From NCBI GenBank assembly GCA_048938295.1, contig JBHLMI010000005.1, positions 1 to 32,000 of the forward strand: a DNA stretch of 32,000 nucleotides, read 5' to 3'. Position numbers and translations under genes: made by a program. How positions within the stretch are numbered: position 1 is the stretch's first letter; every line of letters begins with the position of its first letter. This document shows, one piece after another, positions 1 to 32,000 of the stretch. This DNA comes from Promethearchaeota archaeon. GTDB taxonomy: Archaea > Asgardarchaeota > Hermodarchaeia > Hermodarchaeales > Hermodarchaeaceae. Under the pieces are notes generated by a model. That model searched no databases, was not told the origin of the DNA, and worked only from the letters and a program-made list of their open reading frames with translations.

Positions 1-273
1 CGTTCTGAAATTGATGAAGCCCATCAGATGTACGTCAGATGCCTTCAAGAAGCAGATGAGATGCGAAACCGATTGGAAGAACTGAAAGACCAAGAAAGGG
101 ACTTGAAAACCAAGTTGGACAAAATTCAGCAGGAACGTCAATCTGCACGTAAAGCCCGAGAGAAAGCAGCAATAAAGAAACTAGCAGAACTGGCTCGGGT
201 AAAACAGGAGTCCGGTCAGAAGCTGAGTCTACAGGAGCTCCGTGCCCTCATGGAAGCGGATGGGCTGAAATAA
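1..273 (+). CDS. Archaeal coiled-coil protein (COG1340-like), 5'-partial C-terminal fragment
   Basis: Frame is open from base 1 (RSEIDEAHQMY...). Heptad-like E/K/R-rich sequence ending ...ESGQKLSLQELRALMEADGLK, resembling the GxKLsxeel C-terminus of this family as recalled. Confidence 0.55.
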   Translation, partial: RSEIDEAHQMYVRCLQEADEMRNRLEELKDQERDLKTKLDKIQQERQSARKAREKAAIKKLAELARVKQESGQKLSLQELRALMEADGLK

Positions 274-291
274 CGTTTTTCTTAGGCTCTA

Positions 292-1305
292 TTAGAATGA
301 ACGTTGATAGATGAAATCAACAAGTGTCTTGAGTAGTTTCGTGGCCTCTTTGTTAGGAAAGAGGTCAATTGCGTTCTTAGCTCCATTAACGAGTTTTTTC
401 GCTTTGTCTCTGACGATGGTGCTAGCCTCAGTTTGTTTCAGCAGGGTGATTACTTTTTTCACATCAGATTCCGTGGGAGCTTTAGAACGGAGGATTCTAA
501 GAACGTAGTCGTGATCATCAGTTGACAAGAGTTGGAGAGCGTGTAAAATGACAACATTACCAAGTTTATGCTCATAGATATCCTTACCCAGTTTTTTCCC
601 AAGTTTTTCTTCTTCTGCAAACAGGTCTAACACATCGTCTGCCAATTGGAAGGCGATTCCGGCTTTCCAGCCAAATTCACGTGCAGCATGTTGGAGCTCC
701 TTTGATCCATTCGCGCAGATAACTCCCACCTCACAAGCGGCCCGAAGTAGAGCGGCCGTCTTATACCCAATCATCCTTTCGTAGTCTTCAAGGCTAACTT
801 CACGGAAGCGGTGTTTTTCAGTATATTCTTCATCGCTGGGAAACTGCTCGAACAGCACATCTAAGCGTTCTCCTTCGACTAATTCACGAATCGTATCGGC
901 AATTATCCGAGAGATTGCTTTGTGGTTAGGAGATTGTAGTGAGCCTTCTTCGATGGCTTCCCGGTAATGTGTTGATGCCAGGATTCCAAAATTCAAGCCG
1001 TATTTAGTCCATGTCGTGGGGAGATTTCGGCGAACATCAGCATCATCAATGATATCGTCTAAAATAAGCGAGTAATTGTGGACGAGCTCTATCGCAGCCG
1101 CTGTTGACAGGGCGTCTTCGATCCTTCCTCCCGTGGCTTCGCAAAAGAGAATTGTTAACGCGGGACGTATGCGTTTGCCACCAGCCTGTACTTGGTGGAA
1201 CACCACTTCTTGGAAATCGTTTGAAGCACCAGTGGCGAGAAGCTCAAGCATTTTCTTATCTACTTGAGACCCAACATCTCCAAGCATTTTCAATATATCT
1301 GACAC
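292..1305 (-). CDS. idsA: Short-chain polyprenyl diphosphate synthase (GGPP synthase type)
   Basis: GGKRIRP, FARM DDIIDDADVRR, KTA, SARM FQLADDVLD, GKDIYEHK. Tyr at position -5 before the FARM indicates a short-chain product. Confidence 0.9.
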   Translation of the reverse strand: MSDILKMLGDVGSQVDKKMLELLATGASNDFQEVVFHQVQAGGKRIRPALTILFCEATGGRIEDALSTAAAIELVHNYSLILDDIIDDADVRRNLPTTWTKYGLNFGILASTHYREAIEEGSLQSPNHKAISRIIADTIRELVEGERLDVLFEQFPSDEEYTEKHRFREVSLEDYERMIGYKTAALLRAACEVGVICANGSKELQHAAREFGWKAGIAFQLADDVLDLFAEEEKLGKKLGKDIYEHKLGNVVILHALQLLSTDDHDYVLRILRSKAPTESDVKKVITLLKQTEASTIVRDKAKKLVNGAKNAIDLFPNKEATKLLKTLVDFIYQRSF

Positions 1306-1419
1306 ATTCTTTCACCAACGGTTGCATGGTCAGCTCCTATGGTTTAGGATTTTAAGGCTTTTTCTAACCATAATTCAAAGGAGATTATTAATTTCTCTTC
1401 AAAGTCGCTAGCCTTCCTA

Positions 1420-2322
1420 TTATCCAAGACCTCGTCGTTTAGCTTGGAGACAAAGAAAAGAGGTGACTATTCTTGCGGCAGCAATGGCAGTAATACCTTG
1501 ATCGTATTGCGGAGCCACTTCGGTGATATCAAAGACCACGGACCGAGGAGCGATTACCCGAAGAATGGTCAGTAGTTCGGAAGTAGTTAACCCGCCAGCT
1601 TCAGGATTTCCAACAGCTGGAGCATAAGCGGGATCAAGAACATCAATATCAATGGAAATGTAGATTGGAGGTCCCGGCGGGATGGCATCATTGATTCTGT
1701 GAGCAATTTCAGCAGCCCCTTCTTTTCGGATTGCATTACAGGTATAGAAGGTGATTTCTTGTTTGTTAGCGTACTCGATTTCTTCTTTTGAAACTGCACG
1801 GATACCGATTTGGATAAGGTGATCGGGCCCTAGTTGTTCGACGATGCGCCGTTGGACACAGGCATGAGAAAACTCTTGGTCATTGAACTTATCGCGTAAA
1901 TCCATATGAGCATCAAATTGTAGCAGCACGATGTCACGAGGAAGCGCACGAATCGCCGCCAATGTGAGAGTGTGTTCTCCACCCAGCAAGATAGGAATCT
2001 TCTCACTCTGGATGATTTGCGACACCACAGACTCTACAGCCATAAGCATACTTTGAACTGTACCAGATTCAATATTCACATCACCGATGTCAGCGATTGG
2101 AAGTAGAGCGGCATCAACAGCGATTTCTTCTTGGAGACAATAACTTTCAATTGCTTGTGAGGCAGTTCGAATAGCTGTAGGACCTTGTTTTGCACCCTGC
2201 CGGTAGGTACTGGTTTTGTCAAATGGAATTCCAAAGATGACAAATGTGGCAGATGTGAAGTCCACTGGTGCGCCAAAGAAGGTGTTAACTACAGGGGTGA
2301 CACCTTGTATGTTCATTTTCAT
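1420..2322 (-). CDS. speB: Agmatinase (ureohydrolase/arginase family)
   Basis: GIPFDKTSTYRQGA, GGEH, DAHMD, DIDVLDPAYAP and EAGG metal-binding motifs. Confidence 0.9.
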   Translation of the reverse strand: MKMNIQGVTPVVNTFFGAPVDFTSATFVIFGIPFDKTSTYRQGAKQGPTAIRTASQAIESYCLQEEIAVDAALLPIADIGDVNIESGTVQSMLMAVESVVSQIIQSEKIPILLGGEHTLTLAAIRALPRDIVLLQFDAHMDLRDKFNDQEFSHACVQRRIVEQLGPDHLIQIGIRAVSKEEIEYANKQEITFYTCNAIRKEGAAEIAHRINDAIPPGPPIYISIDIDVLDPAYAPAVGNPEAGGLTTSELLTILRVIAPRSVVFDITEVAPQYDQGITAIAAARIVTSFLCLQAKRRGLG

Positions 2323-2376
2323 CCCTCAATTGAACTGAGCGTACAACTGCTATTTGGGTCTTCTCGTCCTCGGATT

Positions 2377-3600
2377 TCAGATGAGATTTTTTGGAAGTTT
2401 TAAATCAAGATTGGAAATTCGAGTCTTAAGAGTTGAGGGAGTATGACTTTCAAAGTAGAGAGCTTTGATAAACTCGTCTAAGAGATTGGCTTCCTGGGCT
2501 GCACTATAGAAGCCCTGAACCAACCACGCCCCTACCAAGTAGGTGTATCCGTAGGGACCCCAAATAGAATCGGTCATAAATGGGATACGAGCTTCAGCAT
2601 ATGCAGTCTCATAGGCACCCATATCTTTGAGATAATCGACGACCTCGAGTTCACTGCGTTGTTCTTGCTGAATCATTACAAGGGCATTGATCCCGACAGC
2701 TCGTCTTAATTGCATCAGATAGTTGGAAACGGTTTCGGGTTTCGTTAAAGGTCGGACTGAACTTAGAATATCTGTTCCTGCCTCAGCTAAACCTTCCGCG
2801 ATTGTGCATTCAGGAGTGTTAATGATGGCAATCGTTGATTCAAGGTTGTGTGTTCCGCTATGGTAGCCAGACTCTTGTTGAACCAGTTGGGTTTGATGTC
2901 CAGGATACGTTTCATGGGTTACCCATTTCCAAATGGTATACTTGCTTCGAGGAAGTGCGATGTTAATTTCTATGATTGCCCTGTAATTCCCCTGATAATG
3001 GTTATACGCACTCCATGGAGCTTCATCAATGGCGCGAAATTCGACCCCTTCTTGCTCTGGAAGTGTGAAAAGCAGTTTCTGAGTAGCCTTCCGAGCTTCC
3101 AGAGCCACCTCCTCTGCTAGAGGAATAATCTCAGCCCCCTTTGTCATTGCTCGGTTTCTCCATCGAGTTGCCATAGAAGTCAGATCACCTGTCAAAACTT
3201 CATTCCGAAGGGCTCGAGACGCTTGTTCTGTTAACTCATCAATGCGTTCGCTCGAGATCGTTACGACATCAACATTCAATCCAATTTTAACTCGTTCTTG
3301 AAATGTCACAGGTTCCTCTAGCCCATATTGTACAAGAAGCTTCAAAGCATCCGATTGACGCAACAGATAAGACCGGCGTGGCTCGTCGCGAATTTGCTTC
3401 TTCACATTGACTTGAAATCGTTTAATCAAGCTTAGCAAACCGTCGGGGTCAACCACAGATTTCTCGGGCTTTAATTCTGAAGGGCCAAAATAGCTATCTA
3501 CAATAATAGTATCAGGCCCAATTTCCTGCTTGAGAAAATGATCAATTTTGAATCCGAGATAGATATAGGTTTCACCGATTTCAGAAAGGTTCTGTGTCAA
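2377..3600 (-). CDS. DUF885-like putative metalloprotein
   Basis: 407-aa ORF with HETYPGH and EGLAE motifs typical of DUF885. TTG start overlaps the upstream GTPase gene by 20 nt. Confidence 0.6.
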   Translation of the reverse strand: MTQNLSEIGETYIYLGFKIDHFLKQEIGPDTIIVDSYFGPSELKPEKSVVDPDGLLSLIKRFQVNVKKQIRDEPRRSYLLRQSDALKLLVQYGLEEPVTFQERVKIGLNVDVVTISSERIDELTEQASRALRNEVLTGDLTSMATRWRNRAMTKGAEIIPLAEEVALEARKATQKLLFTLPEQEGVEFRAIDEAPWSAYNHYQGNYRAIIEINIALPRSKYTIWKWVTHETYPGHQTQLVQQESGYHSGTHNLESTIAIINTPECTIAEGLAEAGTDILSSVRPLTKPETVSNYLMQLRRAVGINALVMIQQEQRSELEVVDYLKDMGAYETAYAEARIPFMTDSIWGPYGYTYLVGAWLVQGFYSAAQEANLLDEFIKALYFESHTPSTLKTRISNLDLKLPKNLI

Positions 3601-4192
3601 CGCTTTTCGCCTCAGGAAAGAGCTTATCCATTAACTGCGTGGCTAAGTCTTGGAATGCCTCATTGACGTTGCGGCCGTCTAAAGCACTAGTTTCGTAATA
3701 CTTTCCTTGAATTCGATCAGTAGCTTGTTTTGCGGCATATTCGGAGACCTCTCGATCGTGTTCTAAATCAACCTTATTTCCTAACACAACGCGTATGAAA
3801 TCGTTCCCAAGGATGGCTTTGACCTCATCTAGCCACTTGGTTTCAATTGCAGCAGCCGATGAAGCGCGGGTTGTGTCAAACACAAAAATTACGGCATTGG
3901 ATCCGGTGTAGTAGCGCTGGCGGAGAGGTTGGAATCGTTCTTGACCACCGGTATCAAATAGCTGCAATTTCAGTTTTCGCCCCCTTACATCGACTATCTT
4001 GGTCACAATGTTGACTCCAATGCTAGGTTTGTAATCATGGTCGAATGTATTTTCAGCAAATCGGCGAATTAGGCTAGTTTTACCAACTCCCCAATCACCA
4101 ACAATCACAACTTTGACGACATAACCAGCTTTGGGGGGTTTCTCTATTTCAACCGTGATTGATTCAGCGCTGGAATTAGAAATATACCTCAC
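3581..4192 (-). CDS. Rab-like small GTPase (Ras superfamily)
   Basis: G1 GDWGVGKTS, G2 YKPSIG, G3 DTGGQE, G4 NKVD, G5 ETSA. RabF-like segments IGVNI, KLQLF, RFQPL, YYTGS. No C-terminal Cys. Confidence 0.92.
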   Translation of the reverse strand: MRYISNSSAESITVEIEKPPKAGYVVKVVIVGDWGVGKTSLIRRFAENTFDHDYKPSIGVNIVTKIVDVRGRKLKLQLFDTGGQERFQPLRQRYYTGSNAVIFVFDTTRASSAAAIETKWLDEVKAILGNDFIRVVLGNKVDLEHDREVSEYAAKQATDRIQGKYYETSALDGRNVNEAFQDLATQLMDKLFPEAKSVDTEPF

Positions 4193-4289
4193 CTCAATAA
4201 ATCACTGTATTGAAGCTTATGTAAGAGCTTTCCGTACCATATAACCTCAACTCATGATATGGTTCTTAGAAAAGCTTTGGATAATTAGA

Positions 4290-4400
4290 GAAGGAAGCGA
4301 AGGTACCTTCGGAAAAAGTGGGAGGTTGGGGAGGGGGAGCGAGGGGAGGGCGAGGAACGATGCGGACACAACATTACATCTATTTCCCTTCGCTTCCTTC
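4290..4400 (-). ncRNA. Candidate structured leader or small RNA closed by a perfect 14-bp stem
   Basis: 4290-4303 gaaggaagcgaagg is the exact reverse complement of 4387-4400 ccttcgcttccttc. A minus-strand TATA (TTTAAATA, 4429-4422) is centred about 26 nt upstream of 4400. Confidence 0.4.
4320..4350 (+). other. Putative G-quadruplex-forming tract
   Basis: GGG-aggtt-GGGG-a-GGGGG-agcga-GGGG-a-GGG: five G-runs of 3 or more with loops of 5, 1, 5 and 1 nt. Confidence 0.6.
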
Positions 4401-4421
4401 ACAAAGGGCATTTGAGGACAT

Positions 4422-4429
4422 TATTTAAA
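4422..4429 (-). promoter_or_regulatory. Putative archaeal TATA box (TTTAAATA)
   Basis: Consensus-like box on the minus strand, upstream of the structured leader and the Rab-like gene. Confidence 0.45.
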
Positions 4430-4511
4430 CTCCCCGCTGGATAAGAAAAATTACGGACTCTTTTTCCTCTCTTACTGACAAACCTTGCATCCCATCTGCA
4501 AGCTGAGGGCA

Positions 4512-4533
4512 AAAAGAGTTAAACTACTCTTTT
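4512..4533 (-). terminator. Hairpin overlapping the stop codon of the Lrp/AsnC gene; possible terminator
   Basis: 8-bp inverted repeat aaaagagt/actctttt with a 6-nt loop; the minus strand ends in a T run. Confidence 0.3.
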
Positions 4534-4772
4534 CGAACACTATGCGAAATCATCAGGGTCAGGGTCTCTTTTACTCCATCAGTAGGGCGGAGTTTCTTGA
4601 AGATGAAGTTATTCAATTGTTCTTCGTCAGCAACCTCGATGAGACAGAAGATGTCATGGATTCCATAGACGGAGGAAATCTCTTTCACAACAGGTAAATC
4701 TTTCAATGAATCAAATACGGTATCAGTGAGGGGGGGATCAACATCAATAAGAATAATCGCTTTGAGGGTCAT
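4524..4772 (-). CDS. Stand-alone Lrp/AsnC ligand-binding (RAM) domain protein
   Basis: MTLKAIILIDV...VYGIHDIFCLIEV...IFKKLRPTDGVKETLTL matches the AsnC C-terminal domain. No HTH. ATG 4772 is preferred over the ORF-track start at 4787. Confidence 0.85.
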   Translation of the reverse strand: MTLKAIILIDVDPPLTDTVFDSLKDLPVVKEISSVYGIHDIFCLIEVADEEQLNNFIFKKLRPTDGVKETLTLMISHSVRKE

Positions 4773-4975
4773 GGCTAGAGGCCCCAAGTAATAGTTGTTC
4801 GACCATTCAGTTCCTGCTAATGTTCCTTATAAGCATTCTAGCCAAGTACTTTTCGACAGTTCAGTCGAGAGTTAAATCATTGAGATGAAATATGAAAAAC
4901 TTCAAAACATAAGAGGTGTATTGGGTTTCATCCTCTCTTGAAGAATCAGGATGATAGTGCCTCATTCACAAAATT

Positions 4976-6670
4976 GTGGAGGGAATACACTTGACTCTAA
5001 CCAAAGCTGACAAAATCGTTGTAACGTGCGGCCTACCTTATGCAAACGGTACAGCTCACATCGGTCACTTGCGCACCTATATTCCTGGCGATGCCTACGT
5101 AAGGTACCTGAAACTCTTTGGCTATGATGTGATATTCTTTTGTGGATCCGATGCACATGGGGCACCCATTGAACTTGCAGCAGAGCAAGCTGGAATCACA
5201 CCTCAAAAGTTAGTTGAAAAATATCACACACACTTTGAAAACATCTTCAAGAAGCTGAATATTGGTGTTGATCTGTACGGGAATACAGAAGCCCCCTACC
5301 ATTACAAACGTGCTCAAACCATTATCCGTACCCTCGAGGAGAACGGGTATGTTGAAACCCGCGAAGTAGCTTTACCATACTGCAACACCTGTCAGACCTT
5401 CCTCGCTGACCGCTTCCTCGTTGGCACTTGCCCCTATTGTGGAGCGATAGCTCGTGGAGATGAATGTGACCAAGGGTGTCAGCGCTACCTTGATGCTGAT
5501 CAGTTGATCAACCCACGCTGTGTCACCTGTGGATCACCTGCCATCAAACGCCAGGCTCGACATCATTTCTTTAAGCTCTCAATGTTCACTGATTTTCTTA
5601 CGAAGTTTAATAAAAAATTGAAAGGTACCGCATTAGCTCGAAACTACGCTTTAGGTTGGATTCGGCAAGGACTTAAGGATTGGGGTATCTCCCGTAATTT
5701 GAAATGGGGAATCCCTTATCCGGGTGATGAGGATCTGGTTCTTTACGTATGGGCTGAAAACTATGCAGGGTACATCTCATTTACGGAGGAATGGGCCAGG
5801 CAAACTGGAGCTGATTGGGAAAATTATTGGATTCGAGATGGAAAAATCATCAACTTCATCGGTGCAGATATCGTATACCACCATGCAGTCTTTTGGCCTG
5901 CAATTCTCAAAGGAGTAAACTACAATACCGCCTATGCAATCGTTGCCAGCGGTATGGTCAAGGTTGAAGGGCATGGTCTCTCCAAGAGTCGCGGCTTCGT
6001 AATTGATATCGAAGAAGATTTTGTCAAACAGGGACTTGATTTGGATGCTGTGCGATACTACATTCTTTCATACACGGGATACACGAAGGACCTGGATTTT
6101 GTTTGGAAGGACTTTCAACTCAGAGTAAATAATGAACTTGTTGGCATTCTGGGTAACTACGCCTATCGTGTTCTCCTGTTCAATCACAAACATTTCAAAA
6201 AAATTCCGCAAGGAGCCCTAACAGATGAGATCACCAATCAGATTCGTGATACCATTAAAACGATTAAAAAAGCATTTCACAACTTCCGATTTAAAGAAGC
6301 TGCCGATGCTGCGATGCTCCTTGCTTCGTTTGGGAACACACTTTTCCAACAATGTGAACCCTGGAAGACGATCAAAGTAGAGCCTAACCGTGCCGAAAAT
6401 GACCTATATCAATGTCTCCAAGTATTGAAAGCCATCACAATTCTAATCGAACCTGTAATGCCAGCAATCTCTGAAAGGTTGTGGCAACAACTTGGTCAAG
6501 AAGGAAACATCCATGAGGTGAAGGTGGAAGAGTGTACAGAACCACTTTTTCCAGGCACGAAACTGCCCAAGCCAGAAGTGCTATTCACAAAGATACCTGA
6601 CGAAGCTGTTGCTGTATTAACTGTCGGATTGAACCAGCGTATTGAATCGGCGAGGGCAAAAGCCAAGTAA
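4976..6670 (+). CDS. metG: Methionyl-tRNA synthetase (no C-terminal OB/Trbp111 domain)
   Basis: GLPYANGTAHIGH (HIGH motif), GSDAHG, Zn-knuckle CxxC pairs, DWGISR, GADIVYHH, LSKSRG (KMSKS variant), NNELVGILGN anticodon-binding motif. Confidence 0.96.
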   Translation: MEGIHLTLTKADKIVVTCGLPYANGTAHIGHLRTYIPGDAYVRYLKLFGYDVIFFCGSDAHGAPIELAAEQAGITPQKLVEKYHTHFENIFKKLNIGVDLYGNTEAPYHYKRAQTIIRTLEENGYVETREVALPYCNTCQTFLADRFLVGTCPYCGAIARGDECDQGCQRYLDADQLINPRCVTCGSPAIKRQARHHFFKLSMFTDFLTKFNKKLKGTALARNYALGWIRQGLKDWGISRNLKWGIPYPGDEDLVLYVWAENYAGYISFTEEWARQTGADWENYWIRDGKIINFIGADIVYHHAVFWPAILKGVNYNTAYAIVASGMVKVEGHGLSKSRGFVIDIEEDFVKQGLDLDAVRYYILSYTGYTKDLDFVWKDFQLRVNNELVGILGNYAYRVLLFNHKHFKKIPQGALTDEITNQIRDTIKTIKKAFHNFRFKEAADAAMLLASFGNTLFQQCEPWKTIKVEPNRAENDLYQCLQVLKAITILIEPVMPAISERLWQQLGQEGNIHEVKVEECTEPLFPGTKLPKPEVLFTKIPDEAVAVLTVGLNQRIESARAKAK

Positions 6671-6689
6671 CTCTTTTCAGCATAATTTC

Positions 6690-6722
6690 TTAGCCTGTTG
6701 TCTAAACAACCTCTCATTATGC
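6690..6722 (+). repeat. 33-bp imperfect direct repeat, copy 1 (upstream of flavodoxin)
   Basis: ttagcctgttgtctaaacaacctctcattatgc; 28/33 identical to 7325-7357; contains GTTGT-N4-ACAAC. Confidence 0.85.
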
Positions 6723-6755
6723 TAATACTAAATTAAATAAAAAGCCCCCCTGAGC

Positions 6756-6763
6756 TATTTAAG
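6756..6763 (+). promoter_or_regulatory. Putative TATA box for a leaderless flavodoxin mRNA
   Basis: TATTTAAG centred about 27 nt upstream of ATG 6786. Confidence 0.35.
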
Positions 6764-6785
6764 CAGGTAATTAAGAATGGTGGCT

Positions 6786-7328
6786 ATGAAGATTTTAATT
6801 GCCTATTATAGTGAAACGGGGAATACTGCGCAAGTGGCGCAGGCGATGTATGAAGCGTTGTCAAAGGATCATGATGTAGTATTGATGACAGTGCAAGAGG
6901 TTTCTTTTGATCTCTTACTTGGTTTCGAGTTGGTGTTTTTGGGTGCAGCGGTCCATGATTCGGATTTAGCTAAGCCGTTGAAGCGGTTGTTGGAAGTTTT
7001 ACCCATGAATCCTTCTTTCAAGTTAGCGGGATTTTCAACACATGCTGTTTATGAGCCGGATGGCTCGTCGCACAAAGATGCATTGTATGAGCAGTGGGCG
7101 GGTCGATGTTTGCCCTCCTTTAAAGTTGCTTGTCGGGAAAAGAGCATTCAGTTTCTCGGTTATTTTCATTGTCAAGGAGTTCCCTCAGAGCCGATTGAAA
7201 GGTTTATTCATCGAGAAATCATTACATCCAAAGAGGAATGGAATGAATACTTACCTGAATTACGGAAGCACCCAACCCCAGAAGATTTACAGAACGCGAA
7301 AGATTTTGCACGCAAGATGATCAATTAG
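6786..7328 (+). CDS. Flavodoxin-family protein
   Basis: MKILIAYYSETGNTAQVAQAM FMN-binding loop, LVFLGAAV, LAGFSTH, FLGYFHCQG and C-terminal HPTPEDLQNAKDFA. The alternative start is 6777. Confidence 0.85.
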   Translation: MKILIAYYSETGNTAQVAQAMYEALSKDHDVVLMTVQEVSFDLLLGFELVFLGAAVHDSDLAKPLKRLLEVLPMNPSFKLAGFSTHAVYEPDGSSHKDALYEQWAGRCLPSFKVACREKSIQFLGYFHCQGVPSEPIERFIHREIITSKEEWNEYLPELRKHPTPEDLQNAKDFARKMIN

Positions 7329-7357
7329 CCTGTTGTTCACACAACCTCATATTATGC
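7325..7357 (+). repeat. 33-bp imperfect direct repeat, copy 2 (overlaps the flavodoxin stop codon)
   Basis: ttagcctgttgttcacacaacctcatattatgc; 28/33 identical to 6690-6722. Confidence 0.85.
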
Positions 7358-7429
7358 CACTCATATTAGTGGTATTCCAATAGTCGAAACATTCATCCCG
7401 CATTCTATTTGGAATCGGGAATAACGTTA

Positions 7430-7630
7430 ATGACGAAACTGATTTTACCTTTCAATCTCTTTATGATATGTTGAGGAATCATTCTGGTTAGTGGTAGAGC
7501 CTACCACGGAATCACTTCTAAGAGGAAGGAATGGTGGGTTCTTGAAAGTGCTGACCATCCTATTATGAATAGTGGAGAACACAAACAAGAACTATTTATT
7601 CAAACTATTACTTTCCTTGAAACCATCTAA
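7430..7630 (+). pseudogene. Remnant of an alpha/beta-hydrolase (esterase/lipase) C-terminus
   Basis: Manual translation: MTKLILPFNLFMIC*GIILVSGRAYHGITSKRKEWWVLESADHPIMNSGEHKQELFIQTITFLETI*. This resembles the carboxylesterase C-terminal pattern around the catalytic His. There is an in-frame TGA at 7472-7474 and the N-terminus is absent. Confidence 0.5.
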
Positions 7631-7773
7631 CTCAACCCTCTTCATCTGTTCCATCCCTTTTTTCGAATAAGTTAAACTCTATTTTTTTGGGCTCATTGCA
7701 ACTAAAGGATTTTATACGCTCGAAATACTGTCTTACCAGGCTTGCATAACTTAATGGAATGGAGAAAAAGATC

Positions 7774-8220
7774 ATGGGATTATTTGGTCGATTTAAAGCC
7801 CCCAAAGCGACAATCTCAGTAATGTTGAATAAGGATACGTACAGCCTTAATGAGCCCCTAACAGGGACCGTTAATGTGTCATCATCCGAAGAATTTGACG
7901 CCGATGAAGTTCGTCTTGAAATCTGGGTCAACGAATGGACCAAAGCGACCGAGAAGCAGGGTACGAAAGAAAAACCAATAACAGTAACCGCTCAACAAAA
8001 CAGCGTACTCCATCAAGGCAAGAATTCCATCGGAGGTCAAATGCAATTTACCGACGGTTTTAGCGACAGTATTGACTTCAGTATCCATTTACCTTCAGGA
8101 GTTCCCCCCACCTATCGAAGTCAAAATGCCCGAAATACCTGGATGATGAAAGGCGTAATTGCCGTTAAAGGCCGACCCGATATCACTAGCCACGACATGG
8201 AAGTTGTAATAACCTACTAG
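7774..8220 (+). CDS. Arrestin-N/Spo0M-like beta-sandwich protein
   Basis: ISVMLNKDTYSLNEPLTGTVNV (cf. y.pGe.v.G.v.l) and FSIHLPSGVPPTY...WMMKGVIAVKGRPD match the arrestin_N/Spo0M pattern. Start is 7774 (MGLF) or 7759. Confidence 0.65.
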   Translation: MGLFGRFKAPKATISVMLNKDTYSLNEPLTGTVNVSSSEEFDADEVRLEIWVNEWTKATEKQGTKEKPITVTAQQNSVLHQGKNSIGGQMQFTDGFSDSIDFSIHLPSGVPPTYRSQNARNTWMMKGVIAVKGRPDITSHDMEVVITY

Positions 8221-8278
8221 TGAACCCTCAAATTGTATCATTACAGGGCAACGTAACACGTCTCTCGTGAGACGAGAT

Positions 8279-8375
8279 CCAGATAAAGCAGTTGAGAAAT
8301 TTGGAACGGGTCTTAACCAACGCATTGAATCTGGGTGAGTAAGAGCCAAGTAACGCCGTTCAGCAAAATTTCTTA
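8279..8375 (+). pseudogene. Diverged relic copy of the metG 3' end plus downstream sequence
   Basis: Gap-free alignment to 6596-6692 with 67/97 nt identical. Translates PDKAVEKFGTGLNQRIESG*VRAK* versus metG PDEAVAVLTVGLNQRIESARAKAK*. Confidence 0.85.
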
Positions 8376-8405
8376 TTCGCGTTTTTCACTCCTACCTAGT
8401 GGAAA

Positions 8406-11400
8406 GTGGTGAATACTGTGGTTAGCGCTGATCCCTCAATACTTCTATCTGATATAACGAAGCTTCCCGCAAAACTCAAGCGGAAGCTGGACGCCCATGG
8501 GATTAATGATCTTGCACATCTTTTTTTGGCAGAGACAAAATTGCAGGACGCAGTCACATTAGCGACCAATACGGATCTTACAATTCGTGGGGCTCTTGAA
8601 GCCCGACAGATTGCTCGACGTTATTTTGAAACCATTTTAGCAGATATAACCGCCAAGCGCAAGGTTGAATCATTAGGATTATTATGGAAGATTCATTGGT
8701 TGCTAGGAGTTGTACCTGAGGGAGATTTCCGAAATGAGCTCATTGCGCTTGAGGCTTCAGCGATTGCGGCAATTCTTGAAGCTTTAGAAGTCATAGAGGC
8801 TTCGACAGTTGAACAAATCCTCCAGATACTGCTTCACCGCCTGCTCATTATTCCAAAAGTGACAATGAAGGCGGAGTTGACTCAACTTGTGGAATTTGCC
8901 GAGAAGTTTCAGCGGAGCTCCTTACTCGCCTACCAAACAACCAAAGCAAAGGATTCGATGATGGCATTAGCCGATGAGGATGATCCCACAAAGCAGGTTG
9001 TACTGATACGAAAACTCACAACCCATTGGAAGACTCTTCATAAGACAATGCAAGACCGCAGCCAGGAACGGGGAACCGTAATTGTAACAGCACTGCAGTC
9101 AACTGATGATCTAAGAGTGTTAGATATCAGCGAACAGCATTTGCAAGAACGCCTTCAACAAACCATGTCAACAAAGAAGCTGCGGCAATCCCAATTAAAG
9201 CACATCACGACTGCAATGAATGCCATGTTTGAACTCCGCGATGCCTACTCCACCGCCAAACTAGCCACGCGCGCGAGCCAGATATGGTTTGAACTGGCAC
9301 AAGGCAAATCTAGCAAGGCACTCGGAGACGATTTATTACGCAGTCTACGATTTGCACGTACCGCGATTTTCAATTATCGTGCACTTGACGATTTGAACAG
9401 AGCTGTCAAGCAGATTAATCATATTATCCTCTTATTAGGTGAGATCCCATTCGAACCTGCTGAACCCCTTGAGGAGGCCGTTACAAGTGCCTTCCAAACG
9501 TTAATCCGAACTATCCCACTCCTGGACCGTCCTGCAGACCAAGAATTCATCCTTCGAATCTCAAAACGGCTAGGCATCATCCAAACAAGGTTGATGCCCA
9601 AAATCGCAGCGCCTGAAGCCCAGTCGGCTTTGGCAAAACTCCAAATCGAATTCCAACAAACAGCACTAAAACAGCTACAACACCTTGGTGCAACATCTGA
9701 GACCTATCAACCGCTCACCCAAGAGCTCATAGAAGCCCAACTGCGCCTTGTCGACGTTGCCCCAGAAGATGAAAAAGACATTCTGTTGAACGCAGCCGCT
9801 GAACATGCGACCCAACTAATACCTGAGATCCGCCAAACAACGGAAATCGACGAGAATAATCTTGAACTTATTTCCCGCCTTGTACAGCAACTTGCACAGC
9901 GACCAAAGGAAACTTTGAGTGATTCAGCACATCGCCTTAGGGAAAAAAGTCACCAACTCAACGAACAACTGTATTTCCAAACCAAAGACCCCCAAATACG
10001 GGCTCAACTCGCCCTGCAACTCTTACTCTCAAAGGTCTCCCCGGATCCTTCAGGGAGGGTAACCATAACCTTTCCTAGCAAAGATTTGGACAAACTCGAA
10101 GATTATGCGACAACAGCGATGTTAGCCCAGGTAAAAGGTCGACAACAAGTAAAAGCTTTGAAAGCGGGTTCACTGCTGGTCTGGATTCTAATACAGCGGT
10201 TAAGTGAAACAACAGAGAGCAAGGAGTTGCATAAATTAAGGGATGATGCACAAGAATTTGCAGAACAGACGCTTGCGTTTATGCCTCCATCAAACGAGTT
10301 GACTGGCGAGGCGTATCCTTTCGCCTTCCTCCTACTCCGTAATGTCAACGCCTTAGCTTACGAAGAGCAGCCCGCTGAGGAGACAAAATGGGAACAGCTG
10401 TTAACACAAAGTGAACAACTCGCCCAAACTCTGGCTAAAGCTGCAGCGCTGAAGAAGGACACACGCAACGGGGTTCTAGCTTTAAGTGCTGCAGGAACTG
10501 CTACAGCTAAACTCGCAACGCTTACCTCCGACCGCAGTTCACAAACTCGATTACTCCGGAGGGCGGCAACCCAGTTACAAAAAGCACTCGAAGTTGTAGC
10601 CAGTGATGAAGATTCTGCAGATATTGAGGCCGTTTTGTCTCAATATACTCAGCTCATGCGAGCCCGCTTATCTGTAACCCCAGCACTCTCTGCGCAGATT
10701 CCACTTTTTGAGGAGTGGAATCAAACATTCAAGGAGGGAATTGACGCGCTCCGAAGTAGAGGTGCTGATGATAGCGCAAACAAGCTGCAAGCGTCACTGA
10801 TACTAAACACGCAGGTACCGCTTGCATTCACCCGCCTGAGCAAAGAAAAAGCAACCCTTGATTCGGTTCGACGGAAGCTGCTAGAAATGCTCCGTGAAGT
10901 CGGTCAAATCGGGTCCGAGGATCAGGCCAAGTTGGCTCAGCAGCTAGAACGCCGTTGGACCTTCCAATTAGGTGACAACTCGCTATTGGACTCAGGATAT
11001 CGCCTTGAAGGTGGTGAAACTGGTTTCACGTTAGCTGATGAGCATTTTCGAATCAGTCTTCAGGTTGAGCTTGAAATTGCCATCGATGGTCGTGCTTTAC
11101 GGAAAATGACAACCTTTCCCTATCTTCGCCCATCAACAAAGTCCAACGATCTAATCTGGTACGACAAGAACCCCATCTTATCCAGTACTTATGAAAATGA
11201 CCAGCTCCAAACTTGGCTTACCCTTCTTGACCCTAGCGAGAATCATGTCTCTATTGGTTTCTGGCTAGTACCCTCCGAGGACACTAAGACCACTTTGACT
11301 TTACAAATTCTGGGCACCGAAGCCATGTCTCAGGGTGCGGAAGGGGTAATGGTTCAGCTTACTGGTTCACAATTAGAAATACCACGACAACCAGCAGTTG

Positions 11401-11495
11401 CGGAACGAAGGGATACAAAGGGGATCCTCATCTATGAGTCTAAACTTACAGTAGGATTTCCTGATACAATTCGCTTGAATCTACGAATTGCTTAA
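8406..11495 (+). CDS. Large hypothetical protein: N-terminal HhH-like domain, long helical region, beta-rich C-terminus
   Basis: 1029-aa uninterrupted ORF. The N-terminal ITKLPAKLKRKLDAHGINDLAHLFLA...ARQIAR resembles the RadA-N/HhH_5 pattern. L/A/Q/E-rich amphipathic helices follow to about aa 860, then alternating hydrophobic strands. Confidence 0.75.
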   Translation: MVNTVVSADPSILLSDITKLPAKLKRKLDAHGINDLAHLFLAETKLQDAVTLATNTDLTIRGALEARQIARRYFETILADITAKRKVESLGLLWKIHWLLGVVPEGDFRNELIALEASAIAAILEALEVIEASTVEQILQILLHRLLIIPKVTMKAELTQLVEFAEKFQRSSLLAYQTTKAKDSMMALADEDDPTKQVVLIRKLTTHWKTLHKTMQDRSQERGTVIVTALQSTDDLRVLDISEQHLQERLQQTMSTKKLRQSQLKHITTAMNAMFELRDAYSTAKLATRASQIWFELAQGKSSKALGDDLLRSLRFARTAIFNYRALDDLNRAVKQINHIILLLGEIPFEPAEPLEEAVTSAFQTLIRTIPLLDRPADQEFILRISKRLGIIQTRLMPKIAAPEAQSALAKLQIEFQQTALKQLQHLGATSETYQPLTQELIEAQLRLVDVAPEDEKDILLNAAAEHATQLIPEIRQTTEIDENNLELISRLVQQLAQRPKETLSDSAHRLREKSHQLNEQLYFQTKDPQIRAQLALQLLLSKVSPDPSGRVTITFPSKDLDKLEDYATTAMLAQVKGRQQVKALKAGSLLVWILIQRLSETTESKELHKLRDDAQEFAEQTLAFMPPSNELTGEAYPFAFLLLRNVNALAYEEQPAEETKWEQLLTQSEQLAQTLAKAAALKKDTRNGVLALSAAGTATAKLATLTSDRSSQTRLLRRAATQLQKALEVVASDEDSADIEAVLSQYTQLMRARLSVTPALSAQIPLFEEWNQTFKEGIDALRSRGADDSANKLQASLILNTQVPLAFTRLSKEKATLDSVRRKLLEMLREVGQIGSEDQAKLAQQLERRWTFQLGDNSLLDSGYRLEGGETGFTLADEHFRISLQVELEIAIDGRALRKMTTFPYLRPSTKSNDLIWYDKNPILSSTYENDQLQTWLTLLDPSENHVSIGFWLVPSEDTKTTLTLQILGTEAMSQGAEGVMVQLTGSQLEIPRQPAVAERRDTKGILIYESKLTVGFPDTIRLNLRIA

Positions 11496-11507
11496 CATCT
11501 CAAATAC

Positions 11508-12128
11508 TCAGAGGACAACAGGTAAACCCCAGAGAACCCAATAGACCATTGCGGTAACAATAATGGCAATGAGTATTCCGGCTAATAGCTGCGAGGGTGA
11601 ATGCAGTTTTAACTTCCAGCGAGCCCATGCCACGAGAACCGCTAAGAGCATAAAGGGGACGAAGAAGAGACCATACACCCAAATCAACCCAGTAATCGGA
11701 CCAGCGACACCAGCACTATGTGCTGAAACTTTCCAATAGAGACTCACAAGTGCAATTACTGAAGTTACTCCAGCATACGCAATGGCAATGACGATCAAGG
11801 TAAGATTGTAATAGAGCCAGGCGATTAACGCGCCACTAACATAGGTGATTATAGCGGCCAGGTAAAGTAGGGGTCGGTCACGGCGATTTTTAACATCGAA
11901 TGTCATTTTTCCGCGCGCAACCATTAACACGACTGGAAGGATGGGACCGATGACGACGAAAAAGAGTCCAATGAGGAAAGATTGCCACGGCTGTATTAAT
12001 CCAGTTCCAATAGGCGAATAAAAAGTAAAAACAGCAACGGTACCCATGGCAATAAGAGGTGGCGATAGAAGATTTGAGAGTGCCCGAGTTATACGAGTAG
12101 AGATTGTTGAATTGACTGGCGGGGTCAT
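11508..12128 (-). CDS. PAP2-superfamily integral membrane phosphatase-like protein
   Basis: About six hydrophobic segments. WKVSAHSAG and ARWKLKLHSPSQLLAG correspond to the PAP2 C2/C3 motifs (SxH; SRxxxxxH). Confidence 0.65.
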   Translation of the reverse strand: MTPPVNSTISTRITRALSNLLSPPLIAMGTVAVFTFYSPIGTGLIQPWQSFLIGLFFVVIGPILPVVLMVARGKMTFDVKNRRDRPLLYLAAIITYVSGALIAWLYYNLTLIVIAIAYAGVTSVIALVSLYWKVSAHSAGVAGPITGLIWVYGLFFVPFMLLAVLVAWARWKLKLHSPSQLLAGILIAIIVTAMVYWVLWGLPVVL

Positions 12129-12158
12129 CGTATCACCATCGACAGAGAGGATGTGGTT

Positions 12159-13946
12159 TTAGAGATTCAATTGTTTGAGACATGATTCCGTAGGTTGACC
12201 AGTTTCATCCCACCCACGAAGGCGGTAATATTCGGGAAGCATCTCTTTAAGATGAGTAACGCGGTTACGGGATCCACCCTCTGGTAAAGGTTTTGAGAAA
12301 CGTGGAGGTAGGCAGTCATCTTTCGCTGAAAAACCTTCTCGAATATTGAATAATCGTTCGAGAGTCCAGATTCTCTCACCAATTTGAAGAAACTCGTTGC
12401 CAGATATCTTTAGCGAGGTGGCAGCGGAGAGTAGATCAGCATAATCTTCCACGCTAAAAGCGAACGTGGTAAATCGGCATAGAACAAGCGAATCCATTGC
12501 CGCAGAGAGATTTTGAAACAGAATCACAAGTCCAGCTTTTCCTTCAACACGATCGCGATCAACAAGGACAGGCGATCCCAATATTTCAGGCCCTATAAGA
12601 TAGGCCCGTAAATGGCATCCCCCACGGTTGGATGTGGCATTAGCGAGAGCGTGTCCCTGAACTCCTCTAAGATCGTATGCAGGCAGTTCCATTCCCTTTA
12701 CCTGCATTGCTAGTTGGGGAGCATTATACCGGATAGCCAAACTCTTGGAACCTTGCCCAAGTTCCTTTCCCAATCCACGAGCATGGGCAATATCATCGAT
12801 GAGGTTGAGCAACTCTGCAGTTTTTGTAAATTCAAGTTTAGATTGGAGGTGACCTTTCTGCACAAGCTCCATCGCACATCCAATGGTGCTGCCCACGGAA
12901 ATTGTGTCTATACCTAGCTCATTACACCGATGATTAGCAGTGGTAATCCATTCGAGATCATTGATCCCACACTGAGGCCCTAAAGCCCAAATAGTCTCAT
13001 ACTCTGGACCACCTACTTCAATTCCTTGAACTTGAGAGATTCTGCCACAGCCAATTGGACAACCGAAACAATGGTACCGCTTGAGGAAGAATCGTTCAAG
13101 TAGCTTTTCCCCAGAAACACCTTCGGCATCGTTGAAAGTACCCTCCTGAAAGTTGTACGTCGGCAGCATCCCGAATTCATTGATGAGGTTGACTAGCACT
13201 GCCGTCCCATACACAGGTAAAGAATTGTTCGTGATGGAATCTTTCTTGATAAGGCGGCGCGTCCGGTTAACGACAATGTCGAGTTTTTCAGGGTCATTTA
13301 TTGAAATTTGTTTAGTGCCCAGAATTACGATGGCTTTCAGATGCTTTGCACCCATGACGGCACCAACACCACCTCGACCAGCTGCGCGATGCTTGTCAGT
13401 CATGATTGCAGCAAGTTTAACCTGGTTCTCTCCACCAGGACCGATGCATGCCACTTGGGCTTTAGGATCAGTTTCATCAAGAAGATAATCTGTGGAGGGA
13501 CTTACCTCTTGACCCCACACATCCTTCGCTGACCGAAATTCAACGTCGTCGTCATTAATCCAGAGATAAGTGGGTGATTTTGCACGCCCCTCGAACACTA
13601 AAGCGGCATAGCCTGCTCGTCGTAGCTGGGGACCGAAGTGTCCTCCACTGTTGGAGTCCAAAATAGTACCAGTTAGTGGTGATTTGGTAATTACAGCGAA
13701 CCGCCCTCCAGTTGGTGCAGCTGAAGCTGTAAGGGGACCAACGGCAAACACCAGAAGATTCTCAGGGGCTAGCGGAGAAACGGCGGGGGTTACTTGATCA
13801 TAGACCAGTTTTACGCCTATACCACGACCACCTAGATATTGGGTAAAAAGCGCAGGTGTTAGTTCTTGTTGTTTCACCGTTTGGTTAGTAAGCGAAATCC
13901 GAAGCAGTTTGGTATCAGAATATGATTGTGTGTTCTCATCTGTCAT
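12159..13946 (-). CDS. aor: Tungsten-containing aldehyde:ferredoxin oxidoreductase
   Basis: LGGRGIG, KSPLTG, RAAGRGGVGAVMGAKHLKAI, 4Fe-4S CFGCPIGC plus DSLVLC, GPEYET, NELGIDTIS, RGGCHL and YYRLRGWD. Confidence 0.95.
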   Translation of the reverse strand: MTDENTQSYSDTKLLRISLTNQTVKQQELTPALFTQYLGGRGIGVKLVYDQVTPAVSPLAPENLLVFAVGPLTASAAPTGGRFAVITKSPLTGTILDSNSGGHFGPQLRRAGYAALVFEGRAKSPTYLWINDDDVEFRSAKDVWGQEVSPSTDYLLDETDPKAQVACIGPGGENQVKLAAIMTDKHRAAGRGGVGAVMGAKHLKAIVILGTKQISINDPEKLDIVVNRTRRLIKKDSITNNSLPVYGTAVLVNLINEFGMLPTYNFQEGTFNDAEGVSGEKLLERFFLKRYHCFGCPIGCGRISQVQGIEVGGPEYETIWALGPQCGINDLEWITTANHRCNELGIDTISVGSTIGCAMELVQKGHLQSKLEFTKTAELLNLIDDIAHARGLGKELGQGSKSLAIRYNAPQLAMQVKGMELPAYDLRGVQGHALANATSNRGGCHLRAYLIGPEILGSPVLVDRDRVEGKAGLVILFQNLSAAMDSLVLCRFTTFAFSVEDYADLLSAATSLKISGNEFLQIGERIWTLERLFNIREGFSAKDDCLPPRFSKPLPEGGSRNRVTHLKEMLPEYYRLRGWDETGQPTESCLKQLNL

Positions 13947-13958
13947 TTGGTTCTCCCT

Positions 13959-14780
13959 CTAATCATTGAAGATGTTTTGGTCACGGTGGGGACAAGTGAC
14001 ACAGCGCTGTTTGTACCAAAGATACACTTCTTTGGGTTGTTTCCCTAAATTGGCCTGCCGGCTTGGGCAAGTCCAGCAGGGTTTATCAGGCTCAAGGAAG
14101 GTGTCACTATATCCTGCCCAACGGAAGCCTTCGATGATAGCAACGCCTGAGCTAGTGCCAAGACGGTTAGCACCTGCATCAATCATTCGCAATGCATCTT
14201 TGAAGCTGCGGATGCCACCTGCAGCTTTTACTCCCATATCCGTTCCTACCGTTTCCCGCATCAACCGAACATCATATGGCGTAGCGCCCATAGGTCCAAA
14301 TCCCGTGGATGTCTTGACAAAGTTTGCACCAGCATCTTGGCAGATAAGACAAGCCTTCTGCTTCTCCTCATCAATTAGAAACCCGGTTTCAAGAATCACT
14401 TTCACTATCGCATCATCAGCGGCACTAACTACCGCCTCGATATCAGATTGAACCAAATCATAGTTCTTGTCTCTTAGAGCACCTATGTTAATTACCATAT
14501 CTACTTCGGTAGCACCTTTTTGCACAGCCTGCTTTGCCTCAAAGGCTTTTACCTCCGAAAGGGTGGCACCCAAGGGAAAGCCAACAACCACGCACACACC
14601 CACTGATGAGTTCTTCAATAAGTCGGTGGCATATTCAACGTGAACGGGATTGATGCATACCGTAGCAAACTCGTAAGCTAGCGCTTCTTCACATAGTTCT
14701 AAAATCTTTGCTCGTTTAGTTTCTGGTTTGAGTCTGGTATGATCAATGAATTTGGCAAGCTCTTCTACTGTCAGTGACAT
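13959..14780 (-). CDS. deoC: Deoxyribose-phosphate aldolase with a C-terminal Cys-rich extension
   Basis: [38 protein letters not shown] (Schiff-base Lys), VKAAGGIR and RLGTSSG. An alternative start at 14804 also has an SD-like AGGAGG. Confidence 0.95.
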
Positions 14781-14914
14781 CTTGAACACTCCTTTGCATC
14801 TCATTTGTCTCCTCCTGTAGAATAAACTTGTTTCTTCACGGAAAAGTGCAGTTCAGATGAACTTCTGCTGCCTGAATAAAGCTTATCTAACTCATTGGGC
14901 GAATTCGAGGGTAG

Positions 14915-16012
14915 GTGTCGACCATGGATTCAAGACGAACTAAATTATTGCAAACACTGGTGGACTCATTTGGTCCTAGTGGCTTTGAACGCGAAACAAG
15001 CACATTGGTCGCAGAAGCCATGCGCCCGATTGCCGATGAAATCACCATCGACAAACTCGGAAGCGTACAGTTCATCAAAAAGGGAAGCGCTGATAAACCC
15101 CGAATCCTTTTCGCTGGCCATGTTGACGAGGTAGGCTTCATCGTCTCCGGGATTACCAAGGACGGATTCCTAAAGGTCAATCCATTAGGAGGATGGTGGA
15201 GCCAAGTTGTATTGGCACAAAAAGTCATTGTTCGAACACGAAAAAACAATCGCTACTTTGGCGTCTTTGGGGCCAAACCTCCTCACATCCTCACGCCAGA
15301 TGAACGAAAGAAAGTCGTTGAACTTGATCAAATGTTTATCGATGTTGGCGCAAGCTCTGAAGATGACATCAAGGAAATGGGTATCCAAGTTGGCGATCCA
15401 ATTGTACCTGATTCCTCGTTTCAGCTCATTCGCGATGGCAGATTAGCTGCAGCCAAAGCCTTTGATGACCGTCTTGGCGCATTCATTGCCATGGAAGTAA
15501 TCTACCAATTGAAGAAAGAAAAGATTGACCATCCAAATACTGTGATTGGAGCAGCAACCGTTCAAGAAGAAGTCGGTCTCCGAGGAGCTCGAACCACCGC
15601 ACACCTCATTGAACCAGATGTTGGATTTGCCCTAGAAGTGGATCTAGCCGGTGATATGCCTGGTATCAAACCCGAACAAGCTGCAACAAAATTAGGCAAA
15701 GGACCCGCGATTTGTACAATGGACCGATCAATGATACCCAACCAACCGCTGCTCAATTACGTTATTCAGACCGCGGACAAGGAAAAAATTCCCTATCAAC
15801 TTTCTCAGATGTATGGCGGTGGTACGGATGCAGGTGTGATCCACATCGACCGGGTCGGTTGTCCCAGCCTGGTTATTGGTGTACCGACCCGACACATCCA
15901 TAGTCATGTGGGAATCCTCAACTTAGACGACATCGAGAAGACAATTGATCTTCTTGTCGCCGTGGTAAAAGGACTAGACAAGAAGAGAGTGAAGAGCTTC
16001 ACAGACCTATAA
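14915..16012 (+). CDS. M42 family aminopeptidase (TET/FrvX-like)
   Basis: AGHVDEVG, KAFDDR, VQEEVGLRGA, ALEVD, GGTDAG and RHIHS metal-binding motifs. Confidence 0.93.
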   Translation: MSTMDSRRTKLLQTLVDSFGPSGFERETSTLVAEAMRPIADEITIDKLGSVQFIKKGSADKPRILFAGHVDEVGFIVSGITKDGFLKVNPLGGWWSQVVLAQKVIVRTRKNNRYFGVFGAKPPHILTPDERKKVVELDQMFIDVGASSEDDIKEMGIQVGDPIVPDSSFQLIRDGRLAAAKAFDDRLGAFIAMEVIYQLKKEKIDHPNTVIGAATVQEEVGLRGARTTAHLIEPDVGFALEVDLAGDMPGIKPEQAATKLGKGPAICTMDRSMIPNQPLLNYVIQTADKEKIPYQLSQMYGGGTDAGVIHIDRVGCPSLVIGVPTRHIHSHVGILNLDDIEKTIDLLVAVVKGLDKKRVKSFTDL

Positions 16013-16049
16013 GACGATACACGGAGTATCTGACGGGAGCAATCGAAGT

Positions 16050-16754
16050 ATGGCTCTTGAGCTGGTGGTCTTCGACCTCGATGGAACCTTAGTGACTGCT
16101 GAAATAAACTTTCATGCAATGCGTCGTGCTATTCGAGACTTGTTACTTGAGAACGGACTCCCAGTTGAAGTGCTTCCAATGAACAGCACTCAAGACCTAC
16201 TCCGAAGCGCCTTTGCTTATGCTGAGAAACAAGGGAAATCACCTATTGAAATTAGCGAGCTACGTGACAGCGTCTATGCAGCAGCTGTTGAATATGAATG
16301 GGAAGGGGCTAGGAATGCCCAACTTGTGCCAGGAGCTAAAGAGACACTCCAAGCTCTTCAAGACCATGATATAAGAACTGCCATTCTTACCAACGATAAT
16401 GGTGAAGTGGCTAAGTATCTTCTAGAAAAATATGAGTTTACAAAATTAATTGATATCCTGATAACACGCGATGAAGCCCCTCACATGAAGCCATCTACTT
16501 CAGGTCTGGAACTCATTCTGAATCGTTTCAATGTTACTCCCACAAATACGCTCTTCATTGGCGACTCGACAATAGACATCATGACTGCGAAAAAACTAGG
16601 AATCCCTGTTATCGCTCGCCAGTCGAAAATTCGGACAGAAGATGAACTCCTTGCTGAGGGAGCTCTTGTTGTCTTTCCAACCCTGATCCCGATTATCCCC
16701 TATCTTCAGGAGCAGAAAATGCTGTTGCCCAACAGAATGAAAACAAAAGGCTGA
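16050..16754 (+). CDS. HAD-superfamily hydrolase (phosphoglycolate phosphatase-like)
   Basis: Motif I FDLDGT, motif II ILTN, motif III KP and motif IV IGDSTID. Confidence 0.9.
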   Translation: MALELVVFDLDGTLVTAEINFHAMRRAIRDLLLENGLPVEVLPMNSTQDLLRSAFAYAEKQGKSPIEISELRDSVYAAAVEYEWEGARNAQLVPGAKETLQALQDHDIRTAILTNDNGEVAKYLLEKYEFTKLIDILITRDEAPHMKPSTSGLELILNRFNVTPTNTLFIGDSTIDIMTAKKLGIPVIARQSKIRTEDELLAEGALVVFPTLIPIIPYLQEQKMLLPNRMKTKG

Positions 16755-16809
16755 TATTCGTAGATCCGTTCTAGATTGCGTATTGTATTAAATTGTGTGT
16801 GGAACTTGA

Positions 16810-18468
16810 GTGAAAACAGATTTTAATCTTGACCAACTGCTTGCGAACGGTGAAACTCGAAACACCGAATTTAAGCGCATCCTAACTTCAAAAGATGGAG
16901 TGGGAGACCGGCGAGCGAAGCTTATTGCACAATTGAAATTAATAACAAGCGAGGGCCCAGGTCAATTGGTCGTGGGAATCGAAGACATCCACGGGAAAAA
17001 TTGGGAAGTCTACGGACTTACCACTGAGGAAGTTGAAAACAGCAAGACGGTTCTCAACACGCTCTGTAAAGAAGCAGGTATTGACATTCTGGAACAAACC
17101 CACTATAGCACAGACAAAGGGATTGTGGCCAGTTTCACTGTAGCCCGAGTTATCACCCCCATGGTTCCTGAAACCATTGGTATGAACCTAGTGGGTCGCG
17201 TCAATAGTGGAAAGACGACCCTTGCAGGAGTGCTCATTCAAGGCCAGCTAGATAACGGAAGTGGGCAAGCAAGAGCTTTACTTTTGACTTATCCTCAAGA
17301 ACTAAAACGTGGTCAGACCGCTGACTTACATGTCGCTTTTGCCGCTATTAACAAGCAGGGCAAATTTCTGGCAATGCAAGCACCGCTAGACAAATCAAAA
17401 CGGGCACGAATCCTTGATCAGGCCCATCGAATCATCACCTTCTTTGATGCTCCTGGCCACAAAGAATACGCCAAGACGATGATTCGGAGCGTCCTGGGAG
17501 CCTCTGCCCAATACAGCATGATTCTCGTGCCCTGCTTGGATGAATATAAACTCGCAGTAGCTGAAGTACAACGGAGCGGAATCCGACGCCTCGATGACAT
17601 TACTCGCGAACATCTATTACTGGTTTCCAATCAAGAACTCCCGTTTGTGGTTGTCATCAATAAAGTCGACGATTGTGATGAGCATCGACGAGACCATGTT
17701 CGAACCCTCGTTTTCGAAACCATCAAGGAAATCGGACACGTACCACTTCGCATTACCTCCAAAGACGATATTCCTATCATTTGCCGAGAAATCGCTCACC
17801 GAGTCATTGTCCCAGTATATGAAGTCAGTTGTGTCACCGGGGAAGGATTAGAACTCCTTCGAGAAACACTTGTTCAACTTCCCTCGCGAATACCTGATGA
17901 AAGGATAGAAAAACCTGCGTTCGCATATATCGACAAGGTATACCGGGGGATACGGGGAACCAACATCGTCATCACTGGTACAGTTCAAGAAGGGATATTC
18001 AAACCAGGCCAATCCATCCTTACTGGTCCTGATAAAGACGGCAGATTCATGCAGGGGAGAATAGGATCAATTGAAGTCTTTAAAAAACGGGTGGAACGTG
18101 TGAAGGCAGGAGATGTCTTTGGGTTTGATTTAAAACGCCTCCCACCCGAAAAGATTCGAAGAGGCCAGATAATTTGCGACAAAGATGCAAACGTAAACGC
18201 CGTCAGCACCTTCGAATCTACCATTATTGTGACACGCCACCCCACTCGAATTCGCCAAGGATATGAACCGGTGTTCCATAGTGCGACTATCCAACAGCCG
18301 GTAATTTATGAACATATCTTTGGAAAGGAGTACCTTGTTGTCGGCGATGTGGCCCGCGTTCGCATGGTATTCAAAAAAGGTCCTGAAATGCTTCGTGTAG
18401 GAGATCGAATTGTTACACGAGAGGCTAACACCCGTTGCATCGGTACAGTCACAAAACTTGAACGTTAA
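16810..18468 (+). CDS. GTPBP1/2-like translational GTPase with an N-terminal 'E..EFK' (AlbA/Schlafen-like) domain
   Basis: GETRNTEFK N-domain; G1 GRVNSGKTT, G2 RGQT, G3 DAPGH, G4 NKVD, G5 VSCVTG; EF-Tu-like domains II and III at the C-terminus. Confidence 0.88.
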   Translation: MKTDFNLDQLLANGETRNTEFKRILTSKDGVGDRRAKLIAQLKLITSEGPGQLVVGIEDIHGKNWEVYGLTTEEVENSKTVLNTLCKEAGIDILEQTHYSTDKGIVASFTVARVITPMVPETIGMNLVGRVNSGKTTLAGVLIQGQLDNGSGQARALLLTYPQELKRGQTADLHVAFAAINKQGKFLAMQAPLDKSKRARILDQAHRIITFFDAPGHKEYAKTMIRSVLGASAQYSMILVPCLDEYKLAVAEVQRSGIRRLDDITREHLLLVSNQELPFVVVINKVDDCDEHRRDHVRTLVFETIKEIGHVPLRITSKDDIPIICREIAHRVIVPVYEVSCVTGEGLELLRETLVQLPSRIPDERIEKPAFAYIDKVYRGIRGTNIVITGTVQEGIFKPGQSILTGPDKDGRFMQGRIGSIEVFKKRVERVKAGDVFGFDLKRLPPEKIRRGQIICDKDANVNAVSTFESTIIVTRHPTRIRQGYEPVFHSATIQQPVIYEHIFGKEYLVVGDVARVRMVFKKGPEMLRVGDRIVTREANTRCIGTVTKLER

Positions 18469-18487
18469 TCCAAAAAAGAGCCACTGG

Positions 18488-19105
18488 TTACAACTCAGCA
18501 AAGGCACGAGCTAATTGCGTGATTTTGAAATGAAGTTCATCTACTGACGAGACGGTGGCAAGTGTATTCGCATCAAATGCCAATAGATAATGTTGCGATA
18601 CGGAGTCCAACTGGGAAGGAGATGCCTGGGGAAATGTAGCTCGTAATACAACAAGCCCGTACTCACCAGAACCAGTTGTTTTCGGTAAGAGTTTTGTCAC
18701 TAGGAGACCTTTGGAGTTAATCTGTGTAATGTATTGCCGACGTAAGCGCAGCTTAGTGGTTGAGCCGATACGGTGTAATTCCAGTTGGATTGTTTGATCG
18801 ACTTGTGAAGGAATCCAAATAGCAAAGTAGATTGTTACACTAATTGTGAGAATGAGGGCAATTGTGGTAGCTGCGGTCGCTGTCCAGATGAGAGGATGCT
18901 GTGTAGCTAGCATGAACCATTCCCACCAAGTCTGTTCGGGAGTTGGAGTCCATGGCGGTCCTAAAGCGGGAAGTATGAACAGGCGTGTTGTTAAGATACT
19001 AGCGCAGGTAATGCTGATTATCCATAAGATACCCAAAAAGATCCATTCGATGATGTATTGCTCTCTCACCATTCCGGTGAGTACCTGTTCACTCCTCTCG
19101 TTCAA
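18488..19105 (-). CDS. Hypothetical membrane protein (two N-terminal TM helices plus a soluble beta-rich domain)
   Basis: Hydrophobic segments at about aa 17-45 and 72-97. Overlaps the upstream wHTH gene by 17 nt. The true start may be 19072. Confidence 0.65.
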   Translation of the reverse strand: MNERSEQVLTGMVREQYIIEWIFLGILWIISITCASILTTRLFILPALGPPWTPTPEQTWWEWFMLATQHPLIWTATAATTIALILTISVTIYFAIWIPSQVDQTIQLELHRIGSTTKLRLRRQYITQINSKGLLVTKLLPKTTGSGEYGLVVLRATFPQASPSQLDSVSQHYLLAFDANTLATVSSVDELHFKITQLARAFAEL

Positions 19106-19487
19106 CGGCTGTTCCGTCCTCCAATGCTTTAGTATATAATGTCATAGTCTCCTTCCCATGCGCCTCAATGAGTTCAAGTAGGTAGGCAATTAAGGGGTGG
19201 AGATGGTTGACCCGTATCGAATGCAATCGTGGTGTTAATCGATCTACCAGAATAAGCTCTTCTTGCTCAAGGCGTTCAAGTGGTCCACGGTACAAGGACT
19301 TCGCCTTCCCACTGTAACCAATCAATGTGATGAGCTGTGTACCCGACGCAGCTCGTGGATAGATGTGGGCCAGTGAAACGAGAATACGTCGCTGGATTTC
19401 ACTGAGCGAAAGAAGGGACATTATCAAATCGTAGGTATCTTTTCCACGGTTGTCAGACACGCCAAACCCAGCCAGTGAGAGGTTCAC
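19089..19487 (-). CDS. Winged-helix (ArsR/MarR-like) putative regulator
   Basis: LSEIQRRILVSL...SGTQLITLIG...LYRGPLERLEQEELILVD shows the wHTH pattern. The start may be 19421. Confidence 0.65.
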   Translation of the reverse strand: MNLSLAGFGVSDNRGKDTYDLIMSLLSLSEIQRRILVSLAHIYPRAASGTQLITLIGYSGKAKSLYRGPLERLEQEELILVDRLTPRLHSIRVNHLHPLIAYLLELIEAHGKETMTLYTKALEDGTAVEREE

Positions 19488-19721
19488 AAATAACGCATGA
19501 ATTTAAATGCCACGTCTAGGACTCACTCCTGCTTCTTATGAGTTTTTATCCACGCCAACGATTGCACACTAATGATTCCCCCAAAGCCCTGCAGTAAGCG
19601 TTTAATTCCATAAATTGAAAGCTGAATAATCTTATGTACGTATTTGTATCGCAAAGTATATATTTAAGAGAGTAAAATAAATGTCCTCCGTCTTGCTGGA
19701 GAATTCTGGACGGTAAAAATC

Positions 19722-19961
19722 ATGACCCCCATCACAGAGAAAGTTTTGCGTCATCGAACACGTCGTCAAATACTTCAAACCCTTAATGGGCAACGAACAT
19801 TTTTGCGAGACATCGCACGGGCTTTAGATATTCCCCCCAGCACGGCCGCTTATCATCTGAAACGGTTGCTTTCGGCTGGGCTCGTCGAGCAACGTCGAGG
19901 AGTATACCATTCCTTCTATTTCCTGACGGAGCACGGCGAACGTATAGCAGCAGAATTCTAA
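19722..19961 (+). CDS. Small ArsR-family winged-helix regulator
   Basis: HRTRRQILQTL...FLRDIARALDIPPSTAAYHLKRLLSAGLVE...YFLTEHG is a classic ArsR HTH. Confidence 0.85.
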   Translation: MTPITEKVLRHRTRRQILQTLNGQRTFLRDIARALDIPPSTAAYHLKRLLSAGLVEQRRGVYHSFYFLTEHGERIAAEF

Positions 19962-20046
19962 AACAAGTAGCCTCGCACTCGCATTTGAAAATCGGCTGCA
20001 ACAACAGCTGTAAAACAGATGAGAAAAGGGAGATTTATCGTATCAT

Positions 20047-20433
20047 TTACAAAAGTAAAGATTGGGCTTTGGCTGTTGTCGTCCAGGTTGGTTGGTCATG
20101 AATTTCCGCTTTTTTGAGTAGTCCCTTGGCTTCAAGCTCCCCCAAGATTAAGTGCAATTCATCCTCTTTCATCGGATCCTTCCCAATGGGAACCCGTGTG
20201 CTATTAACACCTTGATAAATACTGATGAATGACTGATGACCCCGTTGGCAGATGTAGAGAACCGCATGCTGATCTGCTGAAAGCTTTGCTTCCTCGCCTT
20301 CGACTTCGGCTTCTGCGGCGGCTACTTGCTCTACCATTTCTTGTGACAATGAGACATCTTGGTGTTTCATGGCAACATGTTTTAGCTGAATCTTTCGTTT
20401 CACTTTATTCTCATTAGTAATCAATCTTGACAC
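20047..20433 (-). CDS. Hypothetical protein with a probable C-terminal winged-helix domain
   Basis: LSADQHAVLYI...LHLILGELEAKGLL...WTTTAKA fits a wHTH ending. Confidence 0.55.
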   Translation of the reverse strand: MSRLITNENKVKRKIQLKHVAMKHQDVSLSQEMVEQVAAAEAEVEGEEAKLSADQHAVLYICQRGHQSFISIYQGVNSTRVPIGKDPMKEDELHLILGELEAKGLLKKAEIHDQPTWTTTAKAQSLLL

Positions 20434-20523
20434 CTATGTACTTGTGGAAGAAGATTGCAAACACTCCTGTTCAAGGCTAGAGTCGCCAAAAAAGGTTTCT
20501 TTAAATTGTGAAAAAAGGCTAAC

Positions 20524-21039
20524 TTAGTAAACGAGGACTTCCTTGGCAATTGCATCTGCAGCAAGACTCCGTCGGAAGCGAACACGGAGTACGCCATTTC
20601 GTCCGTGAGCAGAGACAATACGTCCTTGGTTGCTTTTGTTAGGGCTGAAGTGTAAAATTACAGATCGTCCGATGTATGTTGCAGCCTGAGTCAATGAGGT
20701 GACACCTTCTAGTTGGATCAATCCGTATTGCGTACGCTGGGTCACCGTGCCCCGCTGATAATTCATTAGAACACCTTTTACTGGTTTTTCAAGAGGTAAT
20801 CTACGAGGTTTCTTGGACTTGGCTTCAACTTTTGGTTGGGTTTTCCGTTTTTTCGTTGTTTTTTTCGCTGGCTGAGAAGCTGGCTTTTTCTCCTTGGCAG
20901 TCCTCTTCGTTGTCTTCTTTGGCGCTTTCGTGGTCGTAGTAGTCCTTTTACTGGACTTTGCTTTGGTTTTAGTAGTCTCTTTTGACTTGGACGCTCTTTG
21001 CTTTGATTTCGATTTTGTTTTCGCCGGTTTCACTGACAT
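20524..21039 (-). CDS. rpl35ae: 50S ribosomal protein L35Ae with a long Lys-rich N-terminal extension
   Basis: The C-terminal about 88 aa (KGVLMNYQRG...IGRSV...GRIVSAHGRNGVLRVRF...AIAKEV) match L35Ae. About 85 aa of K/T/S/A/P-rich sequence precedes it. ATG 21039 (GTG 21048 is the alternative). Confidence 0.9.
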   Translation of the reverse strand: MSVKPAKTKSKSKQRASKSKETTKTKAKSSKRTTTTTKAPKKTTKRTAKEKKPASQPAKKTTKKRKTQPKVEAKSKKPRRLPLEKPVKGVLMNYQRGTVTQRTQYGLIQLEGVTSLTQAATYIGRSVILHFSPNKSNQGRIVSAHGRNGVLRVRFRRSLAADAIAKEVLVY

Positions 21040-21205
21040 AGCGGCCACCGAGTCTTAAGGTGGACAAGGAGACTTCAGAGAGGTTAATAAAAGTATTGGC
21101 AGACCGGTAAACCAATTAAAAGAAGCAATGCAGATTCGTTGTTCAGGCAGATGAGTTTTATTACATCGGGAAACACTAAAAGCTTCAAGATGAGGGAAAA
21201 AAAGT

Positions 21206-21595
21206 ATGCAATCGCCTTCTGACATCTCTGCAATGTCAAAAATTGAAGAGTATTTATCAGATACAGTGAGCCGAGAGCCTTCAATTTACAGTGCTGCAAT
21301 TATGACGGCTGATGGATTACCACTCATGGTTCTCATGGGTAAAGGTGAAGTTGAAAAGTTGGAGCTAGCAGCAGCGATTGCTTCTTTAGGTGCTTTATCT
21401 GAACAGACTGCAAACCGGTTGAAGATTGGAAAATACAAAGATCTAATGCTTCGCTGTGGTCGTGGCCATTTGCTAGTCCGCCGAGTCAGCGAAGCAAATG
21501 TATTGGCTATTTTAGCGGACCAGAACGCCCCTTTGGGGGCTATTAGCTTGATTATGGATTCTATGGCTAAACGGTTACAACGAATGCTAAAATGA
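21206..21595 (+). CDS. Roadblock/LC7 domain protein
   Basis: IYSAAIMTADGLPL...LAAAIASLGALSEQTANRL...LMLRCGRGHLLV...VLAILA...LGAI matches Robl_LC7. The start may be 21233. Confidence 0.9.
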   Translation: MQSPSDISAMSKIEEYLSDTVSREPSIYSAAIMTADGLPLMVLMGKGEVEKLELAAAIASLGALSEQTANRLKIGKYKDLMLRCGRGHLLVRRVSEANVLAILADQNAPLGAISLIMDSMAKRLQRMLK

Positions 21596-21620
21596 TACAT
21601 ATCTGTTGTTGCAGGATTGG

Positions 21621-22568
21621 TCATTGGGAGTTAGGGTTTTTTGCAGCTAGCAACTTCAAGTACTGTTCCACCCTAGCATGGCTTCTTGCTTGTCGTTGAG
21701 TTAATTCGGGATTTTGGTCAAGCCAATACTCAGTGGCTAGTTTAGTTAAAACCCGATGAGAACCGGATCCATATTGCATCGCGCGTTTTGGGGCATTTGT
21801 AACCTGGGAAGGAAGACCAAGATTTTCAGCAAGCAGTCGGAGAACTCGTTTTCGGATTATTGTATCAGCATTTCGCTGAAGCTTACACGAAAAGGGTAGG
21901 GTTGAAGAAAAATCGATGATGGACGGTTCAAGAAAAGGAGTTACAAGGCGTAAACTGAATTGGGAGACAATTCTTTGAAGAAACGGGAGCGTAGTTTTTT
22001 TAAGGTTATTCAGGTCGGATTCCATTTGAGCAAGTACGGCTTCAGGCATGGACTGTAGCAAGAGTTTCTCATATTTTGCATAGCCACTAAATAGTTCGTC
22101 AGCCCCTTGACCACAGATAAGAATTGTTACACCAAATTGCTTCGCGCACTGCACTGCGAAGAAAAATGGAATTGCCAACTCGGTATGCATGACGTCTGGT
22201 GGTCCGAGTAAGGAGGTAATGGCTGGTAGTGCCTCCTTAACGTCCTCTTCCGTGAATATTCGTAGGGTGAGAGAAAGGTTCAACGCTTCTGCAGCTTCGC
22301 TTGCCAAATCAAGATCCTTAGCAAATTCGATGCCGGCGACGAAGAGTTGAAGGGGGTCTGTGTGGGTCTTCGATAGGATCGCTGTTATGATACTGCTGTC
22401 GAGCCCACCTGAGAATAGAACTCCTAGAGAGTCAGAAGGGGCAAAGCAATTGGAGACTGCACTAACTAAAAGTGTGTATAGTCTTTGACTATACTGAGCA
22501 CAGAGGTCGTCATCCATAGAAAACACGCCTAACGGTTGGATACAGGTCATCGGCAGGTTTATGTGCAT
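21621..22568 (-). CDS. Asparagine-synthase C-terminal (ATP pyrophosphatase) domain protein lacking the glutaminase domain
   Basis: LFSGGLDSS PP-loop, CGQGADELFSGY, PFLEP, KRVLR and PKRAMQYGSG. No N-terminal Cys-initiated Ntn domain. Confidence 0.85.
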   Translation of the reverse strand: MHINLPMTCIQPLGVFSMDDDLCAQYSQRLYTLLVSAVSNCFAPSDSLGVLFSGGLDSSIITAILSKTHTDPLQLFVAGIEFAKDLDLASEAAEALNLSLTLRIFTEEDVKEALPAITSLLGPPDVMHTELAIPFFFAVQCAKQFGVTILICGQGADELFSGYAKYEKLLLQSMPEAVLAQMESDLNNLKKTTLPFLQRIVSQFSLRLVTPFLEPSIIDFSSTLPFSCKLQRNADTIIRKRVLRLLAENLGLPSQVTNAPKRAMQYGSGSHRVLTKLATEYWLDQNPELTQRQARSHARVEQYLKLLAAKNPNSQ

Positions 22569-22968
22569 CGATGGGCTGAAAAAATGTTGGTCGCTTATCC
22601 GCGATGACAGGAAGGCATTTGAGTGACCGCACTCGCGGGATGAACTATCATAGTTACCTAGAGCGAGTAGGCGGCTGCCTGGATTATGGTCAAGCGCGCG
22701 CGAATTGGTTGGAAAATCTGATTGTGAATCTGTCCACTAAAATCACCATTACATGGGTTACTCAAAGAAGTGGGATTTTGTATTATTCAGTAATACGTTC
22801 TGTGAAAGTGCCCCCGAGAGCTCTAAGAGGATGATAAAACCCTTCGATGATAAGAATTACCCAAATCAAAAATTAACTTCACAGCTATTCGCGTATTCAA
22901 ATCACTACCGACTTAAAATAGGATTTTTATGGAAGGGAGAGAAATAGTGTAGGAGGCGGGATCTTCTA

Positions 22969-23235
22969 TTGGTTTGTGTGGTCTACTCTAGCATTGTATG
23001 CCCTCGATGTGAGATGCTCAAACAGTATCTCCAAGATCACAATATTGGGCATTCAGTGCGAATGGTAGAGGAGCCAGATGCACAAGTCGATGCACTGATG
23101 TTGAATATCTATAGTACACCCGCACTGGTCATTGGCCAAAAAGTACTTCATCAAAAGGACCTTTTTGCGAATAATCAACTCGATGAGAACACTCTCTTAG
23201 CATTTCTGAGGAGTAACGGACATGGCCCGGAGTAG
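22969..23235 (+). CDS. Glutaredoxin/NrdH-like redoxin
   Basis: VYSSIVCPRCEMLKQYL (CxxC) and STPAL (cis-Pro). AGGAGG lies 8-14 nt upstream of the TTG start. Overlaps nrdD by 14 nt. Confidence 0.85.
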   Translation: MVCVVYSSIVCPRCEMLKQYLQDHNIGHSVRMVEEPDAQVDALMLNIYSTPALVIGQKVLHQKDLFANNQLDENTLLAFLRSNGHGPE

Positions 23236-25549
23236 GAGGAAACAAAAGGACCTCACCCAACGAATAGTATCGTTGGATGGATGGATTCAGGCAGTCCGAA
23301 AAGAGGAAGCAGGTATGCCTATGGTGCGTACCAGTGATTCCTTGATTCGAAGCTGGAACCGTCAAAAAATTGTTGAGGCCCTTGTCCGGGAAACGATGTT
23401 GGTTCAGGAACTTTTCAATATTCCTTCTATCACTGAGGAGGAAGCGCGGACAATTGCTGGTAAGGTTGAACAACGAATCCAGCAAATGCAACTTCCCTTC
23501 GTGAGCGCCCCCTTGATTCGTGAAATCCAAAACCAGGTTCTCCTTGAGAAAGCGAAACAGGATCCCAGATTCGCAGTATATCGAAATGCCTTGACTCGTG
23601 TTGGTGTTCCCATGTGGGACTTTAGTCACATCATCGGCGGAAATGGCTATGAAGCTCAAGAAAACGCCAACATGCAACCTAACCCAGAAACCATCCATAA
23701 AAAAGTTGCAGATCGGCTTTGTAAAGAAGCTTATCTTTTGATGCTTCCACCGGAGATTGCAGACGCCCACCTGGCGGGAGATATTCACATACATGACCTT
23801 GAATACTTTGGAACCCGACCTTTCTGTGCTGATTACGATGCACGATATTTCTTCAAATATGGGTTGATGTGTGATGGACTCGGTGAAAGGACAGCAGTTG
23901 CGAAACCAGCCACGTACCCCACGGTGGCTATCTTGCACCTCATCAAAGTCTTGGCAGCTGGTCAAACCAACAGTGCCGGAGGTCAAGGACTCTTCAATTT
24001 TAATGTATTCTTGGCGCCTTACCTCCAAGGAAAGTCTGCTCGAGAGATTGAACAGCTTGCTCAAACAATACTCTTCGAAGCCAACGAAACCTATGTCTCT
24101 CGGGGTGGACAATTAGTTTTTTCAAGCATTCAGCTTGAGTCTGGGATTCCAAAAATTTGGCGTGAGGCACCAGTAGTATATCGCGGAAGTGTTGGCCCTG
24201 AAACGTATGGAGACTTTGAGGATGAAGCACGAACCTTCATGACCGCACTCCTCCAAACATACCTTGAAGGCGATGCATGGGGTAAAATGTTCAGCTTCCC
24301 CAAACCGGAAATCCGACTACGCAGCGAATATTTTACCAAAAATGAACATGAAGAGAATATGTACTTAGCAGCAAAGCTCTCAGCGAAGTTTGGGAGCAGC
24401 TACTTCGACAACATCATTCCGGGATACCGGGATTCGGAAGGCCAGGATTGCTATCAATGCTGTGCTTTCCGTCTTGAGGAAGATATCGGGTCAGAAGAGT
24501 TTCAGCGAAAGATTATGTTTGAAGATGGGGCACATTTCTCAATGGGCGGTTTGCAAGTTGTCACCTTGAATTTACCACGCCTTGCCTATATTGCGAAAGG
24601 CAACGATGACCTCTTGTTTGAAGCTCTTCGAAAGCAGATGACAATCGCAAAACGAGTCTTAATGATTAAACGTAAATTCGTGAAGCATCAACTTGAGAGC
24701 GGGTTGCTTCCCTTTCTAAATCAACAACCACAGAGTAATGGACACAAGGCACCACCACTTTTCGATGTTCTCTCTGCATCACCGATTTTCGGTTTTGTGG
24801 GCATCAATGAAATGGTACAATATCATACTGGATCTCAATTACATGAGAGCCAAGAAGCCTTGAGGTTTGGCTTACGTGTTATTGCTGAGATGGAACACAT
24901 CCGGAAGATGTATTCGGAAGAAACTGGATTGCCGTTCGCAGTTGCCCGGACACCCGCCGAATCTTGTTCTACTCGTCTAGCTATCATGGATCTGTTACAT
25001 TATAACGGTGAGGCAAAGTCTGTAGTCAGAGGCGACATTTCTAATTGGCGTCAGCAACTGGAAGAGGCTGGACGCACGGCAGTGCCAGCGTATTATACTA
25101 ATGGATTCATGGTCAACTATGATTCGGAGATATCACTCGCCAAAAAAATAGCGATTGAGGAGAAAGCCTTTCCACTGTTGTCAGGTGGGAATATCTTTCA
25201 CGCATTTCTTGGGGAGGCATCACCAGACCCGGAATCATTAGCGAAATTAAATCAGCGGATTGCGATGAATACTCAGTTGGGTTATTACAGCTACACCCGT
25301 GACCTATCGGTATGTAAGCGGTGCCATCATACAGCTGGTGGATTACTCGAAACCTGTCCAAATTGTGGTCATACCGACATTGACTGGTTTAGTAGAATCA
25401 CTGGATATTACCAGAACGTATCCGGATGGAATGCTGGTAAACGTGAAGAATTGAAACGTCGATACCGGGTCCTAACCGGGGCAGCATCACCACCAGCAGG
25501 TGTGCATCCACTAGCCCCTCAACAACCTCCGGTTCATCAAGTAGATTAA
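23222..25549 (+). CDS. nrdD: Anaerobic (class III) ribonucleoside-triphosphate reductase with an ATP-cone
   Basis: ATP-cone (VRTS...WNRQKIVEAL), GDIHIHDL, RPFC, finger-loop YQCC, TPAES, YYTNG, Zn site CKRC/CPNC and glycyl-radical loop SRITGYY. No intein-sized insertion. Confidence 0.96.
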   Translation: MARSRRKQKDLTQRIVSLDGWIQAVRKEEAGMPMVRTSDSLIRSWNRQKIVEALVRETMLVQELFNIPSITEEEARTIAGKVEQRIQQMQLPFVSAPLIREIQNQVLLEKAKQDPRFAVYRNALTRVGVPMWDFSHIIGGNGYEAQENANMQPNPETIHKKVADRLCKEAYLLMLPPEIADAHLAGDIHIHDLEYFGTRPFCADYDARYFFKYGLMCDGLGERTAVAKPATYPTVAILHLIKVLAAGQTNSAGGQGLFNFNVFLAPYLQGKSAREIEQLAQTILFEANETYVSRGGQLVFSSIQLESGIPKIWREAPVVYRGSVGPETYGDFEDEARTFMTALLQTYLEGDAWGKMFSFPKPEIRLRSEYFTKNEHEENMYLAAKLSAKFGSSYFDNIIPGYRDSEGQDCYQCCAFRLEEDIGSEEFQRKIMFEDGAHFSMGGLQVVTLNLPRLAYIAKGNDDLLFEALRKQMTIAKRVLMIKRKFVKHQLESGLLPFLNQQPQSNGHKAPPLFDVLSASPIFGFVGINEMVQYHTGSQLHESQEALRFGLRVIAEMEHIRKMYSEETGLPFAVARTPAESCSTRLAIMDLLHYNGEAKSVVRGDISNWRQQLEEAGRTAVPAYYTNGFMVNYDSEISLAKKIAIEEKAFPLLSGGNIFHAFLGEASPDPESLAKLNQRIAMNTQLGYYSYTRDLSVCKRCHHTAGGLLETCPNCGHTDIDWFSRITGYYQNVSGWNAGKREELKRRYRVLTGAASPPAGVHPLAPQQPPVHQVD

Positions 25550-25659
25550 ACTCATCCCACTTAATTACCTGCAAGTTATTCAACGAGAAGCTAAGTAAGA
25601 CAAATCCTTTAATTCATAAAGGCTTCACGTAAAGTGAACAAAATGATGGGGCCGCAGTA

Positions 25660-25932
25660 ATGTCGTCAGACGAAATGATATGCCAAAAGTGTGGCGGAAC
25701 AAGTTTTCGTCGCGTAACTGATGAATGGATGGTACGTTCAATCCCTTGGACCGCGGAAGGCATTATGCGCCAGTGTGAATCCTGTGGAGAGAAATACTTT
25801 GCCTGCCCTAACTGCCATAACTTACTTACACGGGTAAACATCACAAGAGTCCGGGCAATGAAAAGTACCTGTCCACATTGTGGATACCACAGCGCAACCA
25901 TTCAAAGTTGGCTACAAGAACAGGGGAAATAA
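25660..25932 (+). CDS. Small double zinc-ribbon protein
   Basis: Four CxxC pairs (CQKC, CESC, CPNC, CPHC) in 90 aa. Confidence 0.75.
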   Translation: MSSDEMICQKCGGTSFRRVTDEWMVRSIPWTAEGIMRQCESCGEKYFACPNCHNLLTRVNITRVRAMKSTCPHCGYHSATIQSWLQEQGK

Positions 25933-26018
25933 AGACTAAGGCAAGTTTGATTTATCAAAGAAACCTTAATTACTACTAGAAGGAATTCGGTCGATGTGAT
26001 TAATAGGAGAGAGATGCG

Positions 26019-26804
26019 GTGTCAGAAAACAAGCAATCAACAAAAACCCCCATTGCAGAACCCTTCATTCAAATAGTGCCGGCAGGGAAAAAGGTGAAAT
26101 TAGCCAAAGAACCGATTCTCATAATAGGATTTCCCGGTCCCGGTTTGGTGGGGATGATATCTGCAGGTCGAATGATTGATGGGTTAGATATGAAGCTAAT
26201 CGCGGCAATCCGTTCACCACTTATTCCGCCAGTAACACCCTTCTTCGGTGGTATTCTTCGATTACCCATTCGCATTCATGCCAGTGATGATGGAAAATTA
26301 CTGACCGTCATTTCTGAATTCCCTTTACCCATGGAAACCATCTTCTTCGTGGCAAACCGTATTTTAGATTGGGCAACAGAAAATGGCGTCAAAAAGGTTG
26401 TCTGCATCGAAGGAATTGGTGTTGAAAAACGTACAGAGGCCCCTGAAGTCTTTGGTGCCGCAGAATCTCATCTTCTAGCTGAACTCGAGAAATTCGCGGT
26501 TCCTCGGGTTCAGAAAGGACTTGTTGCGGGGATTGCAGGAGCAATATTGAACGAATGCTTAATTCGAAATCTGGATGGATATGTACTACTAGCGACTGCA
26601 AATGCTGAAACCCCAGATCCAGAAGCTGCAGCAACAATGCTTTCTACGGTGAATCGGTTCTTAGACGTGGATGTGAGTATCCAACCATTAATTCAAAATC
26701 AGTCGGCCATCAAAGCTCAGCTCAATGATTTGGCAAAAGAAGCAAAGCGAGAAGAGCAGGCAGCTCAAGAGCATGGTTTTCGACCTATTCCCTTCTATGT
26801 TTAG
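26019..26804 (+). CDS. Proteasome assembly chaperone family protein (PAC2/PbaA-B type)
   Basis: IIGFPGPGLVGMI, LPIRIHA, GIAGAIL, PDPEAAA and LIQNQSAIKAQL. C-terminus PFYV contains a penultimate Tyr (HbYX-like). Confidence 0.88.
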   Translation: MSENKQSTKTPIAEPFIQIVPAGKKVKLAKEPILIIGFPGPGLVGMISAGRMIDGLDMKLIAAIRSPLIPPVTPFFGGILRLPIRIHASDDGKLLTVISEFPLPMETIFFVANRILDWATENGVKKVVCIEGIGVEKRTEAPEVFGAAESHLLAELEKFAVPRVQKGLVAGIAGAILNECLIRNLDGYVLLATANAETPDPEAAATMLSTVNRFLDVDVSIQPLIQNQSAIKAQLNDLAKEAKREEQAAQEHGFRPIPFYV

Positions 26805-26891
26805 ACAACACATAACTAAGATTGATGGGTCATTTTCCATCTCGGAACTATATGATCCTAGATCGACATAAGAAGTAGAAACGTTAACAAT

Positions 26892-27167
26892 TCATTCGTC
26901 TGGGAAATAATCGAGCATTAGCTCAAGCATTTCTTGGCGTTCGTCTTCGTCAACTTCGCGTTTCTTGCGCTTCTTATCCCCTTCATCTTCTTCCACGACT
27001 ACGATAAAGTCTCGTTCTGTGTGGCGGATGGGAAACTTAACCTTATAGCCTTGAGTTTCCTTTGTGGAAGATTTGTAACCACAAGAACATTTGAGTACTG
27101 TTTTCCCTTCTTTGTTTTTTTCCGGGCGTAATAAGCTTCCACATTTCGGGCAAAATTCTATAGTCAT
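26892..27167 (-). CDS. TFS/RpoM paralogue: N-terminal Zn ribbon and linker only, with an acidic tail
   Basis: EFCPKCGSLLRP...LKCSCGY, linker HTERDFIVVVEE. The C-terminal Zn ribbon with the ADEP catalytic hairpin is absent. Confidence 0.8.
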   Translation of the reverse strand: MTIEFCPKCGSLLRPEKNKEGKTVLKCSCGYKSSTKETQGYKVKFPIRHTERDFIVVVEEDEGDKKRKKREVDEDERQEMLELMLDYFPDE

Positions 27168-27235
27168 TACCCCCCAAAACTTTCATTTCGAGGGATGCCG
27201 CGAGTATGAGGCACTTAAACCTTTCGTATTTCTCT

Positions 27236-27886
27236 TTACGCCTTTTCTAAACTTTCGAGAATCTCTTTTGTCGCATCAACGAGGTGTGTGGTTGTGAGTT
27301 GTAGCGATTCTTTGGATTTTGCCTTTTTGATTGCTTGAACCAGAATTTGAGTCTGGAGCATACGGATTTCGCGCACCTGTTGTCCGTTTACACCTTCTGT
27401 GGCCTCAAAGAGAATTGAGTCGATTACTCCTGGCAGTATTTCCCAGTAGTATTGCGTTGCATCCTCTGTCATCCGTTTTTCCCAGCGACTTAATACGCGG
27501 CGAGTTAGGGGTTCTTTGGTGAACACTTTCCAGGTTTCATTTAACTTTATTATGCCATTTTCATCAAATCTTACCCGTAGTGTAACGCGTGTTTGTGATC
27601 TTTTTTTGGGTTTACCTTTCTTAATTTCCTTTACCTCTGAAATCAGTCCAAGCTCTTCTCGAGGGCTGAGCAGCCAAGACTTGGGTGTGATTTTGGTATC
27701 TGCAATTCCTTGGATTAGGTATGAAAATTGTCGTTTCCGGAGATCGGTTTTTGTTTCGCCCATACTTTCCCCGTCAATGAGCATTACCACTCGACCGCTC
27801 CGTTCATGGCGTTGTTCAACGCTTATAATTCGTACAGTGCCTTTAGGAGTCTCATCTTTAGATTTTGGCAGCGGCGTTTTAGACAC
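27236..27886 (-). CDS. Hypothetical protein; C-terminus resembles a histone fold or AAA+ lid domain
   Basis: 216-aa ORF. aa 121-210 align by eye to archaeal histone HMfA (see findings). Confidence 0.65.
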   Translation of the reverse strand: MSKTPLPKSKDETPKGTVRIISVEQRHERSGRVVMLIDGESMGETKTDLRKRQFSYLIQGIADTKITPKSWLLSPREELGLISEVKEIKKGKPKKRSQTRVTLRVRFDENGIIKLNETWKVFTKEPLTRRVLSRWEKRMTEDATQYYWEILPGVIDSILFEATEGVNGQQVREIRMLQTQILVQAIKKAKSKESLQLTTTHLVDATKEILESLEKA

Positions 27887-28007
27887 GGTTCACGTATCTC
27901 CAGTGCACTCCCCGATTGAGAGGCGGCATAAATAGATTTCTTTTCTGCTGTTGTGTGAATGCGCATTTCTGTTCTGAAAGATTGAATGCGATTCGATTTT
28001 GAGAACT

Positions 28008-28415
28008 TTAGAAGTATAAATCAGCAGTTTCCAAGAGCTGTGGTTGTTCTGTGATGATAAATAGAAGTTTTACAATTGCATCTTTGTCTTCTTTGAGGAC
28101 TTGTAGGAATTGTTCTGGCCAGACACCTACGATATATGCTGTTTCGTTCCCACCTAATTCACCTAAGAAGGTCACTGTAAGTTTGGTGGCGGTAACAAGA
28201 AGAAGGAGAAATGGTGCCTGAAGTCGTTCGCCTTGTGGACCCTTCGTCAATTGGATGAGGTTAAGATGTACTGAATATGTTGATTGTTCTTTTATGCGGG
28301 ATTGCAGTTTTTGAAGCCAGCCTGATTGGACCTCATAATATTGTCCAAAAGCAGCCTGTAAATCAATGAATGTGTGTTTAGATCCTTCAGTGAGCTCTAC
28401 AGTCCATATATTCAT
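28008..28415 (-). CDS. Hypothetical protein
   Basis: 135-aa ORF filling the gap between genes on the same strand, with a normal globular composition. No motif recognised. Confidence 0.65.
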   Translation of the reverse strand: MNIWTVELTEGSKHTFIDLQAAFGQYYEVQSGWLQKLQSRIKEQSTYSVHLNLIQLTKGPQGERLQAPFLLLLVTATKLTVTFLGELGGNETAYIVGVWPEQFLQVLKEDKDAIVKLLFIITEQPQLLETADLYF

Positions 28416-28487
28416 GAAAACCCCTTAAGCATCTTGATTTGACAAGCATTGAAATTAAAGCCTTCTGACTAAGCTTGGAATGCGAAT

Positions 28488-29195
28488 TTAGAATCGAGTT
28501 ATAATCTTATGTTGCTGTGCATATTGCGCAATACGGGTTAATTCATCGGGAGTAAAAGCCCTGGTTAATGATGAATCTAGGACTGTCCTAGCCGGACGAA
28601 ACTGCTGCAGCACATAATGTTTTGATCCAACCCACTGACGTATCAAGTCAAGTTGTTCTAAGGTATCGATGAGGGAGGGTACAAGAGTTGTGCGAAATTC
28701 ATAGCTTATTTTTGATGATTTGAGGAGGTTGATAGTCTCGTTGATCTGCGCCAAGATAGCTCCGGTTGATTGAGTTACATTAGCATATTGGGTTTGATCT
28801 GGGACAGTCTTGAGGTCCACAGCGATGTAATCAACTAGGTTCGCCTCAAGTAATTCTTGGACAACGTCAGGTTTGGTACCGTTTGTCATCAATCCGAATT
28901 CTAAGCCGTTCTGCTTCGTCCATTCTGCGAGGGCTTTCAATGGAGCGGGTTGAAGTGTGGGTTCCCCCCCGGTAGCGATAACTCCATCTATGAGATACTG
29001 ATTCGGCTCCAGTTCAGGATAGAGTCGCTCTAACTCGATTTTGTACTGGTCGAGGAACTCAAGAAGTGGTCCATTAAAACAGAACCGGCATCGGAGGTTA
29101 CACCCGACGAAGAAAATTACACAGGAGACTTTCGAGGGCCAATCAGTTGTGCTTAGAAGAGGCTTTCCCGCGACATAAGCTTGCACACTAGCCAC
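28488..29195 (-). CDS. nrdG: Anaerobic RNR activating enzyme (radical SAM, glycyl-radical activase)
   Basis: DWPSKVSCVIFFVGCNLRCRFCFN (CxxxCxxC), TGGEPTLQ, TNGTKP, YIAVDLK and EFRTT. Confidence 0.88.
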   Translation of the reverse strand: MASVQAYVAGKPLLSTTDWPSKVSCVIFFVGCNLRCRFCFNGPLLEFLDQYKIELERLYPELEPNQYLIDGVIATGGEPTLQPAPLKALAEWTKQNGLEFGLMTNGTKPDVVQELLEANLVDYIAVDLKTVPDQTQYANVTQSTGAILAQINETINLLKSSKISYEFRTTLVPSLIDTLEQLDLIRQWVGSKHYVLQQFRPARTVLDSSLTRAFTPDELTRIAQYAQQHKIITRF

Positions 29196-29375
29196 CCAGT
29201 GCTTTTTTGAAGACGTGTTCGTGTAAAAGGAGAACCTTCCTCAATAAAATATCTCGTATTCAGCTGTTGTGCTAAGGATTTCATACACGTTGTTGTGTCT
29301 CTCCCTAAATTCGGCTTTTCAGCGATGGTGGAGACTATAAGAGTCTTTGAAATAAAAGGAGAGAGGCAAGCTTAC

Positions 29376-29939
29376 ATGATTGGACAGCAGGCTCCGCTAG
29401 TCAAAGTTATCATTGCAGGGGCAAGTCAGGTGGGAAAAACAAGTTTGATACACAATTATGTCTTCGAAGAATTCATCGAGGTGTCTCCAACAATTGGAAT
29501 AAATTTTGCTCAAAAAATCGGATTGGGAGTCAAAGGACCATTAAATCTAAGTATTTGGGATTTAAGCGGTGAAAACCGGTTTCAGTTTCTGATGCCGCAG
29601 TTTTGTTCTGGTGCAATTGGAGTCATTTTGGTGTGTGATTTGACCAGACCAGCAACATTGGAGGAGGCTATTGTTTGGCTTGATATAGTTCATCAGTGTG
29701 CCCATCCTTCCCACCATAAAGCCGTTATTCTAGCAGGAAATAAAGCAGATCTAATGCCCCGAATTACAGACACAGAGGTTCACCAATTTTGTAAAGGTTA
29801 TGAAATCGCTGGATACATCGAGTGTTCAGCAAAAACGGGTCGGAATGTAGATCAGTTGTTTGAAAGGTTATGTAGCGTTATTCAAAACAGTCTCCCAGAA
29901 TTCTGTCAGCCTCCTAGACAATATACACAGGTTTTGTGA
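29376..29939 (+). CDS. Rab-like small GTPase (second)
   Basis: G1 GASQVGKTS, G2 SPTIG, G3 WDLSGE, G4 NKAD, G5 ECSAK. ATG 29376 follows the purine-rich AGGAGAGAGG; the ORF-track start at 29295 is likely overextended. Confidence 0.9.
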   Translation: MIGQQAPLVKVIIAGASQVGKTSLIHNYVFEEFIEVSPTIGINFAQKIGLGVKGPLNLSIWDLSGENRFQFLMPQFCSGAIGVILVCDLTRPATLEEAIVWLDIVHQCAHPSHHKAVILAGNKADLMPRITDTEVHQFCKGYEIAGYIECSAKTGRNVDQLFERLCSVIQNSLPEFCQPPRQYTQVL

Positions 29940-30006
29940 AACGGAAAGTCTTTTACTTCAAGTCATTAACGTGAAGTTGAAACAAGGTGGGAGGAGACAG
30001 CAACCT

Positions 30007-30933
30007 GTGCGTCCACCGTGCGAAATTATGGTAAATCAGGTATTACCCGCACTCCGAGCCCTTATTAGCCATCATCTGATTGAAGACTTCGGGTTCACTC
30101 AAACTCAGATAGCAAAAGTACTTGGTATAACACAGGCTAGCGTATCACGGGGACTTAAGCAACTGAGCAGGTTCGAATCGTATTTCTCTCCTGGAGTAAA
30201 AAAAGCTGCAAGGGAATTTGCGGAAACACTAGCACAAGAAAGACAATCCTTGGACGAAAGTATCGAACGGCTTTGTATATTCTGCCAAAATCAAAAAATT
30301 GGAGGCCTATTGTGCCGATTGCATCGCAGAGAAAATCCCGAATTAGAGACCTGTGAGGTGTGTATCCGAGGTGTTGCACCGAATCTGCGAGCAGGTATTT
30401 TAGAGAACCTGTTGCACGGGATGGACATTCTGCGGGAATCCTCAACATTTCCTCATGTAATCCCACAGGTTCAATCCCAACTGGTAATGAGCCTTCCTGA
30501 AGCTACCAACGTGGATGAAGTGGCAGGATTCCCTAGCCGAATCGGGATTCACAACAATCAAGCTCATACATTCACTGGACCCGAATTTGGAGCCTCAAAA
30601 CACTTAGCCGCTATCCTTCTCCAAGTTCAACAGTCCAATACTGAAAAACAAGCTGCCATTGTCATTAAGTACTTGGAAGGGATGGAAAAAGAATTCACTC
30701 AGCATAATTTACGATACCTTACTGTCACCCGAGAAGGAGTTACAACTAATGCAGATACAGACAAAGCGCTCCTAGTTGCTATCAAAAAAGCAATTGCCAA
30801 ACGAAAACTGTTTGATGTAATTATTGACAAAGGATTCTTCGGAATCGAACCGGTTGCATATATCTTCGCTGATACGGCTGAGCTTGCGGCAACTAGGGCA
30901 GATGCTGTAAGCCGGACCATATTTGAGTTATAG
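30007..30933 (+). CDS. HTH-ThiN (ThiR-like) transcriptional regulator with a Cys/His cluster
   Basis: GTG start RPPCE after GGAGGAG. HTH TQTQIAKVLGITQASVS, Cys cluster CIFC/CRLH/CEVC, and ThiN domain IPQVQSQL...VAGFPSRI...PEFGASKHLA...GIEPVAYIFA. Confidence 0.8.
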   Translation: MRPPCEIMVNQVLPALRALISHHLIEDFGFTQTQIAKVLGITQASVSRGLKQLSRFESYFSPGVKKAAREFAETLAQERQSLDESIERLCIFCQNQKIGGLLCRLHRRENPELETCEVCIRGVAPNLRAGILENLLHGMDILRESSTFPHVIPQVQSQLVMSLPEATNVDEVAGFPSRIGIHNNQAHTFTGPEFGASKHLAAILLQVQQSNTEKQAAIVIKYLEGMEKEFTQHNLRYLTVTREGVTTNADTDKALLVAIKKAIAKRKLFDVIIDKGFFGIEPVAYIFADTAELAATRADAVSRTIFEL

Positions 30934-31003
30934 ATGAAGGTTGAACACCTTATGGAAAAGGAAAAGTTCAATAGGATAAGCATCCTTCTTCACGCGAATT
31001 CAT

Positions 31004-32000
31004 ATGATTGGACAGCCAGATTGGGAAAATATTGCTAAATTCGTGCAAGACGGGCAACTGCCCTTTCCACATTCTTGTGTAAAGGAACAAGTACGTAAGA
31101 GTACACTCGAATGGGAGGAAGTCCCTGGACCAATTCCGACGAATGAACACCCATTTGATATTATTCGAGCCTCGATTAAACGAACAGTTGCCAGATACAA
31201 TATCAAGAGAGTGGGAGTCTGGCTAAGCGGCGGAATCGACAGTAGCTTGATGACAGCACTAACCGCTGAGGTATTAGGACCCAAAAATGTAACTGCCTAT
31301 ACTTTGCGATTTGAAGGTAGTGATGAAAGTCCTAACGCCAAAGTAACTGTTGATCACGTTGGCTGTAATTGGAAAGTTGAGGACATGACGTTAGATGATC
31401 ATTGTAGATTGCTTCGAGCTACGATTCGAAATGCCCTAGCGCCCGTTGGATTTACTACTCACAAACTTCGAATAGCACAGATAAGCAACGAAGAAGAGCA
31501 TGTTTTTTCGGCTCTTGGACTTGATGAATTATGTGGTGGATATCATGCACACGTTTGGGCTTCTGATGATGAGTTTGCTGAGGTTGAAAGACAAAAGTTT
31601 GAGGAGGCCAGTTACAACTTCGTTTGGATCAACGCACAAGAGAGTAAACAGGCTCGATTTAAACTCCATTATCCTTACCTCGACCCTGAGGTAATCGGAA
31701 AGTTCAGATCGTTCCCCCGAGAGTTAAAGACCCATGGTGACGAAACAAAGGTGATGATACGTAAAGAACTTCAAGAAAGTACTATTCTTCCCCCCTCAAC
31801 TATCGAACTGGGAAGAGTTGCTGGGACAAAGGGTGGATTTCTTCCCAATATCCTCACCTGGTGGAATCAGGGTTATGGTAAATGGGCACTTTCACAAGCT
31901 AAAGAAGGACAGCGCCTGTTGGATGAGAATCTCCCGGATAATCCGGTCAATATGGGAAGCGGAATGATGATTCGATTAGAGACTTTTGTACGTAGTTCAT
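31004..32000 (+). CDS. Second asparagine-synthase C-terminal-like protein, 3'-partial (not in the ORF track)
   Basis: Manual translation from ATG 31004 is open to the window end: MIGQPDWENIAKF...VWLSGGIDSSL...FEGSDES...LGLDELCGGY...YPYLDPEV...ETKVMIRK...TKGGF. No glutaminase domain. Confidence 0.85.
   Translation, partial: MIGQPDWENIAKFVQDGQLPFPHSCVKEQVRKSTLEWEEVPGPIPTNEHPFDIIRASIKRTVARYNIKRVGVWLSGGIDSSLMTALTAEVLGPKNVTAYTLRFEGSDESPNAKVTVDHVGCNWKVEDMTLDDHCRLLRATIRNALAPVGFTTHKLRIAQISNEEEHVFSALGLDELCGGYHAHVWASDDEFAEVERQKFEEASYNFVWINAQESKQARFKLHYPYLDPEVIGKFRSFPRELKTHGDETKVMIRKELQESTILPPSTIELGRVAGTKGGFLPNILTWWNQGYGKWALSQAKEGQRLLDENLPDNPVNMGSGMMIRLETFVRSS

Follow-up and report, generated by a model that had tools for sequence, protein, structure and literature searches.

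Eukaryotes have no closer known relatives than the Asgard archaea and, to our knowledge, the ways in which these archaea gain and shuffle accessory genes are poorly understood. The best comparisons come from elements that move small numbers of genes. Integron cassettes are mostly co-oriented and carry a single ORF and one site each; IntI is a tyrosine recombinase with an IntI-specific insertion, and attC sites are variable in sequence, with conserved R''/L''/L'/R' boxes (RYYYAAC ... GTTRRRY) and a folded-strand structure. Xer-dependent elements are integrase-less modules whose boundary sites serve a host recombinase and resemble the host dif, with two ~11-bp inverted arms around a 6-8-bp spacer; they include IMEX such as the CTX phage and the pdif modules of Acinetobacter plasmids. 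The fungal mitochondrial mORFs are free-standing homing endonuclease genes accompanied by a C-terminal duplication of the host gene.

Integrons have been described in archaea (Ghaly et al. 2022, PMC9668308). Thaumarchaeota iMGEs insert into protein-coding genes within their 3'-distal region, among them tandem arrays at one site (PMC6563490), and those of the Asgard Atabeyarchaeia have an 11-bp AT-rich att motif, AATTAACTTAT (PMC11529989). In our limited search of the Asgard literature, the only descriptions were of integrase-bearing elements and of classical integrons.

The metG locus and its variation among relatives

The window, a stretch of 32,000 nucleotides from a Hermodarchaeota genome, contains an islet behind metG that is one state of a cassette array spanning the genus. 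The array looks like a little-known way of gathering genes, as we suspect because relatives hold other genes or none at the same spot and because no integrase was found there. The genome of the window is designated G000 and its sister species G001; the other G and L labels denote the relatives compared, and all of these genomes are MAGs. The locus is organized as follows (all features on the + strand; a slash within a motif marks a junction).

4976..6670, +, metG, class I methionyl-tRNA synthetase, 564 aa (Pfam PF09334, 1.5e-135, and PF19303)
6596-6670, +, last 24 codons and stop of metG: repeat copy 1, the functional, apparently native tail
6680..6722, +, site U, full copy, GCATAAT-TTCTTA/GCC-TGTTGTCTAAACAAC-CTCTC-ATTATGC; left junction of the insert between 6692 and 6693
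6777..7328, +, cargo of cassette 1, flavodoxin, 183 aa (Pfam PF12641, 5e-12)
7325..7357, +, second U copy, right part only, TTA/GCCTGTTGTTCACACAACCTCATATTATGC; boundary of cassettes 1 and 2; 85% identical to 6690-6722
7462..8278, +, cassette 2: non-coding stretch with a degenerate ORF end, arrestin gene, 3' flank
7475-7630, +, degenerate ORF end within cassette 2, a putative "hydrolase remnant" by its look
7759-8220, +, arrestin-N/Spo0M-like gene (Pfam PF00339, 3e-6; PF07070, 3e-5)
8279..8353, +, metG-tail relic, 24 codons and stop, in-frame TGA at 8336-8338; right end of cassette 2
8354..8375, +, second copy of the post-stop core, CGCCGTTCAGCAAAATTTCTTA, only the left half of U; right junction between 8375 and 8376
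8376..8405, +, native flank, TTCGCGTTTTTCAC...CTAGTG, probably the promoter region of the 1029-aa gene; clade-specific, kept in empty-site genomes
8406..11495, +, conserved 1029-aa gene, the backbone gene to the right of the array; its synteny with metG extends to all congeners and the sister genus

A first-pass annotation of this DNA had aligned 6596-6692 with 8279-8375 without gaps, at an offset of 1683 and with 67/97 identities. Realignment and shuffling confirmed the repeat, whose local alignment score of 62 compares with 20.1 +/- 2.2 (maximum 28) in 100 shuffles and whose core of 61 nt is 80% identical. Comparing 6596-6670 with 8279-8353 codon by codon, we counted 7 identical, 10 non-synonymous and, in agreement with that annotation, eight synonymous codons; the functional tail of G000 and the relic differ 6, 7, and 13 times at codon positions 1, 2, and 3. 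The one nonsense codon it had reported in the relic was likewise recovered, and the terminal stop is retained at 8351-8353. As for the genes that it placed between the copies, Pfam supports the flavodoxin and the arrestin-like gene but not the "hydrolase remnant", which has no match at E<=10 and therefore owes its identity to its look. The 1029-aa gene has no match in Pfam or NCBIfam. The partial U copy at 7325..7357, matched by nhmmer at profile positions 136-180, gives the islet a second repeat that frames the flavodoxin gene, and the flavodoxin stop codon TAG (7326-7328) overlaps the next TTA/GCC junction. A misassembly at 8279 is contradicted by independent contigs that cross the joint: those of another sample tile 6000-9000 at ~100%, a single one covering 7742-9000, and a third run bridges 8191-8701.

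That the islet is inserted accessory DNA, as had been proposed, is supported by empty sites. Since metG abuts the 1029-aa gene in the congener G003, with a gap of 52 nt, and in G015 and G018 of the sister genus, with 70-71 nt, the repeat bounds inserted DNA. Across the relatives, the two genes lie between 52 nt and 7.1 kb apart, with unrelated cargo in the gap, while the synteny of the flanking backbone is constant. Cassette units measure 0.6-3 kb, contain one or two ordinary genes each and are separated by U, which is often preceded by a metG-tail relic. A profile scan of the G001 array yielded the functional tail with U, then relic and U, core and U, and again relic and U; that of G012 yielded U, relic and U, and a terminal relic. 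Flavodoxin, arrestin and DUF4760 genes lie on the + strand, and PALP, Flavodoxin_2, PHO4, acyltransferase and a 774-aa protein on the - strand.

The cassettes change places even between close relatives. The flavodoxin cassette is missing from the G001 array, and the arrestin cassette, 92.7% identical to G001 10234-11025 (slot 3/4 there), occupies different slots in G000, G001, and G012; in the last of these, the final ~15 nt of the arrestin gene and ~60 nt of flank remain behind a U copy. In run X5, which comes from a related strain, 1427 other bases replace 6721-7468, and the flavodoxin is kept on another X5 contig. The PALP segment of G001 recurs on C66 of G000 and on C42 of G012, there within another mosaic region. 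Between G000 and G001, the relic is 88-90% and ordinary intergenic DNA 90% identical, with a dS of 0.39 for metG and 0.15 for arrestin; vertical descent explains everything in this pair, in which vertical and horizontal descent of the cassettes are inseparable.

Site U and the junctions

The consensus of U spans 43 nt, GCATAAT-TTCTTA/GCC-GTTGTTCAAACAAC-CTCTC-ATTATGC, and we counted 20 genomic copies in 11 genomes or contigs in addition to one read-derived variant, with a mean column identity of 78% over the 21 copies. The sequence to the left of TTA/ is clade-specific and that to the right is common to the clades; across clades, U is more conserved than the adjoining native DNA. The empty site and the junctions adjoining the 1029-aa gene retain only the left ATAATTTCTTA of U. 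In G000, G012, and G006, TTTCTTA is the precise end of the relic-type repeat, and the 1029-aa gene begins 30-31 nt further on. Three types of cassette end, each present in at least two divergent genomes, reach the native flank at TTTCTTA/: besides the relic type of these genomes, a second type occurs in G009 and G011 and a third in G001 and G007. A diagnostic base distinguishes relic copies (GCAAAAT) from functional ones (GCATAAT) and is never mosaic, which places the crossovers within the last ~9 nt.

Read by eye, the core and the native flank form an imperfect palindrome, GCAWAAT-N11-GTTTTGC, centred on the junction; U is laid out as 7-31-7, with one palindrome nested in the other, and the half-site as 7-11-7. 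Neither covariation nor pair counts for a U hairpin exceeded shuffle controls. Outside metG arrays, U was found on G011 C2, on G012 C28, and beside htrA in L061/L063, and one of these copies carries ~20 nt of metG tail. The island on G011 C2, which includes this unit of metG tail and U, has no relic of the neighbouring cupin gene. In run X9, another U adjoins a relic core.

Other identities for U were considered. Rfam (E<=1) and tRNA scans of five and nine loci were empty, and U is therefore not a known RNA or tRNA fragment. Its reverse-strand reading (..HNERLFEQQAKKLC and stop) is not a conserved ORF, since stop codons precede most copies. The site of the htrA array, with the core TACTCACAAA, is unrelated, and this core is missing from the metG arrays, including that of the window. 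As a separate observation, a single U variant in run X9, GTGATT..AATCAC, preserves the palindrome.

Origin of the relic

In the tree of metG tails, five relics from four genomes (G000, G001 with two copies, G006, and G012) form one clade (98/96), so that they have a single origin, and the functional tails are congruent with the tree of the metG body. As to which copy belongs with the host, a question raised in the first-pass annotation, the functional tail of G000 groups with that of its sister species G001, and the relic with the other relics. Grouping the relic with the tail of its own genome is rejected for G000 (p-AU 6e-6) and G006 (6e-13) and is not rejected for G012 (p 0.14); the tree leaves the order of the relics and the upper-clade functional tails unsettled. 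The G000 relic is 88-90% identical to the relics of other genomes, 82% to the functional tail of G012 and 69% to its own tail.

Differences between the G006 relic and the G012 functional tail comprise 6 synonymous and 3 non-synonymous codons (2/2/6 by codon position), bearing out the earlier claim that the relic comes from a coding-constrained metG tail of another lineage; relics compared with one another show 2 synonymous and 8 non-synonymous codons and are thus unconstrained. The relics of G006 and of the X5 strain are foreign. In G006, a relic of the upper-clade type adjoins a 30-nt flank of the lower-clade type, and in the metagenome relative of run X5, the arrestin cassette and relic are 95% identical and metG only 76-81%.

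The same annotation had proposed that an incoming tail replaced the resident one. This was not supported: functional tails match the gene body, the relics are a separate clade common to four genomes, and the switch from foreign to native DNA falls at TTTCTTA/, 22 nt past the stop codon and thus outside the gene. Judging from these sequences, the proposed direction is probably reversed, with the relic foreign and the working tail native. The relic looks like the passenger end of a mobile cassette rather than a displaced resident tail, because foreign DNA turns native exactly at TTTCTTA/, after the stop codon. A replacement of the resident tail may still have occurred at the founding event, in an ancestor of the upper clade.

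Proposed cassette exchange and comparison with known systems

We propose, with confidence that is evenly balanced, that the islet consists of two cassettes in an integrase-free array, which recombination moves in and out at a fixed point with the relic as a passenger. Cassettes would be gained and lost at TTA/ of ATAATTTCTTA, 22 nt past the metG stop, the crossover point being the centre of the imperfect palindrome. A circular or incoming cassette would carry the full 43-nt U, and recombination of U with the chromosomal half-site would leave U at the metG-proximal cassette end and the half-site at the distal one; the circle junction would join relic-AATTTCTTA directly to GCCTGTTGT. The relic would go back to a single capture, its source being the functional tail in a G012-like lineage, and would have been carried since then between arrays and species while decaying, the resident metG tail remaining in service throughout. 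We infer site-specific recombination, a circular intermediate, and an enzyme, which would act in trans; no circular or excised form of a cassette was seen.

The absence of an integrase from the window, reported previously, was upheld on a larger scale. No integrase or homing-endonuclease gene was found in the ~30 kb of island DNA scanned (G000, G001, G002, G005, G006, G009, G010, G012, G014, and L060), and no cassette unit holds a replication or virus gene. PF00589 is absent from the metG contig; the two matches in the genome lie on C32 and C33. The C32 protein, of 313 aa, scores above the cut-off of the XerA model (262.7 > 220) and below that of the integron integrase, TIGR02249 (154 < 265), the C33 protein is unique to G000, and XerA is the only genus-wide tyrosine recombinase found. 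A search, suggested earlier, for integrase-bearing elements with a metG 3' fragment found none. U is absent from the virus contigs searched, on which matches to looser U or tail patterns have neither the palindrome nor MetRS similarity and were set aside as chance (about six being expected, by estimate, for the tail pattern). GC skew of the 108-kb contig was uninformative on whether the array locus is the replication terminus.

Several observations count against a site-specific exchange, and a recombination hotspot without a dedicated enzyme is a doubtful alternative that nevertheless deserves serious attention. Homologous recombination, acting on the core genes to either side and on the tail and U repeats, would exchange or enlarge the islands, new genes would enter by homology-facilitated illegitimate recombination, and U and ATAATTTCTTA would be conserved promoter or operator DNA that offers short homology. 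No recombinase is linked to U, which is devoid of the 11-6-11 layout of Xer/dif and whose palindrome shows no significant covariation; some cassette boundaries lie off the core, the arrestin homology of G000 beginning ~105 nt past U; and in G001 the PALP segment, itself found in the other mosaic regions mentioned above, shares the 3-nt microhomology CCA with the relic at their joint and meets the U extension at an arbitrary point. Moreover, ATAATTTCTTA lies 31 nt upstream of the 1029-aa start, and even the sister genus, which has no array, retains TTA-N5-GTTTTGC as part of the flank; ATAATTTCTTA may simply belong to the promoter of the 1029-aa gene, in which case the precise junctions would reflect short-homology recombination. 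However, crossovers across the ~120-nt tail homology would yield mosaic tails and none was seen, three unrelated cassette ends stop at one base, U outdoes the neighbouring native DNA in conservation across clades, and homologous recombination would have very little to act on in a stretch of 11-13 bp.

Three further explanations were considered. Integration from an attP with a metG 3' end, a form of the model in the first-pass annotation, with a crossover in the coding region, conversion of the resident tail into the relic and later loss of the integrase, seems improbable to us: the functional tails agree with the gene body and with the sister species, the junctions lie past the stop codon, the relic is foreign and the working tail native in G006 and the X5 strain, and no integrase or remnant was detected in any island or on virus contigs matching U or the metG tail. 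It draws on the archaeal precedent for 3'-distal integration with tandem re-use of a site (PMC6563490), on the relic and upper-clade tail order, which leaves room for a founding replacement, and on the G012 grouping that was not rejected. Stacked tail relics are also the footprint expected if a homing-endonuclease gene had inserted at the gene end with a resistant tail and displaced the old one, and a LAGLIDADG-looking ORF lies convergent with the actin 3' end in G000. Yet no genome contains more than one full-length member of this family, which occurs in 5/15 congeners and never at metG; tblastn of the ORF against all metG islands found nothing, no array slot contains a Pfam nuclease, and a native working tail beside a foreign relic is the opposite of what such a cut and rescue predicts, so that we regard it as very improbable. 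Direct repeats in the same orientation could finally suggest a local tandem duplication of the metG end that diverged later, with no foreign DNA, but the rejected own-genome grouping has already refuted it; the empty sites of relatives and a relic far closer to those of other genomes (88-90%) than to its own tail (69%) also speak against it, and its probability is negligible.

Returning to recombination at a fixed point, we raise as a speculative but genuine possibility a broader version, in which Hermodarchaeota would trade single-gene cassettes genome-wide and across species without integron machinery: XerA, or a host recombinase that has escaped recognition, would excise and re-insert them at U-like palindromes at several anchors (behind metG, beside htrA in L061/L063), dragging along relics of the anchor genes. 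If so, the past locations of each cassette could be read from its relics. At metG, one- and two-gene cassettes turn over at the strain level at one exact base behind an essential gene, and they are also common to other variable genome regions. Foreign tail relics offer a tracer for cassette movement between species, and if a host enzyme is responsible, this would be a new archaeal mechanism of gene capture.

Compared with archaeal iMGEs, the array likewise sits at the 3' end of a housekeeping gene, with tail-containing direct repeats (6596-6692/8279-8375), a short AT-rich core (ATAATTTCTTA at both junctions), empty sites in relatives (G003/G015/G018) and repeated use of the site. Unlike iMGEs, its units of 0.6-3 kb have no integrase, replication or virus gene, and a crossover past the stop codon leaves nothing in the gene to be repaired; the tail copy is a passenger instead of the working end. 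Integrons and CALINs, which are cassette arrays lacking an integrase, share with it small cassettes stacked at one site, imperfectly palindromic separators, a recombinase outside the cassettes, and a cassette order that varies among close relatives. They differ in IntI, for which the only strong match here is XerA, and in attC: U is conserved in sequence and, on inspection, has no GTTRRRY/RYYYAAC boxes. Most of U also lies at the proximal end of the cassette, gene orientation is mixed, and gene-tail relics mark the boundaries. As in IMEX and pdif modules, integrase-less units accumulate in tandem and a candidate host recombinase, XerA, is present, whereas the layouts of U (7-31-7) and of the half-site (7-11-7) depart from 11-6-11 (PMC2958812), a reference that may not be the layout of this genus. 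Unlike the fungal mORFs, the metG locus has no endonuclease gene in the genomes examined and its working tail is native, but like them it stacks decayed copies of a gene tail with accessory DNA between.

A repeated metG end and its empty site in relatives

The end of metG recurs in the window: 6596-6692 aligns without gaps to 8279-8375 (67/97 identical), with a score of 62 against 20 +/- 2 for shuffled sequence (shuffle maximum 28), well above chance and as the first-pass annotation had described. Codon comparison likewise recovered its eight synonymous differences and one nonsense codon, the second copy (the relic, a decayed metG tail) differing from the first at 8 synonymous and 10 non-synonymous codons, with an excess at third positions (6/7/13 by codon position) and a single in-frame TGA.

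4976-6670, metG, class I methionyl-tRNA synthetase (Pfam)
6596-6692, repeat copy 1: last 24 codons of metG, stop codon and 22 downstream bases
6777-7328, flavodoxin gene, between the copies (Pfam)
7759-8220, arrestin-N/Spo0M-like gene, between the copies (Pfam)
8279-8375, repeat copy 2 (relic), gap-free alignment to copy 1

The flavodoxin and arrestin-like genes were thus recovered between the copies, but a proposed hydrolase remnant was not confirmed. A second repeat (6690-6722 and 7325-7357) brackets the flavodoxin gene. The region is covered by tiled contigs assembled from other samples, and position 8279 lies inside two of these, which rules out the misassembly envisaged there as a refutation.

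The backbone is a 407-aa gene, a Ras-family GTPase gene (Pfam) adjoining metG, metG itself, a 1029-aa gene, a 206-aa gene and aldehyde:ferredoxin oxidoreductase, an order found in 14 congeners and four sister-genus genomes (G numbers denote genomes, G000 being that of the window; C numbers, contigs; L numbers, extracted loci). The Ras-family GTPase is in keeping with an Asgard host. The predicted empty site exists in relatives, most compactly in G003.

Spacing between metG stop and 1029-aa gene start
G003: 52 nt
G015 and G018 (sister genus): 70-71 nt
G011: 294 nt
G007: 376 nt
G010: 1175 nt
G000 (window): 1735 nt
G009: 2590 nt
G001: 5667 nt
G012: 7122 nt

The cargo of these islands differs between genomes and shows no kinship; among it are a PLP enzyme, Flavodoxin_2, two DUF4760 genes, PHO4, an acyltransferase, a 774-aa metalloprotease-like protein, an OYE reductase, a split beta-lactamase and ABC-transporter pieces. 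Elsewhere in the phylum, two MetRS genes stand in tandem (G035:C5:5709-9057) and one metG carries a single in-frame TGA (G023:C49:21659-23320); in G007 a run of N interrupts metG (C14, L044). Loci L062-L066 belong to one GTDB genus, whose genomes public records variously label Hermodarchaeota, Promethearchaeota or Thorarchaeota.

Cassette arrays at a shared site

Scanning with a profile made of the metG tail, the 22 nt after its stop (the core) and the next 90 nt showed that the metG islands are arrays.

Array composition
G001: functional tail + site, relic + site, core + site, relic + site
G012: site, relic + site, terminal relic
G006: relic with an intact reading frame, adjoining the 1029-aa gene

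The shared unit between cassettes, U, spans 43 nt (GCATAAT-TTCTTA/GCC-TGTTGTTCAAACAAC-CTCTC-ATTATGC, the stroke marking the junction) and was found in 20 genomic copies and one read-derived variant. The empty site of G003 holds the left part of U only (…CAGCATAATTTCTTA/TTGTCGTTTTGC…), as do all junctions beside the 1029-aa gene. Read by eye, this half-site and the native flank form an imperfect palindrome, GCAWAAT-N11-GTTTTGC, with the junction at its centre; the palindrome of U showed no significant covariation. Downstream of U copies in the G012 island lies a 53-95-nt element (…GGTCTTGGAATCACCTAGTCCA…) that occurs twice in direct and once in inverted orientation (L033, contig C11, 7305-7357, 7865-7959 and 13404-13498), which looks either MITE-like or like an upstream module common to small membrane-protein genes.

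Origin of the relics and mode of joining

In the tail tree, the five relics (G000, G001 twice, G006 and G012) form one clade (support 98/96). A topology that pairs the relic with the functional tail of its own genome is rejected in the case of G000 (p-AU 6e-6) and of G006 (6e-13), though not of G012 (0.14). The functional tails mirror the metG-body tree. There G000 is sister to G001 and G004 branches next; G012, G009 and G014 also belong to this upper clade, and another clade unites G010, G002 and G006. G006 carries an upper-clade relic. Its working tail matches the tails of its relatives G002 and G005, its 30-nt flank is similar to the flanks in G010 and G011, and foreign sequence gives way to native exactly at TTTCTTA/. 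The diagnostic core base (GCAAAAT in relics, GCATAAT in functional tails) is never mosaic; crossovers must therefore lie downstream of the stop codon, in the final ~9 bases.

The relic lineage differs from the G012-like functional tail at 6 synonymous and 3 non-synonymous codons (2/2/6 by position), and relics differ among themselves at 2 and 8 (4/4/3). These codon patterns fit a relic lineage that split from the G012-like tail under coding constraint and then decayed freely, and they uphold the proposal that the relic was once a real metG terminus in another lineage. Its companion, that an incoming tail replaced the resident one of G000, apparently does not hold, since the working tail follows the gene body and the relics stand apart. 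Such a replacement may have occurred at a founding event in an ancestor, a depth at which the tail tree lacks resolution.

We put the chances at about even that recombination is site-specific and acts in trans at TTTCTTA/: a putative recombinase would join cassettes there, with the relic travelling as a passenger. Native flank is met at one identical base by three unrelated types of cassette end, every one of them common to divergent genomes: relic-type ends occur in G000, G012 and G006, another type in G009 and G011, and the last in G001 and G007. Some joints lie off the core, PALP being joined to a relic via 3-nt microhomology, and an enzyme-free hotspot for homologous or illegitimate recombination is a possible but rather doubtful account. 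The integrase model with a replaced tail appears unlikely, given that G000 apparently kept its resident tail and that crossovers follow the stop codon; a homing endonuclease would be a very improbable agent, as no such gene turned up at metG and a native working tail beside a foreign relic is the reverse of the polarity that model expects. No integrase, nuclease or other element gene was found among the cargo of the metG islands examined.

Cassette mobility, recombinases and known systems

The arrestin cassette with its relic occupies the last slot in G000 and the third of four in G001 (92.7% identity), and has shrunk in G012 to a stump of ~75 nt that follows a U copy. In a contig of sequencing run X5, from another study, the metG pieces are 76-81% identical but the arrestin cassette plus relic 95%, with 1427 other bases where the flavodoxin cassette sits in the window; a second X5 contig retains flavodoxin, and in run X9 a further U comes after the relic core. 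PALP, the first cassette of G001, matches one segment of G000 C66 at 90% identity and another of G012 C42 at 89%; both segments lie within mosaic regions. Outside metG, U occurs in G011 C2, where a piece of metG tail (~20 nt) and the stop are attached to it, in G012 C28, and beside htrA in L061/L063.

Between G000 and G001, dS is 0.15 for the arrestin-like gene (window 7759-8220, L032 10533-10991), 0.39 for metG, 0.32 for the 1029-aa gene and 0.24 for Ras; the low value could be a sign that this cassette was exchanged more recently, although the gene is small. A 10-kb region, G000 C66:39000-49000 (L067), is mosaic: in G001, G004 and G012 alike, its segments are spread over at least three different contigs or distant positions. 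It has the PALP cassette in common with the G001 metG array, a ~70-nt piece of it (L067 5735-5806) is found again in G012 C42, and the region is probably a further cassette array.

Two tyrosine recombinases are encoded in G000. One is XerA (NCBIfam), scoring under the integron-integrase cut-off; the other (443 aa, C33:7137-8465; L049 1096-2427, minus strand) occurs in 0/18 other family genomes and probably marks a strain-specific integrated element. No virus contig carried U or a genuine metG tail. Separately, a 377-aa ORF with LAGLIDADG-looking motifs and no Pfam match (G000 C18:10202-11332; L056 297-1430) lies convergent with the 3' end of actin; no genome has more than one full-length copy, and 5/15 congeners were found to carry it; the G000 actin gene is split across two contig ends, C9 and C18.

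For integrase elements and casposons of archaea, insertion toward the 3' end of protein genes and tandem re-use of a site are described (PMC6563490). Asgard Atabeyarchaeia have an 11-bp AT-rich att site (PMC11529989), and reports of archaeal integrons with IntI and attC include Asgard ones (PMC9668308). The metG locus fails the defining tests of integrase elements and integrons: its units carry no integrase, its crossovers do not fall inside the gene as in integrase elements at gene 3' ends, and it has neither IntI nor attC. It is in layout that the locus resembles archaeal integrase elements, Atabeyarchaeia att elements and integrons alike.

Follow-up and report, generated by a model that had tools for sequence, protein, structure and literature searches.

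A conserved deoC–aor gene pair in Asgard archaea and bacteria, and its predicted role as an aldolase–oxidoreductase unit

The locus and the tail of its aldolase

Why does a gene for deoxyribose-5-phosphate aldolase (DERA, here DeoC) lie directly ahead of one for an aldehyde:ferredoxin oxidoreductase (AOR) in a Hermodarchaeota genome? [quoted passage not shown] Within the window, by which we mean the whole 32,000-nt stretch of DNA analysed, the three genes do share the minus strand with the gaps of 12 and 30 nt that were claimed:

14820..14837, minus strand: purine-rich and TTTAT element, some 40 nt ahead of deoC and kept in 10 genomes of the genus; possibly an archaeal BRE/TATA promoter (putative)
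13959..14780, minus strand: likely coding part of deoC (ORF 1, open frame 13959-14804), class I deoxyribose-5-phosphate aldolase, 273 aa
14082..14144, minus strand: DeoC residues 213-233 (W221, Y224, S225, F228), spanning the final helix of the barrel and an aromatic linker; AOR-docking surface predicted from the complex-model interface
13959..14078, minus strand: Cys4 helical mini-domain of DeoC (C235, C238, C260, C263), a probable metal site matching no known family
13947..13958, minus strand: 12-nt deoC-aor spacer, in which the sequence places an AGGGAG Shine-Dalgarno-like ribosome-binding site beside the deoC stop
12159..13946, minus strand: aor (ORF 2), single-subunit AOR/WOR-family aldehyde:ferredoxin oxidoreductase of the deoC-linked clade, 595 aa
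12129-12158: 30-nt gap between aor and the PAP2-like gene
11508..12128, minus strand: PAP2-like membrane protein (ORF 3), 206 aa, a co-oriented neighbour outside the conserved module

The ATG at 14780 and the GGAG preceding it are kept in relatives, which the ATG at 14804 is not, and the former is therefore the likely deoC start. Close relatives separate deoC from aor by 9-17 nt. A promoter and terminator scan stayed at chance level, its sigma-70 part at the level of shuffled sequence, with archaeal promoters outside the scan's reach.

DeoC scores 291.5 bits against the TIGR00126 cut-off of 117.3, and its catalytic C42, D94, K156 and K185 are invariant, among them the Schiff-base lysine, second lysine and aspartate of class I DERA. 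The model of the protein (pLDDT 91.7) lies within an rmsd of 0.7-1.3 Å of bacterial DERAs, and from its 58-60% identity to solved DERAs we infer that it cleaves deoxyribose-5-phosphate. Beyond the barrel it bears about 50 extra residues, an aromatic linker followed by CxxC-x21-CxxC, which fit no known class. Searches of Pfam, PDB sequences, Atlas features and folds gave no significant match to this tail; the best fold hit (VIA-align) reached a Z of only 2.3 from a query model of pLDDT 58, which leaves a new fold unproven. In the full DeoC model the Cys4 mini-domain is folded (pLDDT 76-87) and both CxxC motifs are helical, whereas the knuckles of rubredoxin and zinc ribbons sit on β hairpins. 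All four cysteines are invariant in alignments of tailed DeoC, the Cys-less tails of nine genomes without an adjacent aor being set apart. The domain is predicted to be a probable metal site, which would most likely bind one ion, Zn or Fe, and brace the linker. The earlier three-gene description left out this cysteine-rich tail, the most informative feature of the locus. We also considered a stand-alone tail protein, encoded by short ORFs upstream of aor (P0175, P0176 and P0184), and rejected it: these are most likely chimeric short contigs, since two match exactly over 136 bases before splitting abruptly and one runs back into the end of the DeoC barrel. Longer contigs carry full DeoC.

Conservation of the gene pair

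Conservation extends to deoC and aor only, two genes rather than three. Across GTDB, aor lies less than 200 nt downstream of a tailed deoC in 72 of 74 loci from Hermodarchaeota and Thorarchaeota; the other two end at contig edges, and none is positively without aor. In bacteria, aor is directly 3' of a tailed deoC in 53 of 56 metagenome loci, and the genes flanking the GTDB and metagenome pairs differ between lineages. Pairs also occur in three further Asgard families (f10, f6 and f20). The adjacency is therefore not peculiar to this genome. A literature search, most subscription papers being outside its reach, returned no paper on a deoC-AOR link, and the words aldolase, deoxyribose and nucleoside do not occur in the 2026 WOR classification.

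In the bacterial loci the operon order is cdd-deoC-aor-moaD-pdp/deoA-yjjG (cytidine deaminase, thymidine phosphorylase and nucleotidase among the products), adjoined by NupC/NupG-type transporters and adenosine deaminase and often accompanied by a divergent dihydropyrimidine-dehydrogenase-like gene. The pair sits inside a nucleoside-catabolic operon in bacteria, and we consider it very likely that DeoC and AOR are coupled in nucleoside catabolism, with DNA as the inferred source of the deoxyribose. The taxonomy of these bacteria is uncertain: one record is named Aminicenantia UBA2199, the same protein is assigned to Chrysiogenales at NCBI, and Cloacimonadota appear in the Atlas cluster. In the archaeal loci the pair has neither a phosphorylase nor a mutase gene clustered with it. 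The genome itself encodes uridine and other nucleoside phosphorylases and three phosphohexomutases, the family to which the archaeal phosphopentomutase belongs; deoB was not found in it.

Absence of the DeoC tail coincides with absence of aor. Where deoC at the same syntenic sites is tail-less, aor is missing in all 15 loci (4/4 in Hermodarchaeota, 11/11 in Thorarchaeota), and no orthologue of the linked aor was found elsewhere in those genomes. These joint losses amount to two independent pairs on well-supported branches and four on all branches, which precludes a statistical test of co-evolution. Of the tailed DeoCs, 14 lack an aor next to them; away from aor the four-Cys tail persists in four genomes and the Cys-less tail in nine, and the tail can therefore be retained independently of AOR. 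DeoC identities (73-76% versus 60%) and a first tree had suggested that the module passed from Thorarchaeota to this genus, but we claim no direction because a single Hermodarchaeota clade is not rejected by an AU test (p 0.67).

The third gene and the flavodoxin behave differently. ORF 3 has no Pfam match at E≤0.1, an orthologue matches PAP2 only at E 0.01, below the cut-off, and PAP2 accounts for 15-44% of members in its Atlas neighbours (0.96); it is accordingly described here as a distant PAP2-like protein. It has no PDB sequence match. Compared with the superfamily motifs (C1 K-x6-RP, C2 PSGH, C3 SR-x5-H-x3-D/Q), a C2-like SAH and a C3 R-x5-H-x3-Q are invariant, and C1 has RP with a shifted Lys. 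Lipid phosphates are the usual substrates of PAP2 enzymes of this membrane type. The initial annotation had suggested that it could dephosphorylate external nucleotides for uptake and that the flavodoxin might accept the electrons, and the co-orientation, the 30-nt gap, the intact phosphatase histidines and the presence of the gene in every Hermodarchaeota locus that extends far enough speak for such a module. However, the gene accompanies deoC only in Hermodarchaeota, where in a sister genus it stays beside deoC when both aor and the tail are absent; no Thorarchaeota or bacterial locus has it, the bacterial ones carrying a HAD nucleotidase instead. The flavodoxin (6777-7328) is 4.2 kb away on the opposite strand, no homologue of it was found near any other locus examined, and the genome encodes many ferredoxin-type genes. 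Both are bystanders, and the three-gene reading is scarcely credible.

Docking, substrate and cofactor

On balance, we favour a docked two-enzyme unit in which DeoC and AOR oxidise deoxyribose-derived acetaldehyde to acetate and reduce ferredoxin. In this dedicated unit of deoxynucleoside catabolism, the aromatic linker after the barrel would dock DeoC onto AOR, as predicted by modelling, with support from covariation. Active-site conservation and the bacterial gene context are consistent with AOR turning acetaldehyde into acetate beside its site of production and passing the electrons through its own [4Fe-4S] cluster to ferredoxin. Oxidation would both remove a toxic product and pull the aldolase towards cleavage.

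A physical complex is predicted, and we regard it as probable. The complex model scores 0.78 and all controls 0.00; 58 of 80 solved complexes reach this mark, as do 2 of 110 mismatched pairs. At least 94% of contacts are the same between runs, partner pLDDT is at least 89, and we know of no solved DERA-AOR complex that the model could recall. In the model, docking runs through the last barrel helix and linker of DeoC (residues 213-233), where positions 221, 224 and 228 are hydrophobic in aor-linked lineages and 221 and 224 are polar in 13 tailed DeoCs without an adjacent aor. On the AOR side, V460 and L473 are hydrophobic also in the unlinked A. aromaticum AOR, which weakens the hydrophobic enrichment at the predicted interface. 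The two enzymes might instead be co-expressed and act in sequence on free acetaldehyde, the Cys4 tail serving as a metal or redox sensor or as a stabiliser of the DeoC oligomer. The tails kept without aor fit this alternative, as does the position of the Cys4 part outside the confident interface, but the clean controls and the loss of linker aromatics where aor is not adjacent argue for docking and make it unlikely. A role for the tail as electron carrier is disfavoured in the model, because the AOR cluster loop (residues 291-300) also lies outside the confident interface.

The aor product combines AFOR_N and AFOR_C (PF02730 and PF01314). Its closest match is P. furiosus AOR (1aor, E 1e-182), and its best PDB matches are characterised AORs (507-612 bits; FOR 319). 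The [4Fe-4S] cysteines C293, C296, C300 and C490 are conserved together with T248, E317, Y424 and H445, the second shell that marks AOR sensu stricto (Thr243/Glu313/Tyr427/His448 in P. furiosus numbering; PMC12096430). The Fe-bridge ligands Glu332 and His383 of P. furiosus are replaced by T336 and Asn, an absence expected outside Pyrococcus (PMC12096430). The deoC-linked AORs form one clade (SH-aLRT 95), and nearly all carry R491 beside the cluster ligand C490, where four solved AORs have Leu or Ile; specificity in the linked enzymes may therefore differ. In P. furiosus FOR, glutarate is bound by an Arg in this position. Together with GAP being DeoC's other product, R491 is what commends a GAPOR/GOR-like enzyme acting on a phosphorylated aldehyde (GAP or open-chain deoxyribose-5-phosphate) rather than on acetaldehyde. 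That reading seems to us quite improbable, given 52.6 bits against the 1300-bit cut-off of the GAPOR model (NF040818), broad-range AORs as the closest structural relatives, Lys at position 491 in unlinked relatives too, and the presence here of Y424 and H445, in a Tyr/His region absent from GAPOR (PMC12096430). Acetaldehyde is the likely substrate of AOR.

The direction of flux also deserves comment. Reduction of unactivated acids by AORs is possible (PMC12096430, PMC12727526), deoxyribonucleosides can be built with DERA run in reverse (PMC4247479), and docking would trap scarce aldehyde; AOR might make acetaldehyde from acetate for DeoC to condense with GAP, giving deoxyribose-5-phosphate without ribonucleotide reductase. 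If the docked pair did run backwards in the cell from acetate, reduced ferredoxin and GAP, living cells would have a way to the DNA sugar that bypasses ribonucleotide reductase, similar in kind to what has been proposed for early life (PMC4247479). However, the same 32,000-nt window holds an intact class III ribonucleotide reductase with its activase, and the bacterial operon, with its deaminase, nucleotidase and transporters, is catabolic. We hold both a reverse pathway and reversibility in the cell to be very remote prospects.

The enzyme had been called a tungsten AOR. The full AOR active site bears out the second word; the first comes from family knowledge only, and TupA, WtpA, MoeA and MoaC were not found in this genome (91.6% complete). 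A relative's tupABC-moaB-moeA-moaA-moaC cluster has no homologue here either, MoeA and MoaC are present in only 2 of the 19 genomes of the class, and MoaC occurs in 2 of 22 genomes of family f10 and 30 of 86 Thorarchaeota genomes, all counts that rest on incomplete bins. These absences would suit an archaeal AOR rarely loaded with cofactor, the pair being a mostly idle relic or active only with scavenged pterin cofactor. Yet aor is intact, with cofactor and cluster residues invariant, in all hosts, the genomes retain 2-16 WOR matches each, and the bacterial operon brings its own moaD, so that we find idleness highly unlikely. It speaks against the favoured reading that this genome encodes eight other WORs as well as NAD-type aldehyde dehydrogenases.

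Comparison with known systems

Within the deo operon (deoCABD) and the DERA/phosphopentomutase route of T. kodakarensis, DeoC likewise serves deoxynucleoside catabolism, and the bacterial deoC-aor loci have pdp/deoA, cdd and nucleoside transporters. Classical DeoC, in contrast, ends at about 220-260 aa, with neither a Cys4 domain nor an AOR. Acetaldehyde limits DERA in its use as an industrial catalyst, which gives a natural DERA-AOR pair applied interest.

Among oxidoreductases, the closest counterparts are the AOR sensu stricto, or Class I, clade 87 WORs (1AOR and C. autoethanogenum AFOR 9G7J; PMC13328260, PMC12096430), which have the same single large subunit, four cluster cysteines and Thr/Glu/Tyr/His shell. 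A MoaD-like worX next to aor in the deoC-linked bacterial operons is a further point in common. The deoC-linked clade differs from P. furiosus AOR in its missing Fe-bridge ligands and its R491, and it is linked to an enzyme acting earlier in the pathway, whereas known AORs sensu stricto detoxify aldehydes in general and have partners for electron transfer only. A defined physiological role is available for only five of 92 WOR clades (PMC13328260); one clade would gain a specific role, in deoxynucleoside catabolism, and a new kind of WOR partner would join the known electron-transfer subunits, namely a pathway enzyme that docks by means of a tail not described before.

DmpG-DmpF and HsaF-HsaG (PDB 1NVM, 4JN6; PMC12041015) also bind an acetaldehyde-releasing aldolase to an oxidising enzyme, an arrangement that is here predicted from a model. 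They pair a metal-dependent HOA aldolase with an NAD+/CoA-acylating dehydrogenase that yields acetyl-CoA, whereas acetate would be the product of our pair, made up of a class I DERA and a pterin/Fe-S ferredoxin enzyme; the partners come from other families and share no homology, and by analogy DeoC-AOR may work like the DmpFG complexes without being a member. The SPU bacterial microcompartment (PMC11585597) resembles our system in its extended DERA, in handling acetaldehyde alongside and in its proposed use of DNA breakdown products. It differs in extending DERA at the N-terminus, the extension here being C-terminal with Cys4, and in its use of a protein shell and an acylating aldehyde dehydrogenase; shell genes, RpiB and acylating aldehyde dehydrogenase were all absent from the annotated neighbours of deoC-aor loci. 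On this proposal, sediment Asgard archaea and Aminicenantia could draw energy from the sugar of DNA. DeoC-AOR would add to the DmpFG-type complexes and the SPU microcompartments a third, independently evolved way of containing aldolase-made acetaldehyde, and the only one of them to give low-potential electrons.

The locus and its neighbours

The initial annotation described three same-strand open reading frames with spacers of 12 nt and 30 nt, and this arrangement is borne out, all three lying on the minus strand. The first gene encodes DeoC (TIGR00126 match) and the second a member of the AOR/WOR family that is most similar to P. furiosus AOR, both as proposed. The third had been called PAP2; it bears only a distant likeness to PAP2 and has no Pfam match. 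Window coordinates and strands are as follows.

13959..14780 (-), deoC
12159..13946 (-), aor
11508..12128 (-), PAP2-like gene
8406-11495 (+), 1029-aa protein without Pfam/NCBIfam match, kept in both Hermodarchaeota genera and convergent with the PAP2-like gene
7759-8220 (+), Arrestin-N-like protein of Asgard eukaryotic-signature type
6777-7328, flavodoxin
3581-4192 (-) and 29295-29939 (+), two small GTPase-like ORFs of Asgard eukaryotic-signature types
16810-18468 (+), GTPase resembling EF-1alpha/SelB whose N-terminus carries an extra domain of ~120 aa; it scores under every NCBIfam cut-off and is syntenic in the genus
23222-25549 (+) and 28488-29195 (-), class III anaerobic ribonucleotide reductase NrdD and its activase NrdG, ~9-14 kb from deoC

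The start of deoC is most likely at position 14780, since the ATG and GGAG there are kept in relatives and the ATG at 14804 is not; DeoC residues are numbered from this start. The divergent spacer between deoC and an M42-peptidase gene holds a near-invariant 18-nt element, TAGATAAGCTTTATTCAG (minus strand, window 14860-14890, 10 genomes), which is probably the promoter of the peptidase gene or else a regulator site.

A tailed DeoC and its partner gene

Solved DERAs align with this DeoC only up to ~residue 220, and the protein runs ~50 residues further. This tail consists of an aromatic linker (W221, Y224, F228) and then CxxC-x21-CxxC, is as conserved as the barrel (52 homologues) and is predicted by a structure model to be a folded helical unit; it matched none of the known families and solved folds with which it was compared. 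The full-length shape of the tailed DeoC is shared by an Atlas cluster of 84 proteins, 73% of them bacterial (TM 0.95).

The deoC-aor pair is real and widespread, and is not unique to the host genome. Searching GTDB genomes with the tail recovered 74 loci from Hermodarchaeota and Thorarchaeota, with aor at most 200 nt after deoC in 72 and a contig edge at the remaining two. The flanking genes are wholly different between the two groups, so it is the pair itself that is conserved and not its neighbourhood. Three further Asgard families have divergent tailed pairs. Metagenomes yielded 56 loci (54-70% GC), which are close kin and not independent cases; aor comes next in 53, a contig edge in two, and one runs straight to a phosphorylase.

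In bacteria the AOR is built into a nucleoside-catabolic operon, and this is the strongest evidence for its role. The order in three annotated examples is cytidine deaminase, deoC, aor, MoaD-like, pyrimidine-nucleoside/thymidine phosphorylase and YjjG nucleotidase; two of the three have a NupC- or NupG-type transporter, adenosine deaminase and a phosphoribosyltransferase close by, and one record carries the name Aminicenantia. Where one bacterial tailed deoC leads directly to the phosphorylase with no aor between them (L218:214-1044), residue 224 of the predicted interface is Ser; in 43 others it is Phe.

Tail and aor are also absent together. All four sister-genus loci have a tail-less deoC with the PAP2-like gene directly after it, and no aor orthologue was found in these genomes, the best WOR being at most 40% identical. 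In Thorarchaeota, eleven loci that share their flanking genes with tailed relatives have a tail-less deoC without aor, and their genomes gave no match at E<=1e-140. A barrel-only tree contains two well-supported independent joint-loss contrasts (four over all branches), too few for significance. The converse is imperfect: no aor adjoins the genes for four DeoCs that have the Cys4 tail, nine whose tail lacks Cys, and a further tailed deoC in bacteria. Transfer of the pair from Thorarchaeota was not supported by an AU test.

Two other genes had been drawn into the module. The PAP2-like gene is confined to Hermodarchaeota, with or without aor, and stands outside the module; it may be co-transcribed here. 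The flavodoxin is likewise read as a bystander: no homologue lies within 5-6 kb of the tail at any Thorarchaeota or bacterial locus, the groups compared, Hermodarchaeota loci being too short.

Several Asgard variants were seen. The DeoC of family f7 (L133, L140-L144, L146, L147, L167) has a tail with a KQPK-VY helix in which all four Cys are absent; no aor adjoins, and mutS-like and mutL-like genes come next (read by eye). Loki-like families f19/f20 (L151, L154, L155, L157, L161, L165, L132) group deoC with a TctA-like transporter, a YdjM protein and an unannotated ~337-aa protein, and at L132 the tailed pair lies inside this cluster. An apparent fusion of DeoC to a PEP-synthase-like protein (L166:4045-7824) is probably a scaffolding artefact, because the joint spans a run of N.

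The AOR and its predicted contact with DeoC

Catalytic residues of the pair are intact. The cluster cysteines of this AOR are invariant, as are four second-shell residues which define AOR chemistry (PMC12096430). Profile comparison ruled out a GAPOR. The P. furiosus Fe-bridge is absent, and R491 departs from four solved AORs, so another substrate is possible. A quick tree places the deoC-linked AORs, drawn from six lineages, in one clade (SH-aLRT 95), separate from eight unlinked relatives and the other WORs of the host genome. In a single case (L244:1365-3756, genome G127) an AOR of this clade occurs without deoC; the gene that follows it after 4 nt encodes a class II aldolase (PRK08660 family), which may mark a change of partner to a different aldolase that releases an aldehyde.

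Structure modelling supports binding of DeoC to AOR and predicts direct docking. The complex scored 0.78, a mark met by 58/80 solved complexes and 2/110 mismatched pairs (counts only approximate for the alignments used here), and the best control 0.00; contacts agreed by at least 94% between runs, with partner pLDDT of at least 89. The modelled interface joins DeoC 192-194 and 213-233 to AOR 232-236, 453-476, 496-500 and 520, the linker being the docking part and the Cys4 part and AOR cluster loop lying outside the confident interface. Nearly all of ~125 aor-linked sequences have hydrophobic residues at DeoC positions 221, 224 and 228, and 221/224 are polar in 13 tailed, unlinked Asgard DeoCs. 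Four of nine AOR positions turning hydrophobic in all linked lineages fall within the 22-residue interface (Fisher p 2e-4). This enrichment counts little, given the single origin of the clade, the non-independence of the positions and the presence of two of them in the unlinked A. aromaticum AOR.

Direction, cofactor supply and known systems

Enzymes encoded elsewhere would convert nucleosides, by phosphorolysis and isomerisation, to deoxyribose-5-phosphate; DeoC would cleave this to GAP and acetaldehyde, which DeoC-bound AOR would oxidise to acetate, reducing ferredoxin. The host genome has many ferredoxin-type genes. Phosphorylases are present (uridine phosphorylase, other PNP-family enzymes and AMP phosphorylase); for the phosphopentomutase, deoB was not found in the genome, which has three phosphohexomutases. 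These are tandem paralogues (G000:C6:31720-36830, L233), one of which could be the missing enzyme. Chemically, DeoC and AOR could also run in reverse as a biosynthetic route, but this is disfavoured because the window encodes NrdD and NrdG.

The host genome (91.6% complete) has nine WORs. A search of it found neither MoeA, MoaC, TupA or WtpA nor counterparts of the complete tup-moa cluster present in a relative. The metal of this AOR, which we take to be tungsten, is therefore an assumption based on its family. In most of the WOR-rich Hermodarchaeota (19 genomes), genes for molybdopterin biosynthesis and tungstate uptake were not detected; MoeA and MoaC were found in 2/19 (G012:C31 and G013:C11; L254, L256), each time in a single cluster, tupABC-moaB-moeA-MOSC-moaA-moaC. 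MoaC is present in 30/86 Thorarchaeota genomes and rare in other Asgard families (f7 2/31, f10 2/22, f12 0/12, f19 2/14). A cofactor-gene island may have been lost in binning, though incomplete bins are unlikely to be the sole cause of 17/19 absences; the cofactor may instead be made by a non-homologous route, and scavenging by the hosts is possible.

We found no published description of the deoC-AOR pair in the literature searched, and the 2026 WOR classification mentions neither aldolase nor nucleoside links. The new results are the operon context in bacteria, the losses at syntenic sites, the clade of linked AORs, the docking model and the removal of the PAP2-like gene from the module. DeoC-AOR probably works like the DmpFG-type aldolase-dehydrogenase complexes (PMC12041015) and would solve the problem that SPU microcompartments also deal with (PMC11585597), but is a member of neither.

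Follow-up and report, generated by a model that had tools for sequence, protein, structure and literature searches.

The window, i.e. the whole stretch of 32,000 nucleotides of archaeal DNA that was analysed, contains a gene for a basic orphan protein of 216 residues (P0001), flanked on the same strand by the genes for an acidic orphan (P0003) and for a TFS-like protein (P0002). The genes, and the parts into which the predicted structure of P0001 divides, are the following.

28008..28415, minus strand: P0003, a 135-aa acidic orphan, the upstream neighbour of P0001 (found in the same archaeal family only, always adjacent to P0001)
27236..27886, minus strand: P0001, a complete gene for the 216-aa orphan protein (GTG start at 27886, stop codon included; from the ORF list and translation)
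27521..27841, minus strand: N-terminal beta-barrel of P0001, residues 16-122, basic and predicted to be EF-Tu-domain-2-like (AlphaFold2 model, pLDDT 85-93 there)
27410..27502, minus strand: first predicted helix-strand-helix motif of P0001, residues 129-159 (helix 129-137, bridge residue M139 in the 'W..RM' loop, helix 141-159; DSSP)
27386..27409, minus strand: hinge of P0001, residues 160-167, FEATEGVN (family consensus FEPxxGIN, then G168), a loop in both models
27242..27385, minus strand: second predicted helix-strand-helix motif of P0001, residues 168-215 (helix 168-191, bridge residue L197 in the 'LTSTxL' loop, helix 199-215)
26892..27167, minus strand: P0002, a 91-aa TFS-like protein with an N-terminal Zn ribbon and an acidic tail, downstream of P0001 (Pfam Zn_ribbon_RPB9, 1.1e-7)
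26019-26804, on the other strand than P0001: a PAC2-family proteasome-assembly-chaperone gene that adjoins the cluster

The P0001 frame is, judged by its conservation, a real gene, because 48 homologues with 47-93% identity share its length and its start; the first alignment column of the homologues with an ATG start is the same as that of the GTG of P0001. The plus-strand frames that overlap it are shadows. The span singled out in the initial annotation (27257-27526) corresponds to residues 121-210, and the strings quoted there were all recovered in P0001 at their positions, beginning at residues 126, 163 and 184. P0001 is basic overall (pI 9.8), as is its N-terminal domain (pI 10.1; 27 Lys and Arg in residues 1 to ~120), and the C-terminal domain has a pI of 6.5 in P0001 itself (i.e. 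it is not basic there) with a family median of 9.8. The first ~120 residues are predicted by AlphaFold2 to be all-beta, in line with the beta-rich, Lys-rich stretch that had been described ahead of the C-terminal domain. Pfam, NCBIfam, PADLOC and PHROGs contained no meaningful family for P0001 or P0003, and P0001 showed no Walker A or Walker B motif and no Pfam match to AAA, which bears out the earlier statement that it has no ATPase domain. An ESM Atlas feature search with P0001 reached a top score of 0.77, which is under any useful level. A weak match of a Lys-rich stretch to eL6 in a search of PDB sequences (E 0.09-0.4) was dropped as an identity for P0001, because the aligned part of eL6 is a barrel and the model of P0001 is helical there.

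The homologues of P0001 (about 48, from a word-indexed search of 5.8 billion proteins) are nearly all 213-248 residues long, and a Pfam domain or an informative name is absent from all 48. When 1.84 billion cluster representatives were scanned exhaustively with HMMER, a single full-length representative and two fragments came up, and none of the cluster representatives was a longer or fused form. The labels that depositors gave to the members vary (Promethearchaeota, Thor-, Odin-, Hod- or Hermodarchaeota). In a survey of 301 genomes sampled across the phylum, the family was present in 16 of the 18 genomes of the source's own GTDB family (two genera) and in none of the 282 genomes from 29 other families. 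Within the genome itself, HMMs of the two domains identified no paralogue of either domain among all 12,309 frames, and these searches retrieved neither the genome's own histone nor lids (the C-terminal helical domains of AAA+ proteins). The P0001 family is a young, narrowly distributed and well-conserved orphan of one Asgard lineage. Its confinement to one GTDB family implies that it is far younger than histones and that its C-terminal domain cannot be the ancestral intermediate between lids and histones, so that this part of the earlier proposal was abandoned.

The gene order was the same at every locus examined: a nrdG-like radical-SAM gene, P0003, P0001 and P0002. The PAC2 gene, a gene for a 90-aa Cys-rich protein, nrdD and a glutaredoxin-like gene lie on the opposite strand. 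This shared synteny says little on function, because the members come from a single narrow clade that is syntenic over the whole region. P0003 has the same restricted distribution as P0001, and a complex prediction for the two proteins (score 0.00, mark 0.32) gave no answer for or against their pairing. Matches of P0003 in the ESM Atlas were set aside, the Atlas model being poor (pLDDT 0.41).

P0002 starts 68 nt past the stop codon of P0001, exactly the distance that had been given, and the gap is 36-97 nt across the loci of the family. P0002 has only the N-ribbon (C6, C9, C27 and C29), its score against TIGR01384 is 39.6 bits (cut-off 64.75) over model positions 1-59 of 101, and it thereby falls short of a full TFS, which combines the N-terminal Zn ribbon with a C-terminal catalytic Zn ribbon carrying an acidic hairpin. 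The arrangement of both genes on one strand at every locus of the family, the RNA-polymerase-binding N-ribbon that P0002 has in common with TFS and Rpb9, and its acidic tail, to which a basic partner could bind, would all suit a role of P0001 as an RNA-polymerase-associated factor acting together with P0002. We nevertheless regard such a role as very unlikely, since most families of the phylum have full-length orthologues of P0002 (with a match in 142 of 151 genomes), without P0001 and next to unrelated genes (for RtcB, DUF1015, prenyltransferase-like, B12-binding and HTH proteins). Of 14 P0002 orthologues in other families, none had a relative of P0001 or P0003 as a neighbour, and no partner recurred consistently among them. 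With P0002 widespread and its neighbours unrelated, the adjacency of P0001 and P0002 is peculiar to this lineage, and the functional link to the TFS paralogue that had been suggested was not upheld.

AlphaFold2, run on an alignment of 44 sequences, yielded a full-length model of P0001 with a pLDDT of 85.1 and a pTM of 0.71, and a model of the C-terminal domain alone with a pLDDT of 89.4 and a pTM of 0.81 that is closed on itself. The four helices listed above and the two isolated bridge residues, M139 and L197 (DSSP), are the same in both. We predict with high confidence that the C-terminal ~90 residues form a closed single-chain four-helix bundle of two helix-strand-helix motifs, the strands of which are paired within the chain; the paired motifs on which the initial annotation had staked its proposal are thus present in the predicted structure, split by the hinge. 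Where a histone has one long, uninterrupted central helix (alpha2), both models have helices 141-159 and 168-191, interrupted by the 8-residue Pro/Gly/Asn hinge, and since the segment corresponding to the long central helix is broken there and turns back on itself, the core could be buried without a handshake dimer.

Within the C-terminal domain, conservation is highest in the bridge loops. Among the 44 members, W135 and R138 are found in all and M139 in 41, and the residues of the second bridge loop (L197, T198, S199 and T200) in 40-41 each. Helix breakers recur in the hinge region (P162 in 26/44, G165 in 24/44, N167 in 27/44 and G168 in 39/44). In the second motif, A185 and A189 are invariant and A205 is present in 43/44, the helix 199-215 also containing T206. 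According to Alva et al., the only conserved residues common to lids and histones are alanines where the helices of the second motif cross (PMC1847821), a pattern that A185, A189 and A205 fit. The likeness to the sensor-2 arginine of AAA+ proteins that had been seen at the start of the third helix had to be given up: the residue concerned, R172, is variable (K12/R11/N8/E6/S4 across the 44 members) and would have no ATPase to serve. R175 is conserved in 38/44, but it lies one helix turn further in than R172.

When the modelled C-terminal domain was compared exhaustively with 48,161 PDB representatives (VIA-align), the best 50 matches comprised 35 AAA+ lids and 7 single-chain histone-fold pairs, together 42 of 50, with Z 5.3-8.9. 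The lids of MCM proteins lead (Z 7-8.9), and those of Rpt, RuvBL, ORC/Cdc6, FtsH, Lon, BchI and MuB follow with Z 5.4-6.9; lids of ComM, ATAD1, katanin, NSF and dynein are also among the best 50. The histone-fold pairs include HMk (1f1e; Z 7.0 over 81 aa), the Sos histone domain, viral doublets and TAF/SAGA proteins. Foldseek searches against the PDB (with the full model and with the C-terminal domain) and against the BFVD viral models gave nothing at E<=0.001; for the C-terminal domain the best E was 0.3, with lids of RuvBL and Lon and histone fusions as matches, and on re-examination of the top 1000 Foldseek matches 48 of the first 50 were lids, those of Rpt/PAN superposing on all of the domain (68 aa, rmsd 2.5-3.0, Z ~7). 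In the ESM Atlas the C-terminal domain matched Mg_chelatase_C (TM 0.61/0.77) and also a Cdc6_lid, the LonB lid and H2B, lid families reaching TM 0.57-0.62 by query. Lids and histones both appear among the matches because the AAA+ C-domain has just this fold, a closed bundle of two helix-strand-helix motifs, which superposes on half a histone dimer (PMC1847821). In the models, and at moderate scores, P0001 resembles lids in having a four-helix bundle in which two helix-strand-helix motifs form a parallel beta-bridge; the P-loop ATPase core with Walker A and B that precedes a lid directly is absent, and an all-beta barrel is found there instead.

All of this structural evidence comes from predicted models, and Z values of 7-9 and a Foldseek E of 0.3 lie in a range that is common for helical domains. 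The likeness to lids and histones might therefore be that of any small four-helix bundle, or an artefact of modelling, and say nothing specific on ancestry or function. The appearance of unrelated helical proteins in the VIA-align list (sigma factors and the ATP-cone of NrdD), Z values of at most 8.9 and the insignificance of every profile comparison (see below) fit this explanation. We nonetheless judge it quite improbable: the 42 matches belong to one structural class that makes up a small share of the PDB, the superpositions extend over the whole domain (rmsd 1.9-3.0), and the specific helix-strand-helix motif is matched by the predicted beta-bridge, by the helix breakers of the hinge and by the invariant alanines (PMC1847821). 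Chance would hardly account for matches that come almost exclusively from a single structural class.

The likeness to histones had originally been read from the sequence, as two blocks of the C-terminal domain that align without gaps to HMfA and are separated by an insert of 23 residues. The gap-free blocks, their register and the 23-residue gap were all reproduced (BLOSUM62 scores of 31 and 16; identities 9/37 and 6/24), and this placement is the best collinear one of two blocks on the real domain. None of 2000 shuffled sequences reached the summed score of 47; for the first half alone p was ~0.001 and for the second half alone 0.14. Because shuffling destroys helical periodicity, we added a scan of the 3041 frames in the same genome that are 120 aa or longer, and two unrelated frames scored at least 47 against HMfA, so that a by-eye match this strong is to be expected a couple of times per genome. 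The match to HMfA, taken as a sequence match, is reproducible in register and not statistically distinguishable from chance.

Profiles gave a similar picture. We compared the C-terminal domain by hhalign with profiles of 20 Asgard histones, 23 MCM lids, 23 AAA_lid_3 lids and 25 Cdc6 lids (collected by genome searches with Pfam models), and obtained 2.5% (P=0.018) with histones, 6.0% (P=0.006) with Cdc6 lids, 0.6% with MCM lids and 0.4% with AAA_lid_3 lids. None of these values is significant, for histones or for lids, which is one of the two findings that the initial annotation had named as counting against its proposal; as controls, lid-lid and lid-histone pairs built in the same way gave 2.7-60.7% and reversed sequences 0.2-1.5%. 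The Pfam histone and lid models did not match the whole protein or residues 115-216 even at E<=10, and an HMM of the domain failed to retrieve the canonical histone that the genome carries elsewhere. The hhalign alignment with histones has the register of the by-eye alignment for the first motif (on histone alpha1-L1-alpha2) and, at a permissive setting, extends across the two motifs, interrupted once by a gap of exactly 23 residues, the second motif being in register with the end of alpha2, L2 and alpha3; the alignment with Cdc6 lids covers the second motif, also in register.

One explanation would be that P0001 is a genuine histone derivative, in which an insertion of ~23 residues at the hinge of alpha2 converted the swapped dimer into a closed monomer that binds DNA via an L1-L2-like bridge, as a chromatin or transcription factor. 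The agreement in one register between the by-eye and the independent hhalign alignments, the shuffling result, the histone doublets among the structural matches and the basic nature of P0001 point in this direction, as do the conserved R138, T140 and T198-T200 of the bridge loops, which recall the 'R.S' and 'RKT' DNA contacts of histones. We hold this to be very improbable all the same, with histones scoring below Cdc6 lids in hhalign, no Pfam histone match, the genome's own histone missed by the HMM, two frames of the same genome that match HMfA equally well, and 35 lids as against 7 histone folds among the best 50 structural matches. That the domain is a closed counterpart truly related to histones, for instance a histone copy in which 23 residues inserted at the hinge undid the 3D domain swap that Alva et al. 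proposed for the transition from lid to histone (PMC1847821), seems to us highly improbable. Two recent surveys of archaeal and Asgard histones, searched by text, do not mention a closed or lid-like histone relative. The C-terminal domain of P0001 is not a histone by any tested criterion, nor is it a lid in the strict sense, since it comes without an ATPase. At best it is a recent derivative of lids or histones, and its source may have been an AAA+ lid that was captured, a histone that was opened, or convergence on the fold. What stands of the initial annotation, which saw here an un-swapped histone-like or free AAA-lid domain, is the closed fold without ATPase core, as predicted by the models and suggested by the matches to lids; what is not supported is homology to histones or lids at the level of sequence, the profiles being insignificant, and a role in chromatin or one linked to TFS.

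The modelled N-terminal barrel, whose nearest counterparts of solved structure are two small proteins of the Thermococcales, superposes on PF0907 (4pgo_A; Z 9.3, rmsd 2.3, 80 of 90 residues), on Pbp11 (7anu_B; Z 7.7) and on domain 2 of eRF3, Hbs1, SelB and EF-Tu (Z 6.5-7.8) as well as of aEF1A (VIA-align), and its fold is thus predicted to be that of EF-Tu domain 2 and PF0907. This likeness was not seen in profiles: there was no Pfam match to GTP_EFTU_D2, and an hhalign comparison of the N-domain profile with 24 Asgard D2 segments gave 0.3%. The strongest conservation of the whole protein lies in the barrel ('VEQRHERSGR', 'DGESMGE', R50, R76, R104 and E117) and for that reason the main functional site of P0001 is probably located there. 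Within the barrel it is the polar loops that are most conserved (V23, Q25-R29 'QRHER', D38, E40, G43, E44 and R50), the invariant charged or polar loop residues being Q25, R26, H27, E28, R29, D38, E40, E44, R50, R76, R104 and E117. As a counterpoint to any reading of P0001 as a binding module, such invariant charged residues could equally mark the active site of an enzyme.

P0001 might then be an enzyme or small-molecule binder of nucleotide metabolism that works with the adjacent NrdG/NrdD system, with the invariant barrel loops as its active site. At every locus examined its gene comes after the nrdG-like radical-SAM gene, both being on one strand, and nrdD is nearby, and dUTPase and dCTP deaminase were present in the Foldseek list with a prob of 0.5-0.99. 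The latter two were rejected for poor TM and rmsd (0.22-0.35 and 8-12 for the dUTPases), and they are absent from the best 50 of the exhaustive aligner, in which barrels of the EF-Tu-D2 type dominate. As no enzyme family matches by sequence either, and synteny within a single family is weak evidence, we consider an enzymatic role quite improbable.

The explanation that we prefer, and to which we give about an even chance of being right, is that P0001 is a lineage-specific, basic, non-enzymatic binding protein of two domains, a barrel of the EF-Tu-D2 type and a free, closed lid-like domain without ATPase core. As modelled, the C-terminal domain has the fold of the AAA+ C-domain (lid) in a free and un-swapped form. 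By analogy, P0001 would probably function in binding nucleic acid and a partner. The basic barrel with its invariant Arg/His/Glu-rich loops would bind nucleic acid, most likely RNA, as does the tRNA-binding protein Pbp11, and the lid-like domain would dock a protein partner or the phosphate backbone via its beta-bridge face (W135, R138 and M139; L197-T200). Equivalent bridges bind DNA in histones and ClpS in the N-domains of Clp proteins, and the free C-domain of Pol epsilon subunit B serves for docking (PMC1847821, PMC2528186).

A more specific possibility is that P0001 serves an AAA+ machine (PAN/proteasome, Cdc48, MCM or Orc/Cdc6) as accessory subunit or regulator, the lid-like domain packing on the ATPase ring and the barrel bringing an RNA or protein substrate. 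The lids of MCM and Rpt/PAN are the closest structural matches, Pbp11, the nearest analogue of the barrel, binds the AAA+ protein PAN as well as tRNA (PMC9540759), free C-domain folds are used as docking modules (PMC2528186), and the PAC2-family gene adjoins the cluster, on the other strand. A likeness to lids does not imply binding to an ATPase, however, and synteny that is common to one narrow clade carries little functional weight, so that we regard this role as unlikely.

If the models are right, P0001 would be the second independent case, after Pol epsilon subunit B, of an AAA+ C-domain fold outside an ATPase, and one with a new architecture. Should the domain be related to histones after all, it would offer a living test case for the transition from lid to histone, and P0001 might still bind DNA via its bridge loops. 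The family is in addition a compact natural system for relating the length of the hinge to the choice between closing into a bundle and swapping into a dimer of the histone type. Being narrowly distributed, in one Asgard family, it is of limited wider importance, and P0001 says nothing direct on the origin of histones or of eukaryotic chromatin.

[quoted passage not shown] It differs from them in having a beta-barrel in place of the P-loop ATPase core, in the lack of a conserved sensor-2 arginine and in the lack of significant profile similarity to MCM_lid, AAA_lid_3 or Cdc6_lid (0.4-6%). With the histones HMfA and HMfB (Pfam CBFD_NFYB_HMF) and the HMk doublet it has in common the same pair of motifs in the same order and a weak in-register similarity of both halves, and half of the HMk pseudodimer superposes on the model of the domain; unlike in histones, the central helix of P0001 is predicted to be broken by a hinge and the chain to be closed on itself, a barrel of 120 aa is fused to it, and a match at the profile level is absent. 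PF0907/Pbp11 of the Thermococcales (4pgo, 1xe1 and 7anu) is, like P0001, a basic protein with an EF-Tu-domain-2-like barrel by superposition, but the two have ~15% identity and no profile similarity, and Pbp11 is an 11-kDa protein of a single domain. The precedent for a free lid-like domain is Pol epsilon subunit B, in which a free C-domain fold at the N-terminus, outside AAA+ proteins, has been known since 2008 (PMC2528186). In both proteins a double helix-strand-helix bundle rich in charged residues would stand outside any ATPase and be fused to a beta-rich domain. They show no detectable sequence relationship (no Pfam match), the lid-like domain of P0001 is C-terminal and has an EF-Tu-D2-like barrel as its partner instead of an OB fold plus phosphoesterase, and Pol epsilon B occurs in all eukaryotes whereas P0001 occurs in one Asgard family. 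New here, with respect to these systems, are the P0001 family itself, the predicted fusion of a lid-like domain to a barrel of the translation-factor type, and the weak in-register echo of histone sequence within it.

The downstream same-strand neighbour of P0001 (the 216-aa orphan protein) encodes P0002, and the gene directly upstream of it encodes P0003:

26892-27167 (-), P0002, TFS-like (transcription factor S) protein of 91 aa with an N-terminal Zn ribbon only
28008-28415 (-), P0003, acidic orphan of 135 aa (pI 4.9) with no family match

Matches to P0002 were found in 142 of the 151 sampled genomes of the phylum, usually two per genome, the usual pair being a true TFS and a full-length orthologue at ~45% identity. 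P0002 appears to be a conserved, unstudied Asgard paralogue of the TFS/Rpb9 N-ribbon that is unable to stimulate cleavage. The strand 'H(S/T)P(R/K)E.I.VVE' is conserved, and the tail is acidic and helical ('EDER.E..K..LEFY'). P0003 is confined to the archaeal family in which P0001 occurs, and its gene is always the one directly upstream of P0001.

For the match of P0001 to HMfA, one ORF served solely as chance-level comparator:

8406-11495 (+), ORF of 1029 aa

The genome-wide maximum of the two-block score against the HMfA strings (summed BLOSUM62 of two gap-free blocks) was 50, found in the frame of this ORF with a 36-residue insert.

The surroundings include the following genes:

23222-25549 (+), nrdD, class III ribonucleotide reductase
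25660-25932 (+), 90-aa protein with four CxxC pairs in a double zinc-ribbon-like pattern
28488-29195 (-), radical-SAM activase-like gene (nrdG-like)
29295-29939 (+), small GTPase gene of the Arf/Ras/Roc type, divergent from the nrdG-like gene

In the window nrdD and the nrdG-like gene do not form an operon; they lie on opposite strands, ~3 kb apart, with five other genes between them. The Cys-rich gene is flanked by nrdD and the PAC2 gene (proteasome-assembly-chaperone family), and in related contigs the same slot is filled by a 90-aa gene. Farther along from the small GTPase gene, a Roadblock/LC7 gene is found in related contigs. Genes for Arf/Ras/Roc-type GTPases and Roadblock/LC7 proteins are typical of the eukaryote-like signalling content of Asgard archaea.
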